Shown piece by piece: positions 1 to 64,000 of a stretch of 64,000 nt of DNA. This stretch comes from an uncultured Gemmatimonadales bacterium (GTDB lineage Bacteria > Gemmatimonadota > Gemmatimonadetes > Gemmatimonadales > Gemmatimonadaceae). Location of the stretch: positions 992,001-1,056,000 of the forward strand of contig CAWBZV010000005.1 of NCBI GenBank assembly GCA_963793305.1, in the 5' to 3' direction. The notes beneath the pieces were generated by a model. That model saw only the letters and a list, made by a program, of their open reading frames with translations. It had not been told where the DNA came from and did not search any database. Made by a program: the position numbers and the translations under genes. Within the stretch, counting starts at the first letter, position 1. Every line of letters starts with the position of its first letter.

Positions 1-473
1 TCGCCGAGCTGATCACCGCGTGTCGGCGGGCCACGAAACGCCCCCTATTCGTCAAACTCTCGCCCACGTTGCCGGCGATAGCTGATACGGCACGTGTCGC
101 GGTAGATGCCGGAGCAGACGGGATCACCGTGGTCAATACGATTCCGGGCCTGATCATAGACGTAGAGAGCCGGAAAGCCGCGCTGGGTTTTGGGACGGGC
201 GGCGTCAGTGGCCCGGCCATTCTGCCGATCGGCGTCCTCGCTACGTATCGCGTCGCCAAGGCCGTGTCAGTACCGATTATCGGGGTCGGAGGCGTAGCCA
301 GACCCGACGATGTCGTGCAGTATTTGTTGGCCGGCGCGAGCCTCGTCGCGGTCGGTACCGCGGCTCTCAAAGATCCGCGCGTGCCGGAGCGCCTGGTTCG
401 CGGGCTCGCGAAATGGTGCGAGCGTCACTCAATCGAATCACTCGCGGAGATCGTGGGGAGCGTGCGGCTGTGA
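1..473 (+). CDS. pyrD: Dihydroorotate dehydrogenase (class 1B catalytic subunit), 5'-truncated by window edge
   Basis: Frame open from base 3 (…LFVKLSP…); motifs ADGITVVNT, GGVSGPAI, PIIGVGGV, GASLVAVGTA; adjacent to pyrF. Confidence 0.92.
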   Translation, partial: AELITACRRATKRPLFVKLSPTLPAIADTARVAVDAGADGITVVNTIPGLIIDVESRKAALGFGTGGVSGPAILPIGVLATYRVAKAVSVPIIGVGGVARPDDVVQYLLAGASLVAVGTAALKDPRVPERLVRGLAKWCERHSIESLAEIVGSVRL

Positions 474-1168
474 AAACAATCCCGATAGTCGCGCTCGATG
501 TGCCGAGCCAGGAAGCCGCGTCGATCATCGTTTCGGCGATCGGCGATCAGTGCCGGTTCTACAAGGTGGGCGCCGAGCTCTCCACGTCGGCCGGCCCCGG
601 CGTGGTGCGCTTTCTCCGCGATCATGGGAACGAGGTCTTCCTGGACCTCAAGTGGCACGACATCCCGAACACGATCAAGGGCGCCGCCCGGAGCGCGTCT
701 CGGCTCGGCGCACGGCTCGTCACGGTCCACGCCACCGGCGGGATGGCGATGATGCGCGCCGCCGTGGAGGGCGCCCGCCAGGGTGGCTCCGAGACCAAGG
801 TGTTGGCGGTGACGGTCCTGACCTCGTTCGACGCCGACCGCCTGACCCAGGCCTGGGGCCGCCCGAACATCGTCGTCGCCGACGAGGTCCTCCGCCTAGC
901 CGGCCAGGCGCTCGAGGCCGGCGTTCAGGGGATCGTCTGCGGCGGCGCCGAGGCCGCGGCCGTCAGAAAGCGCTACGGGGACGCTCTCGAGATCCTCGTA
1001 CCGGGCGTCCGCCTGGACGGTGCCGCCTCCAACGACCAGGTCCGGATCGCCACCCCACAGGAAGCCGCCGCCGCCGGTGCGAACTACATCGTGGTCGGCC
1101 GGACCGTCACGGCCTCCCCGGCACCCCGCGATGCCATGCGTCGCGTTATCGAGGCCGTTACTAATTGA
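470..1168 (+). CDS. pyrF: Orotidine-5'-phosphate decarboxylase
   Basis: IVALD, VFLDLKWHDIPNT (DxKxxDIPNT), PGVR, VVGR; GTG start overlaps pyrD stop (GTGA). Confidence 0.96.
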   Translation: MKTIPIVALDVPSQEAASIIVSAIGDQCRFYKVGAELSTSAGPGVVRFLRDHGNEVFLDLKWHDIPNTIKGAARSASRLGARLVTVHATGGMAMMRAAVEGARQGGSETKVLAVTVLTSFDADRLTQAWGRPNIVVADEVLRLAGQALEAGVQGIVCGGAEAAAVRKRYGDALEILVPGVRLDGAASNDQVRIATPQEAAAAGANYIVVGRTVTASPAPRDAMRRVIEAVTN

Positions 1169-1193
1169 CCTAAAGGGTTGTGGCGAGTAAGAT
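1165..1193 (+). promoter_or_regulatory. Sigma70-type promoter of the alpha operon
   Basis: TTGACC (1165-1170), 17 bp, TAAGAT (1188-1193); SD GGGAG before rpmJ. Confidence 0.7.
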
Positions 1194-1229
1194 TAAAAGC
1201 TCGGCCAGAACCTATTAGGGAGATATACC

Positions 1230-1346
1230 GTGAAAGTTCGTAGCAGCGTCAAGCCGATCTGCGAGCACTGCAAAGTGATCAAGCGGAACGGCGTGATGCG
1301 AATCATCTGCAAGCGCAACCCAAAACACAAGCAGCGGCAAGGATAA
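1230..1346 (+). CDS. rpmJ: 50S ribosomal protein L36 (Zn-ribbon type); not in ORF track
   Basis: Manual translation [38 protein letters not shown]; upstream of rpsM. Confidence 0.97.
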
Positions 1347-1349
1347 CTC

Positions 1350-1727
1350 ATGGCGCGCATTGCCGGCATCGATCTCCCTCGCGAGAAGAAGGTTGAGATC
1401 GGGCTGACGTACATCTACGGGATCGGTCGCGCCAACGCGCGCAAGATCATGGAATCGACCGGGGTCAATGCTGCGCTCCGCATCAAGGAGCTCTCGGACG
1501 CCGACGTGAACCGTCTCCGCCAGGCGATCGAGCGCGACTTTCGCGTCGAAGGCGCGCTCCGGACCGAGATCGCGATGAACATCAAGCGCTTGATGGACAT
1601 CGGCTCGTATCGCGGCATCCGCCATCGCAAGGGACTCCCGGTCCGCGGTCAGCGGACGCACACCAACGCGCGCACGAAGAAGGGTCCGCGCCGCGCCATC
1701 GCCGGCAAGAAGAAGGTGACCAAGTAA
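1350..1727 (+). CDS. rpsM: 30S ribosomal protein S13
   Basis: [10 protein letters not shown]…[18 protein letters not shown]. Confidence 0.98.
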
Positions 1728-1728
1728 C

Positions 1729-2106
<378 letters not shown>

Positions 2107-2109
2107 CCG

Positions 2110-2742
2110 GTGCGGTATCTGGGACCCAGCTGTCGGCAGTGCCGGCGCGAAGGCACGAAGCTCTTCCTGAAAGGGACGAAGTGCTTTACCGAGAAATGCC
2201 CCGTCGAGCGGCGGCCGTATGCCCCTGGCCAGCACGGCCAGAGCACAGCGCGGCGCCGGAAGTCGTCGGAGTACGCGAAGCAGCTCCGTGAGAAGCAGAA
2301 GATCAAGCGCATCTACGGCGTCAGCGAGCGCCAGTTCCGCAACACGTTCCAGCGCGTCGTCTCGCTGCCTGGCATCACCGGGCATGAGCTGCTTGCTTCG
2401 CTCGAGAGCCGGCTGGACAACATGGTCTACCGGATGGGTTTCGCGTCCAGCCGCAAGGCTGCGCGTCAGCTGATCCGTCACCGTCACGTCGAGGTGAACC
2501 AGAAGACCGTCGACATCCCGAGCTATCTGGTCAGGCCCGGTCAAGAAGTACGCGTGCGCCCGAAGTCGCGTGAGCAGGTGTCGATCCTCACCGCGATGGA
2601 CCAGTCGTCGCGCGGTGCGCCGCTCTCCTGGCTCGCGGTCGACCGCGAGTCGTTCAGCGGGCGTATGCTCGAGCGTCCCGCTCGGGCGAACATTCCGATC
2701 AACGCGCAAGAGCAGCTCGTCGTCGAACTGTATTCGAAGTAG
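2110..2742 (+). CDS. rpsD: 30S ribosomal protein S4
   Basis: CRQCRREG…PGQHG, LESRLDNMVYRMG, VVELYSK. Confidence 0.98.
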   Translation: MRYLGPSCRQCRREGTKLFLKGTKCFTEKCPVERRPYAPGQHGQSTARRRKSSEYAKQLREKQKIKRIYGVSERQFRNTFQRVVSLPGITGHELLASLESRLDNMVYRMGFASSRKAARQLIRHRHVEVNQKTVDIPSYLVRPGQEVRVRPKSREQVSILTAMDQSSRGAPLSWLAVDRESFSGRMLERPARANIPINAQEQLVVELYSK

Positions 2743-2841
2743 CGCGGTCGGGACCCTAACTCCCGTACGAGCCTACCGCGCGTTAGGGGCGGGGTAGGGC
2801 GTTGCCGGGGCGATTCGCCCGGTATGACCACTGAGAGGTGA

Positions 2842-3918
2842 ATGAAGACAATGGCACAAACGATTGATCTCCGCGGGTTGGTCCGCCCGCAGCTCGTCGA
2901 GGCGACGAAGCGCGAGGACAACCCGAATGTCTCCGAGTTCCGGCTCCAGCCACTGGAGCGTGGATTCGGCCATACGCTTGGCAACGCGATGCGTCGGCTC
3001 CTGCTGTCGTCCCTCCGTGGGTCGGCGGTCTGGGCGTTCCGCGTCGATGGCGTCGTGCACGAGCACCAGACGATTCCGGGAGTGGTGGAAGATGTCCACC
3101 AGATCATCGGCAATCTCAAGACGTTGACGCTCGTTCTGGACGAAGGCCTCGAGGACGCCACGCTGCGCATCCAGCGCTCGGGCGCCGGTGTGGTCACCGC
3201 CGCCGACATCAACGTCGGCTCGGGCGTCCGCATCATCGACCCCTCGCACCATCTCTTCACGCTGCAGGACGATCGCGACATCACGATGGACCTGTACGTC
3301 AAACAGGGCCGCGGGTATACCGAGGCGGACCAGCACACGCTGGAGCGCGGGATGCCGATCGATGTCGTCCGTATCGACGCGATCTACAATCCCGTCCGCC
3401 GCGTGAACTTCTCGGTGGCCGAGACTCGTGTCGGCCAGCGCACCGACTTCGATCGTCTGACGCTGACGGTCGAGACCAACGGCACGATCAGTCCCGAGGA
3501 AGCCGTCAGCTACGCCGCGGCGCTCGCGCAGACGCACTTCCAGTATTTCGTCGGATTCGGCTCGCACACGTCGGCGCCTGTCGGTACCGGCGCTGACCTG
3601 GGCGGCGGCGACAGCGTTCGCCTGCAGGAATTGCAAACGCCGATCGACGATCTCGAGCTCTCCGTTCGCTCGGTGAACTCGCTCAAGAACTCGAATATTC
3701 GTTCACTCGGCGACCTGGTTCGCCAGACCGAGAGTCAGATTCTGCAGGTGAAGAATTTCGGCAAGAAGTCGCTGCAGGAGATCGCCGATCTGCTCGAGAG
3801 AAAGGGTTTGAATTTTGGGATGCGTTACGAGGAGACGCCGGAAGGTGTGCGGATCACCGATTGGGGAACGCCGCCGAGCCGCGCTGCCGCGAACGCGCCG
3901 GATGACGACGAGGAGTAA
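2842..3918 (+). CDS. rpoA: RNA polymerase alpha subunit (alternative ATG at 2851)
   Basis: PLERGFGHTLGNAMRRLLLSS, RVGQRTDFDRL, alpha-CTD LSVRS…NFGKKSL. Confidence 0.98.
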   Translation: MKTMAQTIDLRGLVRPQLVEATKREDNPNVSEFRLQPLERGFGHTLGNAMRRLLLSSLRGSAVWAFRVDGVVHEHQTIPGVVEDVHQIIGNLKTLTLVLDEGLEDATLRIQRSGAGVVTAADINVGSGVRIIDPSHHLFTLQDDRDITMDLYVKQGRGYTEADQHTLERGMPIDVVRIDAIYNPVRRVNFSVAETRVGQRTDFDRLTLTVETNGTISPEEAVSYAAALAQTHFQYFVGFGSHTSAPVGTGADLGGGDSVRLQELQTPIDDLELSVRSVNSLKNSNIRSLGDLVRQTESQILQVKNFGKKSLQEIADLLERKGLNFGMRYEETPEGVRITDWGTPPSRAAANAPDDDEE

Positions 3919-3923
3919 GACCC

Positions 3924-4370
3924 GTGCGACATAGAAAAGCTGGGCGCCAACTCCGGCGCACGAGCGAGCAGCGTCTCGCCTTGCTTCGCAACCTCGCGAT
4001 CTCGCTGATCGAGAAGGGCGCGATCGAGACGACCGAGGCCAAGGCCAAGGAGCTGCGGCCGTTCGTCGAGAAGCTGATCACCAAGGGCAAAGCCGGCACG
4101 CTGCACGCGCGCCGGCTCGCCGCCCGGCACGTGCACAAGCGCGCCGCGGCAGACATGCTGTTCAAGGAAGTCGCGCCGAAATTCGCGACCCGCCAGGGCG
4201 GATATACCCGGATCTTGAAGACCGGCTTCCGCAAAGGCGATGGCGCCGAGATGGCCCGGATCGAGCTGATCGGGTTCAGCCAGGAGCCGGCGAAGCCGCG
4301 CTCGGTCCAACCGACCAGTCGAGCAGCGCGAAGCGCTGCATCGACGAGCCGCGGAGCGGCTCCGTCATGA
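3924..4370 (+). CDS. rplQ: 50S ribosomal protein L17
   Basis: MRHRKAGRQLRR, TTEAKAKELR, GGYTRILK…RKGDGA. Confidence 0.97.
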   Translation: MRHRKAGRQLRRTSEQRLALLRNLAISLIEKGAIETTEAKAKELRPFVEKLITKGKAGTLHARRLAARHVHKRAAADMLFKEVAPKFATRQGGYTRILKTGFRKGDGAEMARIELIGFSQEPAKPRSVQPTSRAARSAASTSRGAAPS

Positions 4371-4594
4371 CGCCGATCGCGCGCAATCGGTGCTACGCCT
4401 GCGGCCGCGGCGTGGCGTTCGGCAACAACGTCTCGCACGCGAACAACAAGACGCGTCGCGTGTGGAAGCCGAACCTTCAGGTGGCTCGGATTGTCCTCGA
4501 CGGGACAATTACGAAGGTGAAAGTGTGCACGCGATGCCTGCACGCGGGTAAGATCGAGCGCGCCCCTCGCGGGGGCGGCGTCCCCACCGCGTAA
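4367..4594 (+). CDS. rpmB: 50S ribosomal protein L28 (Cys-containing)
   Basis: CYACG…GNNVSHANNKTRRVWKPNLQ…CTRC. Confidence 0.95.
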   Translation: MTPIARNRCYACGRGVAFGNNVSHANNKTRRVWKPNLQVARIVLDGTITKVKVCTRCLHAGKIERAPRGGGVPTA

Positions 4595-6529
<1,935 letters not shown>

Positions 6530-6546
<17 letters not shown>

Positions 6547-9500
6547 CCTCAATCGCATCCTGCTGCTGGGCTCCGGGCCGATCATCATCGGTCAAGCGGC
6601 GGAATTCGATTACTCGGGGACGCAAGCGGCTCGTGCCCTCAAAGAAGAGGGCTACTCGGTCATCCTGGTGAACTCGAATCCGGCGACGATCATGACCGAC
6701 CCGGAGTTCGCCGACCGGACGTACATCGAGCCGGTGACGCCCGAGTTCGTCGAGCTGGTGATCGCCGAGGAGCGTCCGGACGCGCTGCTGCCGACCATGG
6801 GCGGGCAGACCGCGCTCAACGTCGCGATGGCGCTGCACGAGAATGGCGTCCTCGCCAAGTACGGCGTAGAGCTCATCGGCGCCAACGCGCGGGCGATCGC
6901 GATGGCCGAGGACCGCGCGCAGTTCGCGCAGGCGATGCGCCGGATCGGACTCAATGTCCCGTCGGGCTCCACGGTCACGACTTGGGACCAGGCCGACGCG
7001 TTGGCCGACACCATCGGCTTCCCGGCGATCATCCGCCCGTCATTCACACTCGGCGGCACGGGCGGCGGTATCGCCTACAACCGCGCCGAATACGAGTCCA
7101 TTGTGCGTCGCGGCCTGGAGCTGTCCCCTACGTCCCAAGTGCTGATCGAACGCTCGGTTCTCGGCTGGAAGGAGTTCGAGCTGGAGGTCATGCGCGACGG
7201 CGCCGACAACGTCGTCATTGTCTGCTCGATCGAAAACTTCGATCCGATGGGCGTCCACACCGGCGACTCGATCACCGTTGCGCCGGCGATGACGCTCACG
7301 GATCGCGAGTACCAGACGATGCGCGACGCCGCGATCCGCGTGATCCGCGAGATCGATGTCCAGGCGGGGGGCTGCAACATCCAGTTCGCGGTCAACCCGC
7401 GCGATGGCACGATGCTGGTGATCGAGATGAACCCGCGGGTCTCCCGATCCTCGGCGCTCGCGTCCAAGGCGACGGGCTTCCCGATCGCCCGGATCGGCGC
7501 GAAGCTCGCCGTCGGGTATCGCCTGGACGAAATTCGCAACGACATCACGAAGACGACTCCGGCATCGTTTGAGCCGGTGCTCGACTACGTCGTGGTGAAA
7601 GCCCCGCGCTTCGCCTTCGAAAAATTCGCGACCGCCGATCCCCGTCTCACGACCCAGATGAAATCGGTCGGCGAGTCGATGGCGATCGGCCGCACGTTCA
7701 AAGAGGCTTTTCAAAAAGCCCTTCGTGCGCTCGAAGCGGGCCGGCAAGGTTGGACCATCGGTGCCACTCCGGCCGACGATCGCCTCACGGACGATAGCCC
7801 GGAATCTCTCCGCTCGGCGCTCCGCCAACCAACGCCGGAGCGGGTCTACCAGCTCAAGCGCGCCATGCAAGCGGGGATTTCGCTCGCCGATCTGAACGAC
7901 ATGACGTCGATCGATCCGTGGTTCTTGTCGGAGATGCAGCAGCTGGTCGAAGCCGAACGCCGCTACGCGGCGCTGAAGTCGGTGGACCGCGACGATATTG
8001 GCACGATGAAGCGTCTGGGCTTCTCGGATGCGCAATTGGCGGCCCTTCGCGGAGAGCCCGAGCAGACTGTCCGGGAACGTCGTCATGCACTCGGGATTCG
8101 CCCGGCGTACAAGATGGTCGACACCTGCGCCGGCGAGTTTCCGTCGTCGACGCCGTACCTATACAGCTGCTACGACGAAGAAAGCGAGGCGCCGCGAAGC
8201 GGGCGCCAGTCAATCATTATCCTGGGCAGTGGCCCCAACAGAATCGGCCAGGGCGTAGAGTTCGACTATTGCTGCGTGCAAGCAGCCCTGGCGCTGAGAG
8301 GCCGTTTCGAGACGATCATGATCAACTCGAACCCGGAAACGGTTTCGACAGACTATGACATCTCGGACAAGCTGTACTTCGAGCCCCTGACGCTCGAAGA
8401 TGTCTTAGAGATCATCGACCGCGAACAACCGCTCGGCGTCATCGTCCAACTCGGCGGCCAAACGCCGCTCAAGCTCACGCGCGGCCTCGAAGCCGCGGGC
8501 GTCAATATCCTCGGGACGTCACCAGACGCCATCGACATTGCCGAAGACCGCCGCCGCTTCGAGCAGATCGCCCGCGAGCTGGGCCTCACACAGGCGCCGA
8601 ACGGCACCGCCACGAGCGTCGACGACGCCGCGGCCATCGCCGGCGAGCTCGGCTACCCGGTCATCCTGCGCCCGTCATATGTGCTCGGCGGCCGCGCGAT
8701 GGAAGTGGTCTACGACGAGCCGTCGCTCCGCGAGTACTTCACGCGCGCGATACAAGTCTCCGAAGCGCGACCGGTTCTCATCGACCATTTTCTCGAAGAC
8801 GCGTTCGAAGCGGACGTGGATGCCATTTCGGACGGCACGCGCGTCGTGATCGGCGGTGTCATGCAGCACATCGAGGACGCCGGCATTCACTCCGGCGACT
8901 CGGCCTGCGTCCTCCCGCCGTATCTCATCGGCGACCGCGACGCCGATCGCATGCGCGAGCAAACGGTCGCGCTGGCGAAGGCACTCGGCGTTGTCGGCCT
9001 GATCAACGTCCAGTTCGCGATCAAAGACGGCACCGTCTACGTCCTCGAGGTCAACCCGCGCGCGAGCCGCACGATCCCCTTCGTGTCAAAGGCCGTCGGG
9101 GTGCCACTCGCCGCCGTCGCGGCACGGGTCATGGCCGGCGAAACACTCGAGGCGATCGGCTACACGCGCGAGGTGATCCCGCCGTACATCGCCGTCAAAG
9201 AGGCCGTATTCCCGTTCAACAAATTCCGGGAATTCGACCCGATCCTCGGCCCCGAGATGCGCTCGACCGGCGAGGTCATGGGCATCTCCGATTCGTTCGG
9301 CAGTGCCTTCGCCAAGGCGCAGATGGCGGCCGACAACAGCCTGCCGACCCGCGGCGCGATTTTCATCACCGTCAACGACAGCGACAAGCCGACGGTCCTA
9401 CCGATCGCCCGCCGGTTTCACGAGCTCGGTTTCAAGCTCTTCGCGACAGAAGGAACTGCCAAATACCTGCGCGGTCGCGGTGTGCCAGCCGAGCGAGTGT

Positions 9501-9775
9501 TCAAAGTCCACGAGGGACGCCCGCACGGGATGGACCTGATCGTGAACGGCCAGGTCCAATTGCTGATCAACACGCCGCTCGGCAAGCACGCATTCCGCGA
9601 CGACTACTCGCTGCGTCAACAGGCCATCGCCCACGGCGTCCCGTACACGACGACCCTCTCGGCCGCGAGCGCCGCCTGCGATGCCGTCCTCGCGCTCCGC
9701 TCGCGTCCACCGGCGGTTCGCTGCCTCCAAGACTGGCACGTGCTCGTCCAAGTCGCGCAAGAAGTGCTCTTATGA
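6530..9775 (+). CDS. carB: Carbamoyl-phosphate synthase large subunit
   Basis: [17 protein letters not shown], two ATP-grasp halves ([19 protein letters not shown]), C-terminal MGS domain; 1081 aa. Confidence 0.98.
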
Positions 9776-10326
9776 CGCCCTTCGTTCACGAGTCGGCCTA
9801 TGTCGATGAGGGCGCAACGGTAGGTGCTGACACGAAGATCTGGCATTTCTGCCACGTGATGCCGGGCGCCGTCATTGGCTGTCGCTCGAGCCTTGGCCAG
9901 AATGTTGTCGTGATGGGCGGGACAAAGATCGGCGACAATGTGAAAATCCAAAACAATGTCTCGATCTACGAAGGCGTCGAGCTCGAAGACGATGTGTTCT
10001 GCGGGCCCTCAATGGTCTTCACCAACGTCATCAACCCCCGCAGTCACGTCTCGCGCAAGCACGAGTATCGACGCACCCTCGTCCGCCGCGGCGCGACGAT
10101 CGGCGCGAATGCCACGATCGTGTGTGGCGTGACGCTCGGCGAGTACGCGTTTATCGGTGCCGGCGCAGTCGTCACCCATGACGTCGAACCGTTTGCGCTG
10201 GTACTGGGCGTCCCAGGCCGTCGGGTCGGCTGGATGTGCCGTTGTGGCGAACGTTTAGAGGGATTGTCCTGTGCCATTTGTGGCACTGAGTACGTCCCTG
10301 ACGCGGAGGGAATCAAGATCAAATGA
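9772..10326 (+). CDS. Hexapeptide-repeat N-acetyltransferase, WbpD/WlbB-like
   Basis: [32 protein letters not shown]-terminal Cys cluster. Confidence 0.88.
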
Positions 10327-11390
10327 CCCGTGTCAGCGGTGAAACACAGACTCAGCGCGTCTTTCGCATCGCCCTCGTCGGCGCCGGCCGCATCGCGCGC
10401 AATCACTTCGAGGCGATCGCCAAGGTCGACGGTCTGGAATTGACGGCCGTCGCCGACATCGACCCCGAGCGCGCCCGCGAAGCCGGCGAATCGCAAGGCG
10501 TGCCGTGGTTCCGCTCGTACGAGGAGATGCTGGCGCAAGCGCCGAGCGATATCGTTGCCGTCGCCACGCCGTCGGGCCTCCACCCGCGCCACGGCATCCT
10601 CGCCGCGCACGCCGGCAAACACGTCGTCTGCGAGAAGCCGATGGCCATCACGCTCTCAGCCGCCGACGAGCTCGTGCAAGCCTGCGACGACGCCGGCGTC
10701 CAACTCTTCGTCGTCAAGCAGAATCGCCTCAACGCGACCATCCAGCTCGTCAAGCGCGCGATCGACAAGCAGCGGTTTGGCCGCATCTACATGGCGAACT
10801 GCACCGTGCGCTGGTCGCGGCCGCAGGAGTACTACGACTCAGCGCCCTGGCGTGGCACCTGGGAGTTCGACGGCGGCGCGTTCATGAACCAAGCCTCGCA
10901 CTACGTCGATCTGATCCAGTGGCTCGTCGGCCCGGTCGAGAGTGTCACCGCGAAGACCGCCACGCTCGCCCGGCGCATCGAAACCGAAGACTCCGGGATA
11001 GCGATCCTCAAGTTCCGGAACGGCGCGCTCGGTACGATCGAGGTCACGATGCTGACATACCCGAGGAACCTCGAGGGCTCGATCACGATTCTCGGCGAGA
11101 AGGGCACCGTGAAAGTCGGCGGGACCGCCGTCAACAAGATCGAGCATTGGGCGTTCTCCGAGTACGACGACGACGACAAACTCGTCGACATCGCGGGCAC
11201 GAACCCGCCGACGGTATACGGCTACGGGCACGAGGGCTACTACCGGAACGTCCTTCGCGTGCTCCGCGGCGAGGCGAAAGCGGACACCGACGGCCGCGCC
11301 GGCCGGAAATCGCTCGAGCTCATACTCGGGATCTATGAGTCGGCCAAGACGGGGCGGGAGATCCCCCTCCCGTTGCGCGCGAAGATCTAG
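10323..11390 (+). CDS. Gfo/Idh/MocA oxidoreductase, WbpB/WlbA-like UDP-GlcNAcA 3-dehydrogenase
   Basis: [39 protein letters not shown]. Confidence 0.88.
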
Positions 11391-11405
11391 CAGGTTTCGA
11401 GATCT

Positions 11406-12521
11406 ATGGCTGTGCCTCTCCTCGACCTACGCGCCCAACACGCGACCATCCGCGACGAGGTCGTGTCGGCCATGATGAAGGTGGTCGAGGATCAGACGTT
11501 CATCCTCGGCGCCGCCGTCGGCAAGCTGGAATGCGAAGTCGCGGGTCTGTCCCGCACCCGCTTCGCGATCGGCTGCGCCAACGGCACCGACGCCTTGTTG
11601 ATCGCGATGCGCGCCTTGGACATCGGCCGCGGCGACGAAGTGATCACGACCCCGTTCACGTTCTTCGCCACGGCCGGGACGATCCACAACGTCGGCGCCA
11701 CGCCGGTGTTCGTGGACATCGACCCGGTGACGTTCAACATCGACCCCGAGGCCGTTGCCGCGGCGATCACGCCGCGCACGAAGGCCATCATCCCGGTCGA
11801 CCTGTTCGGCCAGATGGCGGCGCTCGAGCGCATCGCGTTGGTGGCTCGCGGCCTGCCGGTGATCGAGGACGCCGCCCAGACGATAGGCGCCCGTCGCGCG
11901 ATCGACGGCGAATGGCGGATGGCCGGCGAGATCCCCACGATCGGCACCTTCTCGTTCTTCCCGTCGAAGAACCTGGGCGCGTGGGGCGATGGCGGGATGA
12001 TGGTCACACAGGACGAGCGCCTCGCGCAGCGGATGATGCGACTCCGCACGCACGGCGGGCTCAAGACGTACTTCCACGAGGAAGTCGGCTACAACTCCCG
12101 CCTCGACGCGTTGCAAGCCGCGGTGCTCTCGGCCAAGCTCCCGCACCTCGCCCAGTGGAGTCAGCGCCGGCGTGAGAACGCCGCGCACTATTCCGCCGCT
12201 CTGGCCGCCGTCCCCCAGGTCGTGACTCCAACAGTCCTGCCCGAGAACGAATCGATTTTCAATCAATACACGATTCGCCTCGGCAATGGCCGTCGGGACG
12301 CTTTGCAGCAACATCTCAAGGCAAAAGGGATCGGCACCGCGATCTACTATCCGTTGCCCCTGCACCTGCAGCCGTGTTTCGCCTATCTCGGCTACAAAGA
12401 AGGCCAACTCCCGGAGGCCGAGCGGGCCTCACGCGAGGTGCTGTCGCTCCCCGTGTACCCTGAGCTCACGCGCGCCCAGCTCGATGAGGTGGTCGCCGCC
12501 GTCCGGGAGTTTTTCGCATGA
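11406..12521 (+). CDS. DegT/DnrJ/EryC1/StrS aminotransferase, WbpE/WlbC-like
   Basis: ANGTDAL, IEDAAQ, SFFPSKNLG (PLP Lys), GYNSRLD. Confidence 0.9.
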   Translation: MAVPLLDLRAQHATIRDEVVSAMMKVVEDQTFILGAAVGKLECEVAGLSRTRFAIGCANGTDALLIAMRALDIGRGDEVITTPFTFFATAGTIHNVGATPVFVDIDPVTFNIDPEAVAAAITPRTKAIIPVDLFGQMAALERIALVARGLPVIEDAAQTIGARRAIDGEWRMAGEIPTIGTFSFFPSKNLGAWGDGGMMVTQDERLAQRMMRLRTHGGLKTYFHEEVGYNSRLDALQAAVLSAKLPHLAQWSQRRRENAAHYSAALAAVPQVVTPTVLPENESIFNQYTIRLGNGRRDALQQHLKAKGIGTAIYYPLPLHLQPCFAYLGYKEGQLPEAERASREVLSLPVYPELTRAQLDEVVAAVREFFA

Positions 12522-13838
12522 AAGATCAACTGCTGGCCAGGATCAACGACCGCACGGCCGTCGTCGGCGTGGTCGGTCTTGGCTATGTCGGCTTGCCCCT
12601 CGCCGTCGAGTTCGCGAAGGCGGGATTCCACGTCGTCGGTTTTGATATCAGCACGCGCGTCGTCGCGGCGCTGTCGGCCGGCAAGTCGCACATTCAGGAC
12701 GTCCCATCCGCCGAAGTCGCCGCGCTCGTGACCTCGGGCAAGTTCGAGGCGACCGCTGATCCCGCGCGCCTCGCCCTGTGCGACGCCGTGTCGATCGCCG
12801 TCCCGACGCCGCTCGTCAAGACGCGCGATCCTGACATGTCGTATGTCGACAAAGCGACGGACACGATCGCCGAGCAATGCCACCCGGGCATGCTCGTCAT
12901 TCTCGAAAGCACGACCTACCCAGGCACCACGCGCGAACTCGTCCTACCGAAATTCGAAGCGAAAGGTATGACGGCCGGCAAAGATGTATTTCTCGCATTC
13001 AGCCCTGAGCGCGTAGACCCGGGCAACGAGAAATACAACACAAAGAACACCCCAAAAGTCGTCGGTGGTTTGACGCCGGCCTGCATGGACGTCGCCTACG
13101 CTCTCTACGCGACGTGCGTGGATCGCGTCGTAAAAGTATCGAGCCCAGAAGTGGCCGAGCTGGTCAAGTTGCTCGAAAACACGTTCCGCTCAGTCAACAT
13201 CGCGTTGGTGAACGAGACGGCTATCGTGTGCGACCGTCTCGGCGTCAATGTCTGGGAAGTGATCGATGCGGCGGCGACGAAGCCGTTTGGTTTCATGAAG
13301 TTCACGCCGGGCCCTGGCATCGGCGGCCACTGCATTCCGCTCGACCCGCATTATCTCGCGTGGAAGATGCGGACGCTCAACTACAAGACGCGCTTTATCG
13401 ACCTGGCGAGTGAGATCAATAGCCGAGATGCCGGATTACGTTGTCGAAAAAGTAGCGCACGCATTGAATGATGCTCGCAAAGCGGTGAATGGCAGCCGCA
13501 TACTAGTCATTGGCGTCGCGTACAAGAAGAACATCGACGACATTCGTGAGAGCCCGGCACTCGACGTTATTCGCTTGCTCGAAGGCCGCGGCGCGACCGT
13601 CGCCTACCACGACCCGTACATTCCGCGCTTCCGCGAGGAAGGGCATGAGCGGGTCGGCGTTTCCTTGACGGCAGCGGAGCTGAAGCGGTCCGACGCCGTT
13701 GTCATCGTCACCGACCACAGCTCGATCGATTATCAGCTCATTGTCGACCACGCGGACGTGGTCGTTGATACGAGGAACGCTACCGCCGGCGTCCGCAATC
13801 CGTCGGCGCGTATCGTTTCTCTGTCGACCGCGGCCTGA
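12518..13838 (+). CDS. Nucleotide-sugar (UDP-GlcNAc) 6-dehydrogenase, WbpA-like; +1 frameshift at ~13423
   Basis: GLGYVGLP, ESTTYPGTT, PGPGIGGHCIP; removing one C of AGCCGAG joins the frame to MPDYVV…AYKKNIDDIRESP. Confidence 0.88.
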
Positions 13839-15354
13839 TCTCCTGCTGGTCCTGCTGACCGTCAGCGCGGCCCCCCGCGCTGGCGCGCAATTTGGTCTCG
13901 TTCAGTTGCCTCTGGACGATCCGGCCTACGTGCAGCTTGCCGCGCTCGAGCACATGGGATGTGCCGAGGCCCGCGTCTCTCCTCGACGTCCTTACGATGT
14001 CCGCTCCGTGCGCGACGCGCTGACGCGCGCGCGCGACGTCGCCGCCTGTCGCGGCCCGATCCTCGACGTCCTCACGAAGCGATTCGAGAAACGGAAGGCT
14101 GATATGCAGGGCGGGTTACGCGGTGGTGGCGAAGCCACCCTGCGCGCCACCGGTCTCACGGGCGGCGAATTCGAGCCGCTATGGAACGACATTCGCCCGA
14201 CCAACCAGGGTGACCCACCAGCCGTCGGGATCGTGCACGGCCGCCTGACGTGGGGTGACGGCTCGGCCGACCAGGTCGTCGCCGTAGGCGACGCCTACGG
14301 TGAGACGGGATCGCGCAACGATCCCACCGTGCGCGCACGAGAGTTCCGCCACACATCCGGCGTGTTCGACATTGGCGAGGCGTACCTCTCGGGCCGCGTC
14401 GGCCCGTTCGAAGGCACGATCGGTCGCGGCGAGGAGGCCTGGTTGGGCGAGGGGCGGGAATCGCTGTTCCTATCTGCGAACGGTCCACCGATGGACCGCA
14501 TCACGGGCAGCGTATCGACGCACGACTTCGAGGCCCGAGTGCTGCTCGGGTCGCTCGACGACGTCGTCCTCGACTCCGCCCAGGACAACATTGTTGGCAC
14601 GCAAAGCATTCAGCGCTATTATCGCTACCTGGCCGCCGGCGCCATCACGTGGCGCCCGAATCGGGTGGTCGAAGCGACGATCGGGACACTCGCCATACTG
14701 CCATCCGCCTCCCGCGCCCTCGATCTTTTCTACGTCAACCCGTTCAGCCCGTATCCGGACACGACTCGCAAGCTCGTCAACGTCACCGACCACGTCGAGA
14801 CGTTCGGTGGCTTGCGCGTCCGCGCGGGTGTCGCGACGTTCGACGGCGAGTTGCTCGCCGATCAGCAATTGAAGTCGGACCATATCGGGTACCTCTTCAC
14901 CGCCACGACGCCACTGCCGACCCACATCCCCGTCAGCCTCGATGCGACATTCGAGCATATCGGGCGCGAGACCTATACGAGCCAATACTACGCGAGCGTG
15001 CCGGAGCACTACGGCGTGCCCCTGGGTTCCGTGCTCGGCCCCGACGCCGAGCTCGGGAAGGTCGGCGCCGAGGTGTTCGTCGCAGGGCCCCTGCGCGTGG
15101 CCGGCGACATTGGCATTCGGCGTCGGGGGCGCGTCCGAATCGACGAGCGCCCCGCCCAACCCAGCTCGGGCCCTGACACCCCGGAGCAACGCGCGACGAT
15201 CGGTGACCTTACGATTCAGTTCCTGACCCCCGTCGTCCCGGTGACCCTCCGGTTCTCAGGTGCGACGGTGACGAACGCGAACAACGTCGCGTCGCCGTCG
15301 TCGTCCTATGGTCAGACCCAAATCATCGCCAGCTATGCGTTTCGGTATCCATAA
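13699..15354 (+). CDS. Outer-membrane protein, capsule assembly Wzi-like; true start uncertain (probably ~13820-13850)
   Basis: Signal-like LLLVLLTVSAAPRAGAQ, WLGEGRESLFLSANGPP, PLGSVLGPD, C-terminal YAFRY; next to wza/wzc. Confidence 0.6.
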   Translation: MSSSPTTARSIISSLSTTRTWSLIRGTLPPASAIRRRVSFLCRPRPDLLLVLLTVSAAPRAGAQFGLVQLPLDDPAYVQLAALEHMGCAEARVSPRRPYDVRSVRDALTRARDVAACRGPILDVLTKRFEKRKADMQGGLRGGGEATLRATGLTGGEFEPLWNDIRPTNQGDPPAVGIVHGRLTWGDGSADQVVAVGDAYGETGSRNDPTVRAREFRHTSGVFDIGEAYLSGRVGPFEGTIGRGEEAWLGEGRESLFLSANGPPMDRITGSVSTHDFEARVLLGSLDDVVLDSAQDNIVGTQSIQRYYRYLAAGAITWRPNRVVEATIGTLAILPSASRALDLFYVNPFSPYPDTTRKLVNVTDHVETFGGLRVRAGVATFDGELLADQQLKSDHIGYLFTATTPLPTHIPVSLDATFEHIGRETYTSQYYASVPEHYGVPLGSVLGPDAELGKVGAEVFVAGPLRVAGDIGIRRRGRVRIDERPAQPSSGPDTPEQRATIGDLTIQFLTPVVPVTLRFSGATVTNANNVASPSSSYGQTQIIASYAFRYP

Positions 15355-15997
15355 AATCGCCCTTGCCTGCCTGGTGACGGCGACGTCCGTGGCGGGCCAG
15401 GATCTCCCGAGCCCGCCAGTGATCGACACCGCCGCGCGACCGACCGGTGCACTGCGCCAGGGCGATATTTTGAACCTCAAGGTCTACCGCGACTCCGAGC
15501 TCAGCGGGAAGTACTTGATCGATGCCAAGGGCGAAGTGCAGATCCCGGGTCTCGGCACGATCCGCGCTGCGGGTCTCACGCCAAGCCAGGTCTCGGACCG
15601 CATGGTGGACGCCATGCGGGTTCGCGGGTTTCGCGATCCGGAGCTCGCGGTTCAGCCACAAATCCGGGTCTCGGTGCTCGGCGAGGTCCGGCTTCCCGAG
15701 CTGTACTCGGTGGACCCCGGCGTCAGCCTGATCCAGCTCCTGACGCTCGCCGGCGGCCCAAGTGACCGCGCGGACCTCAAACACACGCGCGTGATCCGAG
15801 ACGGTCGGGAGTTCATCATCGATTTGCAGAGCGCGCTGACCGGCAGTCCGGCGGGACGCGTGGGCCTCTATTCGAATGACGTGGTGTACATTCCGAGGCG
15901 AAGTGGTCTCACACGGGAGAACGCCACATTCATCCTCAGTATCATTAGCACCGGTCTGACGGTCGTGACGGCCATCCTGGTCCTTTCCAAGTACTAA
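15335..15997 (+). CDS. Polysaccharide export protein (Poly_export + SLBB; Wza-like)
   Basis: LRQGDILNLKVY…IDAKGEVQIPGLG, VSVLGEV…AGG; signal peptide. Confidence 0.85.
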   Translation: MRFGIHKIALACLVTATSVAGQDLPSPPVIDTAARPTGALRQGDILNLKVYRDSELSGKYLIDAKGEVQIPGLGTIRAAGLTPSQVSDRMVDAMRVRGFRDPELAVQPQIRVSVLGEVRLPELYSVDPGVSLIQLLTLAGGPSDRADLKHTRVIRDGREFIIDLQSALTGSPAGRVGLYSNDVVYIPRRSGLTRENATFILSIISTGLTVVTAILVLSKY

Positions 15998-18357
15998 ATG
16001 AGCGAGAACGGGGCCGGTTCAGGCGCAGAGACGGGAGTCCGAGAGACGACGATCCGCGATGTCTTCTCGGCGACTCGCCGTCGCCGCGGAGCCGCGTTCG
16101 CGATCTTCGCCGTCGTGCTCTCCGTTGGCACCTGGAAGACCATGACCGAGGAGCGTGTCTACGTCGCGGCGGTCACGGTCCGGGTCTCACAGAACACGCA
16201 ATCGCCGATGACGGGCGTGCCCGTCTCGACACCCGACTACGATTTCCGGGTCGACCCGCTCGTCTCCGAGCAGCAGGTCATCAAGAGCAAGCTGATCGCC
16301 ACGCGCACGGCCGAGATGGCCGGCGCCCGGCTCATCATCATGCAGCCGCAGCACCTGCTGCTGAGCACCTTGGTCGGCGAGAACCCGGTGGTCGTGAAGC
16401 CCCAGGCGCACGATGCAGACTATCGCCTGACGCTGTCGGACAGCACCTATCTCATTCGGTTGGGCACGATCCGGTATGGTCCGGTGAAGTACGGCGCGCC
16501 GCTCGATGCCGGCGACATCTCGATCACCATACCGGCCCGTCCCGGGATCAAAGCGCGTGAGGTCCAGCTGCGCGTCGCGCCGCTCGAGGCCGTCGCCCAG
16601 GATCTGCAGGGGTTGATCGCGACCCGCGTGCTGGCGCAAACCGACATCATCGAGATATCGGTCTTCGGCACCGATCCAGTACGGGTGCGAGACATGGCGA
16701 ACGATCTGGCCCAGGTGTACGGCGACTACTCGAAGGAGCAGGGGCTGATCACGGCGGCCGCCCGCACCGCGTTCATCCGCACGGCGCTCACCGAGCAGGG
16801 CCAGCAGCTCGCGCAAGCGCAAGACTCGTTGCGCCGGTTCCAGGAACACAATCAGTCGTCGGACGTTCAGCGCCGAAGCCACGGCGATTCTCCAGGCCAT
16901 TTATTCGTACGACACGAAGCGTGGCGAGTTGACGCTCCAGCAGCGCGTCTATCAGGAGCTGGTCGGGAAGCTGGAGCAAACCGATACGACGGACATTGAG
17001 ATGCGGAAGCTCGTCGGCACCGATGCGGTGAAAGACAACCGTGCGGTCGCCGATCTGTATCAACGGTGGTTCGACCTGGAACGCATTCCGGCAACAGCTG
17101 ATGCTGACCCGGAACGGCAAGAATCGGGATGTGCAAGCGATCGATAGTACGATCGCGGCCACGAAAACGTACCTCAAGAACGCGAGCGGCCTCTATCTCC
17201 AGAGCCTGGCCAGTCGTGTCACGTCGATCGATACGAACATTGCCGACCTGCGGCATCAGGCCGAACAGTTCCCGCCACTCGTCGCGCGGCAAGCCCGGTT
17301 GGACGAGAACGTGCACACGATGCAGGCGGGATATGAGAACCTGCTGTCGCAGTATCAGCTCTCGCGTATCGGCGAATCCGCGGAGACCGGGCGTGTTCGC
17401 GTCATCGACGCCGCCGTGCTCCCGACCGTTCCGATATCGCCACACCGGAAGCGGTCCGTCTTCCTCGCGGCCGTGATCGGTCTCGCGCTCGCCGTCGGGG
17501 GCGCCGCCCTCCTGGACCGGTTCGACGACTCCGTCCAGACACCGGACGAGATCCGCGACCGTCTCCACTTGCCCCTCCTCGGGTCGATCCCGCGCGTCAA
17601 GCACACACCCCAGCACGACGCGGCCCGGCTCGTGACGCACGTCGAGCCCCAGTCGCTCGTTGCCGAGGCGTTCCGCTCCCTGCGCACCAATCTCGCGTTC
17701 GCGCGCGCGCACCAGGACTTGCGGACGATCGTCGTCACGAGCGCGGCGCCCGGAGATGGGAAGTCCACGATCGCCGTCAACCTGGCCACGACCTTCGCTC
17801 AACAGGGTCAGCGGACGTTGCTGATCGACGCCGACCTCCGCCGCGCGGTCATCGACCGCACGTTCGATATCCCGCGGAGCCCGGGGTTGACCGAGTTCCT
17901 CGTCGGCAGCCACACGCTCGAAGCGGTCGCTCGGGAGACCGATGTTCCCAACTTGTTCATTCTGCCGAGCGGACACTTTCCCCCGAACCCATTGGAGCTG
18001 CTCGGCTCCCAGCAGATGCGGGCAGGGCTCGAGGCGGCGACGAAAGCGTTCGACATGGTATTGATCGATTCGCCGCCAGTGCTGGCCGTCACCGACGCGT
18101 CGGTGCTTTCGGCGCACGTCGACGGCACCATCATCGTGGTCCGACTCGGGGTATCCGCGCGCGAGGCGGTCAGCCGCTCCGTGTCACAACTCCGCGTTGT
18201 CAATGGCCGGATCCTGGGCGCGGTGCTCAACGCGGTCGATTTCCGATCGAGCGCGTATCACGGCGGTTACGGTTACTACTATCAGCGGTTTTACGGAGAT
18301 GAATCCGACGGCAAGCGTGGAAAGCGTGGAAAACGTCGCGCCAGCCGTGTAGGCTAA
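15998..18357 (+). CDS. Polysaccharide co-polymerase/BY-kinase (Wzc-like); +1 frameshifts at ~16866 and ~17086
   Basis: Two TM segments around a coiled-coil periplasmic region, EAFRSLRTNL, Walker A APGDGKST, LIDADLRR, IDSPP, Tyr cluster YHGGYGYYY. Confidence 0.88.
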
Positions 18358-18361
18358 TGCG

Positions 18362-19663
18362 ATGAATATTACCGTCGTGGGAAGCGGATACGTCGGCCTC
18401 GTGGTCGGTGCGTGTCTGGCCGAAACCGGGAACGACGTCGTCTGCGCCGACGTGGATCCAAATAAAATTGAGGGACTGAAGCACAATCGTCTCCCGATCT
18501 ACGAGCCCGGCCTCGAGCCGCTCGTCGAGCGCAACCAACACCAGTCGCGTTTGTTGTTCACGACGGATATCCCGCACGCGATTGCATCCGCGCATGTGGT
18601 ATTCATCGCGGTCGGCACACCACCCGATGAGGATGGCTCTGCTGACCTCCGTCACGTGCTCGCCGTTGCCGAAGAAATCGGCAAGCACATGAAGCGCGAG
18701 CTGGTCATCGTGACGAAATCCACCGTCCCGGTGGGGACAGCTGGAAAAGTCGCCGACGCCGTTAGCAAGCACGCCAAGCACCGGTTCCACATGTGCAGCA
18801 ACCCGGAGTTTTTGAAAGAGGGTGATGCCGTGGATGATTTCATGAAGCCGGATCGAGTCGTCCTGGGTGTCGCCTCGGATTTCGCGCGCTCGGTCATGGC
18901 CGAGTTGTACGCGCCGTTCGTTCGCACCGGCAAGCCGATCATCTTCATGGACATTGCCTCGGCCGAGATGACGAAGTACGCGGCCAATGCGATGCTCGCC
19001 ACGCGCATCAGTTTCATGAACGAGATCGCGCGGCTCTGCGAAACGGTCGGCGCCAACGTTGATGCCGTCCGCCGGGGCATCGGCAGCGACGACCGCATCG
19101 GCCCGTCGTTCTTGTTCCCCGGGCCAGGCTACGGCGGCTCGTGCTTCCCGAAAGACGTCCAGGCGCTGATTCGTACCGCGCAACAGGTCCACGTCCCGCT
19201 CGAAGTCGTCTCGGCGGTCGAAAAAGCGAACGAGCGTCAAAAACACGTCCTATTCGAAAAGACGACGAAGGCCCTGGGTGGCTCGATCAAAGGCGCGTTG
19301 ATCGCCGTATGGGGTTTGGCATTCAAGCCCCAGACCGACGACATGCGCGAAGCCCCGGCGCTGACGCTGATCGATGAGTTGCTGGCGGCAGGAGCCACGG
19401 TGAAAGCGCACGACCCGGTCGCCGAGCACGAAGCACGGCGGCGGTTGGGTGATCGCATCGCCTACGCCGATTCGAACTACGACGCCGCACACGGCGCCGA
19501 TGCCCTCATCGTCGTCACCGACTGGAACGAGTATCGCCACCCGGATTTCCAGCGGATCAAGCAGGCGCTCAAGCGCCCGGTCTTGATCGACGGTCGCAAC
19601 CTCTACGACCCGCAACAGATGCGCACCCTCGGCTTCACGTACGACTCGATCGGACGCGTCTGA
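18362..19663 (+). CDS. ugd: UDP-glucose 6-dehydrogenase
   Basis: [36 protein letters not shown]. Confidence 0.93.
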
Positions 19664-19667
19664 GCCC

Positions 19668-20630
19668 ATGCGTGTCTTGATCACCGGCGCGGCCGGGTTC
19701 CTCGGCTCCCACCTGGCGGACCGATTCCTCGCCGAAGGCCATGCGGTCGTCGGGCTGGATAACTTCGTGACGGGCCACCCGGACAACATCGCGCACTTGA
19801 TGGGCCGTCCGGACTTCGAGTTCCTGCGGCACAACATCTCGACCTACACGTTCGTGGCGGGCCCGCTCGACGGCGTGCTGCACTTCGCCTCCCCCGCGAG
19901 CCCGGTCGACTACCTCGAGCATCCGATCCCCACGCTCAAGGTTGGGGCTCTGGGCACCCACAATGCCCTGGGTCTCGCCAAAGCCAAAGGCGCCCGGTTC
20001 TTCCTGGCATCCACGTCGGAAGTCTACGGCGACCCGCTTGTGCACCCCCAAACGGAGTCCTATTGGGGGAATGTCAATCCGATTGGACCGCGTGGCGTGT
20101 ACGACGAGGCCAAGCGGTACGCCGAGGCGATGACCATGGCCTATCATCGCTTTCACGGGATCGACACGCGAATCGTTCGCATCTTCAACACGTACGGCCC
20201 GCGGATGCGCCCGCGGGATGGCCGCGTGGTATCCAACTTCATCGTCCAGGCGCTGACTGGCGAGCCGATCACGATCTACGGCAACGGCTCGCAGACCCGC
20301 AGCTTTTGTTACGTCGACGACGAGGTCGAGGGTATCTACCGCCTCTTCATGCGGGGCGACGCCGAGCCGACGAACATCGGCAATCCGGACGAGTACACGG
20401 TGAAACAACTCGCGGAGATCGTCGTCGAGTTGACGGGCACAAAGTCCCCGATCGTGTACCGTGACCTGCCTGAAGATGACCCCAAAGTTCGCCGCCCCGA
20501 TATCACGCGCGCATGCGGTCTCCTCGGCTGGACCCCAAAGGTCCCGGTCCGCGAGGGCGTCGCAAAGACTATCGAGTACTTCCGGGGGCTCATCGGAGCA
20601 GGCCGTGTGGGGCCCGCGCGTGACGCGTGA
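19668..20630 (+). CDS. UDP-glucuronate decarboxylase (UDP-xylose synthase family)
   Basis: [55 protein letters not shown]. Confidence 0.9.
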
Positions 20631-21355
20631 GTAGCCAGTCGCGCGAATTAATCGACCTGGCCCCTGATGCCCTCGAGCGGGCTCGCGAGCGGTTCGCGGT
20701 CCGTGATTACCATGGCGCTGTCCTCCTGTTGCAAGAAGTTATCGGCAGTGGCATTGGCTACGCCGACGCCTACAACCTGTTCGGGTTGTCCCTGGCGATG
20801 GTGGACCGTCCCAACGAGGCGCTGACCGCGTTCGACCAGGCGCTCGAGCGAAACCAGCTTTACGTCGAGGCGCACCTCAACCGCGCGGTGCTGCTCAACG
20901 GTCTGGGTCGGACCGAGGAAGCCGCGGCCTCGTTCGCGATCGCCGAGGCGCTCGGTCGCCCCGACGAGACCGGATTCCCGGTCGTGGTCGGCAATCGCCT
21001 CGCCAACGCGCACGCCGCGCTTGGGGACGAGTACCGGAACGCCGGAGCCCACGCAGAGGCGATCGCCCAATATCAGCGCGCGCTCCAGATGCGGCCCGGT
21101 TACGTCGACATTGGGCTGTCCCTCGCCCGCACGCTGCTCGAAGCACAACAGTACGAGGAGGCTGCCCGGGCACTCGACGCCGTGCTCGCGGTCCGGCCGA
21201 CGCTCCTGGATGCCCTCTTGCTGCGGGGTCTGGCCTCCTATCTTCATGGAGAGCACGCCACGGCCGGTCGGGTCTGGGACCGGGCTGCCGAGGTACATCC
21301 GGGCGATCCGCGGGTAGAAACCTATCGATCGATGCTGGCCCGCCAGGGTCTCTAA
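20627..21355 (+). CDS. Tetratricopeptide repeat protein
   Basis: TPR-like repeats (ADAYNLFG…[19 protein letters not shown]). Confidence 0.8.
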
Positions 21356-21374
21356 TCAGCCATATTACGGGTAC

Positions 21375-22145
21375 ATGCGGTTCTTGCGCAGATCATATGT
21401 CCTTACCGCCGCGCTCGGCTTGGCTGCCTGCGCGGGACACTTGGACGTGGCCAAGTTCAAGGGCACGAACGAGGAGCTGTACAGTCGCTCGTTGAACGCC
21501 TACACGAAACACAACTGGGACGATGCGGTGGCGGGGTTCGAAAAATTGACCCTGGAGCTGCCCGCGCACGACACCTTGTTGTCGCGCTCCCAGTACTATC
21601 TCGGCGAAGCCCACGAGCATCGCGCGGAGTACTTGTTGGCCGCCCAGAGCTATTCACGGTTGGCCGAGTCGTTCCCCGATGATTCGTTGGCCGACCGCGC
21701 GCTGTATAATGCCGGCCGCAGCTATCAGAAGATGTGGCATCGCCCCGCCCTCGACGCCTCGAACGGCGAAGCGGCGCTGACGTCCTATCAGCAGCTCCTG
21801 TCGCTCTATCCGGGCTCGGCCCTCGCTGCTGACGCGAACAACCAGATCGGCCGCCTCGACGAGTGGTTCGCGCAGAAGGATTACGCGAACGGCGTACACT
21901 ACTACAAGCGCCACGCGTTCGACTCGGCGATCATCTATCTCAAAGACGTGGTCAAGAATTATCCGACGACGGCGACCGCCCGCCGCGCCCAGCTCAAGCT
22001 CGTCGACGCCTATCGCGCGATCCGATATCGCGACGACGCGAACGACGTTTGCGCGCAGTTGCGGACCGCCTTTCCGGGAGACCGCGAAGTCCGCGAACGG
22101 TGCGGCGTCGCCACCGCCAGCGTGCAGAGCGGCTCCAAGCCGTAA
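21375..22145 (+). CDS. bamD: Outer membrane protein assembly lipoprotein BamD
   Basis: Lipobox LAAC, TPRs, A+.Y.K…SAIIYLKDVVKNYP pattern. Confidence 0.82.
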   Translation: MRFLRRSYVLTAALGLAACAGHLDVAKFKGTNEELYSRSLNAYTKHNWDDAVAGFEKLTLELPAHDTLLSRSQYYLGEAHEHRAEYLLAAQSYSRLAESFPDDSLADRALYNAGRSYQKMWHRPALDASNGEAALTSYQQLLSLYPGSALAADANNQIGRLDEWFAQKDYANGVHYYKRHAFDSAIIYLKDVVKNYPTTATARRAQLKLVDAYRAIRYRDDANDVCAQLRTAFPGDREVRERCGVATASVQSGSKP

Positions 22146-22157
22146 CCGAACGTAGAG

Positions 22158-22760
22158 GTGCGCCTCGGCATCTTCGGTGGCACCTTCGACCCGCCGCACA
22201 TCGGTCACCTACTCGTGGCAACGGATGCGTTCGAAGCCCTATCGCTCACGCGCCTCGTTTTCGTTCCAACGGGTCGCCAGCCCTTGAAGGCCGACGTCAT
22301 CACGGCACCCGCCGCCGCGCGCCTGGCCATGACGCGCCGGCTCGTTGGCGACGATGAGCGGTTCGGCGTCGACTCCATCGAAATCGACCGGGATGGGTTA
22401 TCTTTCACGATCGACACGTTGAGGGCCTTCGCGGAGCGTGAGCCGGAGGCCGAGCGGTACTTCCTGCTGGGTGCCGATGCCTGGCGCTCGTTTCCGCGTT
22501 GGCGCTCGCCCGACGAGATCATGCGACTGGCGACCGTAGTGGTGCTGACGCGAGGTGGCGAGCCGATCGGCCCCGTCTCGTCCGGCTTGCGGGCGCCTCG
22601 CGTGTTGCCGACGCGTCGGATTGACATCTCGTCGACCGAAATCCGCTCTCGCGTGCGCGCCGGGTTGTCGTTGCGCGGCTTCGTACCTGAGGCGGTGCGG
22701 GAGTACATAGAAAGGAACGGTTTGTACCACGAGGACGGGTATGCTGAAACGGCTGATTAG
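22158..22760 (+). CDS. nadD: Nicotinate-nucleotide adenylyltransferase
   Basis: [32 protein letters not shown]. Confidence 0.95.
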
Positions 22761-25700
22761 CGGGGTCTTCGGAACCCGTCATGAACGCGAACGAAAGCGC
22801 ATCCAACCGCTCGTTGATGCCATCAATGAGCACTACGAGCGCCTGCATGGCGTATCCGAAGAAGAGTTGCGCGGTCAGACCGCCAAATTCCGCGCCATAC
22901 TCACCGAACGGACGCAGGCGCTCGAGGCGCAGGTCGCCGAGCTGAAGGCCGCCAAGCGCGCGGCCGCTGATCCGGCCGAGCGCGATCGTTTGGACAACGA
23001 GTTGATAGGGGGCGATGGTCGCGGTGGCGCCGAAGGCGCCCTGCGTGAAGCGACCTCGGATGCGCTGTACGAGATGCTGCCGGAGGCGTTCGCGACGGTG
23101 CGTGAAGCATCCCGTCGGCTCGTCGGCACGACGGTCCTGGTGACCGGCCACGACATCGAGTGGAACATGGTGCCGTACGATGTTCAGCTCATGGGCGGCA
23201 TCGAGCTCCACCTGGGCAAGATCGCCGAGATGGCGACGGGCGAGGGCAAGACGCTGGTCGCCACGCTGCCATTGTACCTGAACGCGCTGTCCGGCAAAGG
23301 CGCGCACCTCGTGACCGTGAACACGTACCTGGCCCGACGCGACTCCCAATGGATGGGTCACGTCTACACGTACCTGGGCCTGACGGTCGGATGTCTCGAT
23401 GACACCGAGCCGGGGACGCCGGAACGACGCGCGGCGTACCTGTGTGATATCACGTACGGCACGAACAACGAGTTCGGGTTCGACTATCTCCGCGACAACA
23501 TGGTCGTGTCGCTGGAGCAACGCGTCCAACGCAGCCACACGTACGCGATTGTCGACGAAGTCGACTCGGTCCTGATCGACGAAGCGCGAACCCCGCTCAT
23601 TATCTCGGGCCCGGTCGGCAACGAGAGCGACGCCCAATACGCCGAGTACAACGCGGCGATCGGCCGGCTGGTGCGCAAGCAGACGGACCTCGCGAATGGG
23701 CTCGTCTCCGAGGGCGAACGCCAGCTGGAGGCGGGCGAGTCGGCCGAGGGTGGCCTCCTCCTCTACAAGGCGCAGCTCGGGAGCCCGAAGAACAAGCGCC
23801 TGCTCAAACTGCTGCAAGAGCAGGGCGTCAAGGCGCTCGTGCAGAAGGCCGAGCTCGACGTGATCGGCGATCGCAAGCTTTCGCCGAGCAAGCAGCAGTT
23901 TCGCGATCTCGAAGACGACCTGTTGTTCGTCCTCGACGAACGAGGGCATACGGTCCACCTGACCGACCGTGGCGTCGACTTCATGTCGCCCGACGACCAC
24001 GATGCATTCGTGCTCCCCGATATTTCGAGCGAAGTCCATCGCATCGACAAGAACGAGTCGATGACGCCGCAGGAAAAGATCGATGGGCGCCGGAAGATCG
24101 AGGGCGAGTACGCGGCCAAGAGCGAGAAGCTCAACATCGTCCACCAGTTGCTCCGCGCGCACGCGCTCTACGAGCGCGACGTGAACTATGTCGTGCAAGA
24201 CGGCCAGGTGCTGATCGTCGACGAGTTCACGGGGCGCACGATGCCCGGTCGGCGTTGGTCGGAGGGCCTCCATCAGGCGGTGGAGGCAAAAGAAGGCGTG
24301 CAGGTGAAGGGCGAGACCCAGACGATGGCGACGATCACCATCCAGAACTACTTCCGGATGTACGACAAGCTCGCCGGCATGACGGGTACGGCGGAGACGG
24401 AAGAGACCGAATTTTTTGAAATTTACAAGTTGGACGTCTCGGTCATCCCGACGAACAAAAACGTCATTCGCGACGACCGCCACGATCTCGTCTACAAGAC
24501 GCGCCGTGAGAAGTACAACGCCATTCTGGAAGAGACGCGCCGCCTGCACGACCTGGGCTACCCCGTCTTGGTCGGTACGGTCAATGTCGAGGTATCGGAA
24601 ACCCTGTCGCGTATGTTCAAGCGCGCGGGACTGCCGCACCAAGTCCTGAACGCCAAGTACCACCAGAAGGAAGCCGAGATCGTTGCCGGAGCCGGTCAGT
24701 CGGGCTCAGTGACGATCGCCACGAACATGGCCGGCCGCGGCACGGATATTAAGCTCGGTTCCGGGGTGATCGAGTCGAAGCCGTCCATCGTCAAAGACGA
24801 AGACAACAAGCCGGTCGACGTCGTCGAATGCGGCGGGTTGCATATCATTGGCTCCGAGCGCCACGAGTCCCGGCGTATCGACCGGCAGTTGCGTGGTCGC
24901 GCGGGCCGCCAGGGAGATCCCGGCGCGTCGCAGTTCTTCCTGTCGCTCGAAGACGATCTGATGCGGCTGTTCGGCTCCGAGCGGATCGCGAAGCTGATGG
25001 ACAGCATGGGCGCGCAAGAAGGCGAGATGCTGACGCACCCGTTGATCACCCGATCGATCGAGCAAGCGCAAAAGCGGGTCGAGCTGCAGCACTTCCAATC
25101 CCGCAAGCGGCTGCTCGAATACGACGACGTGATGAACCAGCAGCGCGAGGTCATCTACTCGCTGCGCACGTTCGCGCTCGAGGGCGGGGAAGAGCTCAAG
25201 GGCGAAGCCCAGCGGATGATCGAGAAAGCGGTCGGGCGGCGGGTCGAGCTCGCGCTCGTCGAGTACGACTCGGATCCGGATATCGATCTGGGGCTCATCC
25301 GCCAAGAGCTGCTGATGCACTATCTCGTGACGGTGCCGGCGCTCGAGGCCGAGCTCCGCCCGGCGTCGATGTCCGACGCGGTGCGGGACGCGGTCGCGGC
25401 AGGGCATCAGGCGTTCTCGAACAAGATGACGAATCTCGCCGAGTTCGCCGATCAGCTCCTGTCACTGGTCATGCTGCAGGTGCTCGACGAGAAGTGGAAG
25501 GATCACCTGTACGATCTCGACCAACTCCGCGCCGGCATCACGTATCGGTCGTGGGGGCAGAAGGACCCGTTGATCGAGTACAAGCAGGAAGCGTACAGCA
25601 TGTTCGTCGATCTCATGGCGGACATCTACAACACGTTCACCGAGCGCTTCCTGCGGGCCCAGATCGTCTTCCAACCCCCGGCGCCTCCTCCGCAGCAGCC

Positions 25701-25974
25701 GGCCTCGAACACACAAACCGGGCGCAAACCAACCAAACGCTACGACGCGCTTGGCATGTTGGAGGACGTCCCCGAAGGGGAGGACGAGAAAAAGAAGGAG
25801 AGCAAGAAAGAAGAGACCGAGGCCGTGGACACGGGCCCAGCCGAATCCCCTCCGTCAGGCCGGACGAAGTCCAAGCCGGACCCAGCCGTAAGCAACTCAA
25901 ACGTGGGCCGAAACGACCCATGCCCCTGCGGATCAGGCAAGAAATACAAAAAGTGCCACGGGGTCGCTGCCTAG
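22741..25974 (+). CDS. secA: Preprotein translocase ATPase SecA (long form, SEC-C Zn tail)
   Basis: [58 protein letters not shown]. Confidence 0.98.
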
Positions 25975-26013
25975 CGATGAGGCCCGCCGGGCAATGCCAC
26001 CCGATCTTATGGC

Positions 26014-26718
26014 ATGCCTGGCGAGTCCTCCTGTCCGACGTTAGCTATTAGACGGTTACCCAAGAGTGACAGGCCGCGCGAGCGGCTTTTCCAGTTCGGT
26101 GCCGAACGACTAACAACAGTTGAGCTCCTAGCCATCTTGGTAGGCAGCGGCGGCGCCGGTCACTCAGCGCTCGATACTGGCCGCGCCATTATGGCAGAGA
26201 CCGGCGGTTCCCTCCGGCGGTTGCGCTCCAGAACGCCGGCCGAACTGACTCATATCGCAGGCGTTGGACCTGCTAGAGCAACGATTCTGCACGCGGCGCT
26301 CGAGCTCGCGCGCCGCTGGTTGGAAGAAGGGTGCGAGGAGCGGCTGCGGGTGCGGTCGCCGATCGATATCGTGCTGAGATTCGCCCCGCGCATGCGGGAT
26401 CTGAGAGTGGAGGAATTTCACGTGATTGTCCTGGATACGCAGCATGGACTGCAGCGGGACATCACGGTGACACGCGGGTTGCTCAGCTCGTCGCCCGTGC
26501 ATACACGGGAGGTGTTCCAAGCGGCGATCGTCGAAGGCGCAGCGGCGATCGTGTTGCTCCACAATCATCCCAGTGGCGATCCGACTCCGTCGCCGGAAGA
26601 CCATGTCCTGACCCAGCGGCTCGCTACGGCAGGGCGTTTGCTCGACATTCCCGTGTACGATCACGTGATCGTCGGGCGGGATCGATATACGAGCTTTTTG
26701 GAGGAACAGTGGCTGTGA
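26014..26718 (+). CDS. radC: RadC (JAB/MPN domain) protein
   Basis: RPRERL, ELLAILVGSG, HhH IAGVGPA, HNHPSGDPTPSPED, DHVIVG. Confidence 0.93.
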   Translation: MPGESSCPTLAIRRLPKSDRPRERLFQFGAERLTTVELLAILVGSGGAGHSALDTGRAIMAETGGSLRRLRSRTPAELTHIAGVGPARATILHAALELARRWLEEGCEERLRVRSPIDIVLRFAPRMRDLRVEEFHVIVLDTQHGLQRDITVTRGLLSSSPVHTREVFQAAIVEGAAAIVLLHNHPSGDPTPSPEDHVLTQRLATAGRLLDIPVYDHVIVGRDRYTSFLEEQWL

Positions 26719-28901
26719 CCGAGACCGCGGTGAGTGGGAACCAACCCAATCTTGCCGCGATCATCCCGAACTGGACGACGACGAGTGACGAGCGGCTCGA
26801 CCGCGAGTTGCTCGCGCGCGCGTTTCGGTACAGCCAGCGGGCGCACCTCGGTCAAAAGCGATTTTCCGGCGAGGAGTACGTCTCGCATTGCGTCGAGGTC
26901 GCGAAGATCCTCGTTGACCTCCAGCTCGACTCGGTGACCGTCGCCAGCGGTTTGATCCACGACGTCGTCGAGGACACCACGTGCTCCGTCGAGGATGTCG
27001 AGCGGGAGTTCGGGTCCGAGATCGCCGAGATCGTGGACGGTCTCACCAAGATCGGGACGCTGCCGCAGCACTCGACGCAAGAACGTCAAGTCGAAAATTA
27101 TCGGAAGCTCTTACTCTCGATCGCCAAAGACGCCCGCGTCATCATTATCAAGCTGGCCGATCGGCTGCACAACATGCGGACGCTGGAGTATTTGCGCCCG
27201 GAGAAACAGCGGCGCATCGCGCAAGAAACCCGCGACCTGTACGCCCCGCTCGCCCACCGCTTCGGTATGGCGAAGATGCGGTGGGAGCTCGAAGACTTGG
27301 CATTCAAGTTCTTGGAGACCGACGACTACCGCGGCCTCGCCAAGCTCGTCGCCACTAAGCGTGGTGAACGCGAAGCGTTGATCGCCCAGATGCGCGAGCC
27401 CCTGGAGCGCGTTCTGCTCACTGCAGGTATGCAGAACGTCGAAGTCACGGGCCGCCCCAAGCATCTGTGGTCGATCCACAAGAAGATGCAGAAGCGCCAA
27501 AAGCCGTATGACGAAATTTACGACTTGCTGGCGATCCGGGTTCTCGTCAACTCAGTCCCGGACTGCTACCACGCCCTGGGCGTCATCCACGATGGCTGGA
27601 CGCCGCTGCAGGAGCGCATCAAGGACTACATCGCGCAGCCCAAGTCGAACGGCTACCAGTCGCTGCACACGACGGTGTTCGGCCCTGGCCGCCAGTTGTT
27701 CGAGATCCAGATCCGCACGCGCGACATGCACCGGACCGCCGAGTTCGGAATCGCCGCCCACTGGCTCTACAAGAACGGGACGGTAGCCGCGGGCGATATC
27801 GAGCGCCACCTCAGTTGGTTCCGCCAAGTCTTGGAGCTGCAACTCGACGCGAAAACTCCGGACGAATTCCTGGAGTTCTTGAAGCTCGACCTGTATCAGG
27901 ACGAGATCTTCGTCTTCACGCCCACGGGCGATGTGATTCAGCTCCCGAAAGGCGCGACCCCCTTGGATTTCGCGTTCGCGGTGCACACGGAAGTTGGTCT
28001 CCACTGCCAAGGCGCCAAGATCAACGGGAAAATCGCCCCGTTGTCGCGGCAATTAAAAAATTCCGAGACAGTGGAGATTCTGACGGGCCCCGCCGCGCGG
28101 CCCAGTCGGGATTGGCTGGCGCATGTCCGCACGGGCCGCGCGCGCCACAAGATCCGCCAGTGGCTGCGCCACGAACAAGAAGAGACGTCGCAGAAAATCG
28201 GCCGCGAGATACTGGACCGCGAGATCAAACGCCGCCGGTTGGCAAAGCCGAACGACGATGACCTCGAGCTGATCGCCAAAGAGCTCAGCCTCAACGATGT
28301 CGATCACTTGCTGGCGTCGATCGGCCAGGGCAACGTCCACGCCTTGCAGGCGCTCAAGATCTTACACCCGGACCTCGACCAGACCGACGCCCCGGCCAAG
28401 CCGAGCGCCCTCGAGCGCCTGGTCGACCGCGTGCGCCGCGGGAGCAAGGGCGTTCGCATTCAGGGCGCGGACGGCCTCATGGTCCGCTACGCCCAATGTT
28501 GTCAGCCGGTGCCCGGCGACCCGGTGGTCGGCTATGTCACGCGCGGCCGTGGGGTCAGCATCCACCGCTCCGACTGTCCGAACTTGCTGTTCCTCGCCCA
28601 CGAGCCGGAACGGCGGCTCGAAATCGACTGGCAAGAGCAGGAGGGCGAACGCTTCACGGTTCGTTTGACGCTCGAGGCCAACGACCGTCGCGGCCTTTAC
28701 GCCGACATCGCCGCCGCCGTCAGCGCTACCGGCACCGATATCCGCAGCATGGAGCTCCAGACCCACGATGGCCGCGTCACTGGCTCGGCCCTCGTCGAGG
28801 TCGAGAATCTGGCGCACCTGGAGCGGATCATGAAGGCGGCCCGCCGCGTCAAGGGCGTCTCCGAAGTCGCGCGGCGCGATCGAATTACCACGGACGACTA
28901 G
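26715..28901 (+). CDS. rel: Bifunctional (p)ppGpp synthetase/hydrolase (long RSH, Rel)
   Basis: HD motif HDVVED, KLADRLHNMRT, RIKD, GYQSLHT, EIQIRT, TGS, CC and ACT domains; GTG overlaps radC stop. Confidence 0.95.
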   Translation: MTETAVSGNQPNLAAIIPNWTTTSDERLDRELLARAFRYSQRAHLGQKRFSGEEYVSHCVEVAKILVDLQLDSVTVASGLIHDVVEDTTCSVEDVEREFGSEIAEIVDGLTKIGTLPQHSTQERQVENYRKLLLSIAKDARVIIIKLADRLHNMRTLEYLRPEKQRRIAQETRDLYAPLAHRFGMAKMRWELEDLAFKFLETDDYRGLAKLVATKRGEREALIAQMREPLERVLLTAGMQNVEVTGRPKHLWSIHKKMQKRQKPYDEIYDLLAIRVLVNSVPDCYHALGVIHDGWTPLQERIKDYIAQPKSNGYQSLHTTVFGPGRQLFEIQIRTRDMHRTAEFGIAAHWLYKNGTVAAGDIERHLSWFRQVLELQLDAKTPDEFLEFLKLDLYQDEIFVFTPTGDVIQLPKGATPLDFAFAVHTEVGLHCQGAKINGKIAPLSRQLKNSETVEILTGPAARPSRDWLAHVRTGRARHKIRQWLRHEQEETSQKIGREILDREIKRRRLAKPNDDDLELIAKELSLNDVDHLLASIGQGNVHALQALKILHPDLDQTDAPAKPSALERLVDRVRRGSKGVRIQGADGLMVRYAQCCQPVPGDPVVGYVTRGRGVSIHRSDCPNLLFLAHEPERRLEIDWQEQEGERFTVRLTLEANDRRGLYADIAAAVSATGTDIRSMELQTHDGRVTGSALVEVENLAHLERIMKAARRVKGVSEVARRDRITTDD

Positions 28902-28962
28902 CCTCCTCGTCGCTCGGGCGAGGTTTGGCGAAGCGCCATTCAGAACCGGATATATTTAGCTC

Positions 28963-31011
28963 ATGGCCGGCCCCAAGTTCGACCTGCAGGCGCCCTTCCG
29001 CCCGGCGGGCGATCAGCCACGCGCGATCGCCGAGCTGTCGGCGGGTCTGCGCCGTGGCGACAGGTTCCAGACGCTCCTCGGCGTGACCGGCTCGGGCAAG
29101 ACGATGACGGTCGCCAACGTCATCCAGGATTTCGGCCGCCCAACGCTGGTGCTCTCGCACAATAAGACCCTCGCCGCCCAGCTGTACGGCGAACTCAAGG
29201 GCTTCTTCCCGAAGAACGCGGTCGAGTACTTCATCTCGTACTACGACTACTACCAGCCGGAAGCCTATGTCCCGGCGTCGGACACGTACATCGAGAAAGA
29301 CGCCTCGATCAACGAAGACATCGATCGTCTCCGGCTCCGAGCCACGTCGAGCCTGATGGAGCGCGACGACGTCGTGATCGTCTCCACCGTGTCCGCGATC
29401 TACGGCCTCGGCGACCCGCTGACGTACAAAGAGACGATGGTGACGGTCGAGCGCGGCCAGCACATCCCGCGCGATGAGATCCTGCGCGCCCTCGTTCGTA
29501 TCCAGTACGGCCGCAACGATGTCGCCTTCGAGCGCGGAACCTTCCGCGTGCGCGGCGACACCGTCGAGATTTTCCCGGCCTACGAGGAGCAGGGTGTCCG
29601 CGTCGAGATGTGGGGCGACCAGGTCGAGAAGATCTCCAAGATCGATCCACTCACGGGGAACGTCATCACGTCGCTCGAGCGCGCCGCGGTCTACCCCGCG
29701 AAGCATTTTATCACCTCGCGCCCGAGACTCGAACGCGCGGTCGGCCTGATCCGCTCCGAGCTGGCCGAACGCCTGGAGCTCCTCCGTTCAAACGGCAAGC
29801 TCCTCGAAGCGCAACGCCTCGAAAGCCGCACGAACTTCGACATCGAGATGATGTTGGAGATCGGCACCTGCGCCGGAATCGAAAACTATTCTCGCCATCT
29901 CTCGGGCCGTTCTGCCGGCGAGCGCCCGGCATGCTTGTTCGATTACTTCCCGGAAGATTTTCTGGTGGTCGTCGACGAATCACACGTGACGCTCCCGCAA
30001 GTCCGTGGGATGTACAATGGCGACCGCGCGCGCAAGCTCACGCTGGTGGACTACGGCTTTCGTCTCCCGTCGGCGCTCGACAATCGTCCATTGATCTTCG
30101 ACGAGTTCTTGGCGCTCACGCCGCGCGCGATCATGGTCTCGGCCACTCCCGCTGAGCTCGAATTAGAGCTTTCCCAGGGCGTCGTGGTCGAGCAGATTAT
30201 TCGCCCCACGGGCCTGGTAGACCCAGAAATCGAGATACGCTCGGTCCGTGGCCAGGTCGATGACCTGCTCCATGAGATTCGCGCGCGCGAAGCGCGAAGC
30301 GAACGCGTCCTGGTGACCACGCTGACGAAGCGCATGGCCGAGGACCTGACGGATTATCTCCAGCAGATGGGCGTGCGAGTGCGCTACATGCACTCGGACA
30401 TCGATGCCATCGAACGCATGGAGATCGTGAGAGGCCTGCGCTTGGGTGATTTCGATGTCCTGGTCGGCATTAACTTGTTGCGCGAAGGCCTGGACATGCC
30501 GGAGGTCTCCTTGGTCGCGATATTGGACGCGGACCAAGAGGGTTTTCTCCGCAGCGATCGCTCACTGATCCAGACCGTGGGCCGCGCCGCGCGCCATATC
30601 TCGGGCCGCGCCATTCTGTACGCCGATCGCATGACGGGCTCAATGCAGCGCGCCATCGACGAGACCAGTCGCCGTCGCACGATCCAACAGGAGCACAACG
30701 TCGAGCACGGGATCACGCCGCGCTCGGTGAGCAAGAGTGTCGATCAGGTCCGCTTGATCACACGCGTCGCCGATGCCCGTACCGAGCGCACGCCGGCGGT
30801 CGAACGGCTCGCCCCGCGCGCCCCCGAGGGCGATGTCGCGGCATTGATCGCCCGTTTGGAAAAAGAGATGAAGGAAGCGGCGGCCGCCCTCGACTTCGAG
30901 ACCGCGGCGCGCCTGCGCGACGAGCTGTTCGATGTCCGCGCGGCCGGCTCCGGGCAGCCGGGCACGGACGCGCGTCGTCGTCGACCCGCTCGCCCGGCCG
31001 TCGAGCGGTAA
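28963..31011 (+). CDS. uvrB: Excinuclease ABC subunit B
   Basis: [35 protein letters not shown]-terminal [12 protein letters not shown]. Confidence 0.98.
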
Positions 31012-31455
31012 GTGCACGTCGTCCCACCCCTCGCGGCGCGCGGCCGGATCGCGCTCACGCTGCCGGAGCTGGTGGCGTGGGGCGAGCGCTTGGGCCGCGC
31101 GCTCACCCCGCCGCAGCTGATCGCGATCTCCGGCGATTTGGGCGCCGGCAAGACGACGCTCATCCAAGCGATCTGCCGCGGCTACGGCGTGACCGAGCCC
31201 GTCACGAGCCCGACGTTCGCGCTGGTGCACGAATATCGCGCGCCGCGCTCGGCGGTCTTTCACATCGACCTCTATCGCCTCGACCGCCCGGCGGACCTCA
31301 CCAGCATCGGCTGGGACGACATCGTGCGCGCCGAAGCCCTGATTCTGGTCGAGTGGCCGGAGCGCGCCGGCGATCGCTTGCCGTCGGCGCACGTCCCGAT
31401 CGATCTGGAGCACCTCAGCGGCGAGCCGAACAAGCGGGTCCTGCTCGCAGGGTGA
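31012..31455 (+). CDS. tsaE: t6A biosynthesis ATPase TsaE
   Basis: GDLGAGKTT, VTSPTF, HIDLYRL, VEWPE. Confidence 0.95.
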   Translation: MHVVPPLAARGRIALTLPELVAWGERLGRALTPPQLIAISGDLGAGKTTLIQAICRGYGVTEPVTSPTFALVHEYRAPRSAVFHIDLYRLDRPADLTSIGWDDIVRAEALILVEWPERAGDRLPSAHVPIDLEHLSGEPNKRVLLAG

Positions 31456-32069
31456 CGGTTCTCGCGCTCGACGCGTCGACGGCCCGCGCCACGGTAGCCG
31501 TTATTTGGCCTGGCTCCAGCGCTGTCATTGCCAAGGTTGCGGCTGAGGCGACAGTTGCCGAGCGCTCTGAACACGTGGAGCCTTTGTTGCCCGCGGCGCT
31601 GGCCTTGCTCGCCTCAGTCTCCGTCCCGTTGTCAGAGCTGACGGCCATCGTATGCGGTGCGGGGCCCGGGACCTTCACAGGCCTCCGCACGGCCGCGTCG
31701 ATCGCCAAAGGCCTGGCGATGGGACTCGAGATCCCGCTCTACGCGGTCCCGTCGCTGTCATTGATCCCGGCCGGTCTCGCCGATGGCCGATACCTGGCGG
31801 TGTTAGACGCGGGCCGAGGTGACCGCTTCGCGTCACTGCTCGATTGGCCGAGCGGCGAAGGCGCCTATATCCTCGCCCCAGCAGCCCAGGTCGCGGCACT
31901 CGCCGCCGAGTCGCACGCGACCATGGTCGGCCCAGAAACCGGCGTTTGGCCCCACGCTCGCGGCGTTATCCACCTCGCCTGGGGCCCCCCAGTCGACCTG
32001 GCTTCTTGGGAGCCCGACTACGGCCGAAGCTCAGCAGCCGAAGACCGCCGCCGGGGTGTCGCTCGATGA
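31452..32069 (+). CDS. tsaB: t6A biosynthesis protein TsaB
   Basis: LALDAS, GPGTFTGLR, LDAGRG, EPDY; between tsaE and rimI. Confidence 0.92.
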   Translation: MTVLALDASTARATVAVIWPGSSAVIAKVAAEATVAERSEHVEPLLPAALALLASVSVPLSELTAIVCGAGPGTFTGLRTAASIAKGLAMGLEIPLYAVPSLSLIPAGLADGRYLAVLDAGRGDRFASLLDWPSGEGAYILAPAAQVAALAAESHATMVGPETGVWPHARGVIHLAWGPPVDLASWEPDYGRSSAAEDRRRGVAR

Positions 32070-32545
32070 TGGCCGTCCGCCCGGAGCGCCTCGCGATCAC
32101 GCTCCGCCGCGCCACCATGCCCGATCTCGACGAGATCGTCGCGATCGAGCGCGCGTCGTTCTCCGACCCGCCCTGGTCGCGCGACTCGTTCCTGGTGCTC
32201 GTGGACAGCCCCCGCGCCTACTTCACGGTTGCATGCGCGTCGCCAGCTGAGCACGTGATCGGCTACGTCGTCGCCTGGTTCGTCGCCGACGAGGCCGAGA
32301 TCGCGAACCTGGCGGTCGCACCGGACCGCCGCGGCCGCGGGGTCGGCTCGCGCTTGCTCGACGCGGCCCTCGTCGAGGCCCGCCTGGACGGCGCGCGCGT
32401 CGTCCACCTTGAGGTGCGCGACTCGAACGCGGCGGCCCGCGCGCTCTACGGGTCGCGCGGGTTCTTAGCGGTCGGCCGCCGCCGCCGCTACTATCGAGAT
32501 CCAGTCGAAGATGCGTTACTACTGCGCCGCGATTTGGAACCGTGA
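32066..32545 (+). CDS. rimI: Ribosomal protein S18 alanine N-acetyltransferase
   Basis: IANLAVAP..RGRGVG, LEVRDSN, GRRRRYYRDPVEDAL. Confidence 0.92.
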   Translation: MMAVRPERLAITLRRATMPDLDEIVAIERASFSDPPWSRDSFLVLVDSPRAYFTVACASPAEHVIGYVVAWFVADEAEIANLAVAPDRRGRGVGSRLLDAALVEARLDGARVVHLEVRDSNAAARALYGSRGFLAVGRRRRYYRDPVEDALLLRRDLEP

Positions 32546-32596
32546 TGATACGGATCGAGCGCGGGGTCTTAAATTGCCAGCAAACGGGGAGGTGCT

Positions 32597-33092
32597 ATGG
32601 GCCGCAGCCTGAATAGAGTGCAGTTGATCGGAAATCTCGGAAAGGACCCGGAAGTACGTTCGACGTTCGAACGGTGGCCGGGTCGCGAATTTCACGCTCG
32701 CGACGAGCCGCACCTGGAACTCCCAGGCCGGAGAGCGCCAGGAGAAGACGGAGTGGCACAACTGCGTCGCGTGGAACTCCAAGAACTACAATCTCGCCGA
32801 CATCGTCGAGCGCTATTGCAAGAAGGGCAAGCAGGTCTACGTCGAGGGCGAGATCGAGTATCGCTCGTACGAGAAGGAGGGCCAGACGCGCTACATCACC
32901 GAGATCAAGGTCCGCGAGCTGATCCTGCTCGGCGGCCGCGGCGGAGACTCGGACGATGCTGGCGCACCACCACCAGCCCGTTCCTCCCGCGCGCCCGCCG
33001 AACGCGCGAAGACCAGCGCGAAATCCGGCAGCGAGGATTTCGATGACTTCCCGGGCGCCCTCGAAGAGTCCGACGACGACTTGCCGTTCTAA
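32597..33092 (+). CDS. ssb: Single-stranded DNA-binding protein; +1 frameshift at ~32666
   Basis: SLNRVQLIGNLGKDPE; removing one T gives VANFTLATS…TEWHN…KKGKQVYVEG…DDDLPF*; SD GGGGAGGT. Confidence 0.93.
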
Positions 33093-33100
33093 AGACCTTA

Positions 33101-33146
33101 TATAGTAGGCGTTGTGCTTGTTTTCTGGTGTAACGCCTAGTATGTT
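33101..33146 (+). promoter_or_regulatory. hipBA promoter with overlapping inverted-repeat operator
   Basis: TTGTTT (33118-23), 17 bp, TATGTT (33141-46); IR TAGGCGTT (33106-13) / AACGCCTA (33132-39). Confidence 0.65.
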
Positions 33147-33152
33147 AGGTGA

Positions 33153-33431
33153 GTGCTATTACTTCCCATCGTCGGCGAGCAGATCGCCAGCAGGCGCAGA
33201 GCGCTAGGACTGACCCAGCCCGAGCTTGCCAAGAAAGCCAGGGTCGGGCTCTCCACGCTCGATGCGCTGGAAAACGGGCGCTTGGGTGAACTGGGCTATT
33301 CTAGGATAACGAACATCCTGACCGCGCTCGGGCTGGAGCTGAAGCTCCAGGAAGCGCACGCGCGCCGGCCGACGCTTGAAGAACTGATGGACGAAGAAGG
33401 CGATGATCAAGGTTTGGGCCGACGCCGCTGA
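33153..33431 (+). CDS. XRE-family HTH antitoxin (HipB-like)
   Basis: IASRRRALGLTQPELAKKARVGLSTLDALENG; overlaps the hipA start. Confidence 0.85.
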   Translation: MLLLPIVGEQIASRRRALGLTQPELAKKARVGLSTLDALENGRLGELGYSRITNILTALGLELKLQEAHARRPTLEELMDEEGDDQGLGRRR

Positions 33432-34632
33432 GGCGGGCCTGCTCGACCGATATGACGGACGCGGCAGCGCGTTCGCGTATCAGCCCGGGGTATCGCCTGC
33501 GCGCGCGGTGTCCGCCACTATGCCCGTGCGCCTGCCTTCGTATAACGCGCCTTTCGGGCTTCTGCCCATTTTCGAGATGAACCTGCCCGAGGGCGTGTTG
33601 CGCGAGCGGTTACGTCTCGCGTTTGCCAAGGCCACGGGCACGTTCGATGACTTCGACTTGCTGGGCATCGTTGGGCGCTCGCAGGTCGGCCGGATTCGCT
33701 ATACGGGCCAGCAGGAGGATTTGCGGGAGGACGTGCCGTTCCAGTCGGTTGATGAGATTCTCCAGAAACGGCGCGGCGGAGAACTGCTGCGCTATCTGAT
33801 CGACAAATTCGCCACCTTCTCGGGCATCAGCGGCGTGCAGCCCAAGATTCTGGTGCGCGACGACGCGGCTTCCTCGGCACTGAACAAAGGCCATCGCCGT
33901 CGCTCGGAGAGTTTTCACGGCGCCACACACATCGTCAAGTTCTGGGAGCAGAACGAGTATCCACAACTGGCGGCCAACGAGTATTTCTGCCTCAAGGTTG
34001 CGGAACAATGCGGCCTGGAGGTTCCGCCCTACCGGCTGTCCGAGGACGCGCTCGCGCTGGTCGTCGACCGTTTCGATCTGCGGCCGGACGGCACCTACCG
34101 CGGCTTCGAGGATTTTTGCGTGCTCAACGCTCGCCGCACCGATCAGAAATACAGCGGTAGTTACGAGAGCTCCATCATGAAACGCTTCGTCCAGTTTGCC
34201 AACTCGTCACACGTTGGCGAAGACCTGGAACGCCTCTTCACGCTCATCGCGATCAATTGCGCGCTACGGAACGGCGACGCCCATTTGAAGAATTTCGGTA
34301 TTCTGTATGATGACGTGCAGGGCGAAGCCCGTCTCGCGCCGGTCTACGATGTGGTGACCACGTCCGTCTACCTCGCCAAAGACACCATGGCGCTCACCCT
34401 GAACGGAACCACCAGATGGGCGAGCGCCAAAGAGCTGCAACGGGTGGGCGTGACCCGCATGGGCGGCACTCCGGCCCGCGTGAAAGAAATTCTCGATCGC
34501 GTTGACACCGCGATGGCGTCCACGGCCACCGAGATGCGCGCCTACATCGGGGCGCACGCGGAATTCGCGGACCTCGGCCATCGCATGCTCCGCGAATGGG
34601 AACAGGGCGCGGCGCATTCGCTGAGGCGCTAA
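33403..34632 (+). CDS. hipA: HipA-family Ser/Thr kinase toxin
   Basis: P-loop SGISGVQPK, NE..CL, RFD, FEDFC, NGDAHLKNF, LAPVYDV. Confidence 0.92.
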   Translation: MIKVWADAAEAGLLDRYDGRGSAFAYQPGVSPARAVSATMPVRLPSYNAPFGLLPIFEMNLPEGVLRERLRLAFAKATGTFDDFDLLGIVGRSQVGRIRYTGQQEDLREDVPFQSVDEILQKRRGGELLRYLIDKFATFSGISGVQPKILVRDDAASSALNKGHRRRSESFHGATHIVKFWEQNEYPQLAANEYFCLKVAEQCGLEVPPYRLSEDALALVVDRFDLRPDGTYRGFEDFCVLNARRTDQKYSGSYESSIMKRFVQFANSSHVGEDLERLFTLIAINCALRNGDAHLKNFGILYDDVQGEARLAPVYDVVTTSVYLAKDTMALTLNGTTRWASAKELQRVGVTRMGGTPARVKEILDRVDTAMASTATEMRAYIGAHAEFADLGHRMLREWEQGAAHSLRR

Positions 34633-35438
34633 CGGATTTTTGTCGCGGCCCGGTCGCGACCGTACTGATGGAGCACGAGGCCCGTCACAGTACCACTCGC
34701 GTCGCGAGTGAACGTAAGCTGGGCGTCCACCTCGCGGACGAAAAAGTCGCTGCTGCTCTCCGGCCAGAGCCTCACGGGAGTCCCGCCCTCGGTCGACCGC
34801 GCAAAGAGCGCCCCGTCGTGTATCGTGAGATCGAGCTCCAGTCCCGGAACGAGCTGGTAGACGCCGACGTACGGCGCCAGCGCAGACGCCGGCAACTCGA
34901 CCACGGTGTGCTGCCTGGGCGGGAGTGCTGACGGTGGCACCATGCCGAGCAGTCGCATGTAGGTCGAGATCTGACCGTAGTGCTCCGCCAGATCAGTATC
35001 GAGCGCGAGTAATGTCCTCGCCAGCGCTGGCAACTGAGGTGTCCCCACGCGCTCCATTGCCCTGTCGCAGAAAGCGAGTGACGCCTTGAGGCGCGTCACG
35101 AGGGTGTCCTTGGGCCACCGCGCTTTGACGGTATCCGCCAACGAATCCTTGCTCGTCGTGGCGTGTTTCAGGTCGCCGAGGCGCTCGCACAGACTATAGT
35201 TCGCGTCCTCGAGATGCTGGGCGATATAGCCGATCGTCTGTTGTGGGGCGGTGGGTCGATAGCCGTATTGGGTCGCGGGGATGGAGTCGAACGCTGCGAC
35301 CAGCCGGCTGCCGTAGACATCCGCGAATGTCTCGAATGCGAACATCATGCGATCGGGCGACTCACGAGTGGCGGACGACTGGGCCGCGAGCACCGTGGGG
35401 AGCACAAGAGAGATGGTGATCAGCGTGTGCTGGCGCAT
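34629..35438 (-). CDS. Secreted DinB-family protein with C-terminal DUF3471-like domain
   Basis: Signal peptide; IPATQYGYRPT…IAQH…EHYGQISTYMRLLGMVPP; YVGVYQL…LTFTRDASGTVTGLVLHQ. Confidence 0.78.
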   Translation of the reverse strand: MRQHTLITISLVLPTVLAAQSSATRESPDRMMFAFETFADVYGSRLVAAFDSIPATQYGYRPTAPQQTIGYIAQHLEDANYSLCERLGDLKHATTSKDSLADTVKARWPKDTLVTRLKASLAFCDRAMERVGTPQLPALARTLLALDTDLAEHYGQISTYMRLLGMVPPSALPPRQHTVVELPASALAPYVGVYQLVPGLELDLTIHDGALFARSTEGGTPVRLWPESSSDFFVREVDAQLTFTRDASGTVTGLVLHQYGRDRAATKIR

Positions 35439-35883
35439 GCGATTTCTCGATCGAGTTCTTGGGGTCGAGTGCGTGGAGCCGCGGCGGCACTCGAATCTGA
35501 ATTACCAGGATGCGACACCAGATCCGTACCCCGCACAGCGCGTCGCGTTCGACACGTCGGACGGTGGGGTACTCGATCATTGGCAGGCGAGGCGAGTCTT
35601 CACTTGCCAGAGCTATCGTTGCTTCAGAAGCAGACGCGCGCGAACATCGGGATCTCACTGGAAGCGTTACGCTATTTACTACACGTTGCGTCACGTCTGC
35701 TGCCGGAATATCATGGAGAGCGACGCCACTCGTCGAAGCAGCGTCTGTCAGTAGGTCGCTTGCGTGGGCGCTCGACACTCCGCTCTGGGTAGAGCAGTGA
35801 ACGCTGGGCGGGAGTCTCTCGGCGCTATCGGCATGTAGCTTTCTGATTGACGTGAGGCGCGGCAAGATCAACTAGGAGTCTCC

Positions 35884-36288
35884 ATGAAGCTGGGCATTCG
35901 CGGCATGACGCCGTTGCTCCAGGTCTTCGACCTCCCAGTGTCGCTGGCTTTCTATCGCGACATTCTCGGCTTCGAGGTCGTCCAGTCGACGAACGACTGG
36001 GCGTGGCTCAAACGCGATGATGTCGAGCTCATGCTCAACACGGCGTACGAATCTGACGCGCGTCCGCCGGCACCCGACCCCCGCCGCGTTGCCGCGCACG
36101 ACGACACGGCGCTCTACTTCGGCTGCCCAGATGTCGACGCGGCCTACGCGTACCTACGCGCTCGCGGGGTCGCGACGCAGGAGCCGCGCGTCGCGCCATA
36201 TGGCATGAAGCAGTTGTACCTGTCGGATCCCGACGGGTACAACTTGTGCTTTCAATGGCGCGCGGCGGGAGTGGCCGGCGTAGGCTGA
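35884..36288 (+). CDS. VOC (glyoxalase/bleomycin resistance) family protein
   Basis: SLAFYRDILGF, DVDAAY, PYGMKQLYLSDPDGY; SD AGGAG. Confidence 0.9.
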   Translation: MKLGIRGMTPLLQVFDLPVSLAFYRDILGFEVVQSTNDWAWLKRDDVELMLNTAYESDARPPAPDPRRVAAHDDTALYFGCPDVDAAYAYLRARGVATQEPRVAPYGMKQLYLSDPDGYNLCFQWRAAGVAGVG

Positions 36289-36340
36289 GCGAGCGGCGGC
36301 CCAACGGTGACAAGGTCCACCTGCGGTAGCTGGGTCTCGC
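36254..36340. repeat. 87-bp direct repeat, copy 1 (orphan 3' end of the 38039-38773 gene)
   Basis: 77/87 identical, ungapped, to 38041-38127; minus strand reads ETQLPQVDLVTVGPPLAQPTPATPAARH*. Confidence 0.95.
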
Positions 36341-36430
36341 GAGCGACAGGCTTCACGCAATACATCCGCCGGCCACCGATGCACGTGCCGCGACAACGTC
36401 TCTCCGCATCCGAGCGAGGTGGATCCTCGT

Positions 36431-36447
36431 TCAGTCGCCGCGACTGA
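36431..36447 (-). terminator. Hairpin just downstream of the AbiE antitoxin gene (possible terminator; no U-tract)
   Basis: TCAGTCG-CCG-CGACTGA. Confidence 0.3.
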
Positions 36448-36455
36448 TCTGGCGC

Positions 36456-37122
36456 TTACTGAAGCGCCACGGCTGGCTTGATGTGTGTCCGTGCCTCGGT
36501 CATGTGCGCGCGCGCGCGACTCATAGCTATTCGGAAGGGCGCAAAAGAGATGCGCTCCAGCCACGGGTCCCATGCGTTCCAGTTCCAGGTCTCGGGGAGC
36601 TCGATTTCGGGGAGATGGCGCCACTGCTGCTTACGGCGCAACCCGAGATAGAGCGTGTCGAAGAGCGCCTTTTCCGCCGTGGCTCGCTGAAACCGCCCCC
36701 ATTTGTCGCCTGGTTCAGCGCCAACTAGCAGGTTCGTTTCGAGTCGATGAAATGCGAACGTCCCCACCGGCGTCTTCATCCTGGCATGTTGCTCGGCTGT
36801 CGCTACGTGCATTCTCGCGTGGAATCTGGGACAGCATGCCGTGCAGATGCAGCGCGGATATGAACGACACGTAAGCTGGCTCCCCCCAGGTTTCCGCGAG
36901 GCGGCCGATCACCAAGTATGGGGTGAAGAGAGTATGCGCCGGGTTGGCCCACAAGCCACGCATGATCCTGGTGACGACGCCGTTCTGCGTGAGTCTGCGC
37001 ATAAGTTTCGATATCGCGACCGCAGATGCCCCGGTTGCGACCGCAACGTCACGTGATGTGAAGATCGGCTCGCGGAGCACGATGTCGCGGATCGCGGCGG
37101 TGCTCAACTCGGTCCGTGGCAT
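36456..37122 (-). CDS. Type IV TA antitoxin, AbiEi-like; +1 frameshift at ~36812 (error or pseudogene)
   Basis: wHTH N-terminus (IFTSRDV…VTRIMRGLW), YVSFISALHLHGMLSQIP, ATAEKALFDTLYL; SD AGGAG before ATG 37122. Confidence 0.82.
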
Positions 37123-37967
37123 TGGTCGGCTCCTGGCGTCTCTGAGAGCACCTCGCCCATCTCGGTGCGTAACTCTTCGAGCCACAGCCACATGCGTTCC
37201 TTCAGTGGCTCCCAGTCCGAAATGGCGTCGTTCCGCAACTCGTCAGGGAGATACGCCGCGACTTGGGCCTCGAAGCTTGAGCGATCAAACATGGCGACCG
37301 TCTCCGCCGATGCGAGGACTTGCGCCGTGGTCATCCGTGTCTTGATCAGCGCTCGTGCTTCCTCGGTCATCACTGGTCCGCACTCGCGAACGAGATGATC
37401 CATGTCGAACACATTGCGGGTCTGCGGAGGATCGCGGCGTGACAGCGCGAGTACCTTGTGCCAGATCGCGACAGGGCCCGGATACGCCGCAATCCTGGCG
37501 CCAGCGGGTACATGGTAGCGTTTGCAGAGATGCTCAGGAATAGGAACGCGGCTCGCTTCACTCGCCCGTGTTTCCTCGCGATGCGATGCCTCGATCTGCG
37601 TGGCATATTGGATCCCGCCGTATATCAGATTCAGCTTCTGCTTAAATCCGCGCGAGTTGTTGCCGCCGCCGTCGATCACGCTAACAGCGAGATCCGTGAT
37701 GCCGACTTTCAGGAGCGCGCGCCGAAACCCAGGATCTTCGATCAGCAAGTTGCGCAGATGTTCGATGAACTTCGTCGCGCGCTTGGGCATGAGATCGAAA
37801 TCAATGTCCTCCGAGTATCGCGGACTCCGATGGAACAGTCGCAGATTCACGCCGCCCTTGAGGCGCAACGGCGGTTCCCCAATGGTCGGGTCGCGATACT
37901 CCTTGGGCAAATGCATGAGCAAGATGCAGTGGAATGCCTCGCGAACCTCGAGTTCAGTCAGGAGCAT
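37104..37967 (-). CDS. Type IV TA toxin, AbiEii/AbiGii nucleotidyltransferase family
   Basis: LKGGVNLRLF…RYSEDIDF; HKVLALSRR…RNVFD. Confidence 0.88.
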   Translation of the reverse strand: MLLTELEVREAFHCILLMHLPKEYRDPTIGEPPLRLKGGVNLRLFHRSPRYSEDIDFDLMPKRATKFIEHLRNLLIEDPGFRRALLKVGITDLAVSVIDGGGNNSRGFKQKLNLIYGGIQYATQIEASHREETRASEASRVPIPEHLCKRYHVPAGARIAAYPGPVAIWHKVLALSRRDPPQTRNVFDMDHLVRECGPVMTEEARALIKTRMTTAQVLASAETVAMFDRSSFEAQVAAYLPDELRNDAISDWEPLKERMWLWLEELRTEMGEVLSETPGADQCHGPS

Positions 37968-37972
37968 TGGCT

Positions 37973-38016
37973 AGTATATAACAGTTGTTACCCCGGAAGG
38001 GTATCTACGTATATAC
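37973..38016 (-). promoter_or_regulatory. AbiE promoter (-10 TATACT, leaderless spacing) inside an imperfect palindrome
   Basis: TATACT on minus strand 5 nt before ATG; GTATATA…TACCC-CGGAA-GGGTA…TATATAC. Confidence 0.55.
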
Positions 38017-38038
38017 ACTATGTCATGCTCGGCCGCCG

Positions 38039-38773
38039 CTAATGGCGCGCGGTCTGAGCGGGCGCCGTGGGCTGAGGGAGCGGCGGCCCGACGGTGACAA
38101 AGTCCACCTGCGGTAGCTGGGTCTCGCCAAGGGTCACATTCGTGCCCGACCCCACTGCGTCCCCGTCGAGATACGCGACCACACGCTTGGTCTGACCGTC
38201 TTGCCGGTACCATAGATACCGCGTGTACGCTTTGACCAGCGTGTTCCAATCGAGCGAGATCTTCTTGATGAAGTCGAGCGCGTTGCCCACCCGGCAGGTG
38301 AGAAACGTGACTTTGTAGATCTTGTTCGCCTTCATCGCCGTGCCGATGCTGGTGTAGACCGCCCAGTGCGCGAGCCGCCGCTGCGCGCCCGCCGGGTTCA
38401 CGATCTGATCCGTCTGCTTCATGGACTTCCCCGTGGGGTCCCCCGGGAACACGAAGTCGTAGAACGGGTCGACGTAAATCGGCGGATTCCACCCGCGGGC
38501 AAGCTCGAATGTATGGCCCGGTGCGAGCTCGATCGTGCCCTCGCTCAAGCTCAAGGCGCCCCCGTGTCCGACCGCAAAGATCACCTCCCGATCGTTCGTC
38601 ACGTTCGCGAGCCCCTGCACGATCGCGTTTCGCACCTGCTCAGCGCCAAGCGTGTTGCTGATCGGCGCGGATTTGCGATTCTGCGGATCAGCCTTCACGT
38701 ACTGGGCCGCCCATAGGGCATTGAACGCCGGTCCGACACGTGAGGGGGAGGGGTCGTAGAAGACGAGAGGCAT
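38039..38773 (-). CDS. Hypothetical protein with caspase/CPD-like (clan CD) His-Cys motifs
   Basis: 244-aa ORF; VIFAVGHGG and VTFLTCRVG, followed by helix and VKAY strand. Confidence 0.65.
   Translation of the reverse strand: MPLVFYDPSPSRVGPAFNALWAAQYVKADPQNRKSAPISNTLGAEQVRNAIVQGLANVTNDREVIFAVGHGGALSLSEGTIELAPGHTFELARGWNPPIYVDPFYDFVFPGDPTGKSMKQTDQIVNPAGAQRRLAHWAVYTSIGTAMKANKIYKVTFLTCRVGNALDFIKKISLDWNTLVKAYTRYLWYRQDGQTKRVVAYLDGDAVGSGTNVTLGETQLPQVDFVTVGPPLPQPTAPAQTARH
38041..38127. repeat. 87-bp direct repeat, copy 2 (current 3' end of the 38039-38773 gene)
   Basis: 77/87 identical to 36254-36340; last 26 bp identical. Confidence 0.95.
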
Positions 38774-38806
38774 GGTAGAGAATACTACGGCCGGGCCTCA
38801 CCGCGT

Positions 38807-38951
38807 TATACTGGAAGAGGCGTGCAGGGCGCCACCCGTCCGCGGGCAGGACCGAGTCCACCTGGTAGTAAAAACTCGACATACGGTTCTTCACGAACCT
38901 CCTTTCGCCCGACGACCAGCGGACCCCGGGCAGCCCTCGAGGAGGTCCGTC
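38807..38951 (+). promoter_or_regulatory. -10 box plus structured 5' leader (candidate cis-regulatory RNA) of the ankyrin gene
   Basis: TATACT 38807-12; several hairpins; ACCTCCT (38897-903) is the perfect complement of SD AGGAGGT (38940-46). Confidence 0.55.
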
Positions 38952-40051
38952 ATGCCCGACCGTCATTTCCCCGTCCGCCCCAGTCTTGAACAACTGAAGC
39001 ACCAGGCCAAGGACCTGCTCCGCGCGGAGCCATCCCTCGGCAAGCTCGCGCACGCCCAACACGCGTTGGCGCGAAGCTATGGCCTTCCGAGCTGGCCGCG
39101 ACTCGTGCTCGCCTGCCGCATGACCGACGCGATCTGGCGCGACGATGTCGAAGCCGTACGCGAGCTGGTGCTGCAGCATCCGAGAACGCCCGCGGCGTCG
39201 CCCAAAGCAACTGGGGCCCGCCCAGGTCCTACGCGGCGAACCTCGGCCGCGATCGGATTATCGCCATGCTCCGCGAGCTCGGCGCCGATGACCTGAACTT
39301 CGCCTTCGATCGCGCATGCCTGCAGGGCCGGATCGACACCGCCCGCCAACTCTACGCACTGGGCGCGTGCCCCGATGCCGAATCACTCGCCGGCCCCTGC
39401 GAGACCCAATGCGGCCCGGGCTTCGCATACCTGCTCGATCTCGGCTGCGATCTGCACCTCTCCCACATCGCGCTGCTCCTCCAGACCTACAGCCGCAACC
39501 CTCAGGGCAAGCACCAGTGCCTGGAGGCCGCCGCGACGCACGGCATCGCACTCCCCGACACACCGCCGATGGCGATCCACCGCGGCCGCATCGATCTCCT
39601 GGAACACCATCTCGATCGCATCAACGACACGTTCTCCCATGAGGACATCTATCCACCGTCGCTCGGCTGCGATGCCGATCACACGAAGGCGCTCCACGGG
39701 ACGCCACTGGCGGGCGGCGGATTACTGCACCTCGCCGTCGATAACGACGAGATCGAGATCGCCGAGTGGCTGCTCGCGCACGGCGCCAATGTCAACCTCC
39801 GCGCCGCGATCGATGCCGACGGTTTCGGCGGCCACACGCCACTGTTCGGCTGCGTCGTATCGCAACCGTATCGCGTCGGGCGCCGTTCCTCGATGGCACG
39901 CCTACTGTTAGATCACGGCGCCGACCCCAACGTGCGCGCCTCGCTTCGCAAACGCCTGCGCTTCGTGGAAGACGAGACGATGCGCGAGTATCGAAATGTG
40001 ACGCCGCTAGAGTGGGTGGACCGCGACGCGATGCGGCTCATCGCCTCGTGA
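38952..40051 (+). pseudogene. Ankyrin-repeat protein with N-terminal RPxLEQLKxQAK helical domain; -1 frameshift at ~39181
   Basis: MPDRHFPVRPSLEQLKHQAKDLLRA…ARSYGLPSWPRL; second frame continues ENARG…NWGPP.SYAANLG into 39266-40051 with ankyrin motifs (LLHLAV…WLLAHGANVN, GHTPLF…LLDHGADPN). Confidence 0.72.
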
Positions 40052-40364
40052 AGAACACCATCATGCCCAGGGCAAAGAGCATCGCCGCGGCGGCGAGCGC
40101 TATCGCGACGACCACGCGCGGTCGCTGGTTCGTCTGGAACGCGCGGAGCGCGCGCTCGTCCAGGTATCGAGATGCCGGATCAGCGCCGGCCTTGATCACG
40201 CCGGCGCGCTCCAGCCGCGCAAGCAGCGGTGATGCCTCGATCCCGATCTGTCGGAGGGGCAGGGCACGCTCGGCTGCCGTCGCGTCCGCCTTGCGGAACG
40301 CGAACAACAGACCATCGAACGCGCGCGCGGCCGAGGCCGCGGCGAAAGCTGCTACGCCTGCCAT
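40038..40364 (-). CDS. Hypothetical protein with C-terminal transmembrane helix
   Basis: 108-aa ORF; hydrophobic VVVAIALAAAAMLFALGMMVFF; fills the gap between neighbours. Confidence 0.65.
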   Translation of the reverse strand: MAGVAAFAAASAARAFDGLLFAFRKADATAAERALPLRQIGIEASPLLARLERAGVIKAGADPASRYLDERALRAFQTNQRPRVVVAIALAAAAMLFALGMMVFFTRR

Positions 40365-40382
40365 ATCACGTATTTTGACACT

Positions 40383-40811
40383 ATGCCCCTCGTCCGTCCA
40401 GCCACCGAGGCCGACGCCACCTCAATGTCGGTGTTGTTCGCCCAGTTCGAGCACCCCACGCCCGCCGAGCCGATCCCCGCCCGGCTGGCCCGCCTGCTCT
40501 CACACGACGGCCAAGCGCTGGTCGCCGCCAATGACACCGGCCTCCTCGGCATAGCGACCACGCAAATCGTCTGGTCGCTGGTCGAAGACGCGCCTCGCGC
40601 GCTGCTGACGGCACTCGTCGTCCGCGGAGACACCCGCGGCCGTGGCGTCGGCCGCGCGCTCGTGACCGCGGTCGAGCATTGGGCGCGCGAACGCGGCGCC
40701 GAACGTGTGGTCGTAACGACCGCTTTGCGTCGCGCCGGCGCTCACGCCTTCTACGAACGCCTCGGCTTCGAATTCACAGGCCGCCGCTACGGGAAGTCAA
40801 TCGGATCATAG
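40383..40811 (+). CDS. GNAT-family N-acetyltransferase
   Basis: LVVRGDTRGRGVGRALV, AHAFYERLGF. Confidence 0.9.
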   Translation: MPLVRPATEADATSMSVLFAQFEHPTPAEPIPARLARLLSHDGQALVAANDTGLLGIATTQIVWSLVEDAPRALLTALVVRGDTRGRGVGRALVTAVEHWARERGAERVVVTTALRRAGAHAFYERLGFEFTGRRYGKSIGS

Positions 40812-41107
40812 CGGCTGCGGCCCGTGAATTCGCTGTCGGTTGGACATCGCTTGGCTGCGCCAAGCTGAGGGGGCCGCCGATACGTGAAATCGATAATTCG
40901 ATAGCGAAAATCCGCGCTGTCGCATTTCGTGCCGTTGACGTCGCATGTAACAGTCGCACCGCTCGTTTTGCGCCACCTAACGCATGTGTGCCGGTCAAGT
41001 TTTCCGCGCTCGCAAGTGCGCGTGACGGTGCGCCGAACGAGCCGTCATGAGTGTGCCGATCGCACGCGACGCGCGCGCCCCCCGCCACACAATCGCCCGA
41101 GAGCTCC

Positions 41108-43727
41108 ATGATTGGGATGCCGAACCTCAAGAAGCGCGGCCTGGAAAACGGGTCGAATGGTCACGCGGCCCCCGCCGCACCATCCTACGACGTCGCGGCG
41201 CTGGAAGCGCTCGTGCAACGCGCCGAGGGCGCGGCGGCGGCGCTCCGCGCGCTCGATGAGCGAGCAGCGGCCGTGGCGGCGCTCGAGGACCGCGTGACGC
41301 GACTCGCGGCACAGCTCGCGGGCGCGGACGCCGTCGGCAATCAGCTCTCGACGATGCAAGAACAAGCCACCCGACTCAGCGCGGCCCAGGAACGCTCGCA
41401 GTCACAGCTCGCCTCGGCCAATGCCGACGTCGAGCGCGTGCGCGGCGCCTGCGGGACGTTGATCTCCAAGGTCGACGCCGCGCTCGAGCTCCGCGATCAA
41501 CTCGACCGTCTCCTCGCGCTCCAACCGCGACTCGACGCGCTGCGCGGCGAGGCGGACAACATGACAGGCGAGATGCGCGACCTGACGGACAACGTCGGGC
41601 GCCTGCGCGCGCTGCACGAGGATGTGCTGCGCGCCCATAAGCACGCCACCTCGCGCTTGGACGGCGTGGACCAGCGCTATCAGGCGACCGGCAGCAAAAT
41701 GGACCAGATCGAGCGCCGCGCGTCGGCCGCCGAACAGGCCCTGGAGTCGCTGCTCCGCATCGCCAGCGGGATTCCGAACGTGCAACACCAGCTCGGGGTC
41801 CTCAAAGCGATCGCCGAGCAAGTGGCCCAGAAGACCGCCGTGCTCGAGCAACAGCGCGACGTCGTCGATCGCGCCGCGAACCAGGTGTCGCACGTGGTCT
41901 CGCTCACCGGCCAGCTCGACGCCTCGTTGCGGAAGCAGGATGAGCAGACGCGCAGCCTGACCGCGCTCGACACGAAGCTCACCGAGATACAGGCGACGCA
42001 CGCCGCGGTGATCGCGCGCGCCGAGGAGATCGCCGCCAACCAACGCCAGCTCGACGAAACCGAGCGCGAGGCGACGCGCACACTGTCCGATCTCAAGGTC
42101 GAGATGCGGACCAGCGCCGAGCGGTTCGAGCTCGAGAATCGCACGCTCGACATGGTCAGCGAGCGCATCGCCGAGCTGCGCGGCGGCGTCAAGGAGTGCG
42201 AGACACGCGTCTCATCGCTCGAATGCCGCCACCCGCGCGGTCGCGGACACCGAGGCCCGCGCCCGGCAGCTCGCCACGCAGATCGGCTCGCTCGGCGAAG
42301 ACATCAATAAGATCGCGTTGACCGCCGAACGACTCCGGACGGTGCCCCAGGACGTGGCGCAAGTCGAACGGTCGTTGGCCGATATGTCGACGCGCATGGA
42401 CCGCGTCGAGCAGGTCCGCCCGGTGGTCGAGGTGATCACGCGCGATATGGCGACCTTGAACGGCGCACACGAGTCGATCCGCGATGGGCTGGAGCAAGTG
42501 CGCGCTGCGTACAGCGAGATGACCAAGCTGCGCGAGCGGCAGACCGAGATCGATGGCTACCTCGCGGACGCCGACCAGCGGATGGTGACCCTCAAGGAGC
42601 ACGTCGCCGAGCTGGAGCGCATGCGGCCCGCGACCGAGGCGCTCGGCGCCCAGGTCGAGGCGTTGACGGCGGCGACGAGCTCGGTCGAGAGCCGTCGAGA
42701 AGTGGTCGACGCGTTGCACCAGAAAGTCAACGAGTTGGAGTCGTCCGTCGGGCAGCTCGATGAGCGCGGCGAAGGCGTGCGCCAACGGATGGACTCGGCC
42801 GAGGCGCGGTTTACCGACCTGTCGCGCCAAGCCTCCGAGGCCCAACGCGTCGCGGCGACCATCGCGTCCGTCTCGGCCTCCGTCGAAGCGGCCGAGCGGC
42901 GCATGCGGGCCGTGAACGGCACGATGGAAACGCTCGAGTCGCGCGCCCAGATGCTCGACGGGCTCGGCGAACGCATGCGGCTCCTCGGTCAAGAGCTCGA
43001 GCAGCGGCAAGGCGCGCTCGACAAAGCCGCCGAGCATCTCACGAAAGCGTCCGCGGCGCGCCGGGAAGCCGCCGATGCCGCGCAGCGCCTCGAAGATCTC
43101 ACGCGGGGTATCGCGAAGCAGCTCGACACCGCGAGCACGCAGGCCGCGTCGGCCGAGCAGATCGTGCAAGGGCTCGAAGGACGCATGGCGACCCTCGGCA
43201 ATGTCGAGAAGCGGATGGGTCGATTCGAGGAGCTCCTCGCCACGTGGGAGGCCGCGCAGACCGAGGCCGCCCAGGCGCTCGAGCAGATCACGAATCGCCA
43301 GGCGATGATCGACGCCGTGCAAGCACAGATCAAGCACGCGTCCGAGATCGCCGAGCGGACCGCCGAGCATGTCCAGTCGATCGCGTCGTCACGCCAGCAG
43401 ATCGAGGAAGCGCGAGCGACATTGGAGACCACGCGCGCCGAGTTGGTGACGGCCAATGGCACGATGCGGGACCTCGCGGACCGGCGGCGCCAGCTGGACG
43501 AGCTCGAAGCCCGTCTCGCCCGCGCCGACGCGCTGGGACAGTCCGTCCGCTCGACGGTCGAGGTCCTGGCCGGTCAACGGGCGTTCGTCGACCAGATCCT
43601 TGAGCGCACCGGTACCCTCAGCTTCCAGATGAAGCAGGCCGAGGCCCTGACCGAGGCGCTCAGGACCGAGTGCGCCCTGGCGACTCAGCTCAAGGCCGCG
43701 GTGGACGAGCTTCGCCGGGAAGTGTGA
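41108..43727 (+). CDS. Long coiled-coil protein (~870 aa); +1 frameshift at ~42222
   Basis: Two heptad-rich ORFs (41051-42310, 42318-43727) join on removing one A of CTCGAATGCC; no Walker motif or TM helix seen. Confidence 0.75.
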
Positions 43728-43793
43728 CCGGTAGTTTCGTCCGCCCCGGTCTCGTCGTCTGAATACAGAATAGCCAGTCCCAGAGGAGAGGCG

Positions 43794-44711
43794 ATGATGA
43801 GACTTGAGAGGCGAGCGGCCGCGCTCAGCCTGCTGGCCGTAGCCGCGTGTGGCGGTGTGACGGTGAAACAACATGCGATCGGAAACCGCATCGTCCCGGT
43901 GGATAGCACGCCGGCCGAAGCGGTGGCCCCTGCGCCGGCGCCTGCCGCGCCGTCGCCGACCATTCTGTCACGCCCGATCCTGGTCGGGAACGACCGCGGC
44001 GGTCGCCCGCAGGTCCGCAAGGGCGAGCACGACGCGGCGCCCTACATTGATCGCCCAGGTGGCCCCCGTGACGCGGGCCATATCATCGCGTCGAGCGAAG
44101 TCGTGGGCATTGATGTGATCGAAGCCCGGTCGCCCTACGTCATCGACGAAGTCTTGTACGTGAAGATGCCCAATGGCGTGACACCGACGACTGGTATGCA
44201 CCTGGCAATCGAATCCCTCGGTCCCGACTTCGAAGCCTACGGCCAGGTCCTGATCCCAACGGGCGAGGTCACGGTCGTCGCCCCGGGCGGACCAGGTGAG
44301 GCAACGTCAGTGCGCCTCGAACGCCAATTCGCGGAAGTCGAGCCAAACCAGCTCGTCGTACCGATCGAAGCGCCGAAATATCCGCCTGTTGGCCAGCGTG
44401 CGGTTGCCGTCACGGACGGCGTGAAGGCGAAAGTCATCTGGGTCTCGGGCGACCCGGTCGAGCCCACGCTCGGCTACTACGTCGTGCTCGATGCCTCCGA
44501 GCGCGCTGGTGTGCACGTCGGCGACCAGTTCACGCTGCTGCGCCCGCGCATGCGCGATGAGCTCACCGGTCTCTGGCTGCCCGAGCAGGACATTGCGACG
44601 ACGCAGGTCGTGCGCGTTGGTGCGCACAGTTCGACCGCCGTCGTGATCGCGCAAACGATGCCGGCCATCACGGCTGGAGCCGACGCGCGCCTCACCGCGA
44701 AAATGCCCTGA
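43794..44711 (+). CDS. Putative lipoprotein, beta-rich
   Basis: Lipobox LAVAAC, Pro/Ala linker, YVVLDAS…GVHVGDQF; SD GAGGAG. Confidence 0.7.
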   Translation: MMRLERRAAALSLLAVAACGGVTVKQHAIGNRIVPVDSTPAEAVAPAPAPAAPSPTILSRPILVGNDRGGRPQVRKGEHDAAPYIDRPGGPRDAGHIIASSEVVGIDVIEARSPYVIDEVLYVKMPNGVTPTTGMHLAIESLGPDFEAYGQVLIPTGEVTVVAPGGPGEATSVRLERQFAEVEPNQLVVPIEAPKYPPVGQRAVAVTDGVKAKVIWVSGDPVEPTLGYYVVLDASERAGVHVGDQFTLLRPRMRDELTGLWLPEQDIATTQVVRVGAHSSTAVVIAQTMPAITAGADARLTAKMP

Positions 44712-44753
44712 ATGCGGTAGTAGGGGGCGTCGGGCCTGGTTAGATTAGACCGG

Positions 44754-45566
44754 GTGATCGCGACCGCCCTCTACTGTGCCGTCCTGTGTTACGCGGGTGC
44801 CGCGGCCCTTGCCGCGACACCCGTCGCGCGTCCGATCGGGGCGCCCGTTCGCGCGGTCCTGACGGTCCTCGCCATCGGCGTCGTGCTGCACGCCGCGGCG
44901 ATCGTCGGCGCGACTCGTGCATTGGGTCAGCTGCCGCTCGCGGGCCTTGGCCCGGCGCTCTCGTTCGCGGCCCTCGCCCTCGCGACGGCGCTGCTCGTCG
45001 TCGAATACGCGACGCGCGAGGTCACGCTCACGCTCGTCGCCGCGCCACTCGCCGCGCTCGCGGCGGCCGCCGCGGCGATCCTCGGCGTCGGTGCCGGCGC
45101 CTCCGTGCTCCCGACCGGCGTGCGCGGCGCGTGGCTCGCGGCGCACATCGCGCTTTCCTTCGCGGGAATCGCCGCATTCGGCACGGCCGCGGCCGCCGGC
45201 TCGATGTACTTGGTCGAGCGCCACCAGCTCCGCTCGCGCCGGTTCACGTCGGTCTTCCGCCTGTTCCCGCCGCTCGAAACGCTCGACCGCGTCAATCACG
45301 TCGGCGCCATCGCCGCCTGGCTCGGCCTCACGGCTGGCGTGGCGCTGGCCGTCTCGTACTCGGCCACCTATGGCGCCGCTGACATTCCGCAGATCGTCTG
45401 GGGCGTCGGCGCCTGGATCGCCGCCACCGCGCTCGCGCTCGGCCGGCTCGTCGGCGGATGGCGCGCGCGCCGCGCGGCGGTAATCGCCAGCGTCGCATTC
45501 GCGCTTATTCTCGCGTCGTATGTCGCGGCGCGAGCGATGGCGGCGAGGCCCGGTCAGTTCCTGTGA
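44754..45566 (+). CDS. CcsA/HemX-family cytochrome c assembly membrane protein
   Basis: Multi-TM; WLAAHI, LFPPLETLDR, GWRARRAA; upstream of sirC-hemA. Confidence 0.82.
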   Translation: MIATALYCAVLCYAGAAALAATPVARPIGAPVRAVLTVLAIGVVLHAAAIVGATRALGQLPLAGLGPALSFAALALATALLVVEYATREVTLTLVAAPLAALAAAAAAILGVGAGASVLPTGVRGAWLAAHIALSFAGIAAFGTAAAAGSMYLVERHQLRSRRFTSVFRLFPPLETLDRVNHVGAIAAWLGLTAGVALAVSYSATYGAADIPQIVWGVGAWIAATALALGRLVGGWRARRAAVIASVAFALILASYVAARAMAARPGQFL

Positions 45567-46141
45567 GCGCCTACCCGCTGGTCCTGGACGGCGACCGCAT
45601 CCGCGCCTTGATCGTGGGCGGCGGGCCCGTGGCGCACCGGAAAGCCGCGGCCTTGCTCGACAGTGGCGCGACCCTGCGCATAGTGGCCGCTGCCCTGTGC
45701 CCGGCAATGCGCGGCCTCGCGGCCCATGAACGCGTGAGCGTCAGCGAACGCGAATATGAGTCGACCGATATCAGCGACGCGACGCTCGTGGTCGCCGCGA
45801 CCGATCGGCGCGAGGTCAATGCGATGGTCGCCGCCGACGCCCATGCCAAGGCGCGTCTCGTCAACGTCGCCGACGAACCGGCCGAGGGCGATTGGGTCAG
45901 CGTCGCCACGCACCGCGCGGGACCGCTCGTGATCGGTGTCTCGGTCGGTGGTGTTCCGACCGCGGCCACTCGCATCCGCGATGCGATCGCCGAGCGATTC
46001 GACCGCCGGTATGTGAGCGCGCTGACGGCGTTGATCGCGCTGCGGCGTCAAGTCCTCGATGCCGGCGGCACGGACGCCTGGCGCCAAGTCGACCGCGAGC
46101 TCGTCGGCCCTGATTTCTGCGAGCGCGTCGAGTGTCAGTAA
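45563..46141 (+). CDS. Precorrin-2 dehydrogenase/ferrochelatase (SirC/Met8, CysG N-terminal type)
   Basis: YPLVL, VGGGPVAHRK, VVAATD…VN, LVNVAD. Confidence 0.9.
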   Translation: MSAYPLVLDGDRIRALIVGGGPVAHRKAAALLDSGATLRIVAAALCPAMRGLAAHERVSVSEREYESTDISDATLVVAATDRREVNAMVAADAHAKARLVNVADEPAEGDWVSVATHRAGPLVIGVSVGGVPTAATRIRDAIAERFDRRYVSALTALIALRRQVLDAGGTDAWRQVDRELVGPDFCERVECQ

Positions 46142-47373
46142 TCGTCGTGGGCGTGAGCCACTGGACCGCGCCGATCGAGGTGCGCGAACGCTGCGCCTTC
46201 AACACGAGCGCCACGCTGCCGGCGCTGGAGATGCTGCGCGCGCAGACCGCGTTGCGCGAAGCCGTTCTGCTCTCCACCTGCAATCGCACGGAAATCTACG
46301 TCGTCGAAGGCGAGCAGGATGCCGTACCGGCGATTTGGTCACTCCTTGGAGAGGAGGCGGCGAGGAGCGGGTACGTCAGGCGAGACCGCGAGGCCGTCCA
46401 CCACTTGATGCGTGTGACCGCCGGTCTCGACGCGATGATTCTCGGCGAGGCGCAGATCCGGGGACAGGTGCGCGATGCCTGGGAAGCGAGCCGGCCACAA
46501 TCCGGCCCGATGCTGAATCGCGCGTTCCAATCGGCCCTCGGCGTCGCGGGCCGCGTCCGCACGGAGACGGCGATCGGGAGAGGCGCCGCATCGGTGAGCT
46601 CGGCGGCAGTGCAACTGGCGAAGCAGATCTTTGGTACACTCGCCGGCCGGAGCGCCATGGTGCTGGGCGCCGGCGACATGGCGGAGTTGGCGCTGGAATG
46701 CTTGGTGAACGAAGGCGTCCGGGCCGCGCTCGTCGCCAACCGCACCTTTGAGCGCGCCGAATCGCTCGCGCGACGCCACGGCGCCACGGCGATTCACTAT
46801 GACGCCTGCTGGCAGCGCCTGGGCAGTGTGGATCTTCTGCTGTGCTCCACCGCCGCGCCGCATCCGATCGTGTTGGAAGAGCACGTCCGTCCGGCGCTCG
46901 CCGCTCGCGGGGGTCGCCCGCTGTGCATTCTCGACATCGCGCTCCCCCGCGATGTCGACCCGGCCGTCGGCACGCTCGACAACGTCTTCCTCTACGACCT
47001 GGATGACCTCCGCGCCGTCGTCGCCGCGAATCTCGACCGCCGCCGCGAGCAGCTGCCGACGGCCGAGCAACTCATCGAGCGCGAGGTCGAGAAGTACTGG
47101 CAGTGGCTGGCGGGACTGGCCGCCGTGCCGGTGGTCACCGACGTCCGCGCGGCGATGGAGCGACTCCGCGAGGCCGAAGTGGCCGCGGCGCTCCGCCGCC
47201 TCGGCGACGTGAGCCCTGAGCAACGCGAAGCGATCGAATACTTATCCAAGGCCCTGATGAACAAATTCTTGCACGAGCCGTCGGTGCGCCTGCGCGCCGC
47301 GGCCGCCAATGGGCGCGGGCTCGGCATCGTGGATGCCGCGCGCTATCTCTTCGGCGTCGACGAGCACCAGTGA
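46132..47373 (+). CDS. hemA: Glutamyl-tRNA reductase
   Basis: GVSHWTAPIEVRE, STCNRTE, GLDAMILGEAQI, GAGDMA, DIALPRD. Confidence 0.96.
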   Translation: MSVIVVGVSHWTAPIEVRERCAFNTSATLPALEMLRAQTALREAVLLSTCNRTEIYVVEGEQDAVPAIWSLLGEEAARSGYVRRDREAVHHLMRVTAGLDAMILGEAQIRGQVRDAWEASRPQSGPMLNRAFQSALGVAGRVRTETAIGRGAASVSSAAVQLAKQIFGTLAGRSAMVLGAGDMAELALECLVNEGVRAALVANRTFERAESLARRHGATAIHYDACWQRLGSVDLLLCSTAAPHPIVLEEHVRPALAARGGRPLCILDIALPRDVDPAVGTLDNVFLYDLDDLRAVVAANLDRRREQLPTAEQLIEREVEKYWQWLAGLAAVPVVTDVRAAMERLREAEVAAALRRLGDVSPEQREAIEYLSKALMNKFLHEPSVRLRAAAANGRGLGIVDAARYLFGVDEHQ

Positions 47374-48341
47374 CGCAACGCGCACTCATCACGGGCGGCG
47401 CGGGATTCATTGGATCCCATGTCGCGGACGCCTTCGTTGCGGCCCAATGGGATGTCACCGTCGCCGACAATCTCTCGACCGGCCGCCGCGAGAATGTCCC
47501 GGACGCCGCGACGTTCGTCGACATCGATGTCACGAGCCCCGACGCGATCCGCGTGGTACGCGACGGTCGGTTCGATGTGATCTGTCATCTGGCCGCGCAG
47601 ATCGACGTGCGGAAAAGCGTCGCCGACCCGGTGCATGACGCGGCCATCAACGTGCTCGGCACGCTCAACATCGTGGAAGCGGTGCGGGCGTCGGGCGGCG
47701 CGGGCCGGACGCGCGTGATTTTCTCCTCGACCGGCGGCGCGTTGTACGGCGATTTCGTGTCGCCGCCGACGGTGGAGACGGCGCCGAAAGACCCGCAATC
47801 GCCCTACGGGATCGCCAAGCTCTCGGCCGAGTACTACCTCGCGTACTACGCTCGACTGCACGCGCTCGACACGGTCGCGTTGCGCTACGCCAACGTCTAC
47901 GGGCCGCGACAGGACCCGCACGGCGAGGCGGGCGTGGTGGCGATATTCTGCAGCCGCATTCTGGAGGGTCGACCCCTGACGGTCTTTGGAGACGGACGAC
48001 AGACGCGCGACTACGTGTTCGTGAAGGACGTTGCGCGGGCCAACCTGGCCGCGGCGACGCGGGACCTGCCGCCCGCCGGTGCGCTCGATGCGCGCGGGTT
48101 CAACATTGGGACGGGCGTCGAGACGAGCGTGCTCGATCTGGCGCGCGGGTTGAATCGCGCCGCCAAAGCGACGGCTCCCATCGAGCACGCGCCGGCGCGC
48201 ACGGGTGAGCAGCAGCGGTCGACGGTCGTGGTCACCAAGGCCGCCGAGCAGTTGGGGTGGCGGCCGACGGTGTCGCTCGATGCCGGGCTGGCCGAGACGT
48301 TCCAGTATTTCGCCCGGCAGCGGGCCGCCGAGGCCGTATGA
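47370..48341 (+). CDS. NAD-dependent epimerase (UDP-glucose 4-epimerase-like)
   Basis: TGGAGFIGSH, SSTGGALYG, YGIAK, NVYGPRQDPHGEAGVV. Confidence 0.88.
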   Translation: MTQRALITGGAGFIGSHVADAFVAAQWDVTVADNLSTGRRENVPDAATFVDIDVTSPDAIRVVRDGRFDVICHLAAQIDVRKSVADPVHDAAINVLGTLNIVEAVRASGGAGRTRVIFSSTGGALYGDFVSPPTVETAPKDPQSPYGIAKLSAEYYLAYYARLHALDTVALRYANVYGPRQDPHGEAGVVAIFCSRILEGRPLTVFGDGRQTRDYVFVKDVARANLAAATRDLPPAGALDARGFNIGTGVETSVLDLARGLNRAAKATAPIEHAPARTGEQQRSTVVVTKAAEQLGWRPTVSLDAGLAETFQYFARQRAAEAV

Positions 48342-49087
48342 TTCTCGCCCAGATTGGTTCAGCGATCCCGACGTTGCCCCTCGGGTTGATCATCGCATCG
48401 ACACTGGTCACAAAAATTATTCTGGGCATCCTCGTCGCGCTCTCGTTACTGAGTTGGACCATCATGTTCGCGAAGTGGCGCCAGTTCGCGTCACTGGATC
48501 GGGTGAGCCGGGATTTCCTGACGCGATTCGAACACGCCGAGCGCTTCGAGCAGGCGGCGGCCCTGGCATCCCGGTCCGTCTCGAACCCGTATACGCGCAT
48601 TCTCGCCCGCGCGGCCCAATTCATCCAAGCGTCGGGGCGCTCCAGTGGCCAAGTCGCGATGCCGGGGGCAGGCGGCACCGCGGTCGCAGCTCCTCCCGCA
48701 CGCGCCACGGCGGTCACCGTCGCTCAAGTCGAGGCGATGCGCCTGTTGCTGGATGCCGAGACGAACGAGGAACGGGATCGCGTGTCTCATTTCATTCCAT
48801 CGCTCGGCACCATTGGGTCAGTCAGCCCGCTCATCGGCCTGCTCGGTACCGTCCTGGGCGTCATCGACGCGTTTATCGGTCTCGCGGCACATGGATCCGG
48901 CAACATTGGCGCGGTCGCGCCAGGCGTGGCTGAAGCACTCATTGCCACGGCCGCGGCGCTGAGCGTGGCCATTCCCGCGGTATTCGGATACAACGTCTAT
49001 GCGAACCGCCTCAATCGGTTTGACAATCAGCTCGAAGCGTTCGGGTCCGAGGTGATTGCGCTCGCCGTTCGCGAAGGTCGTGTGTAG
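48338..49087 (+). CDS. tolQ: TolQ (MotA/TolQ/ExbB family)
   Basis: SPLIGLLGTVLG, VAPGVAEALIATA…AIPAV; in tol-pal cluster. Confidence 0.88.
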   Translation: MILAQIGSAIPTLPLGLIIASTLVTKIILGILVALSLLSWTIMFAKWRQFASLDRVSRDFLTRFEHAERFEQAAALASRSVSNPYTRILARAAQFIQASGRSSGQVAMPGAGGTAVAAPPARATAVTVAQVEAMRLLLDAETNEERDRVSHFIPSLGTIGSVSPLIGLLGTVLGVIDAFIGLAAHGSGNIGAVAPGVAEALIATAAALSVAIPAVFGYNVYANRLNRFDNQLEAFGSEVIALAVREGRV

Positions 49088-49503
49088 TGGCCAGTCGCCG
49101 TCGTGGTGAACGCCTCGCGATAAACGCGGAGATCAACGTCGTCAGTCTGATCGACGTGATGATGCTGCTCATGATCATTTTCATGATCACCGCGCCGATC
49201 ATGCAGGGTGGCGTCGACGTGAACCTCCCAAAGGCCGAAGCCAAGCCACTGGAACCCAAGAGTGGCCTCGTCGTTACCGTCGACCACGCCGGTCAAATAA
49301 CAGTTGACGAGACGAAGCTCTCGTACAGCGAGTTTCGCGCGAGCTTCAAGGCGCTGGCGGCACAGCGTGGCAAGGAAGGTGTGTATCTCCGGGCCGATGC
49401 CGGCGTCCCATATGGCACAGTGGTCCAGGTGCTCGCGGTGATGCGCAACGCAGGAGTATCCGACATCGGCATGGTGGCCGAGCCGGAGGAGATCAAGCAG
49501 TGA
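49087..49503 (+). CDS. tolR: TolR (ExbD/TolR family)
   Basis: EINVVSLIDVMMLLMIIFMITAP, LRAD..VPYG. Confidence 0.88.
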   Translation: MASRRRGERLAINAEINVVSLIDVMMLLMIIFMITAPIMQGGVDVNLPKAEAKPLEPKSGLVVTVDHAGQITVDETKLSYSEFRASFKALAAQRGKEGVYLRADAGVPYGTVVQVLAVMRNAGVSDIGMVAEPEEIKQ

Positions 49504-49588
49504 CATGACCGGAGCTGGCCGGCCAAGCTCTGTCCAACCGACCAGTCGACCCGCGTAGCGGCGTCGACGCGCGGCGAGCCGCGCTCCC

Positions 49589-50278
49589 ATGGGGAGCTCG
49601 TTCGGTGCCGCAGCGCTGTTACATGTGGGATTCGTCGCGGCGCTGGTATTCCTCGCGCGCCAGTCGCCGTCGGTGATGCCGCCCGTCTACCGGGTGAACA
49701 TCCTCGCCGCGCCACCGGGGCCGACGCGGGAGATCGGGATCGTGCCATCGACGCCGACTCCACCACCGCCGCCGACGCCCGAGCCGGTCGCGCCGCCGCC
49801 CCTCACGCAGCCGCCACCCGTCGTGCCGACGTTCACGCCCAAGAAGCCCGATGCGGTGCCGAAGCCCAAGCGGGCGACGCCGACGACCGCGCCGCCGCCG
49901 AAGCCCTCGGTGCAGCAGCCGATTGCGCAGGGTGGTCCCCAGGGGGGGACGGGCACCGACGTCGCGACCGTGCAACTCGATCAGGGAATAGACTTTCCAT
50001 ATCCGGCATACCTGAATAACATCGTGCGGCAGGTCGCGCTCAACTTCAAGCCGGATGATCCGAACACGGCGTTGCACGCGGTGGTCTTCTTTTTGATCCG
50101 TCGTGATGGGACGGTGGCCGGGGTGCAGTTCCGGACCCGGTCGGGCGATTATGCGTTTGATCTCGAGGCGCGCGGCGCGATCGAGAAAGCGGCCGGCGCG
50201 TTTGGCGCACTACCCGACGGGTTCCATGACGACGTCCTTCCGGTGTATTTCAGTTTCGATCCCCGCCTTCTTCACTGA
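49589..50278 (+). CDS. TolA/TonB-like energy transducer
   Basis: TM with SxxxxxxxH, Pro-rich linker, C-terminal domain (FLIRRDG…SG…FD). Confidence 0.82.
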   Translation: MGSSFGAAALLHVGFVAALVFLARQSPSVMPPVYRVNILAAPPGPTREIGIVPSTPTPPPPPTPEPVAPPPLTQPPPVVPTFTPKKPDAVPKPKRATPTTAPPPKPSVQQPIAQGGPQGGTGTDVATVQLDQGIDFPYPAYLNNIVRQVALNFKPDDPNTALHAVVFFLIRRDGTVAGVQFRTRSGDYAFDLEARGAIEKAAGAFGALPDGFHDDVLPVYFSFDPRLLH

Positions 50279-51574
50279 GTGATGCGACGATATAAATCTT
50301 ATGTTGCGGCGACACTGATATTGACCGCGATCGCCGCTTCCCACGCGCGCGCCCAGGATACGACCAAGAGGGGCGTTCACATTGGCTTGCAGTATTCGCC
50401 CGGTACCCGTCCGGGGGTCGTCGTCCTTCCGATGCTGGGCGTTGGTGGAGACTCGGCCCAAGCGATCATCCAGCGCGATCTCGACTATGGCGATCGCCTC
50501 ACGATGATCCAGAACGTCGGCGATATCGGCGTGACCACGGCGAATGTCAACTATGGGCTGTTCGCGAAGCTCGGCGCCGCCGCGATCGTGCAGGGATTTC
50601 TGGGCCCGACGGCGCTCCACGTGCTCGTGCACGATGTCCGCGGCCAGAAGATTCTCGTGACGCGCGATTTCGCGGTGCCCGCGACCGTCGGGACGCCGGA
50701 ATGGCGATTCGCCCTCCACGCCGCCTCCGACGAGATCGAGAAGTCGATCACGGGCATACGCGGCATTGCCGCGACCCGCGTGCTCTTCGTGCGCGATGGC
50801 CAGATCTATGTCTGCGATGCCGACGGCTACGGTGTGAAGGCACTGAGCCCTAAAGAAGGCGCCATGTCACCCGCGTGGCATCCGTCGGGCCGTTACATCG
50901 CGTATAGCGTGTTCACGAGGGCGGGTACGGAGATCGTCATACAGGATCTGACGAATGGCGGGACGCGCCATCTTGTTGCCACCCCAGGCGGGCTCAACAG
51001 TGCGCCAGTGTTCACGCCCGATGGCAAATGGGTCGTCTATGCTCACGGTGACGAGGTCGGTACCGACCTGTTCGCGGCGAATCCGTTCTCGAATGATCCC
51101 GCGCGACGGATCACCGTGGGTCATGGCACGGACAATACGCAGCCCACGTTCAGCCCCGATGGCCAACAAATCGCGTTCACCTCGGGTCGCTCCGGACACC
51201 CGGAGATATATATTACCGACTTCGATGGGACGAACGCGGAGTTATTGACGCCGTTCGAGTTCGGAGGCGAGTTCTATCGTGAGGGCCCGGACTGGTCGCC
51301 CGATGGTCGGTCAGTCGCTTTCGGATCGTGGATCGGTGGAATATTCCAAATCGAGACGATCAGTCTCCGCGACCGCAGCGTCAAGCAGCTCACGAGCGAA
51401 GGCCGCAACGAAGATCCATCATACGCGCCGGACAGTCGCCACGTGGTGTTCACGTCGACGCGTTCGGGTGTGCATCAACTGTGGGTGCTGGATGTCGAGT
51501 CGGGCCGCGTGCGGCAACTCACGTTCGGCAGCGAGGCACGCCTCGCGGCCTGGTCGCGCGCACTCGTTCCATAG
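50279..51574 (+). CDS. tolB: TolB beta-propeller protein
   Basis: Signal peptide; PD40 repeats (SPAWHPSG, PTFSPDG, PDWSPDG). Confidence 0.9.
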   Translation: MMRRYKSYVAATLILTAIAASHARAQDTTKRGVHIGLQYSPGTRPGVVVLPMLGVGGDSAQAIIQRDLDYGDRLTMIQNVGDIGVTTANVNYGLFAKLGAAAIVQGFLGPTALHVLVHDVRGQKILVTRDFAVPATVGTPEWRFALHAASDEIEKSITGIRGIAATRVLFVRDGQIYVCDADGYGVKALSPKEGAMSPAWHPSGRYIAYSVFTRAGTEIVIQDLTNGGTRHLVATPGGLNSAPVFTPDGKWVVYAHGDEVGTDLFAANPFSNDPARRITVGHGTDNTQPTFSPDGQQIAFTSGRSGHPEIYITDFDGTNAELLTPFEFGGEFYREGPDWSPDGRSVAFGSWIGGIFQIETISLRDRSVKQLTSEGRNEDPSYAPDSRHVVFTSTRSGVHQLWVLDVESGRVRQLTFGSEARLAAWSRALVP

Positions 51575-51616
51575 GGTTGGTTTCTGTGCTAATTCCTTTC
51601 TCTGGAGAGTAAAGCA

Positions 51617-52228
51617 ATGACCCGCTTGTCACGCGTCGTTCCTCTGACCCTGATGGTGATCGCGGCGGCGGTAGCGGCTGCCTGTGGCGGGAGTAAGCCG
51701 ACCCCGGCTCCGACGCCCGCAGCGGCGCCGACGACGCCATCCGGCCCGAACACTGATAGCATCGATCAGGCGCGCCGGGATTCGATCGCGCGCGCGCAGC
51801 GAACGGCTGACAGTCTGCGCGCCGAGCAGGATCGCCTCGCCGCCGCCATCGCCGCGGCGCGCAACACGATCACGGCGATGATCTACTTCGATCTCGACAA
51901 GTCGGATCTGACGGATCAGGACAAGGCATCGCTCGATCAGAAGATCCCGATTCTCAATGCCAACGCGAGCCTGCGCATTCGCGTCGGGGGCAATTGCGAT
52001 GAGCGTGGCTCCGACGAGTACAACCTCGCCCTCGGCCAGCGCCGCGCCGCTGCCGCCAAGCGCTATCTCACCGATCACGGCGTCGACGGTTCGCGCATCG
52101 ACGTGATCTCGTACGGCAAAGAGCGTCCAGTCGCCCAGGGCCACGACGAAGGCGCGTGGGCGCAGAATCGTAACGACCAGTTTGAAATCACCGCCGGCGG
52201 CGATAACCTCCGCACGTCAGGTCAGTGA
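51617..52228 (+). CDS. pal: Peptidoglycan-associated lipoprotein
   Basis: Lipobox AAAC; IYFDLD, GNCDERGSDEYNLALGQRRA, SYGKERP. Confidence 0.95.
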   Translation: MTRLSRVVPLTLMVIAAAVAAACGGSKPTPAPTPAAAPTTPSGPNTDSIDQARRDSIARAQRTADSLRAEQDRLAAAIAAARNTITAMIYFDLDKSDLTDQDKASLDQKIPILNANASLRIRVGGNCDERGSDEYNLALGQRRAAAAKRYLTDHGVDGSRIDVISYGKERPVAQGHDEGAWAQNRNDQFEITAGGDNLRTSGQ

Positions 52229-53106
52229 CCGGTAGGTCAATCGCTCGATGGTGCATGATCCCGGCCGTGATCCTTGCGGCCGGGGCGTGTTTCGCGACGC
52301 GCGAGGACGTGCGCTTGCTGCAGACGCAGTTGCAGCAATACCAAGCGCAAGCGGCTCAATCCGACTCGGTGCGCAAGACGCAGCTCGATCGAGTCATCGA
52401 GCAACTGGGCCTTGTCGGTGACTCCCTCGGGGACCTCGGCACACGCCTGACCAAGTTTCAGGGCGATGTCGAGGGCTCTGTCTACTCGATGGGTCAGCAA
52501 CTGATCCAGATCCAGGAGCTCACTGGCCAGAGCCAGCGGCGCCTCCAAGAGCTGCGAGCGGGGCTGGAAGTGCAGCGCGGCACATTCGCGCAACCGACCC
52601 CCGGGGCGCCAGGCCAGCCAATCGGGACCACACCAGGAATGGCTAGTGGGGTGGATAGCGGCCGTACGGTAGTTGCCGCGACGCCACCGGCGACCACTGC
52701 CGCAGCCACGCCAGGCGGCGGGGCGGGAACGCCAGGCCCCAATGAGCTGTACCAGTTGGCACTGGATCAACTGCGCCGGGGTAGCACGGGTGCGGCGCGC
52801 TCGGCGCTGACCGATCTGCTCAAGCAGTACCCAAATGCGGACGTAGCCTCGGACGCGCAGTTCTATGTGGCCGACTCGTACGATCGCGAGGGAAACACCG
52901 CGGCGGCGGATTCGGTGTACCAGTTGGTCGTTCAGCGCTATCCGTCGTCCGAGCGGGCGCCGACGGCGCTGTACAAGCACGGTCTGACGCTCGTCACCGC
53001 CGGCAAGGTGCAGGCGGCCCGGGCGGCGCTCCAGCAGGTCGTTTCGAAGTATCCGCGGTCGGACGAGGCGGTACTCGCCAAGGATCGGCTGCGAACCCTG
53101 AAGTAG
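52225..53106 (+). CDS. cpoB: Tol-Pal coordinator CpoB/YbgF
   Basis: Lipoprotein, N-terminal coiled coil, C-terminal TPRs (YP.S..APTALYK); follows pal. Confidence 0.85.
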   Translation: MTGRSIARWCMIPAVILAAGACFATREDVRLLQTQLQQYQAQAAQSDSVRKTQLDRVIEQLGLVGDSLGDLGTRLTKFQGDVEGSVYSMGQQLIQIQELTGQSQRRLQELRAGLEVQRGTFAQPTPGAPGQPIGTTPGMASGVDSGRTVVAATPPATTAAATPGGGAGTPGPNELYQLALDQLRRGSTGAARSALTDLLKQYPNADVASDAQFYVADSYDREGNTAAADSVYQLVVQRYPSSERAPTALYKHGLTLVTAGKVQAARAALQQVVSKYPRSDEAVLAKDRLRTLK

Positions 53107-53120
53107 GGTCTCTTCTAGCC

Positions 53121-53918
53121 GTGAAGAAATCGTCTAGCCCGCGCACGCCAACCGCCGAGATGCCGTTCCTCGATCACCTCGAGGAGCTGCGCTGGCGCAT
53201 CATCTGGTCGCTGGGCGCGGTCCTGATCACAGTTGCGCTCTCGTTCGGGGCGCTCACGCAGGTCGATGTGATCAAGATCCTGTCTCGCCCGATCCTTCCG
53301 TATCTCCCGAAGGGTCAGAAACTCGTCTACACGCATCCGACCGACTCGTTCATGATCTATGTGACGCTGTCGATCGTCCTCGGCGTGGTCGTCGCCTCGC
53401 CGGTCGTGGTCTACCAGGCATGGGCCTTTCTGTCGCCGGCGCTCCATCAGAACGAAAAGAAACTCGTCGTGCCGGTCGCGATCGGCGCGGCGGGGCTCTT
53501 TCTCTGCGGCGTGTCCCTGTCGTACTTCGGCGTGCTGCCCCTGGCGCTCCAATGGCTGCTCAACTTCCAGTCGGCGTCATTGCAGCCGATGATCAGCGTG
53601 CACGAGTACTTCGATTTCTTGTTCACGATGTCACTCGCGTTCGGCATCGCCTTCGAGCTGCCGATCGTCATTCTCGTCCTGACCGCGCTGGGGTTCGTGT
53701 CGCCGATGTTCCTCCGCAAGTATCGGCGGCACGCGATCGTGCTCTGCGTCTTCGTGGGCGCGTTCCTGACGCCGGGTGACCTCGTGTGGACGACGCTGGC
53801 CATGGCCGTACCGCTCTATGTGCTGTACGAATTGAGCATTGTGCTGTCGACGGTCGTCTACCGTCGCCAGCACAAGGGCGAAGACGACGTGCAACAGAAG
53901 CGCCTGATCACCGCGTGA
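53121..53918 (+). CDS. tatC: Twin-arginine translocase TatC
   Basis: EMPFLDHLEELRWR, FLSPAL, FELP, LTPGD, LYELSI. Confidence 0.96.
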   Translation: MKKSSSPRTPTAEMPFLDHLEELRWRIIWSLGAVLITVALSFGALTQVDVIKILSRPILPYLPKGQKLVYTHPTDSFMIYVTLSIVLGVVVASPVVVYQAWAFLSPALHQNEKKLVVPVAIGAAGLFLCGVSLSYFGVLPLALQWLLNFQSASLQPMISVHEYFDFLFTMSLAFGIAFELPIVILVLTALGFVSPMFLRKYRRHAIVLCVFVGAFLTPGDLVWTTLAMAVPLYVLYELSIVLSTVVYRRQHKGEDDVQQKRLITA

Positions 53919-56900
53919 GAGCCGCTCAGTGGCTCGTCGCGGCGGCTCTGCTCGCCGCGGTCGCGCCAGCATGGGTAGCGGGTCAGCAGCCGGGGCAACC
54001 GCCACCGAATATCCCGCAGCAATATCCGAACAACCCGAACGCGCGCCGCGCGAATCGGGATTCGATCCGCCAGGACTCGGTCCGCAAGCTCTACGCGTCC
54101 GACAGCGTCAAGCACACGGTGCATTGGATCGAAGCCGACTCCATGACCAATCTGCTGCTCGACAAAGACGGCTACTCGCACACGCGCTACCAGGGGCGCC
54201 AGGCGCATCTCAATGCTCAGACGCACGAGCTCCAGATCGAGGGCGAGCGGGGCATCAACGTCGGCCGGGCGGCCGTCGACCGCGACACGACGCTGATCAT
54301 CGGCAACACCATTCGCTACAACGACAGCACGCAGCGCGTCTATGCCAAGGGCGATACGATCGTCCTGCACGACCCGACCTCAAACGAAAGCAACGTCTTT
54401 TCATTCAACTCGCTGACCTATGACGTCGGCACGCATACCGCGGTGGTCACGTCGGTGTCGACCGACTATACGCAAAGCGGCCAACAATGGTTCATCCAAG
54501 CCGAGAAAGCCGCCTACGTTGGCGATACGGTCAAGGGGCCAAAGGGAGGCCACAATATCTTCTATGGCCGCTACGGCGACATCACCACCTGCGACGACTC
54601 GTTCCCGCACTATCACATTCGAGGCGGTGAGCTCAAGTACGTGTCGAAACAGGTGCTGGTGATTCGCCCGGCGGTGTTATACATCGCCAATGTCCCGATT
54701 CTGTGGCTGCCGTTCATGTTTCAAGATCTCCGGCGTGGCCGACGCAGCGGCATCCTGACGCCGAGGTTCGGTTTCACCGAACTGTTGCGCAACAGTCCGA
54801 CCTATCGCCGGCACGTCGAGAACGTCGGGTACTACTTCGTGATGGGCCAGTACGCGGATTTCACGACGTGGCTCGACTGGCGAAGCGGCGCTCGCGCCAA
54901 CGTCGGCGACCCGGGATTCACGCAATACAACGGAGAATTCCGCTACCGGTGGCTCGATCGCTTCCTGGACGGCGATCTCGCCGCGAACTACCGCACGCAG
55001 CAAGACGGTTCGACGAACACCGCGATCTACTGGAACCACCGGCAAGATTTCTCGCTGCACTCGCACCTGCAGCTCAACATCAATTACGTCACGAGCACGG
55101 TCGTCCAGCAGAACTCCTACCTCAACCCGTACGCGGCGCTCGCCAACATCAACTCCCAGCTCAACTACCAGCAGGACGTGGGGCCCGCGTCGATGAGTCT
55201 GGGCGGCACGCAAACCCAGTACCCGGGTCAGACGCGACTCGACCGGACCTTCCCGACGCTGAGCATCACGTCGAAACCGGTGAGCGCCGGCACCTGGCTC
55301 ACCTGGTCTCCATCGTTCTCGGCGACGAACGCGCAGAGCTACGGGCTCGACCAGCCTGGCGACTTCGCCTACCTCTATGGCGTCACCCAGGAAGGCCAGC
55401 TCGACTCGACGCTCCGCAATCGCGACACGCGGAACTCCTCGGCGTCCTTCGACACGCCGCTCAAGATCTTCGGGTTCAACTGGCGCAACTCGTTCCGCGT
55501 CCGGGATCAGTACAACAACTACCCGGTGAACGATGTCATCTACGTCCCGACGAAGATCGACGGGCGGGACACGACCGTGTCGACGACCCGCACGTATCGC
55601 ACATCCTACGCGACCGCGCTCGACTGGGATACGGGCATCGATCTGCCGTCCATCCTCCAAGGCTCGTGGAACATTGTCCCTAGCGTCTCGGTGGTGAACG
55701 CCGACGGACAGGCGCCGTTTCTCCAACGCACCGAGCTCTCGGGCGACTCTTGGGTGAGCCAGGGCAAGAACCTCGTGTACGGCCTCTCGGTCTCGCCGAC
55801 ATTCTTCGGCTTGTTCCCCGGCATCCTGGGCATCTCGCGCATTCGACATTCGATCACGACGACGCTGACGTTCGACTACGCGTCGGCGGCGCACACGAGC
55901 ACCGCGTTCCTGCTCGCCAACGGCCAGAACCCGGTCGGCTATCTCGGCAACCTGGCGCAGGAGTCGGCGACCCTTGGCCTCTCCACCAACATCGAGGCCA
56001 AGTTCCGCGACGGTCCGGATACGGCGCCCGACAACGGGACCAAGATCAAGCTCCTCTCCCTCAACTTCGATCCCATCACCTGGGACTTCGCGCGCGCGGC
56101 CGCCACGCACCACACGGGACTCACCAACACGAGCTTCGGCTACGACATCCGCACGGACCTGATTCCCGGGCTCGATTTCCGCGAGTCGTACTCGCTCTTC
56201 CAAGGCAATCCCGAGAGCGATACGGCCGTGTTCAAGCCGTTTCTGACGTCGATCAGCGCGTCCGTCTCGTTCGGCGCCAACTCGCACATCCTGGATCCCT
56301 TCAAGAAGCTGCTCGGTATCAAAGTGGAGCAGAAAAAGCCGGACTCGCTCGCGGGACGTGACCCGTTCTTTCAACAGCAGGCCCAAGCGGGACACGTCGC
56401 CGGCCAGGGTGCGCAATACTCCCAGTATTCGATCCCGACGATCGGCGCCAGCGGGTGGAACGTCTCCCTCACGTTCACCGAGAATCAACAGCGTCCGCTG
56501 GTGGGCGACACGGCGGGCGCGATCGCATACAACCCGGCTCTCATATGCGCCCAGTTCCAGGCCACGAACCCGACGCTCTACGCTGTCTGCGTCTATCAGA
56601 AACAGCACTCGATCGCGAGCTCGGACACCTCGCTCATCAGCAGCGGCTACAACTGCACCACCCAAGCGTGCCCGCCGGTGGTCGTGCCGCCCCAAAGTTC
56701 ACTCGCCGCCTCGCTCGCCTTCAGTTTGACCCCCCGCTGGTCGGCCCAGTGGCAGACCACCTACGACTTCACGCGGCATAATTTCGCGAGCCAGGTGGTC
56801 ACGCTCCAGCGGGACCTGCACGACTGGAAAGCCGTATTCTCCTTCACCCAATCACCGACCGGCAGCTTCGGCTTTACGTTCTTCGTCGCGCTCAAGGCCG

Positions 56901-56965
56901 AGCCGGCCCTCAAATTCAACTACGACCGGACGTCGTACCGCGCACCGCCGGGCAGTGGGTTCTAG
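53915..56965 (+). CDS. Putative LPS assembly protein (LptD-like OM beta-barrel)
   Basis: Signal peptide; beta-jellyroll region, ITTCD..PHY, RRSGILTP; C-terminal LQRDLHDW motif. Confidence 0.78.
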   Translation: MRAAQWLVAAALLAAVAPAWVAGQQPGQPPPNIPQQYPNNPNARRANRDSIRQDSVRKLYASDSVKHTVHWIEADSMTNLLLDKDGYSHTRYQGRQAHLNAQTHELQIEGERGINVGRAAVDRDTTLIIGNTIRYNDSTQRVYAKGDTIVLHDPTSNESNVFSFNSLTYDVGTHTAVVTSVSTDYTQSGQQWFIQAEKAAYVGDTVKGPKGGHNIFYGRYGDITTCDDSFPHYHIRGGELKYVSKQVLVIRPAVLYIANVPILWLPFMFQDLRRGRRSGILTPRFGFTELLRNSPTYRRHVENVGYYFVMGQYADFTTWLDWRSGARANVGDPGFTQYNGEFRYRWLDRFLDGDLAANYRTQQDGSTNTAIYWNHRQDFSLHSHLQLNINYVTSTVVQQNSYLNPYAALANINSQLNYQQDVGPASMSLGGTQTQYPGQTRLDRTFPTLSITSKPVSAGTWLTWSPSFSATNAQSYGLDQPGDFAYLYGVTQEGQLDSTLRNRDTRNSSASFDTPLKIFGFNWRNSFRVRDQYNNYPVNDVIYVPTKIDGRDTTVSTTRTYRTSYATALDWDTGIDLPSILQGSWNIVPSVSVVNADGQAPFLQRTELSGDSWVSQGKNLVYGLSVSPTFFGLFPGILGISRIRHSITTTLTFDYASAAHTSTAFLLANGQNPVGYLGNLAQESATLGLSTNIEAKFRDGPDTAPDNGTKIKLLSLNFDPITWDFARAAATHHTGLTNTSFGYDIRTDLIPGLDFRESYSLFQGNPESDTAVFKPFLTSISASVSFGANSHILDPFKKLLGIKVEQKKPDSLAGRDPFFQQQAQAGHVAGQGAQYSQYSIPTIGASGWNVSLTFTENQQRPLVGDTAGAIAYNPALICAQFQATNPTLYAVCVYQKQHSIASSDTSLISSGYNCTTQACPPVVVPPQSSLAASLAFSLTPRWSAQWQTTYDFTRHNFASQVVTLQRDLHDWKAVFSFTQSPTGSFGFTFFVALKAEPALKFNYDRTSYRAPPGSGF

Positions 56966-56981
56966 ACACGGTACAAATGCT

Positions 56982-57077
56982 TGTCCCTCCTAGGGGACAG
57001 CCCCGGGCGGTTAACGCTGCCATCGATCTGCGCGTCATAGGGTTAGGTAGTATAGGCTCCTTGGCCCAAGGAGTGCT
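56982..57077 (+). promoter_or_regulatory. Sigma54 (-24/-12) promoter with upstream palindromic enhancer candidate
   Basis: TTGGCCCAAGGAGTGCT (57061-77; GG-N10-GC); TGTCCC-N6-GGGACA (56982-99). Confidence 0.55.
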
Positions 57078-57116
57078 TATCTGTCGCTTTAGTCTCCACT
57101 TCTGAGGAATCTCTCA

Positions 57117-57941
57117 ATGACCCGCAAACGTCCGTGGCGCGCTGCCGGGATTGCACTCGCTGCGCTCGTCGCCGCGTGCAATAACGACAACAGCAATGTC
57201 CTGAGCAACTATGTCGCTCCCGGAGCCCCGGTTGGGCTCGTGTATCAGTTGAACCTCGGCGAGCAGATCGGAGCGGACTCCATCATCGAGCCAGGCGTGC
57301 TGCTCAGTTGGCTGCCGCCGAATCCGGATTCGACCGTACAGGACTTCGCGGTCTTCGGCTCGGATAGCACCGATTCGGCCGGATTTGTCCAACGAGCGGT
57401 GACGACCTCGATCACGTTCCACGACGCCGGCCTGCCACAGGTCCAGTACTTCGTGGAATCGCAGGACGTCAATGGCGTCTCCAGCGCGCCATCGAACATT
57501 GTCCTCATCAACCCGGCTGACACCGTGCCGGCTCCCTCGGGTCTTACTGGCACGCCCCTCGATTCCGCTGCGGAGCTCGCGTGGCCCGATAACTCCATTA
57601 CGGGGGCGAACGGGAGTCACTTCGATTACTACCGCGTGTACTCGGACGCGGATAGCAACAACACCTGCGTGAGCTCGACGACGGTGCTCGAAGGGACGAC
57701 GGTATCGAACGGATTCGTGATCACGGGCATCGCGAACGGTACTGCGCGCTCTTACTTCGTCACCGCGGTGACAAAGAGCGGACACGAGAGCAACTGCTCC
57801 CCGGCGACGGTCATCACCCCGAGCGGGTCCGACCCGTCGTTCTCGGTCGCCAAAATCCCGGGGAATTTCATGGTGATCGCGCACCATCCGATCGTGCTGC
57901 ATCGCGCGCACACGGTCACCCGTCTGATCGCGCACAAGTAG
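57117..57941 (+). CDS. Lipoprotein with fibronectin type III-like domains
   Basis: Lipobox LVAAC; LSWLPP, PAPSGL…LAW, YRVY, YFVTAV…GHES. Confidence 0.78.
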   Translation: MTRKRPWRAAGIALAALVAACNNDNSNVLSNYVAPGAPVGLVYQLNLGEQIGADSIIEPGVLLSWLPPNPDSTVQDFAVFGSDSTDSAGFVQRAVTTSITFHDAGLPQVQYFVESQDVNGVSSAPSNIVLINPADTVPAPSGLTGTPLDSAAELAWPDNSITGANGSHFDYYRVYSDADSNNTCVSSTTVLEGTTVSNGFVITGIANGTARSYFVTAVTKSGHESNCSPATVITPSGSDPSFSVAKIPGNFMVIAHHPIVLHRAHTVTRLIAHK

Positions 57942-57987
57942 AGCGCGCCCTTGAATCGATGGGGGCCACGTCTGAGCTTTTTAGACG

Positions 57988-59526
57988 ATGGCCCCCTCAG
58001 AACTCGTTGAAATCGACGGCCGATCCCTGACGGTCGAGGACGTTTTCTCGGTCGCGACTGCCGGCGCGAGCGTTCGCCTGGCCCCCCAGGCACGCGCGCG
58101 GATGGAGAAAACGCGCTCGATCGTTGATGGGATAGTCGCCCGCCGCGAGGTGGTCTACGGCATCACCACGGGCTTCGGCAAGCTGTCCGAAGTGGCGATC
58201 CCGATCGACCGGCTCGCCGATCTCCAAGTCAACCTGATCCGCAGTCACTCTGCCGGCGTCGGCCCGCTGCTCAGTGAACGCGAAGTCCGCGCGATGATGC
58301 TCCTGCGCGCGAACGTACTGGCCGGTGGATTCGCCGGTTGTCGCCCGGCGCTCGTCGAGCTGCTGCTCGGAATGCTGAATGCGGGCCTCACGCCGCCGAT
58401 CCCGGAGCAGGGAAGCGTCGGTGCCTCGGGCGATCTGGCGCCGCTCTCGCACCTCGCTCTGGCACTGATCGGCGAGGGCACACTGGCTGGCAGTGGCGAT
58501 TCGGGTCCAGCCGCGCGAATGCTCGCCGCGCACGGTCTCGCGCCAGTCGTCCTCGGCCCGAAAGAGGGCATCTCTCTCGTCAACGGCACGCAAGCCCACA
58601 CGTCGATCGCCGCGCTCTCGCTCATCGACGCCCGCCGGCTCTGGTTTACGGCCCACATCGCGGGCGCCATGTCGCTCGAAGCCCTCCTCGGCACGCCGGT
58701 GGCATTCGACGAACGCATCCACCGCGCGCGCGGGCAGATCGGGCAGGCCGAGAGTGCCGCTCTCCTCCGCGCGCTCCTGGCGGACAGTGAGATCCGCGAG
58801 TCGCATCGGCTGAATGACCCGCGGGTGCAGGACGCCTACGCGTTGCGTTGCATGCCCCAGGTGCACGGCCCGGTACGCGACGCCCTCGACTTCGCCGCCG
58901 GGGTGATCGGCCGCGAGCTGAATGCTGCCACGGACAACCCGCTCGTGTTCGACGACGGCACGATGCTCTCGGGCGGCAATTTCCACGGCCAGTCCGTAGC
59001 CATGATTCTCGATTATCTCGCCATCGCCCTCACGAACCTGGCGACGATGTCCGAGCGCCGGATCGACCGCCTGGTCAACCCCGACCTCAATCAAGGGCTG
59101 CCTCCGTTCCTGTCTCCAGATCCGGGCGTGCACTCGGGCTACATGATGGTCCAGGTCACCGCGGCCGCGCTGGCGAGCGAGTGCAAAGGGCTCTCCCACC
59201 CGGCGAGCGTGGACACGATTCCGACGGACGGAAGCAAAGAGGACGTTGTCCCGATGGCGATGGGTGCGGCCACCAAGCTCCGCCGCATCGTGCGCAACGT
59301 CCAGCACGTGCTGGCGATCGAGCTGTTGTGCGCGGCCCAGGGCATCGATTATCGCGCCCCGCTCGCGCCGGGCGTCGGGGTTCGCCGTGCCCACGCCAAG
59401 ATCCGCGAGCTCGTCAACCCACTCGTCGAGGATCGCGTCCCCAGCCCGGACATGGCGGCGTTGGCCGACGCGATCGCCAACGGTCACTTCGACTTTTCTG
59501 ACCATTATGACCACGCTAGCGTCTGA
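57988..59526 (+). CDS. hutH: Histidine ammonia-lyase
   Basis: [11 protein letters not shown] motif [21 protein letters not shown]. Confidence 0.96.
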
Positions 59527-61168
59527 GCAAGTCGTCCGCGCGCCGCGCGGAACACAGCTCTCCTGCCGCGGTTGGCAGCAGGAGGCCGCGATGCGCATGC
59601 TGATGAACAACCTGGATCCCGATGTCGCCGAGCGACCCGAGGATCTCGTCGTCTACGGCGGCACCGGCAAAGCGGTGCGAAATTGGGCCGCCTTCGATCG
59701 CACCGTCGAGACGCTCCGCCGCCTCGGCGACGACGAGACGTTGCTCATGCAGAGCGGCAAACCGGTCGCGGTATTCCGCACACATCCAGGCGCACCACGC
59801 GTATTGATCGCCAACAGCAATCTCGTTCCGCGTTGGGCGAACTGGGACGAATTCCGTCGCTTGGAGGCGATGGGCCTCACGATGTACGGCCAGATGACCG
59901 CTGGCTCGTGGATTTACATCGGCTCGCAGGGCATTGTGCAGGGCACCTACGAGACTTTTGGCGCGGTCGCCGCTCGCCACTTCGGCGGCACGCTGTCCGG
60001 GCGATTCGTGCTCACCGGTGGCCTGGGCGGCATGGGTGGCGCCCAACCACTCGCGGCGACGATGCATGGCGCCGCTGTTCTGGCTGTCGAAATCGATCCC
60101 GCTCGTATCGACAAGCGGATCGCCACACGCTACTGCGATCGCCGCACGGCAGACCTCGACGAGGCGCTCCGCTGGATCGACGACGCGCGCCGCCGCGGTG
60201 TCGCGCTCTCCGTCGGTCTGGTCGGGAACACCGCGACCGTCCTCCCTGAGCTCGTCCGTCGCGGGATCACGCCCGACGTCCTCACCGATCAGACATCCGC
60301 GCACGACATGCTCAACGGGTATGTCCCGGCTGAGATGTCGCTCGACGCCGCGATGGCCCTCCGCGCATCGCAACCGGGCGAGTACGTTCGCCGCTCGACC
60401 GCCTCGGCGGCCGAACATGTCCGCGCCATGCTGGAGATGCAGCGCCGTGGGGCGATCTCGTTCGACTACGGCAACAATCTTCGCACGGTCGCATTTGATG
60501 CGGGTGTGCGAGACGCATTCAACATCCCGGGCTTCGTTCCCGAATATGTCCGGCCGCTATTCTGCGAGGGGAAGGGGCCATTCCGTTGGGTCGCGCTCTC
60601 CGGCGATCCGCGTGACATCTATCGCACGGATGCGTTGGCCCTCGAGCTATTCCCGAATGACCCGCATCTCAGGCGCTGGCTGACGTTGGCCAGAGAGAGA
60701 ATCCAGTTCCAGGGACTCCCCGCGAGAATCTGTTGGTTGGGCCAGGGAGATCGCGCAAAGTTCGGTGTGGCCATGAACGATCTCGTCGCGCGCGGCGAGA
60801 TCTCGGCGCCGATCGTCATCGGCCGCGACCACCTCGATACGGGCAGTGTGGCATCGCCATTCCGCGAGACCGAGGCTATGAAAGATGGCAGCGATGCGAT
60901 CGCCGACTGGCCGATCCTCAATGCCTTGCTGAACGTGGCGAGCGGCGCGTCCTGGGTCTCGTTCCACCACGGTGGCGGCGTCGGCATTGGCAATTCGCTG
61001 CACGCGGGCCAAGTCATTGTCGCCGACGGCACGCCGGCCATGGCCGAGCGCCTGCAGCGCGTGCTGACCAACGACCCGGGCATCGGCGTCGCGCGTCACG
61101 CCGATGCCGGCTATGAGATCGCGCAGCAAACCGCCGCCGAGCAACGCATCGATCTCCCCATGGCCTGA
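59507..61168 (+). CDS. hutU: Urocanate hydratase
   Basis: [43 protein letters not shown]. Confidence 0.97.
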
Positions 61169-61169
61169 C

Positions 61170-62135
61170 GTGCTGTCGTCGCGTTTCGCGCCGTGGGACG
61201 TCCCGGTATTCCTGGCGAAGCACGCCTGGCTGACGGCTCGGAAGCGTCCGGTTCTCGTCAACTTCGAGGTCACGCTTCGCTGTAACGCGCGATGCGGGTT
61301 TTGCGATTACTGGAAGACGCCGTCGGAGAGCCGCCAGTCGGAGTGCCAGTCGTTCGCCGACGCGGCGCGGTTCTTCAACCCGCTCATGATCACGTTCACG
61401 GGCGGCGAACCACTCCTCCGCCGGGATCTCGAAGACCTCGTCCGCGCCGTCACCGGCGCGATCCGCGTGAAATACACCACGATCCTGACACACGGTGGCC
61501 TGCTGACCGTCGATCGCGCGCGTTCACTGTGGGACGCCGGGATCAACCAGTTCAACATCTCGTTGGATTTCCTGGACGGCCGCCACGATGCGGCCCGTGG
61601 CATCCCGGGGCTCACCGAGAAAATCTTGTCGACCGTCCCGCGACTGCGTGCAGCGGGCATCGATAGCATTCGCTTCAACACGGTCATTCGAAACGACAAT
61701 CTCGATCAGCTCCTGCCGATCGTCCACCGGGCGGCCGCCCTGGGCTGCGGAGTGAATTTCAGCACGTACACATCGCTGAAAAATGCCAACGCCGATCCGG
61801 TGCTGGTGCCGAGCGACACGCTCGATCTAGTCATCGCGCAGTTGCTGGCCTACAAGCGCCGCCGGCGTGGTGTGATTACGAGCTCGGACTACTATCTCGC
61901 CCAGATCCCGCGTTATGTCCGTGGCGAGTTGCGCGAGCCGTGCCAGTCAGGATTACGCACGATCCATATCGATCCAACAGGCCGGGTCAAACGCTGCCCT
62001 GATTTTCCAACAGACGGTCACTGGACCGAGTACGCGGGCTATGAGCCGATCGACTGCAATGCCTGCTTCTATGCCTGCCGCGGCGAAGCCCAAGCACCGG
62101 TGGGGCTCTCACGTGTGCTCGATGTGCTAGCGTGA
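61170..62135 (+). CDS. Radical SAM protein with C-terminal SPASM/twitch-like Cys cluster
   Basis: CNARCGFC, TGGEPL; C-terminal C…C…CNACFYAC. Confidence 0.9.
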   Translation: MLSSRFAPWDVPVFLAKHAWLTARKRPVLVNFEVTLRCNARCGFCDYWKTPSESRQSECQSFADAARFFNPLMITFTGGEPLLRRDLEDLVRAVTGAIRVKYTTILTHGGLLTVDRARSLWDAGINQFNISLDFLDGRHDAARGIPGLTEKILSTVPRLRAAGIDSIRFNTVIRNDNLDQLLPIVHRAAALGCGVNFSTYTSLKNANADPVLVPSDTLDLVIAQLLAYKRRRRGVITSSDYYLAQIPRYVRGELREPCQSGLRTIHIDPTGRVKRCPDFPTDGHWTEYAGYEPIDCNACFYACRGEAQAPVGLSRVLDVLA

Positions 62136-63394
62136 CGGACGTTCTCTTTATCGACGCCGCACAGGTCGTCACCTGTGCCGGCCCCGCTCGCGCACGCCGC
62201 GGCGCCGAGATGAACGATCTTGGCCTCCTTACTGGTACCTCGGTCGCCGTCCGCGATGGTCGCATAGCCGCGGTCGGGCCGCAGGCCGAACTGGAGCGGC
62301 AGTTTGCCGAGGCCGCACGGATCAATTGCAACCGGGGCGTGTTGGTCCCGGGCTGGGTCGACTCCCACACGCACGCGATCTTCGGCCGCCCGCGCGCGGA
62401 CGAGCAAGAGCTCCGCGCCGCCGGCGCGAGCTACATGGAGATCGCCGCGCGCGGCGGAGGTATCCACGCCTCGGTGCGAGATCTCCGTACCCGTTCCGAA
62501 GACGAGCTGTTCTCGTTGGCCCTGGGCCGGCTTCGCCGCCTGGCCGCCTACGGCACGACGACGGTCGAGGTGAAGTCGGGCTACGGTCTCACGGTGGAAG
62601 ACGAGCTCAAAGAGCTCCGCGTGATCGCACGCCTGGCCGAGGTGTTGCCGGTACGGCTGGTCCCCACATGGCTCGGCGCCCACGAAATCCCTCTTGAGTA
62701 CCGCTCGACCCGTAACAAGTACGTGGACTTGCTCGTCCACGAAATGCTCCCTCGTGTGGTCGGCGATCGCCTCGCGCGGTTCGCCGATGTCTTCTGCGAG
62801 CCAGGCGTATTCACGGTCGCCGAGAGCCGAACGATCCTCACCGCGGCCAAACACGCTGGTCTGGGCCTCAAGCTGCACGCTGACGAGCTCGAGCCCTCCG
62901 GCGGCGCCGAGCTCGCGGCGCAGATCGGGGCGACATCGGCGGACCATCTGGCGGCGATCTCGGATGCCGGGGTCGCGGCGCTGGCGGCATCGAACACGGT
63001 CGCCACGCTCCTGCCAGGCACGATGTTGTTTTTGGGACGTAGATCACAAGCGCCGGCACGAGCCCTGATCGAGGCGGGGGTGGCCGTCGCGCTGGCGACC
63101 GATTTCAACCCGGGGACATCACCAACGCCGAATCTGCCGTTGATTTTAACCCTGGCCGTGAGTCAACTGAGACTGACCGTCGCCGAAGCGATCATCGCCG
63201 GGACCGTAAACGGCGCGGCGGCCCTCGGCCTCGCTGACACCATCGGTCAGATCGCCCCGGGTTTCTCGGCTGACCTCGCCCTCTACGAGATCGATGACGT
63301 GCGCGAGCTGCCGTACTGGTACGGAGACCGCCGCTGCCGGGCGTCGTGGGTGAAGGGCAAAGCTTGTACCGAGTTTGACTTAACCGTAGGTTAG
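62132..63394 (+). CDS. hutI: Imidazolonepropionase
   Basis: PGWVDSHTH, EVKSGYGL, GAH, DVFCE, HADE, SADHL, ATDFNPG. Confidence 0.96.
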   Translation: MTDVLFIDAAQVVTCAGPARARRGAEMNDLGLLTGTSVAVRDGRIAAVGPQAELERQFAEAARINCNRGVLVPGWVDSHTHAIFGRPRADEQELRAAGASYMEIAARGGGIHASVRDLRTRSEDELFSLALGRLRRLAAYGTTTVEVKSGYGLTVEDELKELRVIARLAEVLPVRLVPTWLGAHEIPLEYRSTRNKYVDLLVHEMLPRVVGDRLARFADVFCEPGVFTVAESRTILTAAKHAGLGLKLHADELEPSGGAELAAQIGATSADHLAAISDAGVAALAASNTVATLLPGTMLFLGRRSQAPARALIEAGVAVALATDFNPGTSPTPNLPLILTLAVSQLRLTVAEAIIAGTVNGAAALGLADTIGQIAPGFSADLALYEIDDVRELPYWYGDRRCRASWVKGKACTEFDLTVG

Positions 63395-63413
63395 GCAGTC
63401 TATCTAATAACCC

Positions 63414-64000
63414 ATGTCGAACGCTCTCAAACTCAAGAAAAAAGCTGCCGAGTTCGAGCAGAAGAAGCAGTTCGACAAGGCGCTGCAGATTTACATCCAG
63501 ATCCTCGACGAATCGACGGGCGAGGATGATGAGGCCGATGTCGCGCTCTACAACCGCGTCGGCGACCTGCTCATGCGGCAAGGCAGCGTGGGCGATGCGG
63601 TCAACTACTACGAAAAAGCCGTCGACCTCTACGCGGAATCCGGCTTTTTCAATAACGCGATCGCGCTCTGCAACAAAATTCTTCGCCAATCTCCCGGCAG
63701 AAACTCGATCTACTACAAGCTCGGGAAGATCAGTGCGAAAAAAGGTTTCATCTCTGACGCCAAGCAGAATTTCCTCGAATACGCGGACCGCATGCAAAAG
63801 GGCGGTCAGCTCGACGAGGCATTCCGTGCGCTGAAAGAATTCGCCGATCTCTGCCCGGATCAGGATGACATTCGCCTGATGCTGGCCGAGCAGCTGTCCA
63901 AGAAGGACCGCAAGGGCGAAGCGATCGAACAGCTCCAGCATCTCTACGAAAAATTCGTCGCCGAAGGCCGCGGCGCCGAGGCCCGCGCGACCGTCGACCG
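63414..64000 (+). CDS. TPR protein, 3'-truncated by window edge; not in ORF track
   Basis: Manual translation MSNALKLKKKAAEFEQKKQFDKALQIY…LYNRVGDL…NNAIALCNKILRQ…; frame open to the end of the window. Confidence 0.85.
   Translation, partial: MSNALKLKKKAAEFEQKKQFDKALQIYIQILDESTGEDDEADVALYNRVGDLLMRQGSVGDAVNYYEKAVDLYAESGFFNNAIALCNKILRQSPGRNSIYYKLGKISAKKGFISDAKQNFLEYADRMQKGGQLDEAFRALKEFADLCPDQDDIRLMLAEQLSKKDRKGEAIEQLQHLYEKFVAEGRGAEARATVD

Follow-up and report, generated by a model that had tools for sequence, protein, structure and literature searches.

In the window (the 64,000-nucleotide stretch of an uncultured Gemmatimonadales bacterium analysed here), a leader of ~135 nt precedes an ankyrin-repeat gene, which raises the question whether this leader is a regulatory RNA and, if so, whether its ligand is the small N-terminal domain of the very protein encoded downstream. 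A sequence-only reading of the locus had proposed as much, namely a translational on/off RNA answering to that domain. Comparative analysis revealed a 5' RNA leader with two long-range pseudoknots (PK1, PK2) and a covarying helix between an internal anti-Shine-Dalgarno (anti-SD) strand and the Shine-Dalgarno (SD) sequence. The features of the leader and of the gene beneath it, whose ATG start codon lies at 38952, are as follows.

38807..38812, + strand: likely -10 element TATACT, with the spacing to the RNA seen in the promoters of other leaders; the window copy has no good -35
38819..38833, + strand: hairpin P1 (GGCGT/GCGCC), the predicted 5' end; 88% paired, 3/5 pairs with both-side changes
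38825..38828, + strand: P1 loop bases CAGG, 5' strand of PK1; 5/5 pairs with both-side changes
38838..38848, + strand: GUCCGC (5' strand of PK2) and the G-NNN-A junction, the most conserved portion of the leader
38849..38859, + strand: hairpin P3 (GGAC/GUCC); 99-100% paired, 4/4 pairs with both-side changes
38861..38864, + strand: CCUG, 3' strand of PK1, pairing with CAGG of the P1 loop
38865..38897, + strand: linker of variable length, including a subfamily-specific GGTTC/GAACC hairpin (17/119 leaders)
38897..38904, + strand: anti-SD, 5' strand of helix P4; 6/6 pairs with both-side changes
38907..38931, + strand: hairpin P5 (GCCCG/CGGGC); 98.7% paired
38919..38924, + strand: GCGGAC in the P5 loop, 3' strand of PK2, pairing with GUCCGC
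38940..38946, + strand: Shine-Dalgarno AGGAGGT, 3' strand of P4; predicted unpaired probability 0.02 (3' domain, window copy)
38952..39116, + strand: N-terminal helical domain (RPSLEQLKHQAK...LARSYGLPSW) with a short loop, distantly related to Pfam Glyoxalase_8
39117..40051, + strand: remainder of the ankyrin-repeat gene, with a frameshift near 39180; its orthologs are ~420 aa long

From 5' to 3', P1 is followed by GUCCGC, G-NNN-A, P3, one purine and the 3' strand of PK1 and, beyond the variable linker, by the anti-SD, P5 with GCGGAC in its loop, the SD and the start codon. Folded as a single sequence, the window leader was no better than shuffles (minimum free energy -55 kcal/mol, z = -0.64), so that the evidence for its structure is comparative. 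Judged across homologs, the leader is a real structured RNA, folded otherwise than the sequence-only reading had proposed. The nine motifs and stems named there were all found where they had been placed, and GGCGT/GCGCC (38819-33) turned out to be the conserved P1; the other proposed stems were rare, CGAGT/ACTCG occurring in 1/119 leaders and GGTTC/GAACC and CCCG-TCCG-CGGG in 17/119 each. The pairing of GTCCGC with GCGGAC, envisaged as a competitor within a switch, is conserved and covarying as PK2. P3 (GGAC/GTCC), P5 (GCCCG/CGGGC), the pseudoknot CAGG/CCTG and the frameshift of the gene had all gone unnoticed. G-U pairs in the sense strand and a varying spacing speak against reading the element as a DNA palindrome.

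The frameshift leaves leader and domain intact. The same letters stand at this site in contigs from X1 and X2, two runs of a single study (X1 may be the source), X2 bridging it only marginally. The genome also encodes a paralog that is intact and likewise preceded by this RNA (G000:C3:1131764-1131891, minus strand). Near the locus lie an AbiEi/AbiEii pair (Pfam, PADLOC; window 36456-37967, minus strand), a pair of HTH and HipA-like genes recognised by eye (33153-34632, plus strand) and a divergent 244-aa ORF (38039-38773, minus strand) with no Pfam or PADLOC match.

Conservation of the fold was assessed in two sets of leaders. Model R1 was built from 69 leaders of the window's phylum with nested stems only (no PK1), and the held-out set comprised 45 leaders plus the window, L122 being left out because it duplicates a row used for training. 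In this set, 91.3% of the cells were paired, compared with 38-48% in slid-partner controls, and 23/32 pairs showed both-side changes, counts that lean upward for the nested stems because the model fitted them. PK1, which R1 does not contain, had both-side changes at 5/5 pairs, while PK2 was invariant here because the DNA search pattern required its letters. Protein-first sampling found the domain in 19/351 Pseudomonadota and 16/301 Actinomycetota genomes; R1 matched 23/34 of the loci at E<0.01, and the pairings were visible by eye in six more. Across 24 protein-first loci, selected because the RNA was evident there, 92% of the cells were paired and PK2 was 100% paired, with 3/6 of its pairs compensated. 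Shuffle controls for pairing ignore the relatedness of the sequences, and two unpublished genomes (L010 from G182, L312 from G923) account for one alignment or count row each, all claims being independent of both. These sequence comparisons show P1, P3, P4, P5, PK1, PK2, the pairing of the SD and the position just after the promoter to be conserved; regions upstream of homologs, where the sequence-only reading had looked to covariation as its check, were indeed conserved and covarying.

As for the promoter, TATACT, from which that reading had started the leader, fared unevenly: a strict scan of the window returned no promoter, but the spacing of this hexamer matches that of its counterparts elsewhere. 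A sigma70-like promoter (TTG(A/C)...-10) was present in 72/118 leaders against 3.7% in shuffles; 70 of these 72 stand 24-29 nt ahead of GTCCGC, and the corresponding distance in the window is 25 nt. Since the promoter lies at a near-fixed distance in most leaders, P1 is predicted to be the start of the transcript.

RNA and domain were found to be tightly linked, whichever of the two served as the starting point. Within the window's phylum (Gemmatimonadota), the domain occurred in 64/301 genomes; 74 of the 82 domain genes in this sample had a leader by the motif rule, seven had none or half of one, and one had a compact variant. A DNA pattern containing no protein information was run over GTDB representatives, and 120 loci were taken from an estimated ~15,000; R1 accepted 46 of them at ≥48 bits, the remaining loci scoring ≤26. 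Directly ahead of the RPxLEQLKxQAK domain stood 45/46 of these RNA copies, the exception (L111) preceding an apparent broken start, and 0/46 preceded an unrelated intact gene. According to record titles, and for some assignments general knowledge, the 46 true copies span 10 phyla (Gemmatimonadota, Acidobacteriota, Actinomycetota, Pseudomonadota, Verrucomicrobiota, Planctomycetota, Chloroflexota, Armatimonadota, Methylomirabilota and Eremiobacterota), and ~5,700 stretches of this class are expected among GTDB representatives (46/120 of ~15,000; a rough figure extrapolated from 1/64 parts). Besides, leucine-rich repeat (LRR) homologs beginning with the domain carried the RNA in 42/43 cases for which upstream DNA was available, as opposed to 0/19 of those starting without it, in a sample of 80 loci that includes many near-copies and 18 loci that were cut or too short. 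No copy of the domain was found in 301 genomes from the phylum to which G303, a Cohnella locus, belongs, and four viral contigs showed a partial domain match and no leader.

Behind the RNA, the domain is fused predominantly to ankyrin repeats, and otherwise to ankyrin plus Clp_N, LRR, DUF1835, APH kinase, beta-lactamase or VOC parts, or it belongs to short proteins. These partners share neither chemistry nor pathway and have the N-terminal domain alone in common, which bears out the earlier suggestion of a portable RNA-protein module, given the many fusion partners that the leader precedes across phyla. More than 6,000 domain matches were obtained among the candidates scored, PF20066 not counted. 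The Pfam search of the window protein left the N-terminal domain without a match. A model of this domain from an ortholog (L006) has four helices (pLDDT 83); a Foldseek search with it gave nothing significant (best E 8.4), a VIA fold search stayed below significance (best Z 3.8), its several RNA polymerase omega/Rpo6 chains at Z 2.7-3.7 being no more than a lead, a PDB sequence search likewise yielded nothing significant (best E 0.063), and an Atlas search returned hypothetical clusters only. Since neither a recognised RNA-binding fold nor a homolog of solved structure turned up, the function of the domain is not readable from its structure.

What the leader does to translation can be approached through the SD. 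In folds of the 3' domain, the unpaired probability of the SD 6-mer was <0.3 in 109/119 leaders, and the anti-SD paired with its own SD region better than with the SD of other leaders in 110/119 (-13.4 versus -9.6 kcal/mol). Together with the covarying helix, this preference makes ACCTCCT a true anti-SD, as had been recognised from the window alone. The second SD blocker once proposed, GCGGACC with the segment following the SD, was found in 1/119 leaders, the window's own, and the competing partners assigned to each blocker proved private to the window copy or its subfamily; the 119 leaders have no conserved anti-anti-SD. Candidate competitors of the anti-SD (anti-anti-SD or ON structure) paired better with their own leader than across leaders in 60/119 and 50/119 cases, i.e. 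none was conserved; toggling of the anti-SD onto the GGAAAGG junction was rejected on the former count (60/119). Locking the core lowered SD accessibility from 0.25 to 0.10 in a nested-only model, of which this drop may be an artefact; it is given no weight here.

The reading that we favour, at a probability of roughly 0.6, is translational autorepression, with the domain binding the leader fold and holding the SD shut; we infer both the binding and its direction from sequence comparison. The folded double-pseudoknot RNA pairs the SD with the internal anti-SD, and the N-terminal domain would bind a putative site in the core of P1, PK1, P3 and PK2, dock this core onto P5 and stabilise the anti-SD helix. 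The protein would thereby cap its own synthesis, probably by repression rather than activation, and the ankyrin, LRR or enzyme portion of the fusion might, speculatively, tune the binding upon a signal. For repression as the direction, we rely on the paired state of the SD in the complete fold, because no conserved alternative ON structure was found. Homologous domains, encoded by Glyoxalase_8 and COG3860 genes, follow RNAs of like topology, which points to deep co-descent of RNA and protein. Against autorepression, physical adjacency alone yields co-inheritance, and a compact leader variant ahead of VOC fusions, which lacks P4 and P5, might operate in a different mode.

The best indirect sign that the domain may need the RNA is the decay of its QAK motif upon RNA loss. 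Among 34 orthologs of the window gene, 7 are without a complete RNA (lost or broken), and the ortholog tree requires 7 separate RNA changes, at least five of them forced by strong branches. In 5/7 of these orthologs, Q or K of the motif is acidic, compared with 0/27 of the others (Fisher 7.5e-5, for a criterion picked after viewing the data). Identity dropped from 0.95 with RNA to 0.80 in RNA-loss orthologs in helix 1 and from 0.93 to 0.84 in helix 2, whereas that of the ankyrin body was unchanged (0.937 versus 0.924). Counter-examples exist in the form of L007 and L030, which kept QAK with a lost or broken RNA, and L219, which has an intact motif and no RNA.

Given this decay, we consider it unlikely that the leader is merely a built-in throttle or a site for a host factor, with promoter, RNA and domain moving as a cassette in which the domain does not bind. 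The SD is predicted to be buried without any ligand, adjacency explains the linkage and there is no anti-anti-SD, all of which would agree with such an arrangement; a plain throttle, however, would require neither a pair of pseudoknots nor bases that hardly vary among 10 phyla. Quite improbable, in our view, is that RNA binding by the domain serves another end, be it an antitoxin-like restraint or localisation complex or the turning-on of translation. This would be in agreement with all linkage and decay data, and the proximity of the window gene to AbiE and HipA-like modules fits it, as does the compact VOC variant, in which core folding could free a pre-start segment complementary, by eye, to P1. 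Yet leaders of the main class retain a covarying anti-SD helix joined to the core, the RNA occurs as a single copy with no repeats, and PADLOC, run on six carrier proteins, returned ankyrin-repeat matches only, in 1/6. An equally small chance falls to a riboswitch for a small molecule or an ion, in which the conserved core would be the aptamer and P4 the expression platform. Two pseudoknots, conserved junction purines, occurrence in many phyla and the SD helix would speak for it, but it is at odds with downstream genes that have the N-terminal domain and no pathway in common, with 0/46 copies ahead of an unrelated intact gene and with the correlated decay of the protein.

VOC fusions occur in the window's genome and on five rhizobial plasmids, and an extended search returned no new ones. 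Their compact RNA keeps P1, P3 and a compensated PK1, has a local hairpin in place of PK2 and is missing P4 and P5 (L086:660-725, L328-L332). The segment before the start codon that looks complementary to P1 may reflect switching in the opposite direction.

An Rfam scan of 38400-39300 gave a chance match only (E 7.9) and no COG3860 (RF02940) at E<=10, so that the earlier placement of this translational-control RNA outside the named families holds, there being no Rfam family of its own. COG3860 is a cis-regulatory motif of 54 nt, and RF02940 reportedly originates in one published RNA study. Like the window RNA, it has a P1-type 5' hairpin with a loop complementary to a segment further along, next a GC-rich hexamer and then a second hairpin; the likeness is one of topology only, and the window RNA stays below the gathering threshold of the family. 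In COG3860, however, the second hairpin comes straight after the linker and AGCUAAA follows, whereas G-NNN-A precedes P3 and PK1 follows directly in the window RNA; the order of junction and hairpin is thus opposite, and the junction sequences are unlike. Also, COG3860 stands upstream of COG3860/DUF2087 genes, the window class ahead of ankyrin, LRR and other genes. Beyond the Rfam model, 5/5 COG3860 copies examined have a hairpin resembling P5, the loop of which pairs with the hexamer in the manner of PK2 (GUCGCC/GGCGAC, AUCGCC/GGCGAU, GCCGCC/GGCGGC), compensation having been established by script in three copies and by eye in two. RF02940 seems to model the 5' half alone of this RNA (L355-L358, L366).

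Profile comparison (hhalign) of the window-class domain with the N-terminal part of Glyoxalase_8 (PF20066) gave 96.6% (E 4.9e-10, 52 columns); COG3860-gene proteins matched a Glyoxalase_8-type profile at 96.1% and the window-class domain directly at a weak 32% (E 5e-4), both from small alignments. By profile, the domain is a distant relative of Glyoxalase_8 and, via Glyoxalase_8, of the N-terminus of DUF2087 proteins. Two carriers alone (L316, L317) passed the Pfam Glyoxalase_8 cut-off, and this family was not among the best five matches per protein for the window protein or 31 homologs from its phylum. Fusion partners in Glyoxalase_8 genes include VOC, Lon-N and pentapeptide parts; the RNA ahead of these genes has the topology of the window leader, with freely covarying PK1 and PK2, and differs from that leader by its AUGGUGAA junction. 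A crude script recovered this topology in 11/14 Glyoxalase_8 leaders (one of the 11 in the wrong register) versus 11/84 shuffles, and an Rfam scan of 9 of those 14 gave no match. RNAs of the AUGGUGAA-junction class lie ahead of Glyoxalase_8 genes at L338-L346, L349 and L361-L365; L347, a weaker Glyoxalase_8 match, carries Rfam COG3860.

Ribosomal-protein leaders sequester the SD and are bound by the product of their own gene. A conserved 5' UTR structure overlapping the ribosome binding site, as in autoregulatory leaders, is present in the window class, which differs from them in that the putative binder is an unannotated domain with many partners and with no known cellular RNA to mimic. The 'protein-binding candidates' of PMC11109978 resemble the window leader in being structured 5' UTRs linked to a gene rather than to a pathway. 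Features such as two pseudoknots and conserved bases are, according to main-text passages of PMC5737381, typical of biochemically sophisticated RNAs; COG3860 is absent from these passages, and the supplement of that paper may hold gene associations. COG3860/DUF2087 appears, in passages of PMC1564403 and PMC7113386, as a domain fused to nucleic-acid-binding proteins. No paper describing the window-class RNA was listed by full-text searches of the open literature, nor was the RNA found in 11 supplements of PMC6429828. Real, widespread and mostly undescribed, the leader represents a new RNA class in the clan to which COG3860 also belongs and is linked to an unannotated domain; its novelty is reduced by COG3860 (RF02940) as a topological relative.

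On a larger scale, chances are about even that we are dealing with an old, widespread plug-in regulator, in which a promoter, a leader and a putatively RNA-binding domain of a Glyoxalase_8-like superfamily have been grafted onto unrelated proteins for feedback; this reading includes at least four co-diverged RNA-domain classes (window class, Glyoxalase_8, COG3860 and compact VOC). The classes may be orthogonal, and the repeat or enzyme domains in the fusions may act as gates on RNA binding. If true, a large unannotated domain and PF20066 would acquire an RNA-binding function, the orphan Rfam motif COG3860 would be explained and completed, and two or three RNA families without an Rfam entry would be added. 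With its 55-residue domain, its 135-nt target and several natural classes, such a system could supply orthogonal parts for translational feedback.

Several loci show further arrangements. OQ572412.1 (19395-23556; L333), an unverified phage record with apparent host chromosomal genes, includes a gene for a domain-DUF1835 fusion, the leader of which is partly degenerate. Tandem domain genes (L027:1234, L027:2704) each have their own leader, the two being of different subtypes, and L257:534 joins a sigma-factor-like N-terminus (by eye) to a degenerate copy of the domain and an LRR part, with no RNA. Proteins of 170-226 aa with no Pfam match above cut-off are preceded by diverged versions of the RNA (L308, L310, L325), and two of these three belong to AT-rich genomes.
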